A DNA stretch of 64,000 nucleotides from assembly GCF_009914755.1 (NCBI RefSeq), contig NC_060931.1. One strand, written 5' to 3'. Source of the stretch: the human T2T-CHM13v2.0 reference genome, Homo sapiens. The notes under the pieces were generated by a model, which did no database searches, was not told where the DNA came from, and worked only from the letters and a program-made list of their open reading frames with translations. Below are positions 1 through 64,000 of the stretch, piece by piece (within the stretch, counting starts at the first letter, position 1; each line of letters begins with the position of its first letter). The position numbers and the translations under genes were made by a program.

Positions 1-1974
1 GGTGCCATGGTGGTGTGTGTAATAATAGATAGCAAAACGAAGATGGAGCTCACTCCGGAAATTATGAGGGGAATTCAGCAAAATAAATAAAGGCTATGAA
101 GGCAATGACCATAACCTATTAAATGCTGGTCACCTCCTGTTTTCTCCTCCTATCACTCCCCTGAGGTTCTTAACAAAGTACTTCCGACAACAGGTAATAT
201 TACATTCAGCCGTGTAACCAACTGCAGAATTTCTGATTAGCAGGGATCACAGTATGTTTTCATTTGCAAGAACCAATCCTTTAATCCTCAACACAGAAAA
301 TGAGGCACACACTATGACAGACCCAGATCAGAGTGACAACTTTTCTTGCTTATAAATAAATAGCAGGGAAATCTAGCTTGATTTCAAGAGATCGTGCTTT
401 GAGGCTCAGTATTGCAGCTGGACCATGAAGGTGCTGAGAAGAACGAACTCTCAATTCTTTCCCCTGAGTGTTTCCCGGGTGAAATGTGTGGATTCCTGGG
501 TTGCTCAAAGAGTGTATGAATGAAAGAGAAAGTATTGCCCATTGTTTGCTCCATCAGAACCATGGACTTGCCTCTCCCAGGACTGGGATTAATCACTGTG
601 CCCCTTTATAAGAAGCATGCTTCAGGAAATGAGCAGAGCATGAAATGGAGTAGCTGGAAAATGGTCTAACCTCAAGGTACCAACAGATCAAATAAATATT
701 CTCTGTCCCCAAACAAAAGGAACAATATTTTCCCTCATTCTTCCTCGGCCATTACCAGTCAGAAATCATGGGACTGGGGTTGGATTGCTTCGTGATCTGT
801 CGAAAGAAACTAAAAATAAAATCATTCCACATTATGGGAACACTTGAGTTGCATTTTCATACAACTTTCCCAAATTGCAAGACTTCTGCCATGTAAGAAA
901 CACTTACTAATTTACCAAGGCCTCAGAGGCCTGGAATGCATAATGGCCCATTCAAACCAGAAGTCAACATTTAGATTGGTGGTTCAAGTAAGTGCCAACT
1001 CAGACTAGAAGGCATAATATCTTCCATCATAAAGGCCATAAAAAGTCATATACATTGCTCATAAATATGAGATGGACCAAGATTGACTCTGAGGTCTAAA
1101 AGCTATGATCTCTTGCAATTTGTTTTTCACTTTTAGTAAATAAAAATACAATGTATACTAGGTGAACAGAGTATACAGCCTCTAAAATGCCATCTTTATT
1201 TTTTTCAACATTGTCTTGGCATACTTTTATAGTTCGGTTTGAACATCATCCAGTGTACAGAAACTGAAATGGATTAAGGTCTGACAAATAGGAAGCTAGA
1301 GGGGGAATAAAAGAATCGCCCTGAACAAGAAAAATAATCAAAGACACAGAGGGTGGGAAAAGGATCTGTTTTCTATCTCCAGTGGAATCAGATAAAGAGA
1401 AAAGAGTTTAACTGGCAAAAGAAAAGTTTAATTTAGACATCTTGAAGATCCTCCTGTTCCGTCAGCTGCCGAGAATATCCAACTTTTAATAGGAGCTAAA
1501 TGCTTTAGCTGCAACACAGGTATGAATTCCACCATCACAAATTCGTGTCAGCAGAAAATGTGATTTTCTTTATAGCCGTAATTGTCAGATCTCTGATCCG
1601 AGCTCCCAACCTACTTCAGGCAAGCAACTTAATAGTGTCATTTCTGATTATTTTTCATTCTAATGCAGTGATTTGTTGGTCAGTTCATACCTAGAGGGTC
1701 AGAAATCCTGTGGTTCAGTCTTCCTTTCAGGGTTTCTCTCTGTCTCCTGCCATGCAAAAGCCTACAGGGACAAGAGCAGATGAAGTATCTCACATACTCT
1801 GCACCTTTCCTTTGGTCCAAACAACACCTCTGCTCCTTCCTCCAGGTCCTGGCTTGGTCTTCAGCCTCCTAGAATTTCTCCCTATCCACCTACAGTCCTC
1901 CCGTGAGCTCTCCACCCCACAGCCCATCTACAATGTCCCCTGATCCAGAAAACAGCTGAAACACTGCTGAACTT

Positions 1975-2440
1975 TGAACATTCACTAACTTTTCTGAGTT
2001 CATGCCTTTTTTATTTCCAGCCATTTCCTACATCTAATATTTATTCAAACTCCATCCATTCCTCAAAGCCCCAAATACTTTCCTCTGATCCCTTTAATCA
2101 GAAGGAACTATTCTGAATTCACAGTCTATCTCTCTCCCACAGCCTTTGTCACTTTCTGTGGGTGCAAACATCTATCAGGCATATGCCTGTGCAGGTAGAA
2201 TCCCTGTTGACTGCTGGCATCCATATCTTTAGTACTCTATTTGTCCCAGTTGCCTCTTGGCTTTATCCCACTGGTTGTTTTACATTTTTAATACCACCTC
2301 TGCCTTCTGCCCTCGGTTATAAGTTACATCCATGCCTATCTCTCCTACTGTAAACTCCTTGAAGAAAGGCAAGTGCTTCCATTTGGTAGCTTATTCAGTG
2401 CCCTGCACACAGTAGACAATCAAAAATGTTATTAAATGAA
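1975..2440 (+). mobile_element. L2 LINE 3' fragment(s), highly diverged
   Basis: Ends in the typical L2 3' tail: ctgtaaactccttgaagaaagg...cagtgccctgcacacagtagacaatcaaaaatgttattaaatgaa. Boundaries approximate. Confidence 0.5.
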
Positions 2441-3519
2441 GCTTCTGGTAAAACTAGGCAAAGGCCACAGCATTTCCAATGGTATGAGAATGAAATAGAC
2501 AGGTTGTATCTTCATCGTGGGCATAGAAATACAACTGACTTGCAAGCGTAACTCTGTTCTGTCTACTCCCTAATGCCCGCTCAAAGTCTCATAATTTTTA
2601 ATTTGAAAAGAGAACCAGTGGGGTATTGTGGTTTTAATTTGTGGGGAAAAAGGAAAATAAAATTATTCAAATTTCGCTTTTCTGCCACTGACAGTTAATA
2701 ACATCACTGTCATCATGCAGTGCATATTTAAAAGACAGTTGAGCGATTCTATCCATCTTTTCCCGAATTTAACAATCCATTTTAATTTCTGTTCCCTCTC
2801 AGGAGGATTCTAACTCAGCAGCCACTTTGTCACTTTTGTGCTCCTCTACTGCCCTGATATAAAAGCAGAAATAATACATACAGTATAAAAATAATGTAAT
2901 TCACAAGGACCAAATCTGAAGAACTTCATAAAATCTGTTGCACAGCCTGATTATACAAAGAACTGACCTTTGTTTCAGAACCATTCCATGAAAATAAAAC
3001 AAATGAAAAAATGAGCCACTCCAACCTTATTGTAGATACTGAAAAACCAAATTTTTATCCGTGTAGAAGACTGAGTTCATGAAAATAGAGAACAGCAAAA
3101 AGTTTTTGAGATGTGGAGGTTGGCTGGTGGGCTTTTCTCCCCTCCTAGCTAAGAGACTGGTGCTTACACACTAGCTTCTCAGGTCATGGATTCAGTATCC
3201 TGTCTTCACAAAGTAACAAATAAATATTTGAAGTACTCATGAGATCATTGGCACACTGCTGAAACCATGAATGTTAAACTCACAAATGCCAGATGACTGC
3301 TGTTCAGGCAGTTACCAATTTAACACTTAACTTTGGGGTTATCCATGTTTAAGTGGCTGTTCTGCTACTACCACCTGCATTCAAAGCTCCTAAGAGAGCT
3401 GCAACCCCCATGTCATGCTCAGTCTCCTGGATACTTAGGGCTCAGAGGAGTTTAGGGTTTGATAAGGTTCAGAAAGCTCAGTGTCTGGAAGAGACTGGAT
3501 TCTGGATTCAAGTTTGTAG

Positions 3520-3670
3520 CTATGATTCTCAGAATATGGGCCACAATCCTTGTGCATTGGAATCTCCTGGGTGCCTAACGAAATTGCAGATTCTTGTTAA
3601 CAACACCTGACCTACTGAACTAGACTCTCTAGTGGGTCAGCTCAGGAATCAGCATTTTTAACTCACTACT
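3520..3670 (+). mobile_element. MER5 (hAT-Charlie) non-autonomous DNA transposon
   Basis: MER5-like core: gaatctcctggg...aaattgcagattc...gacctactgaactagactctct...ggaatcagcatttttaac. Confidence 0.6.
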
Positions 3671-5399
3671 CAAAAATCATTTTAATTTTTTAAAAAATAC
3701 TGTATTAGAGATAACATGTAAATTTCAGATTACCTGAGATGCCTTACAATCCCAGAAAAATTAGCTTTCAGCATAAATAGTTCTACTGACAATTTCAGTC
3801 AAAAAACCAAGGCACTATTCCCAAGTAGTGCCTCAACCTGCATAAAAGCTCATGATATTTTAAATCTGCAGAAAAATATTGAATTGAGTTAGATACACTA
3901 AAATTAAATTTCCAATGATCTCAATACAATTCGCTGATGTTATTAAAGAATATTTGAATGACTCCTTTGTTTCCCAAAAGTCCCAAGCAAGAAGCCCACT
4001 CAGCTATTGTTAAACTAGAAGCCCCCAAACCAGGTGACAATTCAGTCATGATGAGGTCTGAGAAGGGGTTGGCTATCTCTGACTGACAGAACAATATTAT
4101 TCAAGTAACTTTTATACAATTCACACATCTGTAGTGACCATTCCAGACTTATTTTCAGAAGCCATGCATGACAATTGCAATATAAAAATATACTCCTATC
4201 CAAAACTAAATAGAAGAAAGAGGCTACTGTTTTATTTAGAGCTGAAGGGTTCTATTTTAGAGAAGAATTGAATTTTTTTGTTTTTCAAATGGCACATTAT
4301 AAACATCACTTAGAGCATTTCCTTATTCAGTTGTGTGCAACTAATAGTTTCTTCAAGTTAGTTAGGTGATTGCTAGCAATTAATTAGTAGGGTTAACATT
4401 GTTTTTATTGATCAGCCTGGCAGTAATGATTGACAACATTAATATAATTGCTTTACTTCTCAGAAAACCTTTGTGTAAGAACCTAATAGTACTGAGGAAA
4501 CAGTTGTGAGATAAAGAAAAATAGATTGTATGCTTTAGAGTGGGCCAATTGTGTTAACATGCTGCCAGGGCTTTGATAACTGAATTAATGGCCAAGGCTC
4601 CCTTTCCTTAGGTAGCTAAGAGCTTATTTTTCTGTTCTTCCCCTATACCTAGCCTGACCATGAATCTTCACAGACACCAGAAGAGCCAGAAGAGAAGTGG
4701 TTCTGTGATTTTAGGTACAACCCCTACCTCACTGTTTCAATTATACTCATGATCAGCACATAAGGAAATCGTTTATAACCAAATTTGAAAACCCAAAGTT
4801 CAGTGGATAAGTTTAACATCTTTTGTGAGAAATCAGAGACCAAAAGGAAAAGGAGGACAGCCTACTCTCCTTTCTACCTCTCTAAAGTTCCAAGGAAATT
4901 GCATCTGTTCTCCTCTATCTGTCAGATGTGGAACTAATACTGGTGATGTCCCAGAACAATTCTGGGTCTGCCTACAGTGTTATTCCCAAAGATATCCCAA
5001 AGAGCTCCTAGAAAATAAAGACAAAGCCTAAGGATCAGATACATCTTGAGACTGATAGAGAATTCCAGAAGTTTCTCTCCTTCAGTACTTTATTGTAGTG
5101 GACCTATGCCTGCAAAATGACTTGTCCTTTGTTGTACCTAACCTACTCCTTCTAAATGACTAAGTTAACTCTTTAATAATTACCAAAGCTGGCAAAGTTT
5201 TTTAAAATAGCTTTTCTTCTGGTTCAAATAACGAGGGAAAAAGCACAAGTTTTGTTTGAATATTTGCTCACGATGATCTGTAACTATTCTAATGTTCAAA
5301 TAAATATTTCAAGCTACTTATGACAAACATATAATTGCAGATCCCTTTCCAGTAAGGATAAGCATCACCACTTACTGAGTTCCAGATAGTTTTCAAGGT

Positions 5400-5560
5400 A
5401 GATTGAATATGTTATCATCAATTCTTACAACAACTTGGGAAATTGTAGCCCAGTTTAACGGATGAGGAAACTAATTGATAGGATACATTACTAGTACAAG
5501 ATCACGCTGGTAATAAGAGGCAAAACTCAGATCTCACTTGTTCCAAATCCTGTGTCCTTT
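5400..5560 (-). mobile_element. MIR SINE fragment
   Basis: Antisense MIR core: ttcttacaacaac...cccagtttaacggatgaggaaact...aagatcac. Confidence 0.5.
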
Positions 5561-5694
5561 GTGCTACAGCAGACTTCCTCTTTGCAGAACTCCCCAGATT
5601 CCATTTAATCTTCCTGCTCAAAGGTGTCATTACTTTTACTATGATAACTGTTATGGATTTGGGATTGCTGCTGGTGGTAGTGCTATCAAACAGA

Positions 5695-6050
5695 AAAGTA
5701 GTAAGGTGGTGAAGATCACAGATACCATGTCAGCCTCTCTGGGTCTGAATCTTGGCTCCACCCTTTGCTGTCTGAGTGTCCTTACGTATGTAACTCAACT
5801 TAGTGCCTTTATTTCCCCCTCTTTAAAATGGAAATAATAATAGCACCACCTCAAATGGCTGTTGCAAGAATTAAATGAATGAATTCACTGCTTCTCAAAC
5901 ATCAGTATGCATCCGAATGGCCTGGGAATCTGGTAAACCTGTGGATCCTGACTCCAAGAGCTAGAGTGGAGCCTGAGATTTTGCATGCAGGATACTTAGG
6001 ACAGTGGCTGACATGGAATGAGTTTTCAATAAATGTCATGTATGATCATT
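5695..6050 (+). mobile_element. MIR SINE interrupted by a MER5A fragment (~5886-5985, minus strand)
   Basis: MIR core ctgggtctgaatcttggctccacc...taaaatggaaataataatagcacc...aattaaatga. It is followed by cactgcttctcaaac...ggagcctgagattttgcat (MER5A), then the MIR 3' end resumes (tacttaggacagtggctgacatgg...caataaatg). Confidence 0.6.
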
Positions 6051-7162
6051 TAATGATCAGATAAGGGAAGGTCTGTTGGAGAAAATATTAATTTCACACA
6101 TTCAAATAAATTTTTGAGATAATGATGATTTAAGAGATCCTGTACTGTGCAAGCCAGCCCACCATGCCAGACCTTCTACTGGGTTTCACCTTTGCATGAC
6201 TGAGGAGTCAAGTACAGGTCACCTTTTTTGTTACTGGAAATGGTATAATTTTCAAAATGCAGTTGGAAGGAATGTGGCTCACAGTGATGTAGCCCCCTAA
6301 AGAGCAATTTTTTTATTGAACAAATATTTATGGAGTATGTGTCAGGTATCAAACCAGGCACTGGGAATACTTGGCCATGCCATCATTTTAAGCTTTTCCT
6401 CCATAGAAAATGTAGCATATATCCCCTAACACTAATTGGAAACTAACTAGTTGCAAAGTGGGTGTTACAGGGAATATCAGTCCTTCCCCTAAATCTGTGT
6501 TCCTTTTCACTTATCTATCATTTTCTATTTATTTCCCCACTTTCAATCTGTTTAAGTACAGCCCTCCTCTGGACAATTCCTGAGCATATTCACTGTCTTA
6601 TCCACCACACACATTTTACAGTATTGAGTTCATATATAATATACAGCTTTTAGCATTGTGTACTGGAAAAAATAATTAACAATTAACTATAATTTATTTA
6701 CATGTCCTACATTGTTTTCAAAATTTTCCTATACTGCCACAAAAGAAAATTTTTCTTGTTCATGTACCTTACATATTTGTGAGGAGGACTTGTAGACACA
6801 ATAACCTAAATTCAATCTTTAAAACAAAGGACTATTTTATAACCGTGTTTAATTCTATGATGTAAAGGCAGAGTTAGAATCTCAGCTGAAAGCAAAATCC
6901 CAGGACATTTGGCTAGACATATGCCTTTTTTATGAAACATATCTATATTAACATAATTTGCACACTTGTACATGTCTATCTTATATCAGCTTAATCCTTA
7001 TGGACATCATTCTCATATTCTCCCTTAGGAGGTAGTAGTAATGGTTTCACATGTTAGAAAACTCAACTTGCTAACAGCATTCCTAGGATTTTCCCTTTTG
7101 CTGTAAAGCTACAGATTTTTGGCATTTGTTCTGCTAAATGCTCAAAAGAATAAAACAGAAAG

Positions 7163-7343
7163 CAGTTGTTCTTAATTAAACCTATTTGAGTCACAGATCC
7201 CTTTGAGCATCTGATGAGTTTATGGATCCTTTCTCCAGAAAAATAACCACATGCACATACTTGGAGATTCCAGGTATAATTTCAGTAGTTTTATAGACTC
7301 CCCAAAGTACATCCATCCAATGACCTTAGGTTGAGAGTGCCTA
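7163..7343. mobile_element. hAT-Charlie-type MITE (subfamily uncertain)
   Basis: cagttgttcttaa...gtcacagatccctttgagcatctgatg...ttaggttgagag matches old hAT MITEs with CAGTGGTTCTTAACC-type termini. Confidence 0.5.
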
Positions 7344-7619
7344 TTGTAAGAGCTCTCCAGCCTGTCTATAAACATCAGCGTATATTACAGCAGAACCCTT
7401 TCCTCTGAGCCATTTACATTGAGAAGGTGGGAAGCAGTTAGGCACCCAGGTACTTTTGAATGAAGATGGAGTCTCATGTTACCTATCAAACACAAGCCCC
7501 AAAGCTGTAATTGACATAAGAACCTAACTTATATGATCTGACATCATGGTGCTGTGACCCATGGAACAGTTTTCAAGGAAAAAACTGGGCCGGGCCAGTT
7601 TTCAAGGAAAAAAAGAGTG

Positions 7620-7924
<305 letters not shown>

Positions 7925-8084
7925 ACATAAGAATGAATAGTCGATGCTTATCAGGCTTCTTCAAGGAAAGGCTCTGGGCACATGAGGATTTATTTATGCA
8001 TGCACATAGGCTTATGGAGGTGACTGCCACCTTGATGTCACTAGCACATTCCTCTTTAGAGATGGAGATGTAGGTACAGCTGTG

Positions 8085-8330
8085 ATGGTAGATGATAGAA
8101 AAACACCTGTTTGTTATTACAGAAAGGATTCTGACTCAGAGCCAGGAAAGTCAGTTGTCTAATCCCAATTGCCATTAAATATGTGATCTTAAGCAAGTCA
8201 TTTTATTTCCCTTGGCCTAAGTTTATTAATCTGTTAAAATTGTGCAATGGCATGTGACTTTCATACCTCAGAGTCTTCTCTGGGTATAAAATCAAATAAC
8301 TTGTGGAAGGTATTTTGGAAAAAAACGTAT
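8085..8330 (+). mobile_element. MIR SINE fragment
   Basis: tgtgatcttaagcaagtcattttatttcccttggcctaagtttattaatctgttaaaat is the MIR core. Confidence 0.55.
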
Positions 8331-10940
8331 CTATGAATTCTCACAAAAGCACCATACGTTATGAACATTTTCAAAACTACCATCAAAGATGTTGGAAGAC
8401 CCTTTTCAAGTCTTACCATTGACTCGTTTTGCTATTACTACTCTTATCATTACTATCCCAATAGTATAGAGGCAGGAAATTTTCTTTGTTTGCTTTGATG
8501 TTCCATTTTTTTTTAAACAACAGCAACTGAATGGAACTCCTCTTACATGTATGTGGAGCCGTAAAGTCATTGCAAGGAAGTCCCTGTGTTTTTAATCTCA
8601 ATAATTCACTTTCTCACTAAAGCCCTAAAAGGCTTTCCAAATAGGTTAAACTAATTTAGAGAGAGTCTGAATAAAATGTTGAATGTATAATTCATTCTGA
8701 TTAACAAATAATCTTTAACCATAAAGAAAATTTCCTCTTGGATGAGAACCTTTGATTACTAAGAGTTTCAAACTTCAAATGCAAGTTTATCACTCCTTTT
8801 AGGAAAAGAAATATAGCAGAAACTTTTGCTTTTACTTCAAAGTAAAACTACACTAATGGACAAATAAGTTTTACGTTGTTCATTCTCATGTATTTTTATT
8901 GGACCTTAATGGATGTAGAAAATTCTGATTGTGTTACCTTAATCTAATGAAAGACTCTTAAAAGGTAATGACTGTCACAGACCCTGTTTCTCCAATTGGG
9001 TCTTCTCTGATAATTCATCTAGTTGGAATACTCTGTAATTATATAGCATTTAGATTCTCTTCTCAATGTACTCATTGTTTTTATGTCAATTGCCAGAATT
9101 CTTCAGGGCAGAAGAAGCTGGGCCTTTATTTCCCTCTACTGCTTCCTTGGCAATTGTTTGAAGAGTACTATGAAGACTCTTTTTTAATTCCTCTCACTTG
9201 GAGGTAAGCCTTTATAAAGGCAGTCATAATGTGGAAAGCGGAGACTTGTGCTGAGAATGACATTGTTTCATAAAAATGTCAGTGATTATTAATTCATAGA
9301 AGATTTGTGAGGCGAGTGGAAAGACCTGATATGCCTCATTTCCTTGACCATATTCATTTTTACCCTGGAATACACATTTTGCTAATTACTGTTTAAAATT
9401 GCATTTGCCTTTTACCCAGTCACAATCATATTCATTTTAATCAGTTCAAGTTTGTGGGATGTAAAAATGTTTTCCTATTCATCAAGATGTTACTAGAATA
9501 ATACTGTACAGAGTCTTGGGCATTCCTGAGAAGGAAGAGTTCTGCATAACAGATTACAGGACACTATCCCAAGTACATGTACCTAAGGAGTACAAATATA
9601 TAGCCCAAGAAAAATACTTATTTCCAAGCCACTTATCACTAAGAATTCAGCAATTCCAAGGAGTAATTACATTAACCTACACTGCTGTCTAAATTTGCTC
9701 AAGTAAACCTCGAGGAACACAGAGTGCTGTTTTAATACAGTACTGCATTAACCCCAAAGACTTCAACTGAAGTTATGTTTCTTTCCAGTACCAGATTTTT
9801 ACAACTTACTTTCAAATGCTTGGAATGTTCTCTGAGACTCCCATGTGCATCCAAAGGTCAAGGAATTGACATTTCAATATCAGCAACATGACTTTGGAAG
9901 CTAGCAGAAAGATAAACACAGTGAGTCACTTGTTTAATCTTGACAAGTAATATGGCTCATGCAATCTGAGGCATCCCAAGTGAAAACAACAGATGTTAGT
10001 ATCTGCTTTGGGTAAGAGACCCTGGCAGGTCATAGCCAGTATAAAGAATGAGCATCTTAAACTCCCTAAAAGGGAGCTATCAGGCTAAAGGATCTAAATC
10101 CAGAAATTATAGCCACCCTCAGAATTCATATCACAAACTCTGAAAATGAACAAAATTAAATGCCAGTCTTTGGAGACATTTTGTGAACGACAGATATTTT
10201 TGTGCCATTAAGTGCTGCAATTGAGTTTTAAGTAGATTTGGACCAAGAATGGAGCTGAAGAATTTTTAATGAAGGCTTTAACAGTGTTTACGTTTATAAT
10301 AATGAAATTTTTTTTCCCAACCCTTCCTGAAATGTTCATTTAATACATACATCCACTCAAATACATCTTTCTAAAACAAGATTTCTGAAATAAATTCTGA
10401 TGAATTTTAAGCTTTCTTACAGCAAAGAGTTTGACCTGTTTATCTGGTTTGATGGCTTACCCAGAGTAGGTGCTCAATTCCTATTTGTTGAATAAATTAT
10501 GCTTTCAATGTCATTTTCTTTAAAAAAAAAAAAAAAAGAGCCCCCAACCCCATGCCTATCCTATTCATATCAAAACTCTCCTTCAGTCCTGTTTTCCACC
10601 ACTCTCCCGCACTGTTCTGGGACTTATTTCCCTATGGCATTCTTGCTACAAGGATTGCACTCCCTCTGTCCCTCTGTCTTCTCTGTCCTATTCACCATCA
10701 AGTTCCAATTCAAGTCCCACCTTGTCAATAAATTCTTTTTCTACTGCTTGGCCCACAAAGCTGTTTGTATGGTTGTTTCACCCTCAGAGTCCAGCAGTTC
10801 TCATGTAGCTCTTCTCTAGTTGTGAAACCTGTGTTCAGTTTGTGATACAATCAGAGGGCGGCTCCTTCAGAGAGAGTAAGGATCATGTCTCTGCTCCTAT
10901 TCCCTGCAGATTCCAGTCTAAAGAATGAATACAGGGGCTG

Positions 10941-11260
10941 GGCCAGGCATGGTGGCTCATGCCTGTAATCCCAGCACTTTGGAAAGCCGCAGCGGGTGGA
11001 TCACCTAAGGTCAAGAGTTTGAGACCAGCCTGGCCAACATGGCAAAACCTTGTCTCTAGTAAAAACTACAAAAATTAGCCAGGAGTGGTGGCATGTGCCT
11101 GTAGTCCCCAGCTACTTGGGAGGCTGAGACAGAAGGATTGCTTGAACCTTCTGTTCAAGCGATGGAGGTTGCAGTGAGCTGAGATCGCGCCACTGCACTC
11201 CAACCTGGGTGAGAGAGTGAGGCCCCATCTCAAAATAAATAAAAAAAATATATATATATA
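10941..11260 (+). mobile_element. Alu SINE, AluSx/Sz-like, with (TA)n-converted tail and an internal micro-rearrangement
   Basis: Full Alu body. Degenerate TSD aaagaatgaatacagg (10920-10935) / aaataatgaatatagg (11261-11276). Confidence 0.93.
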
Positions 11261-11473
11261 AAATAATGAATATAGGATATGATGGTCTCCTAAAGCCTCA
11301 GCTAAGAGATTCTCATGGAGTCAGAACAGCCCAGTTAACCTGAGGATTTAGTTCACTGCTGTTAATAAATATGGCTCAGTTTTAAGCTCAGATCATGAGA
11401 GCTATGCCAGACCCTTTCACAGTGGGCTAGGTATGTGATTTCCTTGTAGAATTATTGCAAAATTTCAATAATA

Positions 11474-11813
11474 CAGTTGGCCCTCCCTATCCATGGGTTC
11501 TATATCTGTGGATTTAACCAACGGCAGATCAAACATATTCAGAAAACAGAATGGATGGTTGCATCTGTACTGAGCATGTATAGACTTTTTAAACTTGTCA
11601 TTATTCCCTAAACAATACAATAGAACAACTGTTTAGTATTTACATTGTATTAGGTTTTATAAGTAAGCTACAGATGATTTAAAGTATATAGGAGAATGTG
11701 CGTAGTTACATGCAAATGTTACACTATTTCATATAAGCACTTGAGCATTTGTGGATTTTGTATGGAAGGGGTGGTCCTGGAATCAATTCCCTACAGATAC
11801 CAAGGAATGACTG
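11474..11813 (-). mobile_element. MER2 (TcMar-Tigger) non-autonomous DNA transposon
   Basis: TIR-like ends cagttggccctccctatcc / gataccaaggaatgactg, preceded by a TA target site. ~340 bp, with internal sequence matching MER2. Confidence 0.85.
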
Positions 11814-12281
11814 TTTATGACCCCACACCCACAAAATTCAGTTTTTTGAGTAATACAAGTTCTGCATTGATATCGGTCTCTCCCTTTCATCTTAAATCAG
11901 ATGTGTCAATCTTTGTATTGCGAGAGTGAGTTCAGACTGATGTGTAAATATATAATTTATAATTACTGGGAACTCTGTGCAATTCTTTTTAGAGAATGAG
12001 TTTTGCATTGTTGAGATCCCCACATTTTATTTCAAATTTTCCTCTGGACTACCTGTGACCACAATATCGTAGCATGAAGAAGAAAGAATTACCTTATTCC
12101 TACTTCTATTTTCCCACAGACTCACTAAACCAAAATTTACACAGAGTTTAAAAGTGAGCCAGTTTCCCTAAAACTCAGAAGTTTCTGATAACAACGTCTG
12201 TGAAAGACAGTCAACTAAGGAAAATAGATCACCATCCTCACAGCAGGGTAAGGGTTGATAATTTATAAACACTGGATCAAA

Positions 12282-12387
12282 AGTGAGCTGAGATCACACC
12301 ACTGCACTCCAGCCTGGGTGACAGAGCAAGACTCCATCTCTTAAAAAAAAAAACAAAAAACAAACAAACAACAACAACAAAAAAAAC
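12282..12387 (+). mobile_element. Alu 3' stub (last ~60 nt of right arm) plus A/(CAAA)/(CAA) tail
   Basis: agtgagctgagatcacaccactgcactccagcctgggtgacagagcaagactccatctc followed by an A-rich tail. Confidence 0.9.
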
Positions 12388-12594
12388 GCAAAGGAGAACC
12401 AGAAAGAAAGAGTGAGAGAGAAAAGGAAAGGGAATAAAAGTCAAGAATCATGTATGATCTGAAATAGAAACTAGCTCTAACGTGACACTTATATAGAAGT
12501 CTACATGAAAGCTTCACATCTCTTCAGCTAATACAGAATGGGATCCAGTCTTCACTACAAACCTGTTACAAAACTCAAACTTGCCCAAAATGTT

Positions 12595-12720
12595 TCAAAT
12601 ACTTATTCATTCAAGATATATTTTTTTGAGCTACTACTATGTGTCCGGCACTCTTTAAAATGTCCATATATCAGTGAACAAGACAAAGTCTCTATTCTCA
12701 GGATATTTGTGTTTTCATAA
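12595..12720 (-). mobile_element. L2 3' end fragment
   Basis: ttattcattcaagatatattttttgagctactactatgtgtccggcact is the antisense L2 terminus. Confidence 0.55.
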
Positions 12721-12754
12721 ATGGCCAGGATCTAATTTATCAGACAAAATAGTA

Positions 12755-12965
12755 GTATGCATTAATTGAACAACTACTGAGTTCCAGGCACTTTGTATGT
12801 CATATCTGATTTAATCTTCAAAATAACTCTAAGAGGTAGAAATAGTATTGTCCCTTTTTATAGTTGAAGACACTGAAGTTAAGAGAGAGCTAAATAACTT
12901 CCATAGGGTCACACATCGAACAAGAATTTGAGCTTGGATTTGCACCCACATTTCCCTGACTGCTA
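12755..12965 (-). mobile_element. MIR SINE
   Basis: atttaatcttcaaaataactct...ttttatagttgaagacactgaag...aaataacttccatagggtcacac...ggatttgcaccc. Confidence 0.65.
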
Positions 12966-13944
12966 AGCAGGACAGTCCAAACAGGCTTTAAATACTAGAG
13001 CACCAACAAAGTGGTCAAAAATATATTCCACCTCATGAATGTTCTGTGTTGTAGTAAACACTTGAAATTGGGAAAGATTTGATTCTTGAAATATTAAGTT
13101 AATTTTACATTATGAGATTTATTTTGTATATAGCTATTAGGATAGCAAATTGCAGGATAATTTTTTTTCATATTAAACCCTTTACCTGTTAAACTTAATG
13201 TACCTTATGCAGCCTCCTGCAGTATCCTCAATTGTCTGTAAGAATGACATTTTGCTTGCCTACAAAATATAATTTTAAAACATTTCCAAAAATCTTCAAA
13301 TGAAAAAGCATTTTACTGACTGACAAAGACAGCTCAGTATTTTCTTTCCTTTGAGCTCTCTGGCTTCTCTTTGGTTTTGTTCTCACCTTCCAGCTTTCCA
13401 CAGCATCTGAACCTTGGTCCAGGGAACCCACTGGCTCTGGCAAGTGAGACTCTCAGCAGTGCTAGGGTTCACCACCAAACTGGCAGCTGTGGACGTCGTC
13501 ATTTCAGAAGCTTCCAGAAATGAGTGTGGTTCTGCAGAATGCTAGAATTCTTTTACATGAACAAGGGCTTTGCTGCCTCAGAAGTGTTAATGAGAATTTC
13601 ACAAGGGGGTGAGGGAGGCCAAACCACAGCTCTTTTTAACTCTCAGCTCCTGGGACCTATTTAAAGTTCCTAGAAACCCTGTGGGAAAATGCAAGACAGA
13701 GCAAGCCAGACAATAAGACCTGGTGTAGACCACGGCAATACAGAAAGTTGTACTCAGCATAAAGAAAACAATACACGTTGTCTCTGCCCTTGAGGACTTT
13801 ATATTCTAAAGTGGGAAGGGAAATCATTTTGAAATACCCAAGTCAGTCAATAAACCATACACCTAATTAGAGCTATGCAACTACAGGAGAAATCTACAAT
13901 AACTGTGGCATTCTTCCTCCGCAAAGGGCATTTTCTTTCCAGAA

Positions 13945-14230
13945 GCAGTACAACATGATGGTTGGAAAACAGCCTCTGGAAGCAGACTGCCTAGGTTAAA
14001 ATTCTGACCCTGAAACTTTCCAGTCATATGACCTCAGCTGGGTCATATGAACTCTTGTGTCAGGTTGTCTTACGTGCAAGAAGAGAAAAATAACAGTATT
14101 TCCCTCATAGCCTGTTGTGAGCATTAAATGAGTTAACATATATAAAGTACTTGTAATAAGTATTAAGTCAGTTAATAAATATAAAGTGCTTGTAACCAAG
14201 TTTGACTAACGGCAAGTGCTATAGAAAGTG
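13945..14230 (+). mobile_element. MIR SINE with internal palindrome and ~38-bp internal duplication
   Basis: ctctggaagcagactgcctaggttaaaattctg...cctcatagcctgttgtgagcattaaatgagttaac. Confidence 0.7.
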
Positions 14231-15835
14231 CTGCTTCTGTCTGGTAGTATATTGTTTGTCTTTAAGACAGTTCTGAAGATTGAGTGAGTCGTTTCCCTAG
14301 TCTAGTAGCAACGATAATAATTTTTCACCAACCTTATGAAGTAGTAACAATTTTAAACCTCATTTGAATATGAAGAAAATAAAACTTAGCAAGGTTTAAA
14401 TAATTTCTCTAAGATTTAATTGCAGATCTGTTCGACTCTTCTGGAATTCATTTTCTATATGATCTCTTGCTTTGTCCCTTCAACCATGAAAGAAGATTAG
14501 GAAGAATGTTCTAGCATTTGAAATGGGACCCGAACTAAAAGAAAGTTGTTAAGTGAGCAGGGAAAGAAGTTAAGCAGATCTCTAATTTCAAAATCAAAGG
14601 CAATTGAAGTACAGGTCTTAGCAGCAGAATTTTGTTGCCTCTAAAATTTCTTCAAGCATCTGAAGAACCACACATTGGAAGTTCACTCAGAATATGTTTT
14701 CCTTTCCTAAAGTCCCCTTCACTGATATTTATGACAAGAGAAGGCAAGATGAATTTGAAAGGCAGAGGTTCTGAGGCCAGAGTTACTAGGATCTGATGTG
14801 TTTATCACAAAAATCTAAAAGCTGAAGGAGTTATCAGAAATCAGTTGAGATAGGTAAGAGGGAGAAAAGAGATCTATGTCCTGGGACAGACACCTTGAGC
14901 TGCCTAAAAGCAGCAGACAGCTCTTAAAATTGGTGCCTGCATCCTTCATCCTCAGTGCAATCTTGTCTTAAAATATCTAGATTGTGAAAAGAGCTAGTGC
15001 TGCTCCAAGAAGCATCAAGAAAATGCTGAAGTTTTATTCAGTCCTTGGGGGCAGACTGAAAAACTAATAAGTTTATGAAAATTGCCTATGTATCATGCTG
15101 TGAAAACTTCTACAAGGATGCACAGATGGGCTTCAATTTGGACAACTTTGTTGCTGCATATTAAGGGCCTTTGATTTTAATATCCAATAATGAATAAAAC
15201 TACTGGTGGGTGTCCTCCTGAGTCATAATGTAATCAGAGGAGAATGGCTGAGTCTGCCTCTCATTTCTTTTCACTGTTGAATATTTGCTCTCAGCCAGAT
15301 GTACCTAAGCTGAGAACACAACAAAGAAACATTGTATATGTGGTAAAGGAGACCAAAGGGATTTTGTCAGAAGGAAAGCAAGAACTAATTAGAGTCAAAT
15401 AAAAGTGTGGCTTCGAAGTTATGGAAATTACTGGACTTTCTAGAAGCAATCAACCCTAGTATACACAGTCTTCCAAATAAGCCAAAACTTTTCTGCAATA
15501 AAATGTAGTTTATTGAGAACTGTCATCTTTGTTCCCTACCTAATGGCCCAGCCCCACCCTGATCTCAGATCACTGTAAAGGCAGAACTTACCACTAGGTT
15601 TTAGCAACACCTAACTTCCCAGGTGCCTGAGTGTTAAATACTGATTACCTATGCTGACTAATGAATTAAAGCTTCTCTTCGTCTGAAGACATTGTTACCT
15701 AACTGGTGAGTAGGATTTATATGTGCCTTGTTGCCTGTATCTTTCTCACTTAGTAAACTTCATTGTCTTAGCTGAGTTAGTTTGAAGTCAAATTTAGGTT
15801 ACCTTATGTTCCTTCTTGTCCCCAAGTAAAACCAT

Positions 15836-16310
15836 TGTGCGGCCACAATTTTTCACCTTTTCCTCTACCCACATTCTTTTCAATGTGATTTTGCAGCTCC
15901 TCCCTTCAATTAGTAGAGTCTATTTCTTTACCCTATGACTTGATGTGACTACCCTTTTGACCTCTTTTTGATATGTGGAAGAAGTAAATGTGTAGAATGC
16001 CAGGCTAGTCCTGGCCATGGACACTTTGGCTTTCTACCTTAATCATGAGAACAAGAACAGACTATCATGCTGGAAGATGAGAGACTACATGGAGCAGAGC
16101 TGAGTATGCTCAGTTGTCCCATTCAAGGTCTCAGAGAAAGTCTGTCCCATATCAGCAAAGCTACCTGACTGATCTAAAGTTGGCATGCTAGAGTGCCACT
16201 GACTAGGAGAACCACTAGGCATCCCAATAACTCTTGGGGAAAAAATGATTACTGTTTTAAGCAACTAGATTTGGGGATGATTTGTAACATGGTGCTATCT
16301 AATAAATACA
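15836..16310 (+). mobile_element. MLT1 (ERVL-MaLR) solo LTR, MLT1G/H-like
   Basis: caatgtgattttgcagctcctccc...gagtctatttc...; 3' end tgttttaagcaactagatttggggatgatttgtaaca...aataca. Confidence 0.7.
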
Positions 16311-18696
16311 ACCACCATGTTTTCTACCCAGTTCTCAGTTCTGACATGCATTCTGACATAGCCCCTACCTAAATGTAAGCTGTAATCGTCAGCTCCTGGC
16401 ATGGTCTGACATTCAGTGCTTCTCATAACATAATTACTAAACAAATAATGTAATTGAATTCATATTAGTGAGCATTTGGATTGCTTTCTAATTTGAAATC
16501 AGATTTAAGTTTATTTTTCTTTTTCTTTCTGAGTTGTGTCTCTTTTGTATTCTAAATTTGATGTCTTCTCTATTTCTTTTTCACTTTCATTTAGACAGAA
16601 ATGAACAATAAATTTGAGATATTAATAAACTTTATACATTCCTTTGGTAGAAGAATTTGGACAGTAGAAGGAACCATACAAAGAGAAAGGCAAATAATCC
16701 CAAAGCAAGTGAGAATGGAAAGTCTGCCTTGATCTTACAAATATAATGAAATTCTAAATCAAATCACAAAAATATTCTTAGAGGTATTATTGCATAATTT
16801 TTATATTTTTATGTGATTTCCAGTAGATGTTACCTGTCCTACATTTTATACATTGTCATATTTTTTAAAATTTTTCTGGAAACTTAATTCAGAAGTCTAG
16901 GCACTAAAGGTAACTGAATCTTTTTGATTTGGTGATTTAGTTCTTCTGCTTAGTAGAATTCGGAATATCACTGAATTTTCTTCTGTCTTCTAGCACTTTG
17001 AGATTTTCAGCCAAAGGAACTGCTTTTTAAAATAATTGGCAGCAGCATTGATTTACAAAGGTGGATAGACATTGCTCGTTGGGGAATAACGTTTTCAGGA
17101 GCAAGCATTCTACAAAGGTGAGGGACTTAGGGCAGATAAGCACTAAATTTTTTCTTTTCACATAATTCTCTTTATGGATAAAACTCATCAAATTTTATCA
17201 ATGTTAGCTTTATGCAGCAAAGCAATGAGTGTTTTTAGATTACTATTTGCCCTTCTGTACATCTGAAGCAATAAGCACAATGTTGACATCAGAAAGCTGT
17301 TATATTCTATGGAGATGGTAGAGATGCTGTTTACTTGACACAATTGAGGACTCTGCTTGTTTCCCCTTTCTATGGAGACAGGTGAATTTATCGTCATAAC
17401 CAGCAGTTCGGGAAGGGCTGTATAAAAAGGAAAGAGCCTATGTTCTCCTAATTAGCACATTAGATAGCAGTCATTTAATGCTTGGCACTTGATTGTGTTC
17501 CTTGTCTCCTGCAGTAAGCGAACATTTCCCATCATGGTCTGGCTGTTGATGCAAAGATGCTGTGAAAGCCTTGTTCTTGTCTCCTTCTTTCTCTGCCTCA
17601 TTAACTGGTTCATTTAAATTGTGGCTTCTTCATAAAGTCTAACATTTCAATATCAAATGTTCCATTATTAAATTAGGCATTAAAAAATAGGAAAGGGAGG
17701 GTTGATCATCACATAATATGTCTCATTTATTTCAATACTTACAGTGATTCCATTTCATTATTTGGTGGTATGCTGGGGCCCATGTACCCCTGCATCCTTA
17801 CCATCTATTGAAACAACTATACTTTTTAATTCATTTGTGTATTCAACACACACTTACTGAGCTCTTTCAATGTTCAAGGCCCTGAAGAGAGACTTTGATG
17901 GAAAGAAAGAGAAGTTTTGATCCCTCCTTAAAAAGAGCCTGTATCTCCTTCCCTAGGAGAGATCAACTTTAAGAAAATCTTAATAAAGAAAGGTAACACA
18001 CTAACGTAAAGGATAAAAGACTTGAATAAATACCTGGAAGATTAGGAGTAGGCACAGGAAAGGAAAAGTGTATTAGATTCACCATTGCTCGGCTTCAACA
18101 ACTTGTTAAGTTCTGTATTTGTGTTTTGTGTAGTTTTCTCTAGATTTATTATATCTGCAATTAAAATATCAATAAAGTAGAAGTATATTGATAATGCTGC
18201 AAAGGGAGAGACATGGAAGACAGTTACCAAAAATGAATGGATGTTCTTAGAAAACTAAGGAGAGTTAATTTTTAGAATGACAGTTAAACTGGTATCTCAT
18301 TTCAGTATAAATTAGACTCATACGAAGAGTAGAAGATGTTCAAGTATGATTTTATTCTTTTCCCCAGAGAATTAAAATCTGACCTCTGTCTAGTGTCATT
18401 AATTAGCTTTCTCTCATCTTCCTCTCTAAATGTAGTCTATCTACACTTTTTTACATCAATCAAGTTAACAGATATGAAATGTTTGATCAATTTAAATATG
18501 CTAGTTTGTTTTACATGGGAATAAGTACATTCCTATTCTGTGTAATTGATTTTTGTTCATCTAAATCCAGGTCTTCACAATATCCATAAAACGTTTATCG
18601 GCATAATTCTAATCTATCAAGATTATTTTTTAAAATCTTGATTCTGTGTCAGTTATTCACTCTTTCTATAAAGGTATTTTTATCACCACTTATTAA

Positions 18697-19775
18697 ATCA
18701 TTCAATAAATATTAACTGATTCCTTACTATGTGTTAGATGGATATAGCAATAAATGAGACAAACTTTCCTGGCTTCATGAAACTTAATTTATAGGGGAGA
18801 AGACAGATAATAAAAAGTAGATAGAGAAGTAGATAGTATGTCAAATGGTGATAAGAACTATGTGGACAAATAAAGTAGGATATAAGGGATAGGAAGCATA
18901 GAGACCTCTAGGCTCTGAGACCAGTCTCAGATTTTGGAAGGCAGGGCGATGAGGTCAGTAGGAGTAGCAGAGTGACAGTGAGAGGTAGGAAATTAATATG
19001 GAGATATAGAGAGGAACCATGCCCTGTGGAGCCTTTTGGACCTGGAAAGACTTTGGCTTGGCTCTGTAAATGGTGGGAAGTCATTAGAAAATTTGAGTCA
19101 AATGGTGACATAACAGCCTACATTTTAAAAGATCACTCTGGTTGCTGTGTTGAGAATAGATTGAAGAGGTACAAGAGTGGAAGTAATCAGATCTGTTGAC
19201 TATTTCAGCAATCCAGGCCAAAGCTGGTATTAGCTTTGACCAGGTGGTAGCAGTGGAAGTGGTGAGAGAAGTGGTCAGATTCTGAGTATATTTTGAAGGT
19301 AGAATCATATAACTTGCTAACTGATTGAACATGAGATATGAGAGAAAGAGAATTCTAAGTTGACTCCATGGTTTGAAGCCTGGGCAACCAGAAGGATGGA
19401 GTTAGTGTTTACTGAGATGGGCAAGGCTGCAGGAAGGAAACTTCAGGATGGGAATCAGCAGTTGGGTAATGAACATGCTATATTTGAGATGTCTAACAGA
19501 CATACACGTGAGGATATTGAGTAGACAGTGGAATAAATGAGTCAAAGGGGAGTTACGAGACGTTCAGGGTAGAAATAGAAATTGGAAAGTCATAAGCATA
19601 TTGGCGGTTTTAAAACCAAGACACTGGAAAGAAGCACACAGGAACAAGTGTAGATAAAAAAGAGATGCTATCCCAGTTTAAAGCCCTGGAGAACATAAAT
19701 GTTCAAAGATCCACGAGCTGAAAAAGAATCAATCAAAAAGACTAAAAAGGAGTAGCCAGTATAGTTGGAGGATAT
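18697..19775 (-). mobile_element. L2 LINE (L2a-like), ~1.1 kb of the 3' region
   Basis: Starts tcattcaataaatatt. Contains ttttaaaagatcactctggttgctgtgttgagaatagattg and tttgagatgtct, both L2 hallmarks. Confidence 0.8.
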
Positions 19776-19899
19776 GAGTCTCGCTCTCCTATACTTGAGC
19801 AGAGCAACTTCTTATACAAGTTGTTTTAATAAAATATTTAATTAGATGTACTTAAAATATAAAGAATAAACAATGAAAATTCATATAACTCTTTGTGCT

Positions 19900-21055
<1,156 letters not shown>

Positions 21056-24000
21056 TTTTGTTTGCTAATGTTTTGCAAATAGGAAAACTCACATTAAATC
21101 TTTCTTTTTTCTTGAAAAGGAAAATCTGTCAGTAGTCAGCAACATTTTCACCAGGCAAGAGTTGACAGAAACTCTCGAGCTAGAACATACAATTTTCAGT
21201 TTGTCACAGTCCTGGCCACTGTTTATTGCATGACAACTAGCCAGATAACTTTTTTATTTATCTACCTGATCCCTAAACGAATTTAAATGGAGAATCCTTT
21301 TCTTAGCACCACCTGAACCCAGAATTCATTTGGGTTTCTCTCGAGAGTATTGCTTAACAAAGGTTAAACATTTGCTTAAATTGTTTAAATGGCACACGTG
21401 GGGATGTTATCCTAGAAAAAATAAAATAAACCCAACATTAAAAACTTAGTTTATTTTATGGACATATCTCTGATTTAGGTAATTACGAGGCATGAAAATC
21501 CAAATTACTTAACATAAGGGGGTGATTATTCTACCTTTTGCCACTAACTACTTTTGCGAATAGACTTTAAAATTTACCAAAATTCACTATGGAATTTCCT
21601 TTACAAAGCAAGCTTTCCTAATGCACTTAAAAGATGTACTATTATTCAGCCAACATATATTTAACAACCTGCTGTTACAACCCACTTTCTAAAAACATCT
21701 ACTGCATAAAGGAAGTTACATGAATACTTTGTACAACATTTTCAGCTGATTAAAAAAATTAGTATGTTTATTAGTACCTGCCTCACTGGAAAATTAGAGT
21801 GATGGGAACCCTGGCAGAGTAATTGAAAACCTAGAAACAAGACGGAGAGGGAAAGTGTGAGAGGTTTTGAGTGAAGATATTCTGGGGGCATTTCTTCACT
21901 GATGAGGATCTGGGATGCAAGGCTGATCCAAAGGAAGTGAATTATTTCCCCAGGGTACTATGTCTGCTCTTTTGGTAGCTGCTACCACATAAATATTAAT
22001 GTCTGTTTCAGATAGCGTAGCCTCAACAGCTATGCTCACTTCAGGCATGGATAATGCAGAAAAACAAGAATATAATACATTGTTAATTTCCTAATGTTCT
22101 TTAAACAAATAAACTTTAAAATGAAACTACCTAAACTGATTGATTCCTACTTTGATTGATGTTATATCATTATTACACAAAGTATGAAAACAAATTAACC
22201 TCCTAAGTTCAAATTAAACACTCTTGTTACTAATGTTTTTATCCCTTCCACAAATATTTATTGAGCACCTACTATGTGCCAGGAACTATAAGTAAGTCCC
22301 TCAAAAATCTCTGCTTTATAGACTGTACTATGCTCAATCTAGCCCATGCTTTATATAGCTCCCCTCATCAAAGTGTACCCAGACCTATTTTTAGCTTATC
22401 ACTTTTGTAGCTCATCCCCATTCCTCTTGGAGGCTTAATGTTCTGTATTTTGTGCTCTATCATCACGTGGCCAGTTCCAAGAAGTGGCAGAATTAGCAGG
22501 CGGGAAAAGGGTGGTGAGATGCCACTCACCACCTAAAAGTGATGCCATTTCACAAAGATACACAAATAAAGGTAGTATGCTGACATTGTACTTGCTAATA
22601 ATATGATGAAAAGACATTAGAGGAAGCAGTGTGCAAAAAGAGATCAGCATATTTGATTAAAATGAGAATGACAGTCCCATGGAGCAGGAAATGAATTTGG
22701 TCAAAAGGTGGTAACTTTTTCTTTGCTAGATCATGTCTAATCCAGCCTGTGTCTGACCTAGAGACCCAGATCTAGGCAACTACACTTATTGATCAAAAGG
22801 AGAACCCTTATTAAATGTACCTGCACTTACAAAGTTTCAGGTATTGGATGGTCGAGTTCTAAGCATTCCATCTACCTTTGAGAAATGTGATTTTAGACAT
22901 TTTCTCATTTGTACACATATCATAGATTTATCTAGAAACCCTATAGCATTCCTCGACATTTTAACAACCTATTATTTGTATCTCTACAGCAAAGTTTTTT
23001 GTTCACTTTTCAAAATAAATTTCTCTACTGAGTCATCTAACTCTGTTTAACGTTTAAACAACTCAGAAGATTTTCTTTTTGTTGGAAGACAAATATTTTT
23101 ATGCACAACTATTTTGTACTGAGCATTATATTACAGTGCATAGAATATTTGGTATTAATATTACAACTCTGAAGCTTTGTTAATGCCTGATTCACCAAAG
23201 TAAGGTTGTATAAAATATAAAAATGTCAAAACTGGCAAAAGAAATCAAGGCCTGTTTGAAGTTTCCAGAATCTTCCAACATTCTGGAATTGAGAAATATT
23301 TACCATTATGTCTCAAATAAACAATAGACTAGTGTTAGTTCCCACAAGACAGACAAACTTCTTTATATCCTATTAGTCCCCTAGATTATGGGATTTCATA
23401 CCCTGGGTTGAGAGATTTCACTCTGATGATTTTACACAAACTCTGCCTCTCCTCCAGAACCTGGATGTGGTCTATTCAAATGCCAGTAACCCCACAGAAC
23501 CTGTCACAATACTCCCCTTAGAACCTGAGATACTGCTTCTTGGGTCTAGCTTCCTACACCAGACTTTTTCTTTTCTTGGGGTAGATTCCTCTACAGACAG
23601 GGTCTCCCCTCCCTACTCCCATCAACCCCACCATTTTCCTTCAGCAGAAGATTCCTCAGCTTCAATGTACTTTAGTCAATGTAAATAGCTACTGGTGAGG
23701 GGGGCCCAATGGTTTCACATACCCAGTCTTTACTCGAGTCCTGCAGGAATATGCCATTGTGACAAGGACATTACCTTTCTTGGTTATAGAGTGAAGTTCT
23801 ATATTTTGATTGTTTGTATCAGATTGGAGATTTTCCAACATCTTTAACTTTATTTGTCTTGACACTGGATTGTTTATTAATTCTTTATTCCAATATGTAT
23901 CATTTTATGATTCTGATAGGGTTGTGATGGCCATGTCAAGTAGAATTAACCACCACTCCATGGCAGATGGTTGTAGAGAACATAGAAATGACAGAAAGTT

Positions 24001-25974
24001 AAAAAAAAAATCCCAAACCTCTTGCTACCTCTTCAAAAAATATTAGTTATGCACAAGTTAGAAGCTTTCGTTTGAATATGGATTATTTCCTCATCTGTGC
24101 CTCTATAATCCCTTTCACTCTTAAGATTTTCCTCTGTGGTCTGAAACCAAAATCACTTTGGTCTGCAACAATAAGTTAGTCTTGCTGCTTTTCCAATTTA
24201 TAAAATGACATTTATCTTCTAGATGGCTCCCCTTGAACAGTAGTTTCCAGACTTTTCAGCTTACATCCCTATTTTTGGTTTGATGTAGTCTCAAAGCTTT
24301 ACAAAAAGTGCTGAATGCCACATAAATATTTAAAGAAAATAAAAAGAACTTTTAAGAATTTGAGGTATAATTGTTTTTGTGTAGCTAAAAAAGAAAACAA
24401 GGTTAAAGATCACTGGCAAAGTATACAGAAAAGCACAAGAGTTGAATGCAGACACCTCCCAAATTTAGGATGTCACTGTCTGGATGTAGAATCTCCCAAA
24501 ATGAACTGGGTTATGGCTAACATTATCTTCACTTTGGAAACACAAAGCCTGCAGGCTTACACTGATATCTTCCATTAAATAAGGAGTGGTCATTCTTTTG
24601 TTATATTATTCATCAGTATCGTGCTCTTAATAACACTCACATTTCAGTAATGAAAAAGAAACTCAGCTATGATTTTTTTAAAAAATGTCTCTGCCTTCTG
24701 TTACATTTTCTGTGTTCTTCAAAAAATTTGGTATTTTTCAAAATAAAGAGGAGTATCGGTTGTAGCATCCTCATTAGGGAGATATATCTGTTTACACTAA
24801 GTTTTTTTCAACAAATATAGGAAGTATATTAAAAATGCAAAATATGATCTCAGTATTTGCCTCTCATAGAAACTGCTAAATATCATCATCCATAATGCAC
24901 AAGGTTTAGTAACTTTTCTCATATTTCCATTTTCTCATTACTTTCTTTCTCAAACTCAGGTAATTAGTTTGGCAAACTGAAATCTATCAAAGGTTTCAGG
25001 AGATTATTTCTTGGCGTTTGAGCATTGGTTTAATCAACATTAAGTAAACTACAGAAAGGGAAAAAGAAGGGGTTGGTTAACATGAATATAAACAACCATA
25101 TATGTAAGTTCAAAGCCCCTCCTTTTTCCTTAATCTTTATCAAGCCTTAGATAGTTACTACATTTCTTATTCCACGTAACTTCATTTATTGGTTTGAATC
25201 ACTTTTGTTTTATTTTTAATTATAGAATAATTCTTGAATTTTTTGAACATTTGGGAAATATTAATATAAGAACTTAAAGAAAAATATTAACATCTTATGA
25301 TTCTCTCACTTCCCAGAGATAAATAGATGTTGGTTTAACTCTTTATTTCACTCCCTCTCTCTCTTTCTCTTTCTCTCTGTTGGATTTTGTTTTGCTTTAT
25401 TTTGTTTTCAAAACAAAATTTGGGCTCTTTAATAATATATTACCACAAAATTACCTTGTAATGTATTAATAAAAAGTTGATTTTTGTGTGTGTTATCCGG
25501 CACATTGTTCTTCCTTCTGAATTTTAAAATTTGACTTTGCTGAGGGGAATTTCATTTTCTCTCATCTGAAATTACAGACATATCTTCTGTGCCTGGGTTA
25601 AGCGTGAAATTAAGGTAATTAAAGATGAGCAATGCTAAAAGTTCCCTAAGCAAAATCAAAGTAAAAAAAAAAATTAGGCTGTCGTGACTGAAGCAGCATT
25701 ACTCATAAATCCTCTGGGATTTGTTCTTTTGTGTTTGTTTTATTATTTTCCCCTGTTTTCCTTTTCAGTGCAGGATTAGATCAGAACTTGAGACCAGAAA
25801 CTGGTCAGAAAGAATTCTAAATGGGAGAATTACTGCAATGCAAATTTCTTCATTCCTGTAAATATTTGCTTGTTTATCTAACAGATATTTATTGCACACC
25901 ATGGTGTGCCTTTTGATAATACTAAAATGACAGTGCATCATGTATAGGCAGGTAGTTGCTAATTTATAAATTCC

Positions 25975-26500
25975 TAACTTACTATCAATCCCCTCAGCCA
26001 AAAACCACCAGGAACACACATGTAGTAGAACAAGTTGGGTTTATTATTTTTTGCAGTGAGGGAGAACACACAACACGGGAACCTGTGGGGTGTCTCAGAG
26101 AGAAGGTATTAGAAAGACGGTTTCACAGGATTTGAGCTTGGGCTGGGTGATTTGGGAAAGGGCCTAAGAAAGTAGAATTTCTTATTTCTAGATTGTATGA
26201 AATCGACTAGATTTCATACAATCTAGTAGAATTTCTAGATTGTATGTTCTTAGAAAAGAAGGGCAATTCTATGTTTGAGTATTTTGTGAGTGGAACAATA
26301 ACTATGTTTTTGTCTGTGTTCCGGCAGAAGAGTAAAGCGGCTTTGCTCTGTTCCATTTTATCATTGTCTCAGTGTAAACTTGTCTGAGGTTAGAAATTGT
26401 TTATGTACAAGGAAAACAAAATGGCCTGGCTCTGAATGTCAGGCCAGTTAATAATAACACTGAGGATGACCTATGAATATTAGAACAGTTTCAGATGTCA
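25975..26500 (-). mobile_element. Old ERVL-type LTR (MER76-like; subfamily uncertain)
   Basis: aaccaccaggaacacac...aagttgggtttatt (antisense AATAAA)...gagggagaacacac...gggcaattctatg resembles an LTR I recall. Confidence 0.5.
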
Positions 26501-26789
26501 GGAGCTGCGTGTGTGTGTGTGCGTGTATACACGCTACTCCCATCAGTGTCTTTGCTCCCTACGGGGCTTGGGCCCCGCCCCCAGAGCTGGTCTCCTTCAC
26601 CTTGCTTTGCTTAGGGCTGCTACTTTCCATCCCTGCCTCTGCTGGGCCTGCCTTGACAGGGGCTCTTTTCCTCCACTGTTGCCTGTACTCAAAAGGCAGC
26701 AAAACCAAGCCCCCTTCACTGTGTCTGGATCAGGTGGGGAGAGAGGTATACTATCGGCATTTGAGTCTGGAAGTCCCCTGCTCCTCCCC

Positions 26790-27495
26790 CTCCCTCATCT
26801 TCCATAGTTTATCAATTTCCAGTCATCATTCATTCTACCCGCTTGTTTCCATTCACTTCTCTCCATTTCTACTGCCCATACCTCAGGCCACACTGTCCAC
26901 TTTCCCTGGCAGTATTAGCCACCTGGTCTCCTTGCTGTCACCCCTGGCCCCTACAACCCCTCCTCTACACTGCTTCCAGAAGGATCTTTCACAAATACAA
27001 ATCTCAGAGTATCTCTGACCACTGTTAATTCTTCATGGTGTTTATGATAAAGACCAATCTCATTGTAAATCTTGCCATGATCGGCCCTGCACCTATCTTC
27101 CCAGCCCTTAGCTTTCTTTCATTTTATTCTCAACATTCCAGCTACAGGGAGAATGCAATCTATATGCATATTTTCTCTCATGTCTTCCTTCTACTTGGAA
27201 CCCATCCATCTCCCTTCTTCCCTCCAAGCTTCAGTCTACATCAGTCCCTTAAAACCTCAGCCTAATCCTACCTTATATAAAAAGCTCCAGCTTGAGAAAA
27301 CTCCCATAGCACATCATATATAGCACATTGTATTTCCTCTTTATAACACTTACCTCCATTTATTGCAGTCAATGTCTTGTGTTTCCAAAAGACTTGTTCC
27401 ATGAGGAGACGGGGCTTATCTCTGTGGTTCACAGCTATGCCCCAGTGCCTGGCATGTAGTGGATGCTCATCAAAATATTTACTGAGTATATGAAC
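26790..27495 (+). mobile_element. L2 LINE 3' region
   Basis: Pyrimidine-rich L2 body ending ccatgaggagacggggcttatc...cccagtgcctggcatgtagtggatgctcatcaaaatatttactgag. Confidence 0.7.
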
Positions 27496-28393
27496 GTGTT
27501 AATTAATTCAATTTTACATATGAATAAAGTGTCACAATAAATACTATTAGCTTTTATGTCACTGTTAGTACTACAGATTATTTTAAATTTGATAAATCAG
27601 ATCAGATAGTGTTCTCTGGGAAGGTGGAACCTGAATTCTGGACCAAAAACTCATACTTCTCTGTAACACACTCCACTTATAACAGGTGGGCTGTCCATGA
27701 TTTCTGATGCACTCTTGTAATAAATGCTATTTTATATTGTACCACTTATTTTTTATATTTTTTGCTTCCTGTCTCTTCAAATAGATTACCAGGACCTTAA
27801 AGGCTGGGAACCTAACTCTCATTTATTTGTAGTTTTCCACAATCCAAGCACTTTCTGACACATACCAGGACTGGGATGAATTTGGTCTATTAGATTTCTG
27901 CACTTAATAAATTGGGCATGTTTTAAATAAGATAATCAGTTTCCATGAAAAGAATAAATGACATCTGTCTCCTCTTTGTTTTTATGAATTATTGCTCTTT
28001 CATTATTCATTTGGTCACTCAATGTTTATAAGACCCTTGCTCTCTGTCTGATTCTATATTATTTGGTATACAACATGAATGAAACACAGATGCCTTTTTT
28101 GAAGAGTTCATAAGGAAATAGCTAATAGTAATGAGAGATAAATCCTATAGCATAGCCACAGGGAAAGCACTACTTCTGAGAAAGGGAGTATATGGGGTAC
28201 ATCTTAAAGGTTGGGAAGTGAATGTGCTTGGGTTATTGTTTTCAACAGCACAGAGACATACAAGAGCAGGGCAGATGACTGGTACTGAGGGTATAGGCAG
28301 GATAATAGCAGAGGATACATCTAGAAAGGTAGGTTGCATCTGTGCTTGGATTACAAGCTATATTGAGTCAAGACTTCATCCTGTTGTGTAGTG

Positions 28394-28847
28394 TGTAGAT
28401 GCCATAATACCCAATCCCCCTTCAAAGATAAATGACCTACATCCCCAGTCTCCAGGAGTGCTGCCAGCAGAAAGTCAGTAGCCTTCAGCCTTCAACTGTG
28501 AGCCACCTAAGAAGTTTGCCTCTGCTGGAGAGAGCTATCACGTCTAAGGCCATGCCTCCTCCTTCCCATGGTAGTCCATGTTCAATGACTGATTGGAATG
28601 GGTGGATAAGGTCTGATTCCTTATCCCCAACTCAGGACAACTCAGAAGGGTTATCTCAACCTCAGAACTCACCTTAGGGTCAACTGAATCCCCATAAGAA
28701 AGCTTCTCAGTTTTACTTCTCTCTCTGCTCTGTTCTGCCATTATTTTCTTCCCCCCCTCCTACTTCCCAACAAAATTCTTGCACAGTAACATCAGTTTCC
28801 AAGTCTGCTTGCTGAGGACCCCTTACTGGGGAACCCACCCTGAAACA
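28394..28847 (+). mobile_element. LTR16 (ERVL) solo LTR, LTR16C-like, within L2 remnants
   Basis: tgtagatgcc...ccccaactcaggacaactcagaaggg...gggaacccaccctgaaaca; TG...CA termini. Confidence 0.7.
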
Positions 28848-29605
28848 GGTGGTATTGGGGAGTTATCAAGGGGACTTAAGCAAGCAGTGACATAATCAAA
28901 CAAATATTTCTTCAATATGAGCTTTCCTGAACATTTGAAAATAATTAGGCTTTAAAAAAATGCACATCAATTAATTTATTTCATCAGGGATTATTCCTAT
29001 AGGGCTGAAAAAGCTGGTATGGCAGCTGCAAAGACATGCAGTGTTTATATTTTTGATAATGGATCATTTTTCTTCATTATTGACAGCCTATTCATCTTTT
29101 AGGATTTTTTAAAACATTAAAATTCATTAAATTTTGTCTCAAAGCCAAGGAATTACAAAGTAAAATCTTATTTTCAAAACTTGTTAATCAGAAACTTATC
29201 CTGATTAAGAAGTAAAATATATTCCTGGTTTTTAGAACATCATATAGGTATAAAATGGATAAACAAGAAATTTTCCAAAACATTCATATTAGTTTTTAAT
29301 ATCCTTTGATTCTACTATGGCAAAATTAATGTTTATTTTCTACAGGATGGGATACTTTTTTCCACCATCAGATGATTGAAAAATGCACCTTTTAAATTCT
29401 ATCTTTCAAATGCTCAAATCCCAAAGACAGATTAGGTACACCAGTGGAGAATTGTATCAAATAAAGGCTGTGGTTGATGTTTTGTCAATTTTCAATTTTT
29501 TCTTCCACATCTATTGAGTATTTTCAGATTGCCTTTACCTCACTTATTCAATCTGCAGTTATTGAGAAACTATTACAAGGGACACATCAAGAGTAGTCAT
29601 AAACA

Positions 29606-29798
29606 CTCATATCATTAGAAGACATGAACTGGCACATGAACACCACACTGGACTCACACTTGCACATCCCTTTAGTGACCAAGGCTTTGTCAACCCTTTC
29701 ACATCTGACTCCTTCCCTTCGAATGATATTCCTTCCTGGAGTCCTCTTGGTTCCTCATTCAAACAGGCTTACATGGGTCTATTCCATAGTTTGCTCAA
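29606..29798 (+). repeat. Direct repeat copy 1 (~190 bp)
   Basis: Aligns by eye with 30207-30392. Shared blocks ctcatatcattaga, acaccacactgga, ctttgtcaacc, tcacatctgactccttc, acaggcttacatgggtctattccatag, ttgctcaa. Confidence 0.9.
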
Positions 29799-30206
29799 AC
29801 CTGCTAATGAAAGCCCCTGGCTTTTCCTTCTCATGTGTTACTGGGAGTGCCTCACATGAATTTCCACAATTCCAAATGCCATGAGGTTAGTCACCACGTT
29901 GAGGTTCCTGTTTCTTTCCTCTTCAGCTCTGGCATCCTAATGCTGAGCACCATCTCTTTTACTTCTATAGGATTTGTCTACACCCTGCAAGTACAACAAT
30001 TTCCTCCAGGTACCACTGTACGCTAAAGAGTATGCAGGGAATATTCTCTCCTAACAGTCTCTACAGACTCTCCTCAACCCCAAATGGAAGCACCGGAGCC
30101 CTGCAGTTGCCAAATCTCTACAATGTTTAGTTCAAGAAGAGGAAAAACTCTCCCCCTGTTTTGTTAATTATGGGTGTTCCCATTTTTACTTCTTTGGACA
30201 GCTGTC

Positions 30207-30392
30207 CTCATATCATTAGAGGATATGAGCTGGGACAAAGACACCACACTGGATACAGACTGACCCTTCCCTTCAGTGACTAAGCCTTTGTCAACCTCTT
30301 CACATCTGACTCCTTCTTCCCCTGGAATGATTTTTCTTCCTGAAGTCCTCATTCACACAGGCTTACATGGGTCTATTCCATAGCTTGCTCAA
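30207..30392 (+). repeat. Direct repeat copy 2 (~185 bp)
   Basis: Partner of 29606-29798, offset ~601 bp. Confidence 0.9.
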
Positions 30393-30621
30393 TATTTCTG
30401 AACCCTGTGGAGGTCACAATTTAGACCAGAGACACTACAAACAATAAGTGAACGTGCAATGTCTGCCTTAAGAGATTATAGAATCTCTGTAATTGCTAGC
30501 ACATCTCAAGATGACCAAAAGTCATCAAAAATTTGTAAATGGCAAAGAGAAGGGAATAAATTATTGTTATTTCCAACTATTTTACTCTTTTTCTCTCAAA
30601 GGATAAAGAATTCTAGTTTTC

Positions 30622-31765
30622 CATAAAACTCCTGAAAGAAAATATAGGAATAAATCTCCATGACATTGGGTTAGGCAATCAATTCTATAATATGACAAAA
30701 AATGCATAAATGACAAAAGAGAAAACAGATAAATGGGATGTTATCAAATTAAAATCTTTTGTGCTGCAGATGATACCATCAAGAAAGTGAAAGGTCAGCC
30801 CATAGAATGGGAGAAAGTATTTGTAAATCATATACCTGATATGGAGCTTATATCTAGAATATATAAAGACCTTTTACCCTGCAGTTATTAAAAGATAACC
30901 AGATTAAAAATGAGCAAAGGATTTGAACTAACCTTCCTCCAAAGAAAGTATACAAAAGGTTGATAAGCACATGAAAAAACTCAACATTATTGGTTATTAG
31001 GAAAATGAACATCAAAAGCACAATGAGATACCACTTCGTGTCTATAAGATGGCTATAATAAAAAAGACAATAATAAGTGCCAACAAGCATGTGGAGAAAT
31101 TTCAACCCTCATATGCAGCTGGTAGGAATGTAAAACTGTGCAGTTGCTTTGTAAAGTAGTTTAGCAGTTTCCCAGAATGCTAAACATGGAGTTACTGTAT
31201 GACCCAGCAATTTCACTGCTAGGTATATATGCAATATAAATACGAATATATGTCTACAAAAGAATATGTACTTTAAGGTTCATAGCAGCACTATTCTTAA
31301 TAGCTAAAAAGTGGAAACAACTCAAAAGTCAGTTAACTGATGAATGGATAAATATAATTTGGATTAGCCATATAGCAAATTATCATTTGATAGTAAAAAT
31401 AATTGAAATACTGATACATGCTACAAGATAGATGAACATGAAAACATTCTGCTAAATGAAAGAAACCAGTCACAAAAGACCACATATTGTGGGATTTCAT
31501 TTAGATAAAATGTCTAGAATAGGCAAATCTATGATGACTGAAAGTAGATTAGTAGTCACGTAGGACTTGGGTAGAACTGGGGTGAGAGAATAGGGAATGG
31601 CTGCTAATGAATATAGGGATTCTTTTTGGGGAAACAAAAATGTTCTCAAATTAGATTGCAGTGATGATTGTAAAAATGTATGAATATATATACCAAAAAC
31701 ATTAAATTTTAAAATTTAAATGGTTGAATTGTATGCTTTGTGAATCTCAATAAAACTGTTAAAAT
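30622..31765 (+). mobile_element. 5'-truncated L1MB (ORF2 end plus 3'UTR)
   Basis: caatgagataccacttc, gacccagcaatttcactgctaggtatat, and 3' end tctcaataaaactgttaaaa. Degenerate TSD aattctagtttt (30609-30620) / aattctagcttt (31775-31786). Confidence 0.88.
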
Positions 31766-33658
31766 TATTTTTTAAATTCTAGCTTTTGTTAGTGTAGTTT
31801 TTAAAAAGAATAACTAATTCAGTACTGTTCACATTTTGAGAATTAGCTCATTACCTCACATAAACAAGACTTAAACATCTGTATGGAAAAGGGGGGCTTC
31901 CTGAGGAGCTATTTAGTACTTCAGAGTCTTTTTGACAACAGATTATGGTGAACATTAAAATGGCTATCACTTTAAAAGTGGAAAGAGAATTTGTGACACT
32001 TTAAGCCAGGCAGGAACATTTAAAAATTGTTATTGTAGAAAAAAAATGTAATTTTTCAACAGAAAAAAATTCCCTATTCATCATTCAATATATCATCATT
32101 TAATATGAAGGACAATAAAATACACTCTTTAATTGCCTGAATAAATTTGCATTTTAGAGTAATTTAATTTTCACTAATGTAATTTGAATGACTCAAGTGA
32201 AACATAAAGGAGTTAACTGAACAGATTGATTATTTTGGGTATAAATTTTACAGAAATCAACAACATTTATTACTAAATATAACACACATTTTTATTTCTA
32301 AAACAAATTTTGAGTACTTTAAAATGAAAATCATGTTGCAAAAATCATAAAAGTTCCAACACATTGGAATGATTCAATTTCAATAAGACCTTCTTTCCTT
32401 TCTTTATAATCACGAGCTTAACTTGGGCCTTCCTCCAGAACTTTATTTATAAAACCATTCTATTTCATTCAGGATTGTTTCTTTATACACTGACAATTTA
32501 TTGAAGAGAATTAAGCAAGACACGTAGGATACGTTAGAGAAAAAAAAAGCAGAAAAAGTCTAAATTATATTTGAATAGTCTGCTCTCTGGATGTCCAATT
32601 CCAGACAATGAGGACCACTTGATTTTCAAAGACATATAAGGAAGATGTCTACACCCTCTCTTTATCACCACTTCCATCAACTAACAACCCATATTGCAGG
32701 AAGTTTGACATAAATGCTTGTGGTGACAGATGATTAACACCATGTTTTACTTCCAGAAAAAAGAGTCTGATGTTATCACCTTGTCTTTTCTTGAAGGACT
32801 AAGAGTTAAAGGCCTAGGAGAGAGAGAAGTCAAGGTCTAAAAGAAGTCAAGTTCTTTACAGAAAAGCAACATAATGCAAAGAAACATTTCATTTGGCTTG
32901 AATTTTAAAGTGGTCTTAAAAGAGGTTAGAATGCCTAGAATACGATAATGCTTTAAAAACAAACTTGGAACAGCACAACCCTATTTGGAACAATTGGACT
33001 AATATTGCCATGAGCTGATTGGCATCTTACAACAAGTGGAGTTTGCAAAGCCTATGATACTCATAGATTTCTAGACAAGTCTATGTTACATTGTATCAGC
33101 TGAATATATAGTCAAAAGACAGCTCACTTTTATTTTCAGCACATACAGAAACAATTATAAATTCTAGACCAAAGTGACAAAAAATTAAATTATATACCCA
33201 AGAATTGTATCTTCCAGTGACTACTAAGCTTAAAATGTGTAGGACTATTAAGGTATTGTTTGGAAGATGCAGGGAGGGTCTATAAAACATATGCATATGT
33301 GTGCAACATGTATGTCTTTTGTCCTCCACTTTTGGAGAATAATTTTTGCAATGTGAGATGTATTGTGTTTTCCTTTTGATCTATATGATTTCAACATTAG
33401 GCTATGTATAAAAATTAATAGTGAGATCATTTATAAGGCTTCATGCTATTTTAATTCAATCATAACAGCCGAACTTATGAATATCTAGAGGTAAACAAGG
33501 CTCCCTTTTTTCTCTTTAATTTACTATCAAAGCCAACAATTTTTAAAAAGTTAGCAAAATTTGTTAACATAATTAAAATATACGGCAAAAGTTATTGAAA
33601 AATACTACTATTTCATCAGCTAAACATTTTATAAATACTAAAATTTAAAGTTAGCTGA

Positions 33659-33699
33659 AAACTTGCTAACATAGTTGAAACTTGCTAACATAGTTGAAA
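33659..33699. repeat. Perfect 19-bp tandem duplication
   Basis: acttgctaacatagttgaa at 33661-33679 and 33680-33698. Confidence 0.9.
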
Positions 33700-34689
33700 T
33701 GTATTATAAGTATTACTGAAAAATACTTCTATTTTACCACGTAATTTTTAAAATATTTATGAATCTTTCTATGAATTAACCAAAACTTTTCAGAATGCAG
33801 AAAAAAATGCTAATAATCACTGTCCTTTGATTTACAAGTACAGAAAATTTGCAAGAATTGAGTGGATGAGGCATTTCAAAATTGATTGTAAAATGTTTAC
33901 CTAATATTAGTAATATTCCAATGTATATCTGACTTCCAAGGCTACTCAACATATGCTGCAATGATGCCATTTGACACAATAACCTTTTTATTCATAACAA
34001 GTCCGGTATATATTTCAGATACAGCATATATAACATCTTTCTTATTCTAGTCATGTTGAACATGTAGCATCACGAAAAATTAAAAATCACTTTACATTTT
34101 AAAATGTGACTAACATTGTTACAACAATGTTGACCAATAGATAAAGTGATAAAAAAGTCTCTTCAAAGTGTGTTCATGTTTGCATTTTAAATAAAATATA
34201 ACTAGCATTATTTGACCTGCCTGTACTTTTTGAATTGAAAGATATATTTGTGAGAAAATAATACTTCACATTTTCACTAATTTATTAATGATTTTCTAAA
34301 TTGATATTTATTATTCATTTAATATTAATATTTATAACATTTTACAATGTTTTGTATTAACATTGATTTATTAATAAATTCATTTAATTTACTTTATTGC
34401 AGTATTTTAATGACCATCATTTCTGTAGTCTCCAGTGGTGCATAATTTATATCATTTTGAATTTTGTAAGGACACTTTGTAAGAAGCCTGTGCTAAGTTT
34501 TGTTCATTGTGTGGCCAGATTTATTTTTGTGGTACCCATATTTCCACACAATTCTCAGAGATCATTTTTAAACTAGACAGACAATTTTCATATATTTTAT
34601 GTTGATTTCTAGAAATCCAGGAAGTTTAACCAGATTTCAGCACTTACTTCTTAAGAAAAAAAATTACTAACATTTATTAGTAAGTTTAC

Positions 34690-35285
34690 CAATTACCACA
34701 AATTTAGTTTCTTAAAACAACACCTATTTATCATATTTCAGAGTATTCTGGGTAGGAATTTCAGAGCATGGATCAGCTGAGTCATCTGCATAGAGTCTCA
34801 CATGGGGAAAATCCAGGTGTCATCAAAGCTGTGCTCCTTTCTGCAGATTCCTGGGATAAATCCACTTCTCAGCCCATTTAGGTTGTTAGCCAGGTTCATT
34901 TGTTTGCCATTATAGGACTGACTTTTCCATTTCCTTCGTGACTGTCAGCCAGAGGTCAATCTTTGATCCTGCAGGCTGCTCTCATTTCTTCTGAAATTTT
35001 CCGTGTGTTACTCTCCAGCAACGGCAGGGTGAGTCCCCCTCACATTTTAAATTGCTCTCACTTCTGCTACTACATCTATCTGATCTCAGACAGAGAAAGT
35101 CCTTTGCTTCTAAGGGCTCATGTGACAAGATTGGGCCCCTCCAGATAATCCAAAGTAACCTCTATATTTAAGGCCCATGACTTTAATTACATCTGCAAAG
35201 TCTCTTTTGCCATATATGTAACATATTTACACATTCTGGGAATTGGGATGTGGATATCTTTGAGGGGCTATGATTCTGCCTACCA
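34690..35285 (-). mobile_element. MLT1E-like (ERVL-MaLR) solo LTR
   Basis: aattaccacaaatttag...taattacatctgcaaagtctcttttgcca...ggggctatgattctgcctacca is antisense MLT1. Confidence 0.8.
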
Positions 35286-37373
35286 AAAGATTACATAAAT
35301 TCATATGAAGTGCTTAGAAAATGGTTGGTGAAAAATGGTTCTTTTTTTTACTGTAGTAACAGTGAAAGTTCATATATACAGTGCACCGTGACATCATCCG
35401 TATCCAACATTTTGTTCAAATCCATCATTAGCCTCAGTATGATTGATTTTGATGTATTATTAGCCTATAACATTTTAAAAAAATACATTGTTTTGCCACA
35501 CTGTCATTTTTGTGGTATCAAATTAAAGTGACATTTTAAAATATATTTAAAAGCTAAAGTCAATTTATGATGTATCTTTCTATTGTGAACTATCACTTTA
35601 GAAGTAAAGTTTTGATTTTGAGTATTCAACAGAATTTGGCCCATTTTGATCACTTTGACATTAGGAAGTTAACAGCAACAAGGCAATCTTATCAATACAG
35701 TCAAAGAAAAACTGTCACTTTAGGTACCAGCTTGATCAAAAACTCAAATACAGACATGTTTGTAGGTCTGCAGCAGTTCTTGGTTACAGGAAAGTCAGCT
35801 GGATGTTCTCAAGTAGGACTCTACTAATCTTTTCAAATGATTTTAAAATTACAGTATAAAATATCTCATAGGAAATTTGTATATCTTTGATAATACATGG
35901 AGAAATATTTAAGCTTGAGCAAAGTTTTTTGTAGAAATGTAATCTTACAGTTGCTTTTGTGAAATCTTGTACTCTGGCTTAAGCTCTTTGAAGAAAAAAA
36001 AATCTGATTTTTCTACATTTTGCAATCTCTTCATTCTACAAGATATTTGCCATATCAAGTTTGTGAAATGAAATTTAACATGTTGTTTAACACAGCAAAA
36101 TAAAAGAAAAATTAGCTAAGCTTTAATATCCATAAATATGTTAGGATTTTCATTTTTGCTTACATATGAAGTATGATTACTTCTACAATTCCTCAGAGTA
36201 AAAATAAAAATGAAATAAACAAGTATTTTTCTGAGGTATTATTTCCCTGTCTCATCAAAAGATTAAAATCTGTATATCTAGAATGTTATATACTTTCCAC
36301 GTTTTTTCAAACATTTAATCTTCTGTTTATTGCTCTAGAAAAATCTGTCATTACTTTGATATGGCAGATGAAGAGACCAAAAAGCTACTTAGCATGCTAA
36401 AAGCTAGTGGCAGAGCAAGTAGACAAAAGAAACAAAAAATATACACAAAAAAAAGCCCTCGTGATCAATATCGTCTTCACGAACTTTTAGATTGGCAGCT
36501 CTCAAATCCTTTAAGTAACAAGGTGGTTGATAAATAAATACATACCTTATTAAATACAATGGCAAATTGATTTGTTTTGAGAATAACTTCTAGGACTGAG
36601 AAGAACTAAGACTCCCCTGGTTCTGACTCAGAAATCTGTATTAAATTGAAAAGTTCAAATAGGAAAACAAAACTTCAATAAAGGCAGGGACAAAGGTGGG
36701 AGAAAACAAAAAGGAAACATTAAAAGAGAGAAACAAAAAATAAATAAATAAATAAAACTGCTCATAACATTCCTCTGGAGCCATTTATAATTCCTGGGTA
36801 TACTTCAGTATTTAAATTACTTGTCTCTTAATTATCTGGGCTGCAACTTATCACCTGGTCACATGTTTTAAGCAGAACACAAACTAGGCAAGAACAAAGT
36901 AGTGATCGATGGGAATTAGTTCCATGATGTACTATTGATTGCATATAAAAAAGAAGGATTTAGGGTTTATCACATTGCTGAAAAGTGTTTGTTTTCTCCC
37001 ACAGATGTAGCCATTAGTTAGGAGCATAGCATATGGCTGGAGGGTAATTAAGAAGCTGATGCCTCATAGAACGAGGATAAATAAACTAGAGGATGCAACC
37101 ACATTACATCCCTCTGCCCCTACTTGTCTTTGTAACAGAACTTTGGCCCATGTGTAGTGATTCTATTTAATGACATGGAGCACTCTGAGAAAAAGCAAGT
37201 TTAGGAAAGAGAAAAGAAATCCAGAGTACAGTTTGCACATGTTAACTTTAAGGTATCCACTAGACATTCATATGTAGGTATTAAATAAACAGATGTTCAA
37301 AAATATTTCAGTAAAGAAGGCTAGGGCTAGAGATAGAAATTTGGAGGTGAAGCATGAAACTGATAACTAAAAC

Positions 37374-38015
37374 TGTCACCTTTAGAAAGGGGTCCCAATC
37401 CAGATCCTAAGAGAAGGCTCTTGGATTTCATTCAAGAAAGAATTCAGGGTGAGCCCAAAGAGTAAAGTGAAAGCAAGTTTATTAAGAAAGTAAAGGAATG
37501 AAAGGGTGGCTACTCCATAGGCAGAGCAGACCCTCAGGCTGCTGACTATTTTTATGGTTATTTCTTGATCATATGCAAAACAAAATGTGGATGATTCATG
37601 AGTTTTCTGGGAAAGAGACAGGCAATTCCAAGAGCTGAGGGTTTCTCCCCTTTTTAGACTATATAGGATAACTTCCAGAAGTTGTCATTAAATCTGTAAA
37701 CTGTCATGGCACTGGTAGGAATGTCTTTTAGCATGCTAATGATTTATAATTAGCATAGAATGAGCAGTGAGGATGACCAGACATCACTTTCGTCACCATC
37801 TTGGTTTTGGTGGATTTTGGCCGGCTTCTTTACCACATCCTGTTTTATCAGCAGGGGCTTTACAACCTGTATCTTGTGATACCAATCCTCCTGACCTATC
37901 TCATCCTGTGACTAAGAATGCCTAACTTCCTGGGGATGCAGCCCAGTAGGTCTCAGCCTTATTTTACCCAACCTCTATCCAAGATGGAGTCACTCTCGTT
38001 CGAATGTCTCTGACA
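37374..38015 (-). mobile_element. MER41B (ERV1) solo LTR
   Basis: Reverse complement begins TGTCAGAGACATTCGAACGAGAGTGACTCCATCTTG. Length 642 bp, TG...CA termini, 4-bp TSD aaac (37370-37373 / 38016-38019). Confidence 0.92.
37605..37613. promoter_or_regulatory. GAS/STAT motif TTCTGGGAA inside MER41B
   Basis: Exact TTCnnnGAA at the position of the MER41B tandem GAS pair. The partner site at 37626-37634 is degenerate (TTCCAAGAG). Motif only; function untested. Confidence 0.55.
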
Positions 38016-38058
38016 AAACCATTGCGAAAGAATGAGATCACCCTGGGAGTAAGCCTAG

Positions 38059-40463
<2,405 letters not shown>

Positions 40464-41651
40464 AAAAGACAATTGAGCCCTATGGTTCTCTAGCATTAAG
40501 GACCGGGAATAGGAGAAAAATCAAAATAGGAGACTGATAAGAAGCAGCAATTAAAGTAAGAATAAAAAAGATGGTGATGCCCTGCAGGATCAGTGCAAAG
40601 TTGTTTCAAAAAGGAGGCAAAGATCAATAGTGTCAAGTGACAGTGAAGAGCCAAATTAAATGAGGACTGAAAATTGACCACAATGTTTGATAACACAGAG
40701 GTCACTGGTGACTTGAAAGAGCAGTTTTAATGGAATGATGAGGACTGTAGTAGAATAGAGAATGTTAAATACGAAAATGGATATAGGCAGAAACATTGCT
40801 CTTTGAAGTTTTTTGTCATAAAGAGGAACAGAGAAATGTGGTGGCAGCTGAAGGCAAATCTACTGTCAAAAAACAGAAGTGTTTTTTTGTTTTGGTTTTG
40901 GTTTTGGTTTTTTATTTTGTTTTTAAGTGGAGCCGTTACAGCATTTGTGTATGCTGCATTGGGAGAGAAAAGTTGATTGTGCAGAGAAAGGGATAGCCAT
41001 TTTAAGGGCAGAGCTCTCAAGCATGGTCCACGTGGAGGAATTAGCTTTAAATAAAAGCCAGGATTCATAGTGTATTATAAGACAGCAGTTATTGATAAGA
41101 ACAAGAACAAGATCTTAATCATTAGCATGGGTGGCAACTGTAGTCCCCTTCAAAAGGAGAAAGGGAAACACTCACTCCCAGCTTTAAGTTTTGGCCCTGA
41201 AGATGTAGCTCCCACTTTAGAATGACAGCATGTTTTCTCCCTGAGATTATTACACTGTCAGAGGGGCTTGGTCCAGGTGCTTTGATTTCTTTTCCCCTCC
41301 AACTTTCAGAATCCAGCTATTATGTCAGATTCCTTTTTTCCTTGTTATAATTTTTTTCTTTGGGGTCCAGTTATTGAAATCATTCATGTTTTTCTTGTCA
41401 AAACATTATTTGACCCATGTAAATTAGTCTTTCCAAATACATAATGCAAGATATTACTAGTTTTATGTAAATATCAATTACAGCCCTGCTTGGAAAACCA
41501 ATATGCTCATTCTATGAGGCAGTAAAAACAGTCAAAAACATGGAAGGCTTAGGATACAATAGGAAAGCCTCGTGGTCAACAATGGAATTTGTCCTCCTTG
41601 TGTAACCTTGCAGAACACTGATTGATGTGGCGATTACAAAGCTTTCATATC

Positions 41652-41944
<293 letters not shown>

Positions 41945-42109
41945 TTAATTTTTAAAGTATCCTCTTGCATATAGCAATATTCTGCTGTTTGACCAAGGGC
42001 TCAGTTTTGATGGGAAGTATATGGAATGGTGAGAAAACTGGAAATACCTTAATCAGATAGATAATCTTCTGAATAATGAGTGACAGAAGCTAAAACTCAA
42101 TTACTGTCA

Positions 42110-42210
42110 CAAGCAGGAGGCTAAATCCAATGGACAACCAATATGGGAAGGAAAGCAAAAGTTACAGAAAGGAAAGGTGTTTCAGCTCAAGTCTGCTAAG
42201 AATTTTTTGT
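42110..42210 (+). mobile_element. L3/CR1 fragment
   Basis: aagttacagaaaggaaaggtgtttcagctcaa...aagaatttt resembles the L3 3' region. Confidence 0.35.
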
Positions 42211-44829
42211 CTCAGTCAGGACTGGGTTACAGGGACAAAGATTGATAATATATGATCTTGATTTATTGTCAGTATTGCTGGTAGAGTCTTATAAGGCCAC
42301 TGAATAGGGATGTCAAGAAGACAAGCAAATTAGCAACTGATCCAAAGTAGAAATAAATTTTGATTATTGAAATATGTAATTGATATTAGGATGATTTTCA
42401 ATATAATCCTCCATCATGAAATCAGTAATCAAATAAAATTGAAGTCACAGCTAAAAAGGTCAGAATTAACTAATTTTTTCTTTTTGAGGCAATAATCTTA
42501 GGCCTTTATAGTTCATAGAGACACCAGAATCTGGATATATACTTCAATAAATATCAATTTATGAGACATTTTGCCTAAGGGGAAAACAGGTACCTGCTGA
42601 AAGCGTATCTTTTTTTCTTTTCCTTTCACCAGGAACATTTCACCTAGCTTGAGAAAGAGAAGATCCAGAAGTCCACACTGCTTCTATAATGCACATGGTG
42701 ACATTTAACTGTCAGCTATTATTTCTAAACTATTAACTTTTATGAAAGCTATTTAGATGATGATGTTGATGGCTAATAATACTGGCTTCAAAAATATCAT
42801 TGGGTGAAGGACAGAATCCTCATGGCAGTTTCTGCAGTCTTTTCATTTTTTAAAAGAAAAAATTGCAGCAACAGTTTGGTGTTGTCTCATTTTCTCTCAC
42901 TTAGAAGTATTCTTTTCTTTTTTCAAGATGAAACACCTTCAAGGATTGCCCCCTGAGGGTATTGTAAAAGGATTTGCAAACTTCAAATTAGACTGGTCGC
43001 TGCAGGTGGCTTCAGTGCCATGTCCTTGGTGACTTATACACAGTGTCCAGCACACAGTATGTACTCAAGAAGCAGATGCTGAATGAGTTATAGTAGTTGG
43101 AGCAGGAGTTTTATCTCAGTTGAGAGTTGATTGTTAGCAATGCATCTATTAGGAAGAAAAGGCCAAAAGTAAAATCAAACAGAATAGTCCTCTTATTGCA
43201 TTAATTTTTTGGTTCTCCAGTTTCTTTCACAGTTTCTGCTTATAATGCTGCTCTGAACAAGTTCTAAAATCCCTAAGCCAAGCCAGTTATTAATTCCCTG
43301 AGAAAATTCAATTTTATTTTTTTTAAAAGCAAAAATTTCTCTAAATCTTATTAATGGTTTTTCACCTAACAAAGCTAACAATGTAAACTTGGGAATTTTA
43401 AAGGTATTAACTAGAGATACTTTTAAGAATACTTACGGATTTTATGAACCATAAAAAGGAATTGTTATACTCTAACATAATTTTTTGTTTATTTTTCAAA
43501 TATCAGTCCATTAAGACACTTTATTTCTCTGACCTGATTTTCCCTGAGGCAACATATACATATATTTGTTTATGTAAAGGATCAATAGAAAAGTGATTCT
43601 CAGAAAGAAAATCATTAAATTATTCTGTAAGTAGACAGGTCTCTGCACAATAATGAATGAAGTAATCTTATTTCTTATTAGTAGTTCCAGAGAAATAATT
43701 TTAATTTTTGAATGTATCTGTATCTCCAGGTCTAAGTTAAAATGCTCACCTTTCTGTTGAAATGCTCACCTCACTGTCTCTCAAAGCACAAAACAGAGTC
43801 TAGGTTTCTGTGCACATTCACAAAGGAGCCCTAGAATATTCATTCAGGAGAGCAAATTTCTCTGCCCCTGCAAGAATAACAAACCCAAACTTCCAGAAGG
43901 GGTCAAGTCCAGAGGGCTGCACAAAGGCAACAAAACCATCCTTAATACTTTCTGTGTAATACAGAGCCAACTTCAAGGCTTTGCCAATCAGCAGTCAGAA
44001 GTCAGCCAGAAATAACCAATCTCCATCATAAAAATAAGGTCCGCCAGAGGCTGACTGAGTGGCCTCTGTTTAACCAGGGCATCATTTTTCTTCTTCTTCT
44101 TTTTTTTTTTTTTTAATCAATCTTTAACAGTAATTCAAAATTTGAAGAAATACTGCCTAGCACTCTTATAGCAACTTTAAATTTTTAAAACATATTTTGA
44201 TACTTATCATCTAAATGTTGTCTTAAAAACATCTGTAAGAGATATTTTGTATATGAGGTTACTGATACAGAGAATAATGAAATTATGGTTCTAAAATCCC
44301 ATAGAAATTGAATGTCAGAGTCACATTCAAGTTTCACAATTCTCTGTGTATAGTTTAGTGCTGCCCTTTTGCAAGGAAGGAATTTAGAATTCTCGTCTCT
44401 GCCCTCATGACAGAGACATTTAGAAAACACAGACTCACTAATTATCTACATCCTAAAGCAAAATTTTAGTTAATCTTCACCATTTACTTTCATGAAGAAA
44501 CTTAGTCGAGTTATTATGAAAATTATTTCAAAGAACAGAATCTGTTGGCAATGATGGACTCTAATGAGCAAATATTAAGCTGCTACATTAGTTTCCCAAA
44601 ATTAGTGCCCTTTATATTGCTTCCTTAAATGTAACCATTTCTGCCAGAATAATTAGATATTATTAGTCCTTGAAATCAAAAGCCATAGGGAACTAATTAC
44701 ATAAACTTGAATGAATATCTTAACTTTCTTGTGTGGCAGGCCATTGCCAGCCTTGTTTATAAAAAGCCCCTAAGTAAACATAAGTGTAAGACACCTGGAC
44801 CCTACAGACACAAAGAAGGAAATGTGTAA

Positions 44830-45240
44830 TGTGGCTGAGAATGGCCAGCCATCACAGAGCTCATTTCCTCTACCTTCTATGTTACTCACTAATGCTGCAG
44901 GTGGCTACATGACTTAATTCTAATCAATAGAATATAGAAACAGAAATGATAGGCACCAATTTCAGGCCTGTTTCACAAAAACTCCTCCAAGCCCTTTCCT
45001 CTTTGGCCAGCTTGATACAACAGGCATGGTGGCCTTGAAACCCATGTGCTGAAGATGACAGAGCCATAGAATAGAACAAGCCTAAAACCTTGCTTGATTC
45101 ACCACATGAGAGAAATTTGTCTACCAATTAGGAACAACAATTTTGGAAGTTGCAATGACTAAATTTCTGTCTTTCTTGAGTTACAAGGACAGAAAGAGTT
45201 AGAGTTTTTGACCGCAGGTGGTATTAATTTAACCAATGTC
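44830..45240 (+). mobile_element. MLT1J-like (ERVL-MaLR) LTR
   Basis: gtggctacatgacttaattctaatcaatagaat...ttcaggcctg...catgtgctgaagatgacagagcca. Confidence 0.6.
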
Positions 45241-45802
45241 TAAAGTATAACCCCAGCTTATGCACCAAAAAAGAGGACTTTGCATTAGAATGGTTCCACA
45301 CAATTTCAGGACTTGAAGGTACATGGACAGCTTGAGTTATGATTTTGCTAAGAAATAGAATGTCTTCCGTGGAATCATGATAAAACGGGTGTTAGTGTGG
45401 CCCTTTCAGGAGGTGTGAAGCTTAATGTCTGGCTCTGCCCTAGTCCCTTAGACTAGGAATATTCCTGTCCCTGAGCAGAGCGTGAACCATGTCGACAACC
45501 CTGGTTTTATCTTCACAGGAATGAAAGGAGGATATAGGGAGGCCATGATCACTAGATGTATCCATTATTGATGTTCTTCTCACATGCCTTTGATAGTTGA
45601 TAAAGCATGTGAGTAGGACTACTTGCCGTGTATAAACAGAATCCCAGACTTCTCTGATTATTTATATGTGCAATCACTATAAACTTATTGGATGAAATAT
45701 ACAAAGATAGTAGGCAGAACTTATTGGATGATATGCAAAAGGAAACTTTACTTTTATTTTCACTGAACTTTTAAAAGCATGCCATGAGTCTTCTTTGTCC
45801 TC

Positions 45803-46315
45803 TGTTGGGAGCAGGCCCCCCAAAATCTGGCCATAAACTGGCCCCAAAACTGGCCATAAACAAAATCTCTGCAGCACTATAACATGTTCAGAATGGTCTA
45901 ACGCCCAAGCTGGAAGGGTTGTGGGTTTACGGGAATGAGGGCAAGGGACACCTGGCCCTTCCAGGGTGGAAAACCGCTTAAAGGCATTCTTAAGCCACAA
46001 ACAATAGCATGAGCAATCTGTGCCTTAAGGACATGCTCCTGCTGCAGTTAACTAGCCCAACCTATTCCTTTAATTCGGCCCATCCCTTCGTTTCCCATAA
46101 GGGATACTTTTAGTTAATCGAATATCTATAGAAACAATGCTAATGACTGGCTTGCTGTTAATGAATATGTGGGTAAATCTCTTTTCAGGGCTGTCAGCTC
46201 TGAAGGCTGTGAGACCCCTGATTTCCCACTTCATACCTCTATATTTCTGTGTGTGCATCTTTAATTCCTCTAGCGCCACTGGGTTAGGGTCTCCCTGACT
46301 AGGCTGGTCTCGGCA
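45803..46315 (+). mobile_element. MER9 solo LTR (HERV-K9/HML-3, ERVK)
   Basis: tgttgggagcaggccccccaaaatctggccataaactggcc...ctggtctcggca, 513 bp. Perfect 6-bp TSD gtcctc (45797-45802 / 46316-46321). Confidence 0.95.
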
Positions 46316-47114
46316 GTCCTCTGCCCCTGGATGAAATTTAGGGAATGTCCTACCATTTTTCTGAGCACCTTCATGTAAAATATAGGCTCAATTCAAAACT
46401 ACAGTGACTAATCCACTGCTGTAATTAAAACCTTAAAATTCTTTGAAAGATTCACCTTTGGTCCTCCCTAATTCTTCTGTAGGCAAGCCATATGCATGGA
46501 AGAGTGGAGTATTTCTCTTTCCCTTACTTCTAAAACTGGTTACAATTATTTAGACTTGAAGGAATAACAGATCTGTAAATATTATTATGGGAATATAATA
46601 TCTGTTATCAATATCAGATTCTTAGAATAATCCAAAGGTATAAAATTAACATGACTTACAAGTGAAAGTGTCTATACATTTAAAATTAAATCTAAGTTTC
46701 CTCTGATAATGGTTATAATATACCTTAACTATTGTTCAGTAGAAAACACTGGACATCAGCCAGATAATAACTTCAAATTCTTAACCTTAAATCCTAATTC
46801 CTTCAACAATGCTGGTGCTTAATTTAGGAAACAAATAATACATTTTGTTTTACTGAATTGTAATTCAGAATGAGACTGTATTACCTCAGGCAACCATATG
46901 AGATGCTATTAAAAATGTAATTTATTCTACTACATAAAAAATAACTAAAAATGCTCTAAATCATAGAAGTGGTGTAAGCAATGAACTGAAATATATTTCA
47001 AATTTATTAAATTCCAAAATATGTTCATTCTACTTCTATGCACATGCAGCACTCAAAAAAGCCAATGCCACTTTTTAAAATCTAAATTTGGTTATAAGAA
47101 ACCATTTTGAAAAG

Positions 47115-47210
47115 CATTAATAATTGTTGAAGCTGGGTGGGGAACAAATGCGTATTCATTATATATTCTCTCAATGTTTATGTATGCTTTAAAGTTTACA
47201 TAATACACAT
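47115..47210 (+). mobile_element. L1M 3' end fragment (L1MC-like)
   Basis: taataattgttgaagctgggtg...ttcattatatattctctc...tttatgtatg. Confidence 0.5.
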
Positions 47211-47559
47211 TTTGTTATGGTAACTATTGTTTGAATAAAAAGAAGCTTATATTTGAGCCAATTAATTTTACCACCCATAGGAAAACAGAGTGACTCTTTA
47301 AGTGGGACAGAAATATAGTTGTCAAGCAAAGGGTCACACCAGGTATTATTCCAATACCAGGTTCAGGTGTGGCAAAAGAACCAGAAATATCTGAAGTTAA
47401 CACATCAGACAACTTTCAAGCAGACAATCTGCAGCAAAATAAAATAGCCAAAGGTACAACTGATCCACTGTGCCAACCTGAATTTCAATGGATATTTGTA
47501 TTTCAACCACTTCACAATGTGTAACCACATATATATTGTATATGTATATAAACACTTAC

Positions 47560-48110
47560 ATAACCATGTATAACCACAATCCTGACTTTTGTAATAAGTG
47601 CCTTGTTTCTTAGTAGTGTTACCATATATAGATACATCCCTAAATGACATATTACTTAGTTTTGTTTACTTCTGAACTTTATGTAAATGGAATAATATTA
47701 TATGTACACTTTGTTGACCTGTTTATTTTATTTAAAAAAAAATTGAGAGATTCATTCATGTTGATGTACTTACCTGCAGTTCATTTATTTTTGTTGGTAT
47801 TCTTTGGTGTAACAATATCAACACGGTATTGTTGTTGATTATTTATCAATAATCTACTTTTGATGAATTTTGGAGTCATGCTTATTTTCTAGTTATTACA
47901 AGCAAAACAACCTTATTAATTTTATGAGTATGAGTTAATCTAGGATAAATCTGAGATTGGAATTGCTGAGTGATAGGGTACCTGTTCTATATTTTTAGGT
48001 ATTGTCAAACTTTTTCCCAAAGATTTTTGTACCAATTGCCATTAGCAATGTAGACAATTACCATGGCTTTTCATCCTCACTAATACTTTCATTTCTTCAT
48101 TTTTTGGCCA
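47560..48110 (-). mobile_element. Old L1M 3' fragment
   Basis: tgaactttatgtaaatggaataata, tgagagattcattcatgttg, ggaattgctgagtgatagggta. Confidence 0.6.
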
Positions 48111-48469
48111 GTTATGCAGGCATATTTTTAGCTTTAAATGTAGCAATGCCTATGATGGTAAATACTAGAAAAAGACAAAAATGATGTAATTCTCTGAACT
48201 CAAGTTTATCTCTAGCCTTAAGAGTTTCACCTATTTTTCAGATTCTTGCCAATAATAACCTTAAATGATAAAAACAAGGGATACTCCTTCAGAGTGCAAA
48301 GCAGTCGCTTCTAAAGTAAAGCAGAAATAATTAGCTGCCTGGAAAGACTAAAATTAAGGGAGACAGACCTTTTAAATGAATAACAACACTGACATTTAAG
48401 TTTTACTACTTACACTGAGTATCTTTCATTTGCCCATTTAGACCCAACTTATGCTTCCCTATCATATAT

Positions 48470-48830
48470 TAATAAGACATCCACAGGACCCATTGCCTCT
48501 GGCTTCTGATTGGATTCAACTACTGGAGAGCTCCAACAGAAAATAGGAAGAAGAAAACTACCTCTTGCGGGAAACTAAGACCCGGCCTGTGTTCTAGAGG
48601 TGCCACTCCTCTCAAGGCATCCTCCACAGGACCCTCTCATTTTGGGTTCCAGTAACCTCTTACTCCCCTCATTCCTTCAGGCCTAGGGATGGTAATGATT
48701 TTGTCATTTCAAACTCTAGGGTGATGGAGCTTCCCTTACACCCTCGATAACTTTATAGTTTATTAGGCTTTCTTGAGTTATTCTAATTTGCATATGGCTT
48801 CTGTTTCCTGTTGGGACACTGACTGATATA
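48470..48830 (+). mobile_element. LTR33-like (ERVL) LTR
   Basis: tgcctctggcttctgattgg...cccctcattccttcaggcctagggatggtaa...tctgtttcctgttgggacactgactgatata. Confidence 0.65.
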
Positions 48831-48836
48831 CGACTC

Positions 48837-49012
48837 TAGTGATCCTCAAACTTTAGTGTGTATTAAAGTCACCTGGCAGACTTGTTAAAGCAGAGACTGC
48901 TGAATAACACCTCTGTAGTTTCTGATTCAATAGGTCTGGATTGGGACCTGAGAACTTATGCCTGTAACAATTTTCCATTTAATTCTCAGAGACTACACTT
49001 TATGAATCACTC
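48837..49012 (-). mobile_element. MER5A (hAT-Charlie)
   Basis: tagtgatcctcaaactttagtgtg...tcacctgg...gtttctgattcaataggtctgg...actacactttatgaatcact. Confidence 0.8.
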
Positions 49013-49504
49013 TACCAGTACTCTATCATGTCTCAGGCTCAATGGGACTTAGCCCCATTGGTCTAGAAGAAGGACCAGTAGCTACTATAGTCCTGAGTTC
49101 CTTTGAGGAAAAAGTATTGGGTGAGTGTGAGAATATGCCAGAAGCCCTAGAACCTTAGGATCAGGGGAGAAGATTATAAAACATCTTAGGTGTTAACGGG
49201 AATACTCTATCTCTGGTTCCAGTTAAGTAGAAGAACATACAAAGGCTATTTCTTTGATTTAGCTTTTTTCTTCCTTAAAATACATGAATTCTAGTTTAGT
49301 TGGAAAATTTTTATATACAATTTTTCTTTGGAAGCATGAACAGTAGCATGTTAAACTACATAGCTTGAGAAATATTATTAATTTTCTTCTCTAAATGGCA
49401 AGTAGAATAAGGAGGATATAAAGAGAAAAGTGTCCAGGTTTTTAAAAAGGCTATATAGATCCCTTTAATCAATTGTAAAACAGTGGGAGGGAGCCAATAT
49501 TCCA

Positions 49505-49715
49505 ATATTAATTGAGCACCTACTATTTGCCCGTCTCTTATAAACATTAACTCCTTTTATCCTCCCATGGAAATCAAAGTAATAGATAGATGAGGACACA
49601 GAGAGAAACATGAGAAGTTAAATAGCTTGTCCAATTTTCACAGCTCATGATAAAGTTAGTATTGGAACTGAATGCCTATCTCCAATGGCTACAATTTCCC
49701 CACTAAGCCACACTG
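49505..49715 (-). mobile_element. MIR SINE
   Basis: attaattgagcacctactat...agatgaggacacagag...aagttaaatagcttgtccaa. Confidence 0.55.
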
Positions 49716-49738
49716 GTCCCAAAATAGAACACAAAGAT

Positions 49739-50033
49739 TGTCATAGATGCTATACTGCCCTCAGGACTGAGCGTGGCCCGCTGACAGCTCTCAACCCTCA
49801 GTCACTGCCCTTGGCTGGAGAGGACTGCTTTGCTAGGCTGCCTCTACTCACTGAGGAATTTATTGAGGTTGCGTAAAGTTCTGGACCCATTGGCAGACTA
49901 CAGCCCAACTATTCCCTCTGCCTACTTCTGCTTCCCTTCCATGATGGCTAATCCAGAGAACATTCCCTAATAAACTGTCTGTATGCTAATTTCCATCTCA
50001 GCGACTGTTTCTCAGAAAATCTAGCCTGCGGCA
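49739..50033 (+). mobile_element. LTR16-like (ERVL) LTR, internally deleted
   Basis: tccctctgcctacttctgcttcccttcc...ccctaataaac...ccatctcagcgactgtttctcagaaaatctagcctgcggca. Confidence 0.6.
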
Positions 50034-52703
50034 AAGATAGCCTCTTTTGGTCATTTAAATTGATAAGAAAACAAGGAATGGCTCATACAATCATAAATTT
50101 TCTTATATTGTAAGATGATCAAAATTTGAATGCTCAGAGCTGCATTTAAAAATGTGAACAGTGATTTAACTGAAAAGGTCAATAGTTCCTACGCTGTCTT
50201 GAATATTGATGGATTTCTAACATAAAAAACAAACACAGAAAAATTTGGGACAAAGTGGGATCCTTAAGAATACATGAATATGCATTTTCTTGCCTTATCT
50301 CTCTTGTTCTCCCCTCTCACTTCCACCTTCCTCCTCCCTCTCTAATGCTATTCTCTTGTTTTTTTTTCTCTCTCTCCCCATCTTGAATCTGTCCCTCTCT
50401 TTCTAATCCTCTCTTTTTCTATAGTCGTGTGCCTTGTGTTTCAGAGAAGACAGTTTATTCTCCCCTATATCAGCTTTTAAATGGAGTCTCAGCATTTACC
50501 ACAGTCACTTTGATTGAGGTTCTCTTCTTGCTCCAGCTTATTAAATTCTGAAAACAATCATTCTCTTTGTGTTGGGGTGGCAGCAACATTATTAGCTTTT
50601 TGTCCCCTGAGATTCCTAATCTCTTTTCCAAACTCTCTTAGACAACCATACAAAACTGAGGAAGTGTTGTAAATTCCAAAGTTGCACTTAAGGAAAATTA
50701 ATTTGAATCCATGTTTGTAGGTGCTTACTTCTCTAACATGACTTGGACCAGTAGTTGTTCAGTTAATCAAAAACCCAGTTTATAGTTAGGACATACATCC
50801 TAAACATTTTAACTTAAAACTATGAATGTATGTTTATTTGCCACTACATATGTTCATCTTTTATTGGGGAGCTAAGGTCTTTTTATTAAGTGAAGATCAC
50901 ATGATCAGAGTTCTACATCATCTTTCTTGAACAAAACCTGTAATGTGTCATCTTCAGTTTCCAGTTTCACTTTCTTTAATGTGGAGCAAAAATGTAATGA
51001 CACTTGTGAAGCAACCTGAATAAGGAAATTCCCCTAAGAACACACCATCTTTTACAGTGTTCTTATCCCAAGCTAATATGACAAGAACTATTTTAAACAA
51101 CCCATTTCTTTTTGGTATTTCCAAAGTATGCCACTTAGAGTCCATAGAAACAAGAGCTCTTTAAACTTGTATTTTATTGGTTTGTTTATATCTAATTAAA
51201 TACCATAATTTCAATATTAGTTGAAATTTTGTGCAATTACATAATTATGTACATATTATATGCAATTAGTACAGTTGGCACTAACAGGTTTGGCAACAAG
51301 CACAACTAACTCTTTTTTAGTAAGCCTACAACCCAACTGGAAGCCACAGAAGAATGTGGGCTGGCCAAAGAGTAGCCACTTAGCCATGAGCACCAAGTAC
51401 ACCACGGACATCCATCAGTATGATTACAGAGAGAATGGAAAGTGAGAGTTAATCTGGCAAGGTGGCTAATTCAAAGTTGGTCAAAAGAGCTCCTGCTCAA
51501 TTTCCAAACCCAAAGGGATGACTGAATTATTCTCAAGTTTTACTTTCTTAAAAAGTGATTTAATTTTTATATTTTCCATCCAATGCCCTTTCTCCAATCT
51601 ACCTGACAGTAGTATCTATTGCTTCTAAAATATTGTGGAAGAATCATGTTTTAAGTGATCATCACCATATTATATATTTTCATAGAATGAATACTTAAAG
51701 AATTAAGTGTCGACACAACCTTGGGGAGCAGGAGGAGGGCGCAAGGTTTTTGGAGTGGCTCTGAGTGTCTGGACTGAGATTTTTAAATATTTCTTTCTCC
51801 AACTCATCAGCACAATTTAAAAAGTCACTGGCTCAACAACAGCAACAAAAATTAAGCCAGAGTATGCATGTGTATTTTTGTGGTAGTGAGGGGATATGTT
51901 ATGTTTGTGGGGCCAAATCCAGAAGAAAAATGCAATCATTATACATAAAAAACAATCTCTGAATCCTTTCAATAAATGCCAGTGCATCTGAGTGGCTTGT
52001 TGGGCTTTGATATACCTCTCTTCACTTACCAGGAATTAGAGATGAACTCATAAACTAATTGTAGCTCATACAAGATTGCTCTATCACTAAATACAATTTT
52101 ACCACAATCAACTACCATCATTTTAGAAAATATTATTTTTTCTCAAGAAATCAAGATAACCAGTTTCAAAACAATAAACACTAACCAAAATTTTTGATTT
52201 GGAATTAAGAATGAAAATATTTAAAGTACATTTTTGAAGTATTAATATAATTCTTCTCTGAAAGTAGAACTATACAGTAGCTATGAGAGATGAATGTTGT
52301 CTTAATTTATTCTGTCTTTTTACAGTGAAATAATAATAAAATCTCAATGTAAAGGTGTATTTGATATTATTTATCATTTGTAAGTAAAGGAGGAGGCTCA
52401 GAGAGGTGAAGTAACTCAGCAAAGGTTATGCACCAATGATAAACCAGAATTAAAACTCAAGTTTCTTGACATAGAATCCATATTTTACCAACAACTTGTA
52501 TCCCTACTTATTACCACAACACAATATATCCATCAATACATTCTACTGAAAAATAAAAACCCTTAGAAGGTCTTGGTTTTAGATTTTTTTTTAATTTTCA
52601 GCTAAATTATATTATATTTGACATCAATAAATGATTATAATGCTAAAAGAAGAAATAATTGTAGCTTCTCAGAGCTGCAGAAAGTAAAAAGAATTCTAAT
52701 GTA

Positions 52704-53021
52704 TGTATTAGTCAGCGCTTTCTAGGTTTTTTTGTGCTAACAAACATCCTCATAATGTCAGTGGTTTAATATAACAAATATTAGTGCCAATTTTACACAT
52801 AGTGGAGGCTGGTGGAAGCTTCACCACTTTGTAGATGCACAATCTGCATGAATATGTGGGATCAGATGTTGTAAATAAAAATGTCTTATTCAGAGGATAA
52901 AAGACTGGAAATTGCACATGGGCTTTCAAAGTCTCACTTAGAAAAGTGTCATGTTGTGAGAGAGCCAGGAAGCGTAAAGGAACAAGTGAAATATTTGATG
53001 AGCATTAATGTCTCTATCTCA
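52704..53021 (-). mobile_element. Old MLT1 (ERVL-MaLR) LTR
   Basis: tgtattagtcag...taacaaacatcctcataatgtcagtggtttaa...atatttgatgagca. Confidence 0.55.
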
Positions 53022-53244
53022 TTTTTAACTTCTTATGCATCTTCTACTTACAGAGTATAAGATGGTTTTTCATAGATTCTGTTTTAGCTAAGTCTTTTCC
53101 TAGTGTTTCAACCATATTCATGAGTTCATGAATATGGTCTTTTGACCCCTGTTACATTGCCTGCATTTTCCCATGATTTATGTATAATACACACCAAATA
53201 TGAGTTCATCCATTTCTCTATTATCTGAAGACATTCTTAGTATT

Positions 53245-53923
53245 AAAAATTTGAAACATCTGATTAATTTTTATATTGATTACATGTTGAAATGATATTT
53301 TGGATATGTTGGGTTACATAAAGTACATTATTTTAATTAATTTTATCCCTTTACTTTTTTCAATGTGACTCTTTAGAACTGTGAAAGTCTGAGTTTTTAA
53401 TCCTACTTTCAGGCTAACAAGTTAACCTGCCACATTTTCATGGATGCTGACAGAAGACATGATTCTCCTGAGTCAGAAATAAAGGAATATATTACCCATG
53501 CTACCGCCAACCACATGAGCTTCGTATTTGGAAACAATCAGTTCCCATTGTTCCTCCAAGTCCTTTGGGAGCAATGCAGAGTAGCCCAAGTGGGCTGTGT
53601 ATGTGCAGTTTGTTCATTTAACAGCTGAGGGAATTAAAATCTTTTATGATGAACTAGAAGCAAACCTACCTGACTTCTGCATTGGAGAGAGACATTATTA
53701 TACCAGACAACAAACATCTACCCTTTCTTCCAGAGTGACACACTATCTCTATCTTCCAAAGTTCTTTTTTATACAAACATCCTTCAAAGACAGACAAGAA
53801 CAAAAGGACAATTACTGCCTTGCCCGTAAGAAACATGAGATATCATGGATAATTATCTCCCAGGAGAGGCTACTAGAAAATTAAAAATTACATATGTGGC
53901 TTGCATTATGTTGCTTTTGGACA
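53245..53923 (-). mobile_element. MER33 (hAT-Charlie) interrupted by an LTR
   Basis: ttatattgattacatgttgaaatgatattttggatat...aatgtgact | ggctactagaaaattaaaaattacatatgtggcttgcattat...ttggacag. Confidence 0.75.
53380..53862 (-). mobile_element. ERVL LTR of the MER54/MER73/MER74/LTR53 group
   Basis: gctaacaagttaacctgccacattttcatggatgctgacagaagaca...actatctctatcttccaa...atacaaacatcctt...catggataattatctccca. Confidence 0.65.
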
Positions 53924-54826
53924 GAAGTATTCTTAGTCTTCCTTCCAATTTTATGAGCTGCTTAAACTAAAAAAGTACCTTTGCAGTTACGTAAATAGCA
54001 ATCCCTCACCCCATCGTAAAGTCAGACCCCGTGGTATCCTTTTACCTGATTAAAGCAATTATGGTTTTAAAACATTGTCTCCTATGTGATTTATTAAACT
54101 TCAAATGTGATAGGTGAATTTGTTAATGAACCACAGAAATATTAGTAAAAAATTACTAATTTGTGGAATCTTGTCTCCTTATGTTATTCACTAGCATAGT
54201 AGTAGAGAGAGGTAAGCAACATCTTAATATTTAGCATAGCTCCTCCCTTTTCTCAGTTTCCAGATCATCCTAAAATATGAAGTTAAGACAGAGCTTACAA
54301 GAATCCAAGGGAGAGAGAGAGGAGTCGCAATCTCTCCAAATACATGACTTTCAAGTAAGGCAAACTGACAAAACATAGTAAAAATAATCTCTCCCCAAAT
54401 ACAACCCACAGGAAAGCTCTAGAGAACATGCATGTATTGTCTGAAATTACGCACTGTTAAAGGAAATAGATTAAACTTGATGAAAGCAAGGAAAAGCAGG
54501 CTGTACATACAGAATTGCTCTGGAGATTTCCTGTTTGTCGGGTACTATAGCAGTTCCGCCATCCATCCCTGGAGAGAGCAAATTCACAGAACCTGAAGGG
54601 GAGACTAAAAAGGGCTCTTTTTGACCTTGGATAGTATTTCATCCCTTAAAGACTTAAGAAAGACTTGACATTTGGGAAGAAGTCATCAACAGTGCGGGGG
54701 CCCACTCACATGCCTCTACCACAGGTAAAAGAATGAGGTTAATAAGCTTGTCTCATGACTGTCAGGTTCTGTCACAATTGTCCCTAGTCTTGAAAATACA
54801 GCCATAGCAGATTGCAATAAGTACAT

Positions 54827-55189
54827 TGATATGGTTTGGCTCTGTGTTCCCACCCAAATGTCATGTTGAATTATAATCCCATAATCCCCAGGTGCTGAGG
54901 GCAGGACCTTGTGGGAGGTGATTGGATCATGGGAGCAGTTTCCCCCATGCTGTTCTCGTGATAGTGAGTTCTCACGAGATCTGATGGTTTTATAAGTGTT
55001 TGACAGTTTTTCCTATACACACTCTCTCTCACCTGCTGCCATGTAATACATGCCTGCTTCTCCTTCTGCCATGATTGTAAATTTCCTGAGGCCTCCCAGC
55101 CATATGGAACTGTGAGTCATTTAAACCTCTTTCCTTTATAAATTGCTCAGTCTTGGGTATTTATAGCAGTGTGACAACAAACTAATATG
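54827..55189 (+). mobile_element. THE1D-like (ERVL-MaLR) solo LTR
   Basis: tgatatggtttggctctgtg...ctcacgagatctgatggttttataag...actaatat. 5-bp TSD tacat (54822-54826 / 55190-55194). Confidence 0.93.
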
Positions 55190-55869
55190 TACATTTATAA
55201 AATTCTACAAGATATATTTAAGGAAACAACTGAAGTTAATTTTACTTATTCCTTTCAGAGTTTTTGTGGATGTTGGAATTGTCTGAGGATTTGAGCAGGG
55301 CATTTGAGCCCTTAGCCAGGACTCTGTTATTCGATCCCATGAGAACGGACCTAGCACTGTGAGAAACACATTTCCTCCTTTTAATACTGTAGCTGATTTT
55401 TAAAAAGGGAAAAACAAAAAGTAATTTTTTTACATAGTTAGAAGAGGAAAAGAGACATATTGGCAGGAAGTAAGCAATACAATATAGTTTTTTTAACACC
55501 TGTTGTGGTTATTTATATGATAACCAAATTTACCAAATACCAAATTATATGATGACTAATTTAGTAAGGCCCAAATTACAGTGTCCAGTATGATAGCTAT
55601 ATTTGCAAATATGGAGATAATAAGATGGCTATATGAAATTTGGAACATGCCTGAGCAAATAATATTAACAAAGAACAAAACTTTATCATCCAAGCTTAGA
55701 GCAAGTAACTTTCAGATATTTTCTAGAAAATGTATTTAGCATGTCTGCAAATTTTATATTGATTTACAAAATTTTCAGAATCAGCATTCAAGAATTCTGT
55801 ATTTTGGTACATAATTTCAGTCCTCTCAATACTTGACTCTTAGGCTCATGTAATAGCAAGAGTTCTTGT

Positions 55870-56040
55870 ATGACTGAACTGATTATAGCTCTGTTCATTA
55901 CTAGCTTTTTGAAAATCTTAGGCAAACCTCTTAACCACTCTGCCTCAGTTTCTTTCCTTTGTGAAATGAACAATAATAATTCCTATCCGTAAAGTTAGGG
56001 TGAGGATAAAACAAAATCTACAAAACTATTTGAAAAAGAA
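55870..56040 (+). mobile_element. MIR SINE
   Basis: cttaggcaaacctcttaaccactctgcctcagtttctttcctttgtgaaatg is the MIR core. Confidence 0.65.
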
Positions 56041-56645
56041 TTAAGAGAAAAGAAACAAAGTATTATTTTCACACATAAACCATTTGTTAGGGTGAGGATT
56101 AAGATTCACTCAAAGCCATCTCAGCCCATGGTGTGGTGCAGCTGGGAACATGACTGCATAAATATATCACCCATTACCATTTCTTTTTCTTCCTTTATCT
56201 CTTAACAAAATATAGCTGGCTTTTCTGGCTTCTTCCATAGCTTCTTTGGTAATCATCATATTCCAAGTCCTTTTACTGACACACTGACACATTCTTCTCC
56301 TAACATTCTTTTCAGAGACACCCTTGTTTATCCCTTAAGTTTTCTTGCACTTGATATAACCATGTCTTCCTGGTCTCTGATGCTGATCACTGCACTCTGA
56401 TAAGTAAAATGACAAGAATACCTTCCATAAATTAAAAAAAAATGGGGTTCACTGTTAACTGATTTCACATTGAGAAAAGTTATTCTGATGTTTTCAAAAT
56501 TGCTTAGTTCTATTTCAAAATTCAAAACCAGCATAATTTTAAGTTAGCTGAATAGGGCATCTGGATATGTAGGCATATTTATTTTTGAAAAGGGTTAAGG
56601 GCTTGATAACAGAGAAGGCAGAGTTCCTTTCTCAAATCTTAAGCA

Positions 56646-56888
56646 ATAAATCCTTCACAATAATTTATGATAAGAACCTTAACAAGGGCAGTGACCACAG
56701 GAAGAAAGAGAAGATATGACAGGCAAAAAAAGTCCTATGGAAAATGGAGTCAACAATACTGATTGCAACTGTAAAAATTGTTGACTCCATTTTCCATAGG
56801 ACTTATTTTGCCTGTCATATCTTCTCTTTCTTCCTGTGGTCACTGCCCTTGTTAAGGTTCTTATCATAAATAATTGTGGAGGATTTAT
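56646..56888. repeat. Long near-perfect inverted repeat (112-bp arms, 19-nt spacer)
   Basis: 56646-56757 is the reverse complement of 56777-56888, with 3 substitutions and no indels. Confidence 0.98.
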
Positions 56889-57099
56889 CAGAGGATGGGA
56901 AAGCCAGATGTTTCCTAGATAAATAATTCAATAGTGATGTTGTCAACCGTGTAGAGAATGCTGACCCCTCAGCATCTAAGCTAGTAAACCATGGCTGTCC
57001 TTCAGATACCAGTCTCTCTCTAGAACCTCCACACGTTTGTATTTGCTGGGCCCTTTTGTAGTACGTATTACTTTTCTCTCTCCTTTTCTCCTTAGAAAT

Positions 57100-57380
57100 C
57101 TTTTTCATAGTGATGTCGGAAGTTTTCATCTCTTTTAGGAAACTTTTTTGAACCATCCAGCAGCTACAGATTCCCTTCTGTTGCTTCTTGACCTGCTGCT
57201 TCTCATACTCCTGTGGTAGTACCTGTACTTTGTATTATAATTGTTTGCAAGTTCATCTCCTGGTCCTCAAGGACAGGGCTGTGCTTTGCACATCTTAATG
57301 CCCTCAGCACAGCAAACAATTCCAGGCATGTGATATAGAGTCTACAGATTCTATAAATGTATACCAAAAACATGAATGGT
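57100..57380 (+). mobile_element. L2 3' end fragment
   Basis: actttgtattataattgtttg...ctcaaggacagggctgtg...catcttaatgccctcagcac...ataaatgt...atgaatg. Confidence 0.55.
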
Positions 57381-60084
57381 AGGATAATGAGTTAGGCTTG
57401 TTTTCTTGAGCATGAATGGAGAGATACTAATTATGTAGTTAAAAACATGAATCAGGAACACAAGGGGAAAGGATATTGAGACAGGCACACAGATATGAAT
57501 GTGGGATTGATTTAGGTCACTGAGAAAGAATGGGTGTCAGAAAAAAATAAAGATGACTACAGTCGTCTTACAGAAACCAAGAGGAGAAAATGTGCCAGAT
57601 GGAGGAAGTTGTTAATAGTGTCAAGCAAAGCTGCTTCCTTCTTTATAAAATGTGAAATATAACACTTAATACACAGGAATATGTTGAGAACTAGATTGGA
57701 TAATATATGGAAAATGCTTAAAACAATGGCAGGAACAAAATGGTTACGAATAATCGTTTCAAAATAAAATACAATAATAATTGAAATGACAAAACTAGAT
57801 TTGGCAATTAGGAAGTAAGTATATGGTAATGACCACCATAGGAACAGCCTCGTTAGAAAGGAAGGGGCAGAAGCTTAATTTCTGTGTGGTGAGCAATAAA
57901 AATGGAATGGAAAAATAAAACAGCAAGTGGATACTTTCCACTTAAAAACTACATTGATGAAGGACAGGAGAGAGCTTGGGAGCTTCTGGAGCAGACAATA
58001 TTGTGTAAGAAATGTTAGGTTGTAGAAAATGAGACTTTTGAGCACGTATATAGCAGAAGAGAACGAACCAATAGAGAGGAAGAAATATTAGATCAGGGGA
58101 GGACAGAAAAGAAGGAGCTATGGAGGGGTCCACACAGCTTGGCATTCATGGAAAATTAAGGGAGGTTATGGGGGTTCTCCCTTTTCCACAGGATGGGAGA
58201 TGAGGTTTCCTGATAAACGAAGGGCTTAAGAGTAGTTCAGAAGTTTAAGAGAAGTCATGAATATGTTGAGTAGTCATGAGAATGAGAACGGAAACTGAAA
58301 AGTGAGAATGGAAGAAAAAGAGAGAAATTATTAAACTGCATTTGTGACTGTCAGTCCTTGCCTGCCTTGGTTTTACCCATCTGACCACAAAAACTGCCTG
58401 CTACCCACAAGGTTAGTCCCTCATCACTGAGAGTTCCTTTTTTCCTACCGGGGAATAGAGGTGAGTCCAGAGATGAGCTGTTGTTGCCCAGAGCCAAAAT
58501 CAGCAATGGGCAGAATGCTGGGCACTGAAAGAATTAATCCATTGCTGCCCACAGAAATGAGCCAAGTGGAAACATTTCCAGTGGGTCAAACAAAATCAAG
58601 GTTAACATTACCCGGATTCAAAGCACGGAATTAAAAAAAAAAACTTTAAGGTCATTTTAATTTAAATGTTATAACCTGGTATCTTGAATATGAAGTTCCA
58701 GGCCTCCAGAAGGTGATACAAGAAATCAACATGAAGGCATCAAAAAATCATTTCTAGCCATAATTATGGGAAAGTAATTTTCATGTCTTTTGCTGCTTTC
58801 AAATCATTTTAGTTTTCAGCAAAAGCTCTGCCACCAGCTCTTCTGCCTCCTTTCCACAATAACTTTCTCATGCTCCCACTACACCCCATCCAACCAACTT
58901 CAACCAGGGAAGATTAAGGAAGAGTCTTTCTCTAAGTCTCTCTCTCTCTCTCTTTTTTTTGTTTGTTTTTTCAAGTTTCCAATGTCAGTAGTACCTAACT
59001 AATTAAATTCAAGATAAGGTTTTCGAGAAATTCTTAAGAATGGATGAAATAAGGTAGGTTTATAAGGAGACTGTGACCTGTGCAAGGAGTAATCTCCCGA
59101 TCCAGACATTCAAAGGGCCCAGGGTTCCTTCTCAGGTGCATCCAGACATTGGTTCACCACCACAGGCCCAGGAACTTAGCCCACTTCCCTCTCCTTTCTG
59201 GGGGACCAGTACCCTCTCTATGACTTGGATTTCTGGGCCATCCCCCTCATAACTGGATATAAAACAGGTCACATTCTTTTCAACTCTTCCCACCTTCATC
59301 CCTTCTACCCACTTTCCTCATCCTTTCTTTGCTACCACTAAAGACTCACACCAGATATACTTACATTTAAGTGTCGTACTGCTTAACATTAAGAGGCAAA
59401 TAAACAGGAGGTGATCAACATAATTAATCAGGGGGTGACACATTTTAAGGTATCTCACAAAGTTCTTACAATGTGTATCCCTGCTCTGTAATTCATGACT
59501 CATGGGTTGAGGTACTAAGTGGAAGCTTTTGGGCTACAGCTCTGTGCTTTGGCTCTCTCAAGCCTACGTAGATGCCTAAAATCACCCAACTAGAGTGCAG
59601 AGCAAGGCCTTGATATCAGGTCTGCCAGGCCCCAAAGCCAATTTCATAACAGTTTTGCTATTTTGGTCCAAAGTACAGATTGAAGACCTGCCAAGCTATA
59701 TGAGCTTCATTTACCTGATAAGCATTATCTAAATTTATCTGACAGTTTTTATTCTTGAGGATGGAATGTTATCATAACTTTCACATATTTTTCTTCTCCA
59801 GATTATTTGTTAAAATGGTTATTAGAAATCCAACTATATCCTGGTGTTGGTCTCCTAATAACCTTCACAGTAAAGTGCCTCTGACCTTACATGTTGAAGG
59901 TTGACCTTCCAGTGTCAAGGCATCTTGGTTCTAGAAAACCATAAAACACTGCCACGGGCCCTCACTTCTCTTTGGTCCAACTAAGTGACCTATCTGTATG
60001 AAAATACACAAGTGGGCAGGGGTAGGGAGAGACTGAAAGCTGTTCTATCTTTCCCATACTCAGAAGAACACTGGGTTGGCTTTA

Positions 60085-60447
60085 TGCATTAGTTTAATAT
60101 TTGCTACTGTAATAAATTACACAAATGTCGAATCTTAAAAGAATACAAATTATCTGACAGTTCTCTAGGTTAGAAGTCCAACAAGAATCTCATTGGACTA
60201 AAATCAACATGGTGGCAGGGCCAGGTTCCTTTCTGGAGTCTCTGCCTCTTTCCTCCACTTCTAAGAACTCTTGTGATAACATTGGACCACCAGGATAATC
60301 CAGAATAATCTCTTTAATGGCCAGCTGATTAGCAACTTTAATTCCATCTGCAACCTTAAATCTCCTTTGCCATACAAGCTAACATAGGTAGAGCTTCTGG
60401 GAATTAAGTCACAAACATCTTTGGAGGCTATTATTCTGCTTACCACA
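60085..60447 (-). mobile_element. MLT1D-like (ERVL-MaLR) LTR with internal deletion
   Basis: tgcattagttt...gctgattagcaactttaattccatctgcaaccttaa...tattctgcttaccaca. Shorter than a full MLT1D. Confidence 0.8.
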
Positions 60448-60899
60448 CTCTCGTTTAGGACTCACACATGAAGAATAAGGCCCATCATTCGAGAAGGAGC
60501 AAAGGCAATATGAGGCTGTCTCCAAAAGGGAGAATTCTTGGAGCAGAAGCTTGAAGCCAGAGCATCTCTACTCTCCCCTTCCCATCCCTCCTCCTCTCAT
60601 GTAAGACTGTAAGGTGATATTTTAGCCAAGAGTATTCTTATAGAGGCAGAAACCCAGAGAAAAGAAAGGATGTCATTCAGTTGGAGGCAGGTAGAGTTGC
60701 GAGTAGCTACTTGAAACCAGGGCAGATGATTTAGAGAGCTAATCTTTCTCACCAGTTAATAGTCGTTGCTATTTATCTTTCAGGGTCTTGTAGAGATCCA
60801 GTGAGATAGTGGATGCAAAGTGATTAGCATACTGCCTTATCCCTTTCTGGACTGCCCCATTTGTGTAGGTTTGTTATTGGTTTCAGACCTGTCCAAGGA

Positions 60900-60919
60900 C
60901 AATCAATCAATCAATCAAT
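60900..60919. repeat. (CAAT)5 microsatellite
   Basis: caatcaatcaatcaatcaat. Confidence 0.85.
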
Positions 60920-61604
60920 AAAAGATGTTTCTGTAGTATTTGTTTCCCAGAATTTTAGTGATGGAAAAGAGAGAGCAGGATTTAAATCCCTGGTTCATAG
61001 GCAATAAACTATAAAAATTGTTAATTGATTACATTGACTCAGGACTTATTTATTTGGGCATCTTTATTGACATTTGAGAGGATACCAAAAAGAAAAAAAG
61101 TTTTTCTATACACTTAAAGAAAGTTCCCTGGCAAAACAAATGTGCATAATTTTTAGGAAAGGCTGCATGTCATGAAAACAGGTGTTTAATCATAATTCTT
61201 ACTGGCATGCATCTAAAATTAAATCATGCAGAGTTAGTAATGTTAAAAACCATAATATTCTTCAATTATTATAATAATATGTTACCTTAAGCAAATGTGC
61301 TACAAGTTCCAAAGCACATCAATTTACATTAGTTCACCTTAAATGCAGGTATAGTTCTTGCCCCAACATCATTTCCAGTTGGCTCCTAAATTGGTTTATT
61401 TATGCTACTTAGCCCTTGGAATTAATCAACCATTCTGTCTTGAATTTACCTAAACAAATAGAGCATTCCTGATATAATTAGTCCAGATAGTATGGAGTAA
61501 TATGGGATTTAACATGAAAAATACATATTTTCCTAGGAAATGTCAGACTTTTCAGAATACACCTTCCACCCCTCCTCATTTAACATTTTATGATATATTC
61601 TACA

Positions 61605-61902
61605 GGCCAGGCATGGTAGCTCATGCCTGTAATCCCAGCACTTTGGGAGGCTGAGGCAGGCAGATCACTTGAGGTCAGGAGTTCCAAACCAGCCTGGCCA
61701 ATGTGGTGAAACCCCGTCTCTACTAAAAATAGAAAAATGAGCCAGGCATAGTGGCTTATGCCTGTAACCCCAGCTACTGGGGAGGCTGAGGAAAGAGCAT
61801 CACTTGAATCCAGGAGGCGGAGGTTGCAGTAACCTGAGATCGTGCAGTTGCACTCCAGCCTGGGTGACAGAGTGAGACTCTGTCTCAAAAATATATATAA
61901 TA
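61605..61902 (+). mobile_element. Alu SINE, AluSz-like
   Basis: Full Alu with gatcacttgaggtcaggag. Degenerate TSD tgatatattctaca / taataaatgctaca. Confidence 0.93.
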
Positions 61903-63887
61903 ATAAATGCTACAATTCCTAATTCGATAAAAGTTCTACACAACATCTGTGCTCACAGACTTAGAATTTTTGAAGGCAGGGTAAGAATTTGCTGTGATAT
62001 TGCTAACTCCACTTGCTAGAATAGGAATCCTCTAACAGGGACTTTATAGACAATGAACCATAAGGGACATTGGCTCTGCTGAACCAGCTTACCACTGACT
62101 GTGACTGCCTCTTTCAGCATGGAGCTGATGGAACAGACTCCTCTCTGTGAGTCACAGTTGAGCTGAGCTGGACTCGGATCCTATGACCAACCTGTAACAT
62201 GAGTTCAGCTTCTTTTCCCCTAACCCAAGAACAGTCAGTATGATGCTGCAGCTCTCTTACTCTCCATCATTAATGCTCTGTATATATTCACAAAATACAC
62301 ACATGGAATCTGTGTCACACACATTTTTCCTGTATGAGGAAAAATGACTGGATGTGAGGAAGACAGATGGAGTGGGAATGAGGAACCAAGGTTTCCTGCT
62401 TCTTGTTGAATCTGAGCTCTTCTTTGAGTTGTACCAGTGTAAGGAATATTTTAAATCCATTTTGTCAGAAAGTATTCACTCTGTACTCAGAAGGAATATC
62501 TCAGAATGCCACTGTCTAACAGCGTCATACCCGGTCTTACAAGGGTGAAGTCTAGACAATCATACATTACAATTTAAAGGATTTAAATAATCACTTAAAA
62601 TAATGTTTCACAAATGGCCAACATGAATGCTAAGTTTACTAGCAAACTAGACATCTTATTTTTTAAATTACCTTAACATTTAAAATTCTGAATAGCTTAT
62701 ACAAAAGACACTTAGACTACTGGATAATGTTGCTAATTGTGTCTCTTGTCCTGTTGCAATAGCTGAATTCTTACAAATACTATGTCTAAGTTATGAGCAC
62801 ATTACAAACATGCATACACACATGTGAATGTGCACATACACGGTTTTTCGTAATGGCATTTCCCTCAGCCATTAGTTTGTCATATGGACCAAAGTATTCA
62901 ATTTCACATGAAGTGGGATCTACAGGTAACTATTCAGAAATTTTCTCATCAGTCCCTAGTATAATCTCCTTAAACAACATAAAAGATTACACCTAAAATA
63001 CATTTATTTTTAGAATAACTATTTACCTCTAGACCGTTCAGATGTAGCCAGTAACAATGTTTTTCTATCTCCCCTATTTAAACTTACTTGATAATGGAGT
63101 GTCATACTATAGTGTTGTTTTTAATTTTTTTAATTAAAGTGAGAACTCTATTGTAGAGAGTTTTCTAAAAACACTTAAAGTCAATAAGCTGATACATCTT
63201 TTCCCAGGATCTGCTCTGAAAATGTATAACAAACAGGAAAGTCAGCCTGAGAGACATAAACAAGTCACCAGCCTCACCCAGTGACCCTTGACAGGGCCAA
63301 GAATGGACCTCCGGCTCTGGGGTCCAGTCCTGCTCACCACTTGGTGCTGCTGCCCTCTGCTCTTTTGTTTCTAATAAAGTTTAAGACACTTCCTGTCTAA
63401 ATCACATGTGGTTATAGTTCCATGATCCCCATAGTAACACTGAAAGAGAAAAGAAAGTGAGTAGACTCTGCTAAAAGTCAACCAGGATGTTAGAAATTCC
63501 TCTCCACTGACTAATCATCTTTCTGCTATTGAACCTTCCTGTCTTTAAGAAATCCTATTTGCGTCACACCATAAGTGAAATTCCAGACAGTTAGGCCTTT
63601 CACAATGAAACAAAAAAAAAACTTAGAAGGGGCAGAAGGCATTCATGTGAAAGTCTGCTGTTTATCAGTGTAATTCTGGAGTTGTGATTTTTTTGGTCAA
63701 ATTCCCTGGCACCTAAATAGGCAATTTGAGAATAGCATTTGTTCTCACCAAACTACTATTTGCACACACAATCTTTGTACAAGGTATTTTTTAAAACTGT
63801 CTAAATCTAAGTTTGTTGAATAAAATATTGTTTGAAGTTGATAGAATTTCAGCTGAAGGCTGATTATCATTTTGTTACATTGGAAAC

Positions 63888-64000
63888 TTTTTTCGTAACA
63901 GTTTTATTGTGATAAAGTTCATATACCATAAAATGTAGCCATTTAATGTGTACAATTCAATTGTTTTAGTATATTCACAGAATTGTGCAACTGTTACCAC
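63888..64000 (-). mobile_element. L1MB-type 3' end (continues past the window)
   Basis: aacagttttattgtgataaagttcatataccataaaat...tgtacaattcaa...tagtatattcacagaattgtgcaac. Confidence 0.75.

What the first reader, a model, noticed from the sequence alone, without database searches (positions are those of the whole stretch)
56646..56888. 243-bp near-perfect fold-back: 112-bp arms, 3 mismatches, 19-nt loop, not a pair of known inverted TEs
Seen: 56646-56757 pairs with 56777-56888 without gaps. There are only three substitutions (one is a U-G wobble in + strand RNA), and the loop is actgattgcaactgtaaaa. The arms are complex sequence, not Alu, L1 or a MITE I recognise, and I see no TSD. Established: long palindromes with short spacers can extrude cruciforms, stall replication forks and promote rearrangement. 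More than 100 bp of dsRNA is a substrate for ADAR, Dicer/Drosha and PKR, and many young primate miRNA or endo-siRNA loci arise from local inverted duplications. Inference: the left arm plus loop loosely resembles an ancient L2 remnant, so ~97% arm identity implies either a recent fold-back duplication or ongoing arm-to-arm gene conversion. It is a candidate lineage-specific hairpin RNA locus that folds whichever strand is transcribed.
Basis: partly seen in the sequence, partly recalled or inferred. Interest (0 to 1): 0.9.

Follow-up and report, generated by a model that had tools for sequence, protein, structure and literature searches.

The report
Single-copy 243-bp fold-back in intergenic DNA
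A real, near-perfect 243-base inverted repeat sits in unique intergenic human DNA; it looks like a local inverted duplication of a known kind, and nothing found here shows that it makes a functional RNA.

Summary
Arms 56646-56757 and 56777-56888 (112 nt) pair without gaps, with 3 mismatches and a 19-nt spacer. Pairing stops abruptly at both outer ends, and there is no target-site duplication. Either strand folds far better than shuffles (z -28 to -34).

It is not a repeat family at the sensitivity I had. Whole-genome searches of the T2T assembly with the palindrome, one arm plus spacer, and a 26-mer at up to 3 mismatches found only this locus. Both flanks are unique. No Rfam family reaches its threshold, and no transposon protein remnant lies nearby.

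Best reading: a local inverted duplication by replication template switch or fold-back. Three differences in 112 CpG-free sites put it at roughly 13-27 Myr (95% range 3-78 Myr), if the arms have not been homogenised.

The hairpin-RNA idea is untested. No transcript is annotated, T-runs on both strands argue against Pol III, and the stem is about three times canonical miRNA length.

No primate outgroup, other human assembly, Dfam library or expression data was available. Origin, age and the L2 suggestion therefore remain inferences. It is a new member of a known kind, of modest interest.

The parts
56646..56757 (.). Left arm of the inverted repeat, 112 nt, 35% G+C, no CpG
56758..56776 (.). 19-nt asymmetric spacer (loop). 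Its self-complementarity is no better than shuffles. It contains one palindromic hexamer, TTGCAA, at 56763-56768, 1.5 nt off the symmetry axis (56767)
   Evidence: 52% of 5000 shuffles score as well
56777..56888 (.). Right arm, reverse complement of the left arm, 109 of 112 positions matching
56655..56655 (.). Mismatch 1 (T opposite G at 56879): U-G wobble in + strand RNA
56662..56662 (.). Mismatch 2 (A opposite A at 56872)
56729..56729 (.). Mismatch 3 (A opposite A at 56805)

Best explanation
This is a single-locus quasi-palindrome made by a local inverted duplication. One arm plus the spacer was ordinary unique intergenic DNA. During replication or break repair the growing strand switched template (onto the opposite strand, or folded back on itself), copied about 112 nt in reverse-complement orientation, and then returned. 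That left a sharply bounded second arm with no target-site duplication. The arms have since picked up 3 substitutions. Today it is most likely a neutral structural relic. As DNA it can form a hairpin on a single-stranded lagging-strand template or, less readily because of the 19-nt spacer, a cruciform, so it is a mild at-risk site for fork stalling or deletion. It would form a long dsRNA only if something transcribed through it. Shown: the structure, its sharp edges, the lack of a TSD, and single-copy status at the search sensitivity used. Inferred: the mechanism, the age, and the lack of function.
For: (1) Geometry: gap-free 112-nt arms, 109 of 112 paired, abrupt loss of pairing outside, no TSD and no flank repeat. 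(2) Not a dispersed family. Genome-wide DNA searches with the whole palindrome and with arm plus spacer each gave 1 first-look candidate, the locus itself. A 26-mer from the arm at up to 3 mismatches matched 1 forward and 1 reverse place in 3.1 Gb, namely the two arms, with 0 for the reversed control. The same tool does find 83-90% identical repeat copies and a 52-nt 87% match, so copies up to about 15% diverged should have been seen. (3) Flanks 55250-56645 and 56889-58400 are unique. (4) No diverged source copy nearby. Word-7 blastn against the rest of the window gave a best E of 0.20, against the next 60 kb a best E of 0.022 over 21 nt, and against 9 unrelated loci a best E of 0.12. (5) 3 differences in 112 CpG-free sites is 2.7% (Poisson 95% 0.55-7.8%). 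That is 13 Myr at 1e-9 per site per year or 27 Myr at 0.5e-9, with an overall range of 2.8-78 Myr (the rates are from my own knowledge). (6) The mechanism is documented. Template-switch mutations create whole hairpins in one event; 53,666 putative events, 31,007 of them forming a new stem, were inferred in genic regions on the primate-to-human lineage (PMC10710096, abstract and passages). The same mechanism can keep stems matched (PMC8794818, passages).
Against: No outgroup or second human assembly could be examined. The defining proof, one arm absent in an ancestor, is therefore missing, and which arm is older is unknown. I found no microhomology at the inner or outer junctions by eye, and the spacer shows no remnant of a short initiating palindrome beyond one hexamer that is off-axis and not above chance. 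The passages I read did not give the length distribution of template-switch events, and 112 nt may lie at its long end. The whole-genome searches use a word-based first look and cannot see families more than roughly 20% diverged.
Confidence: 0.68

Rival explanations
1. It is a lineage-specific hairpin RNA gene. The locus is transcribed and the 112-bp stem is diced into endo-siRNAs or miRNA-like RNAs, or serves as an ADAR or dsRNA-sensor substrate with a biological role.
For: Either strand would fold into a very stable hairpin. One of the 3 mismatches is a U-G wobble on the + strand. New primate miRNAs do arise from such inverted copies: at least 18 human miRNA genes are attributed to template switching (PMC10710096, abstract).
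Against: The hub table lists no gene in the window, and the nearest lncRNAs are more than 50 kb away. 0 of 29 Rfam matches at E up to 10 reach their gathering score. The best are plant long-hairpin miRNA families, a plant snoRNA and bacterial sRNAs, often matching on both strands, so they are generic hairpin matches. The whole window has 0 matches at gathering. T4-T7 runs inside the hairpin on both strands would stop Pol III (the termination rule is from my own knowledge). Canonical miRNA stems are 30-35 bp and vertebrates are said to lack long miRNA hairpins (start of abstract of PMC12553114). The TSM paper's own section heading calls a promoter the limiting factor for new miRNA genes, and it finds the TSM-derived miRNAs enriched in introns; this locus is intergenic. 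Three mismatches are too few to test for selection on pairing.
Confidence: 0.05
2. It is an old, low-copy palindromic non-autonomous DNA transposon (MITE) or another ancient repeat, whose arms have been kept alike by hairpin-templated correction.
For: Size and palindromic form resemble MITEs. My genome searches cannot see families more than about 20% diverged. Template switching can homogenise stems (PMC8794818, passages).
Against: There is no second copy in 3.1 Gb at the sensitivities reached. There is no TSD of any length from 3 to 10 nt. The bases outside the ends are not TA or TTAA. DNA transposons of the human lineage were last active at least 37 Myr ago (PMC2268245, abstract), so an insertion of that age should show arms far more than 2.7% apart. 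No transposase or reverse-transcriptase remnant appears in 31 nearby open frames. No transposon-derived miRNA family appears among the 29 Rfam matches.
Confidence: 0.08
3. It is a break-repair product rather than a replication slip. A double-strand break was capped by a hairpin or extended by snap-back synthesis, giving a perfect palindrome whose centre was later rearranged into the present asymmetric 19-nt spacer, which stabilised it.
For: Abrupt edges and no TSD fit this as well as they fit template switching. All the asymmetry is concentrated in the centre while the arms are 97% alike. Shorter spacers make palindromes less stable (review PMC7999016, passages), so survivors are expected to carry a spacer.
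Against: The spacer shows no above-chance trace of former symmetry. Nothing in the sequence separates this route from template switching. A chromosome break repaired this way usually also loses or duplicates flanking DNA, which cannot be checked without an outgroup.
Confidence: 0.15
4. It is an assembly or cell-line artefact of this one genome.
For: Only one assembly could be examined. Fold-back chimeras occur in long reads (own knowledge).
Against: A fresh fold-back would have identical arms, whereas these differ at 3 sites, which corresponds to millions of years of mutation. A 243-bp structure lies well inside single long reads, and the flanks are unique and continuous.
Confidence: 0.02

Closest known systems
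Long inverted repeats / quasi-palindromes of the human genome ('recombinogenic LIRs', Wang and Leung, as cited in the Lirex paper PMC5414712)
   Same: Arms of at least 30 bp, identity above 85%, and a spacer under 20 bp, the range in which inverted Alu pairs are labile (passages). More than 100 such LIRs are reported in the human genome.
   Different: The arm/spacer ratio is 112/19 = 5.9, below the value of 16 quoted for strong recombinogenicity. The arms are unique sequence rather than a pair of Alus or other repeats.
Template-switch mutation (TSM) hairpins (Loytynoja and Goldman; Monttinen et al., PMC10710096 and PMC8794818)
   Same: A reverse-complement copy of adjacent sequence that creates a near-perfect stem in a single event, with sharp edges and no TSD.
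   Different: The ancestral state was not seen here. The stem is about three times the length of a miRNA hairpin. The locus is intergenic with no known promoter.
PATRRs (palindromic AT-rich repeats on 11q23, 22q11, 17q11 and 8q24)
   Same: A near-perfect palindrome a few hundred bp long that can form a hairpin or cruciform.
   Different: PATRRs are described as more than 90% AT and near-perfect (review PMC7999016, passages). This one is 65% AT and has a 19-nt asymmetric spacer. No translocation is known here.
Palindromic MITEs of the human genome (for example MER85, 140 nt, 613 copies; PMC2268245)
   Same: Short, non-coding, with inverted-repeat architecture.
   Different: Single copy, no TSD, and arms far too similar for an element last mobile at least 37 Myr ago.
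Hairpin-RNA (hpRNA) endo-siRNA loci of flies and mouse oocytes
   Same: A long inverted repeat able to give more than 100 bp of dsRNA.
   Different: No evidence of transcription or small RNAs here. The comparison with the mouse oocyte loci rests on my own recall, not on a call.

Membership tests
MITE / non-autonomous DNA transposon | Many dispersed copies in the genome | tested here: not met
   Only the locus itself was found with the full element, with arm plus spacer, and with a 26-mer at up to 3 mismatches. The sensitivity limit is about 80-85% identity.
MITE / non-autonomous DNA transposon | Target-site duplication flanking the element | tested here: not met
   No shared 3-10-mer within 3 nt of both ends, and flank-to-flank similarity is no better than shuffles.
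MITE / non-autonomous DNA transposon | Terminal inverted repeats matching a known superfamily consensus | not testable with these tools
   No Dfam or Repbase library was on hand. By eye, the bases outside the ends are not TA or TTAA.
Canonical miRNA precursor | Match to a curated miRNA family at its gathering score | tested here: not met
   0 of 29 matches at E up to 10 reach gathering. The best is plant MIR831 at 67.6 bits against 100, and mir-192 scores 31.5 against 54. The whole window gives 0.
Canonical miRNA precursor | Stem of about 30-35 bp with a terminal loop under 15 nt | tested here: not met
   The stem is 112 bp and the loop 19 nt. The criterion comes from the start of the abstract of PMC12553114.
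Canonical miRNA precursor / hpRNA locus | Transcription, and 21-23-nt reads with 2-nt 3' overhangs | not testable with these tools
   No expression data were available. No gene is annotated in the window (hub table).
Recombinogenic long inverted repeat (Lobachev / Wang-Leung criteria) | Arms of at least 30 bp, identity above 85%, spacer under 20 bp | tested here: met
   112 bp, 97%, 19 nt. The criteria are from passages of PMC5414712.
Recombinogenic long inverted repeat (Lobachev / Wang-Leung criteria) | Arm/spacer ratio above 16 for strong effect | tested here: not met
   112/19 = 5.9.
Template-switch mutation product | Reverse-complement copy of immediately adjacent sequence with sharp ends | tested here: met
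Template-switch mutation product | Ancestral or outgroup sequence lacking the copy | not testable with these tools
   No primate genome or other human assembly was held. Scans of two public collections with the 26-mer found 0.
PATRR | More than 90% AT, near-perfect, essentially no spacer | tested here: not met
   Arms are 65% AT with a 19-nt spacer. The definition is from passages of PMC7999016.

The most novel reading that the evidence does not exclude
A hominoid-age fold-back of unique sequence that is transcribed in some germline or early-embryonic setting and yields endo-siRNAs or an ADAR/dsRNA-sensor substrate. That would make it a vertebrate long hairpin-RNA locus born in one mutational step. 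Alternatively, it could be a natural palindrome sitting right at the 20-bp spacer limit for instability, kept matched by hairpin-templated correction, which would make it a tractable human model for palindrome maintenance.
Probability: 0.05. Interest if true: 0.65.

Novelty: new member of a known kind. Interest (0 to 1): 0.3.

Why it matters
If the reading is right, this is one clean human example of how a single replication or repair error creates a long perfect hairpin from unique DNA. Events of that kind are the raw material proposed for new miRNA genes. Its 19-nt spacer and 97% arm identity fall just inside the range where inverted Alu pairs are unstable. That makes it a reasonable place to look in pangenome data for arm deletions, loop inversions or arm homogenisation. 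By itself, without transcription or instability data, it is a structural curiosity rather than a functional element.

Tried and rejected
I then ran one typed 26-mer at the permitted 3 mismatches.
- I built a sequence-only model of the arm to reach more diverged copies, but this genome cannot be searched with a model. Families more than about 20% diverged therefore remain unexcluded.
- Six-frame translation of 54500-59000 for Pfam was rejected because of stop codons. I scanned 31 of the 58 stop-free frames of at least 45 aa listed, those between 55205 and 58634 apart from two near 58400-58600. None of the 31 reached a cutoff. Three had weak, unrelated matches (SF3A2; PAP_assoc; Glycophorin_A with BPD_transp_1), and none was a transposon domain.
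- Degenerate-continuation idea: the spacer is no more self-complementary than shuffles, so I dropped it.
- Outer extension of the repeat, flank direct repeats and flank-to-arm similarity were all at shuffle level.
- Diverged paralogue nearby: none in the window, in the next 60 kb, or in 9 unrelated loci.
- Exact 26-mer searches found 0 in each of the paper library, genome contigs and viral contigs.
- The GAP-Seq paper (PMC4057610, passages) deals with tumour palindromes and says nothing about this locus.
- No tandem repeat lies in 54000-59500.
- One paper search failed on term length and was rerun.
- The L2 suggestion could not be tested at all.

Full report
**1. Observation**

- Positions 56646-56757 pair without gaps with 56777-56888. 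The arms are 112 nt and 97% complementary, and the spacer is 19 nt at 56758-56776.
- The three mismatches are:
  - 56655 T opposite 56879 G, a U-G wobble in + strand RNA but a C/A mismatch in - strand RNA;
  - 56662 A opposite 56872 A;
  - 56729 A opposite 56805 A.
- Perfect runs along the arm are 9, 6, 66 and 28 nt.
- The arms are 35% G+C, close to the window's 37%, and contain no CpG.

The structure is far beyond chance (0 of 200 shuffles as good in each case):

| Fold | Energy (kcal/mol) | Shuffles | z |
|---|---|---|---|
| + strand RNA | -193.2 | -54.3 +/- 4.9 | -28.5 |
| - strand RNA | -187.8 | -53.6 +/- 4.0 | -33.6 |
| + strand, DNA parameters | -124.4 | -21.5 +/- 3.4 | -30.6 |

It is the only long, closely spaced inverted repeat in the 64-kb window. 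The only other pair found is 31 nt, 74% complementary and AT-rich.

**2. Anatomy of the edges and centre**

- Complementarity ends abruptly. 0 of the first 6 and 6 of the first 30 flanking position pairs are complementary, about what chance gives.
- A gapped alignment of the 400-nt left flank against the reverse complement of the right flank scores no better than 61% of 300 shuffles.
- There is no target-site duplication. No shared 3-10-mer lies within 3 nt of both ends, and the flanks share no direct repeat above shuffles.
- The spacer is truly asymmetric. Its self-complementarity is matched by 52% of 5000 shuffles. It holds one palindromic hexamer (TTGCAA, 56763-56768), 1.5 nt off the symmetry axis at 56767, which is not significant on its own.
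- No tandem repeat lies in 54000-59500.

**3. Is it a repeat family?**

I searched the window's own 3.1-Gb assembly several ways.

| Query | Result |
|---|---|
| Full 243 bp | 1 first-look candidate: the locus itself on both strands |
| Left arm plus spacer | The locus (100%) and the other arm (97% over 1-112) |
| 26-mer from the arm, up to 3 mismatches | 1 forward and 1 reverse place (the two arms); 0 for the reversed control |
| Left flank 55250-56645 | Self plus one 52-nt, 87% match on contig 8 |
| Right flank 56889-58400 | Self only |

The tool is able to see diverged repeats. A 3.5-kb query gave 6415 first-look candidates, of which 40 were scored. All 39 non-self matches fell on window 55000-55207 at 83-90% identity.

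So neither the palindrome nor its flanks belong to any family less than roughly 15-20% diverged.

Sensitive local comparisons (blastn, word size 7) found nothing beyond short AT-rich words.
- Rest of the window: 54 hits at E up to 10, best E 0.20.
- The next 60 kb: 19 hits, best E 0.022 over 21 nt.
- Nine unrelated loci: 29 hits, best E 0.12.

I scanned 31 of the 58 stop-free frames of at least 45 aa listed around the site against Pfam. None reached a cutoff, and none matched a transposase, reverse transcriptase or endonuclease.

**4. Is it a known RNA?**

- Rfam in permissive mode over 56000-57500 listed 29 matches at E up to 10, and none reached its gathering score.
- The best were plant long-hairpin miRNA families (MIR831 at 67.6 against 100 bits; MIR2118, MIR2871, MIR2912, MIR398), a plant snoRNA and bacterial sRNAs. 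Several matched both strands equally.
- The alignments are carried by paired columns rather than by sequence, so they are generic long-hairpin matches.
- The whole window has 0 matches at gathering.
- The exact 26-mer appears in no paper of the searchable library.

**5. Age**

Three differences in 112 CpG-free sites is 2.7%, with a Poisson 95% range of 0.55-7.8%.

| Assumed rate (per site per year) | Point estimate | 95% range |
|---|---|---|
| 1e-9 | 13 Myr | 2.8-39 Myr |
| 0.5e-9 | 27 Myr | 5.5-78 Myr |

- The rates come from my own knowledge, not from a call.
- These are minimum ages if the arms are being homogenised.
- Template switching is reported to restore pairing in stems (PMC8794818, passages).
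- The mismatches also argue against a read-level or cell-line fold-back artefact, which would have identical arms.

**6. Most likely origin and working**

The combination of features points to a local inverted duplication: unique sequence, one locus, sharp ends, no TSD and young arms. The growing strand would have switched template or folded back, copied about 112 nt in reverse complement, and returned.

This mechanism is well described. Template-switch mutations generate whole hairpins in one event. On the primate-to-human lineage, 53,666 putative events were inferred in genic regions, and 31,007 of them formed a new stem (PMC10710096, abstract and passages). I did not see a length distribution in the passages I read, and 112 nt may be at the long end.

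A break-repair route cannot be told apart from this without an outgroup. That route would be a hairpin-capped or snap-back end giving a perfect palindrome whose centre was later rearranged.

As DNA, the site falls in the at-risk range.
- Inverted Alus less than 20 bp apart and more than 85% identical are labile (Lobachev et al., as cited in PMC5414712, passages).
- Here the spacer is 19 nt and the arms are about a third of an Alu. The arm/spacer ratio is 5.9, below the value of 16 quoted for strong effects.

I therefore expect mild hairpin-forming potential at most.

**7. The RNA hypothesis**

Nothing I could test supports it.
- No gene is annotated in the window, and the nearest lncRNAs are more than 50 kb away (hub table).
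- Runs of 4-7 T lie inside the hairpin on both strands: + strand at 56790-56793 and 56806-56809; - strand at 56777-56773, 56744-56741 and 56731-56725. These would stop Pol III; that rule is from my own knowledge.
- Canonical miRNA hairpins have 30-35-bp stems and loops under 15 nt, and vertebrates are said to lack long miRNA hairpins (start of the abstract of PMC12553114 as listed).
- The TSM paper finds TSM-derived miRNAs enriched in introns, and one of its section headings names a promoter as the limiting factor for new miRNA genes.

Expression, editing and small-RNA data were not available, so the idea is unlikely rather than refuted.

**8. Comparison with known kinds**

- **Long inverted repeats.** It meets the length, identity and spacer criteria of the 'recombinogenic' long inverted repeats, of which more than 100 are reported in the human genome (PMC5414712, passages). 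It does not meet the arm/spacer ratio criterion.
- **Template-switch product.** It has the form of one, but the defining ancestral state is untested.
- **MITE.** It fails two defining features, copy number and TSD. Its arm identity is also hard to square with DNA transposons last active at least 37 Myr ago (PMC2268245, abstract).
- **PATRR.** It is not one: the arms are 65% AT with a 19-nt spacer, against more than 90% AT and near-perfect symmetry.
- **Palindrome catalogue.** The catalogue that counts 718 human palindromes over 200 bp allows no spacer (described in PMC7999016). By my inference it would probably not list this locus.

**9. What remains open**

No primate outgroup, second human assembly, Dfam library or expression data could be consulted. 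The following therefore rest on inference or remain untested:
- the origin of the structure;
- which arm is ancestral;
- the age;
- the absence of function.

**10. Verdict**

This is a real and striking structure. It is most likely a neutral, hominoid- to catarrhine-age local inverted duplication, a new member of a known kind, and of modest interest (0.3).

Noticed in passing
window 54903-55207: A high-copy interspersed repeat. A genome search gave 6415 first-look candidates, and all 39 scored non-self matches fell on window 55000-55207 at 83-90% identity (sequence read). I did not name the family.
   Followed up: partly
window 56815-57234 (- strand): A 139-codon stop-free frame overlaps the right arm. 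It has no Pfam match. By my rough estimate, about one frame of this length is expected by chance in a 64-kb AT-rich window.
   Followed up: partly
L019 1-340 and 8250-8600 (about 10 and 18 kb beyond the right end of the window): Two TA-rich simple-sequence tracts that give many short inverted repeats in my crude scan. They are low-complexity sequence, not comparable to the complex-sequence palindrome.
   Followed up: partly
window 55936-55987: A 52-nt stretch 87% identical to contig 8:130331112-130331161, the only non-self match of the left flank. Possibly a fragment of an old repeat.
   Followed up: no
window 35523-35553 / 35829-35859: A weak AT-rich inverted repeat: 31 nt, 74% complementary, 275 nt apart. 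Probably chance.
   Followed up: no
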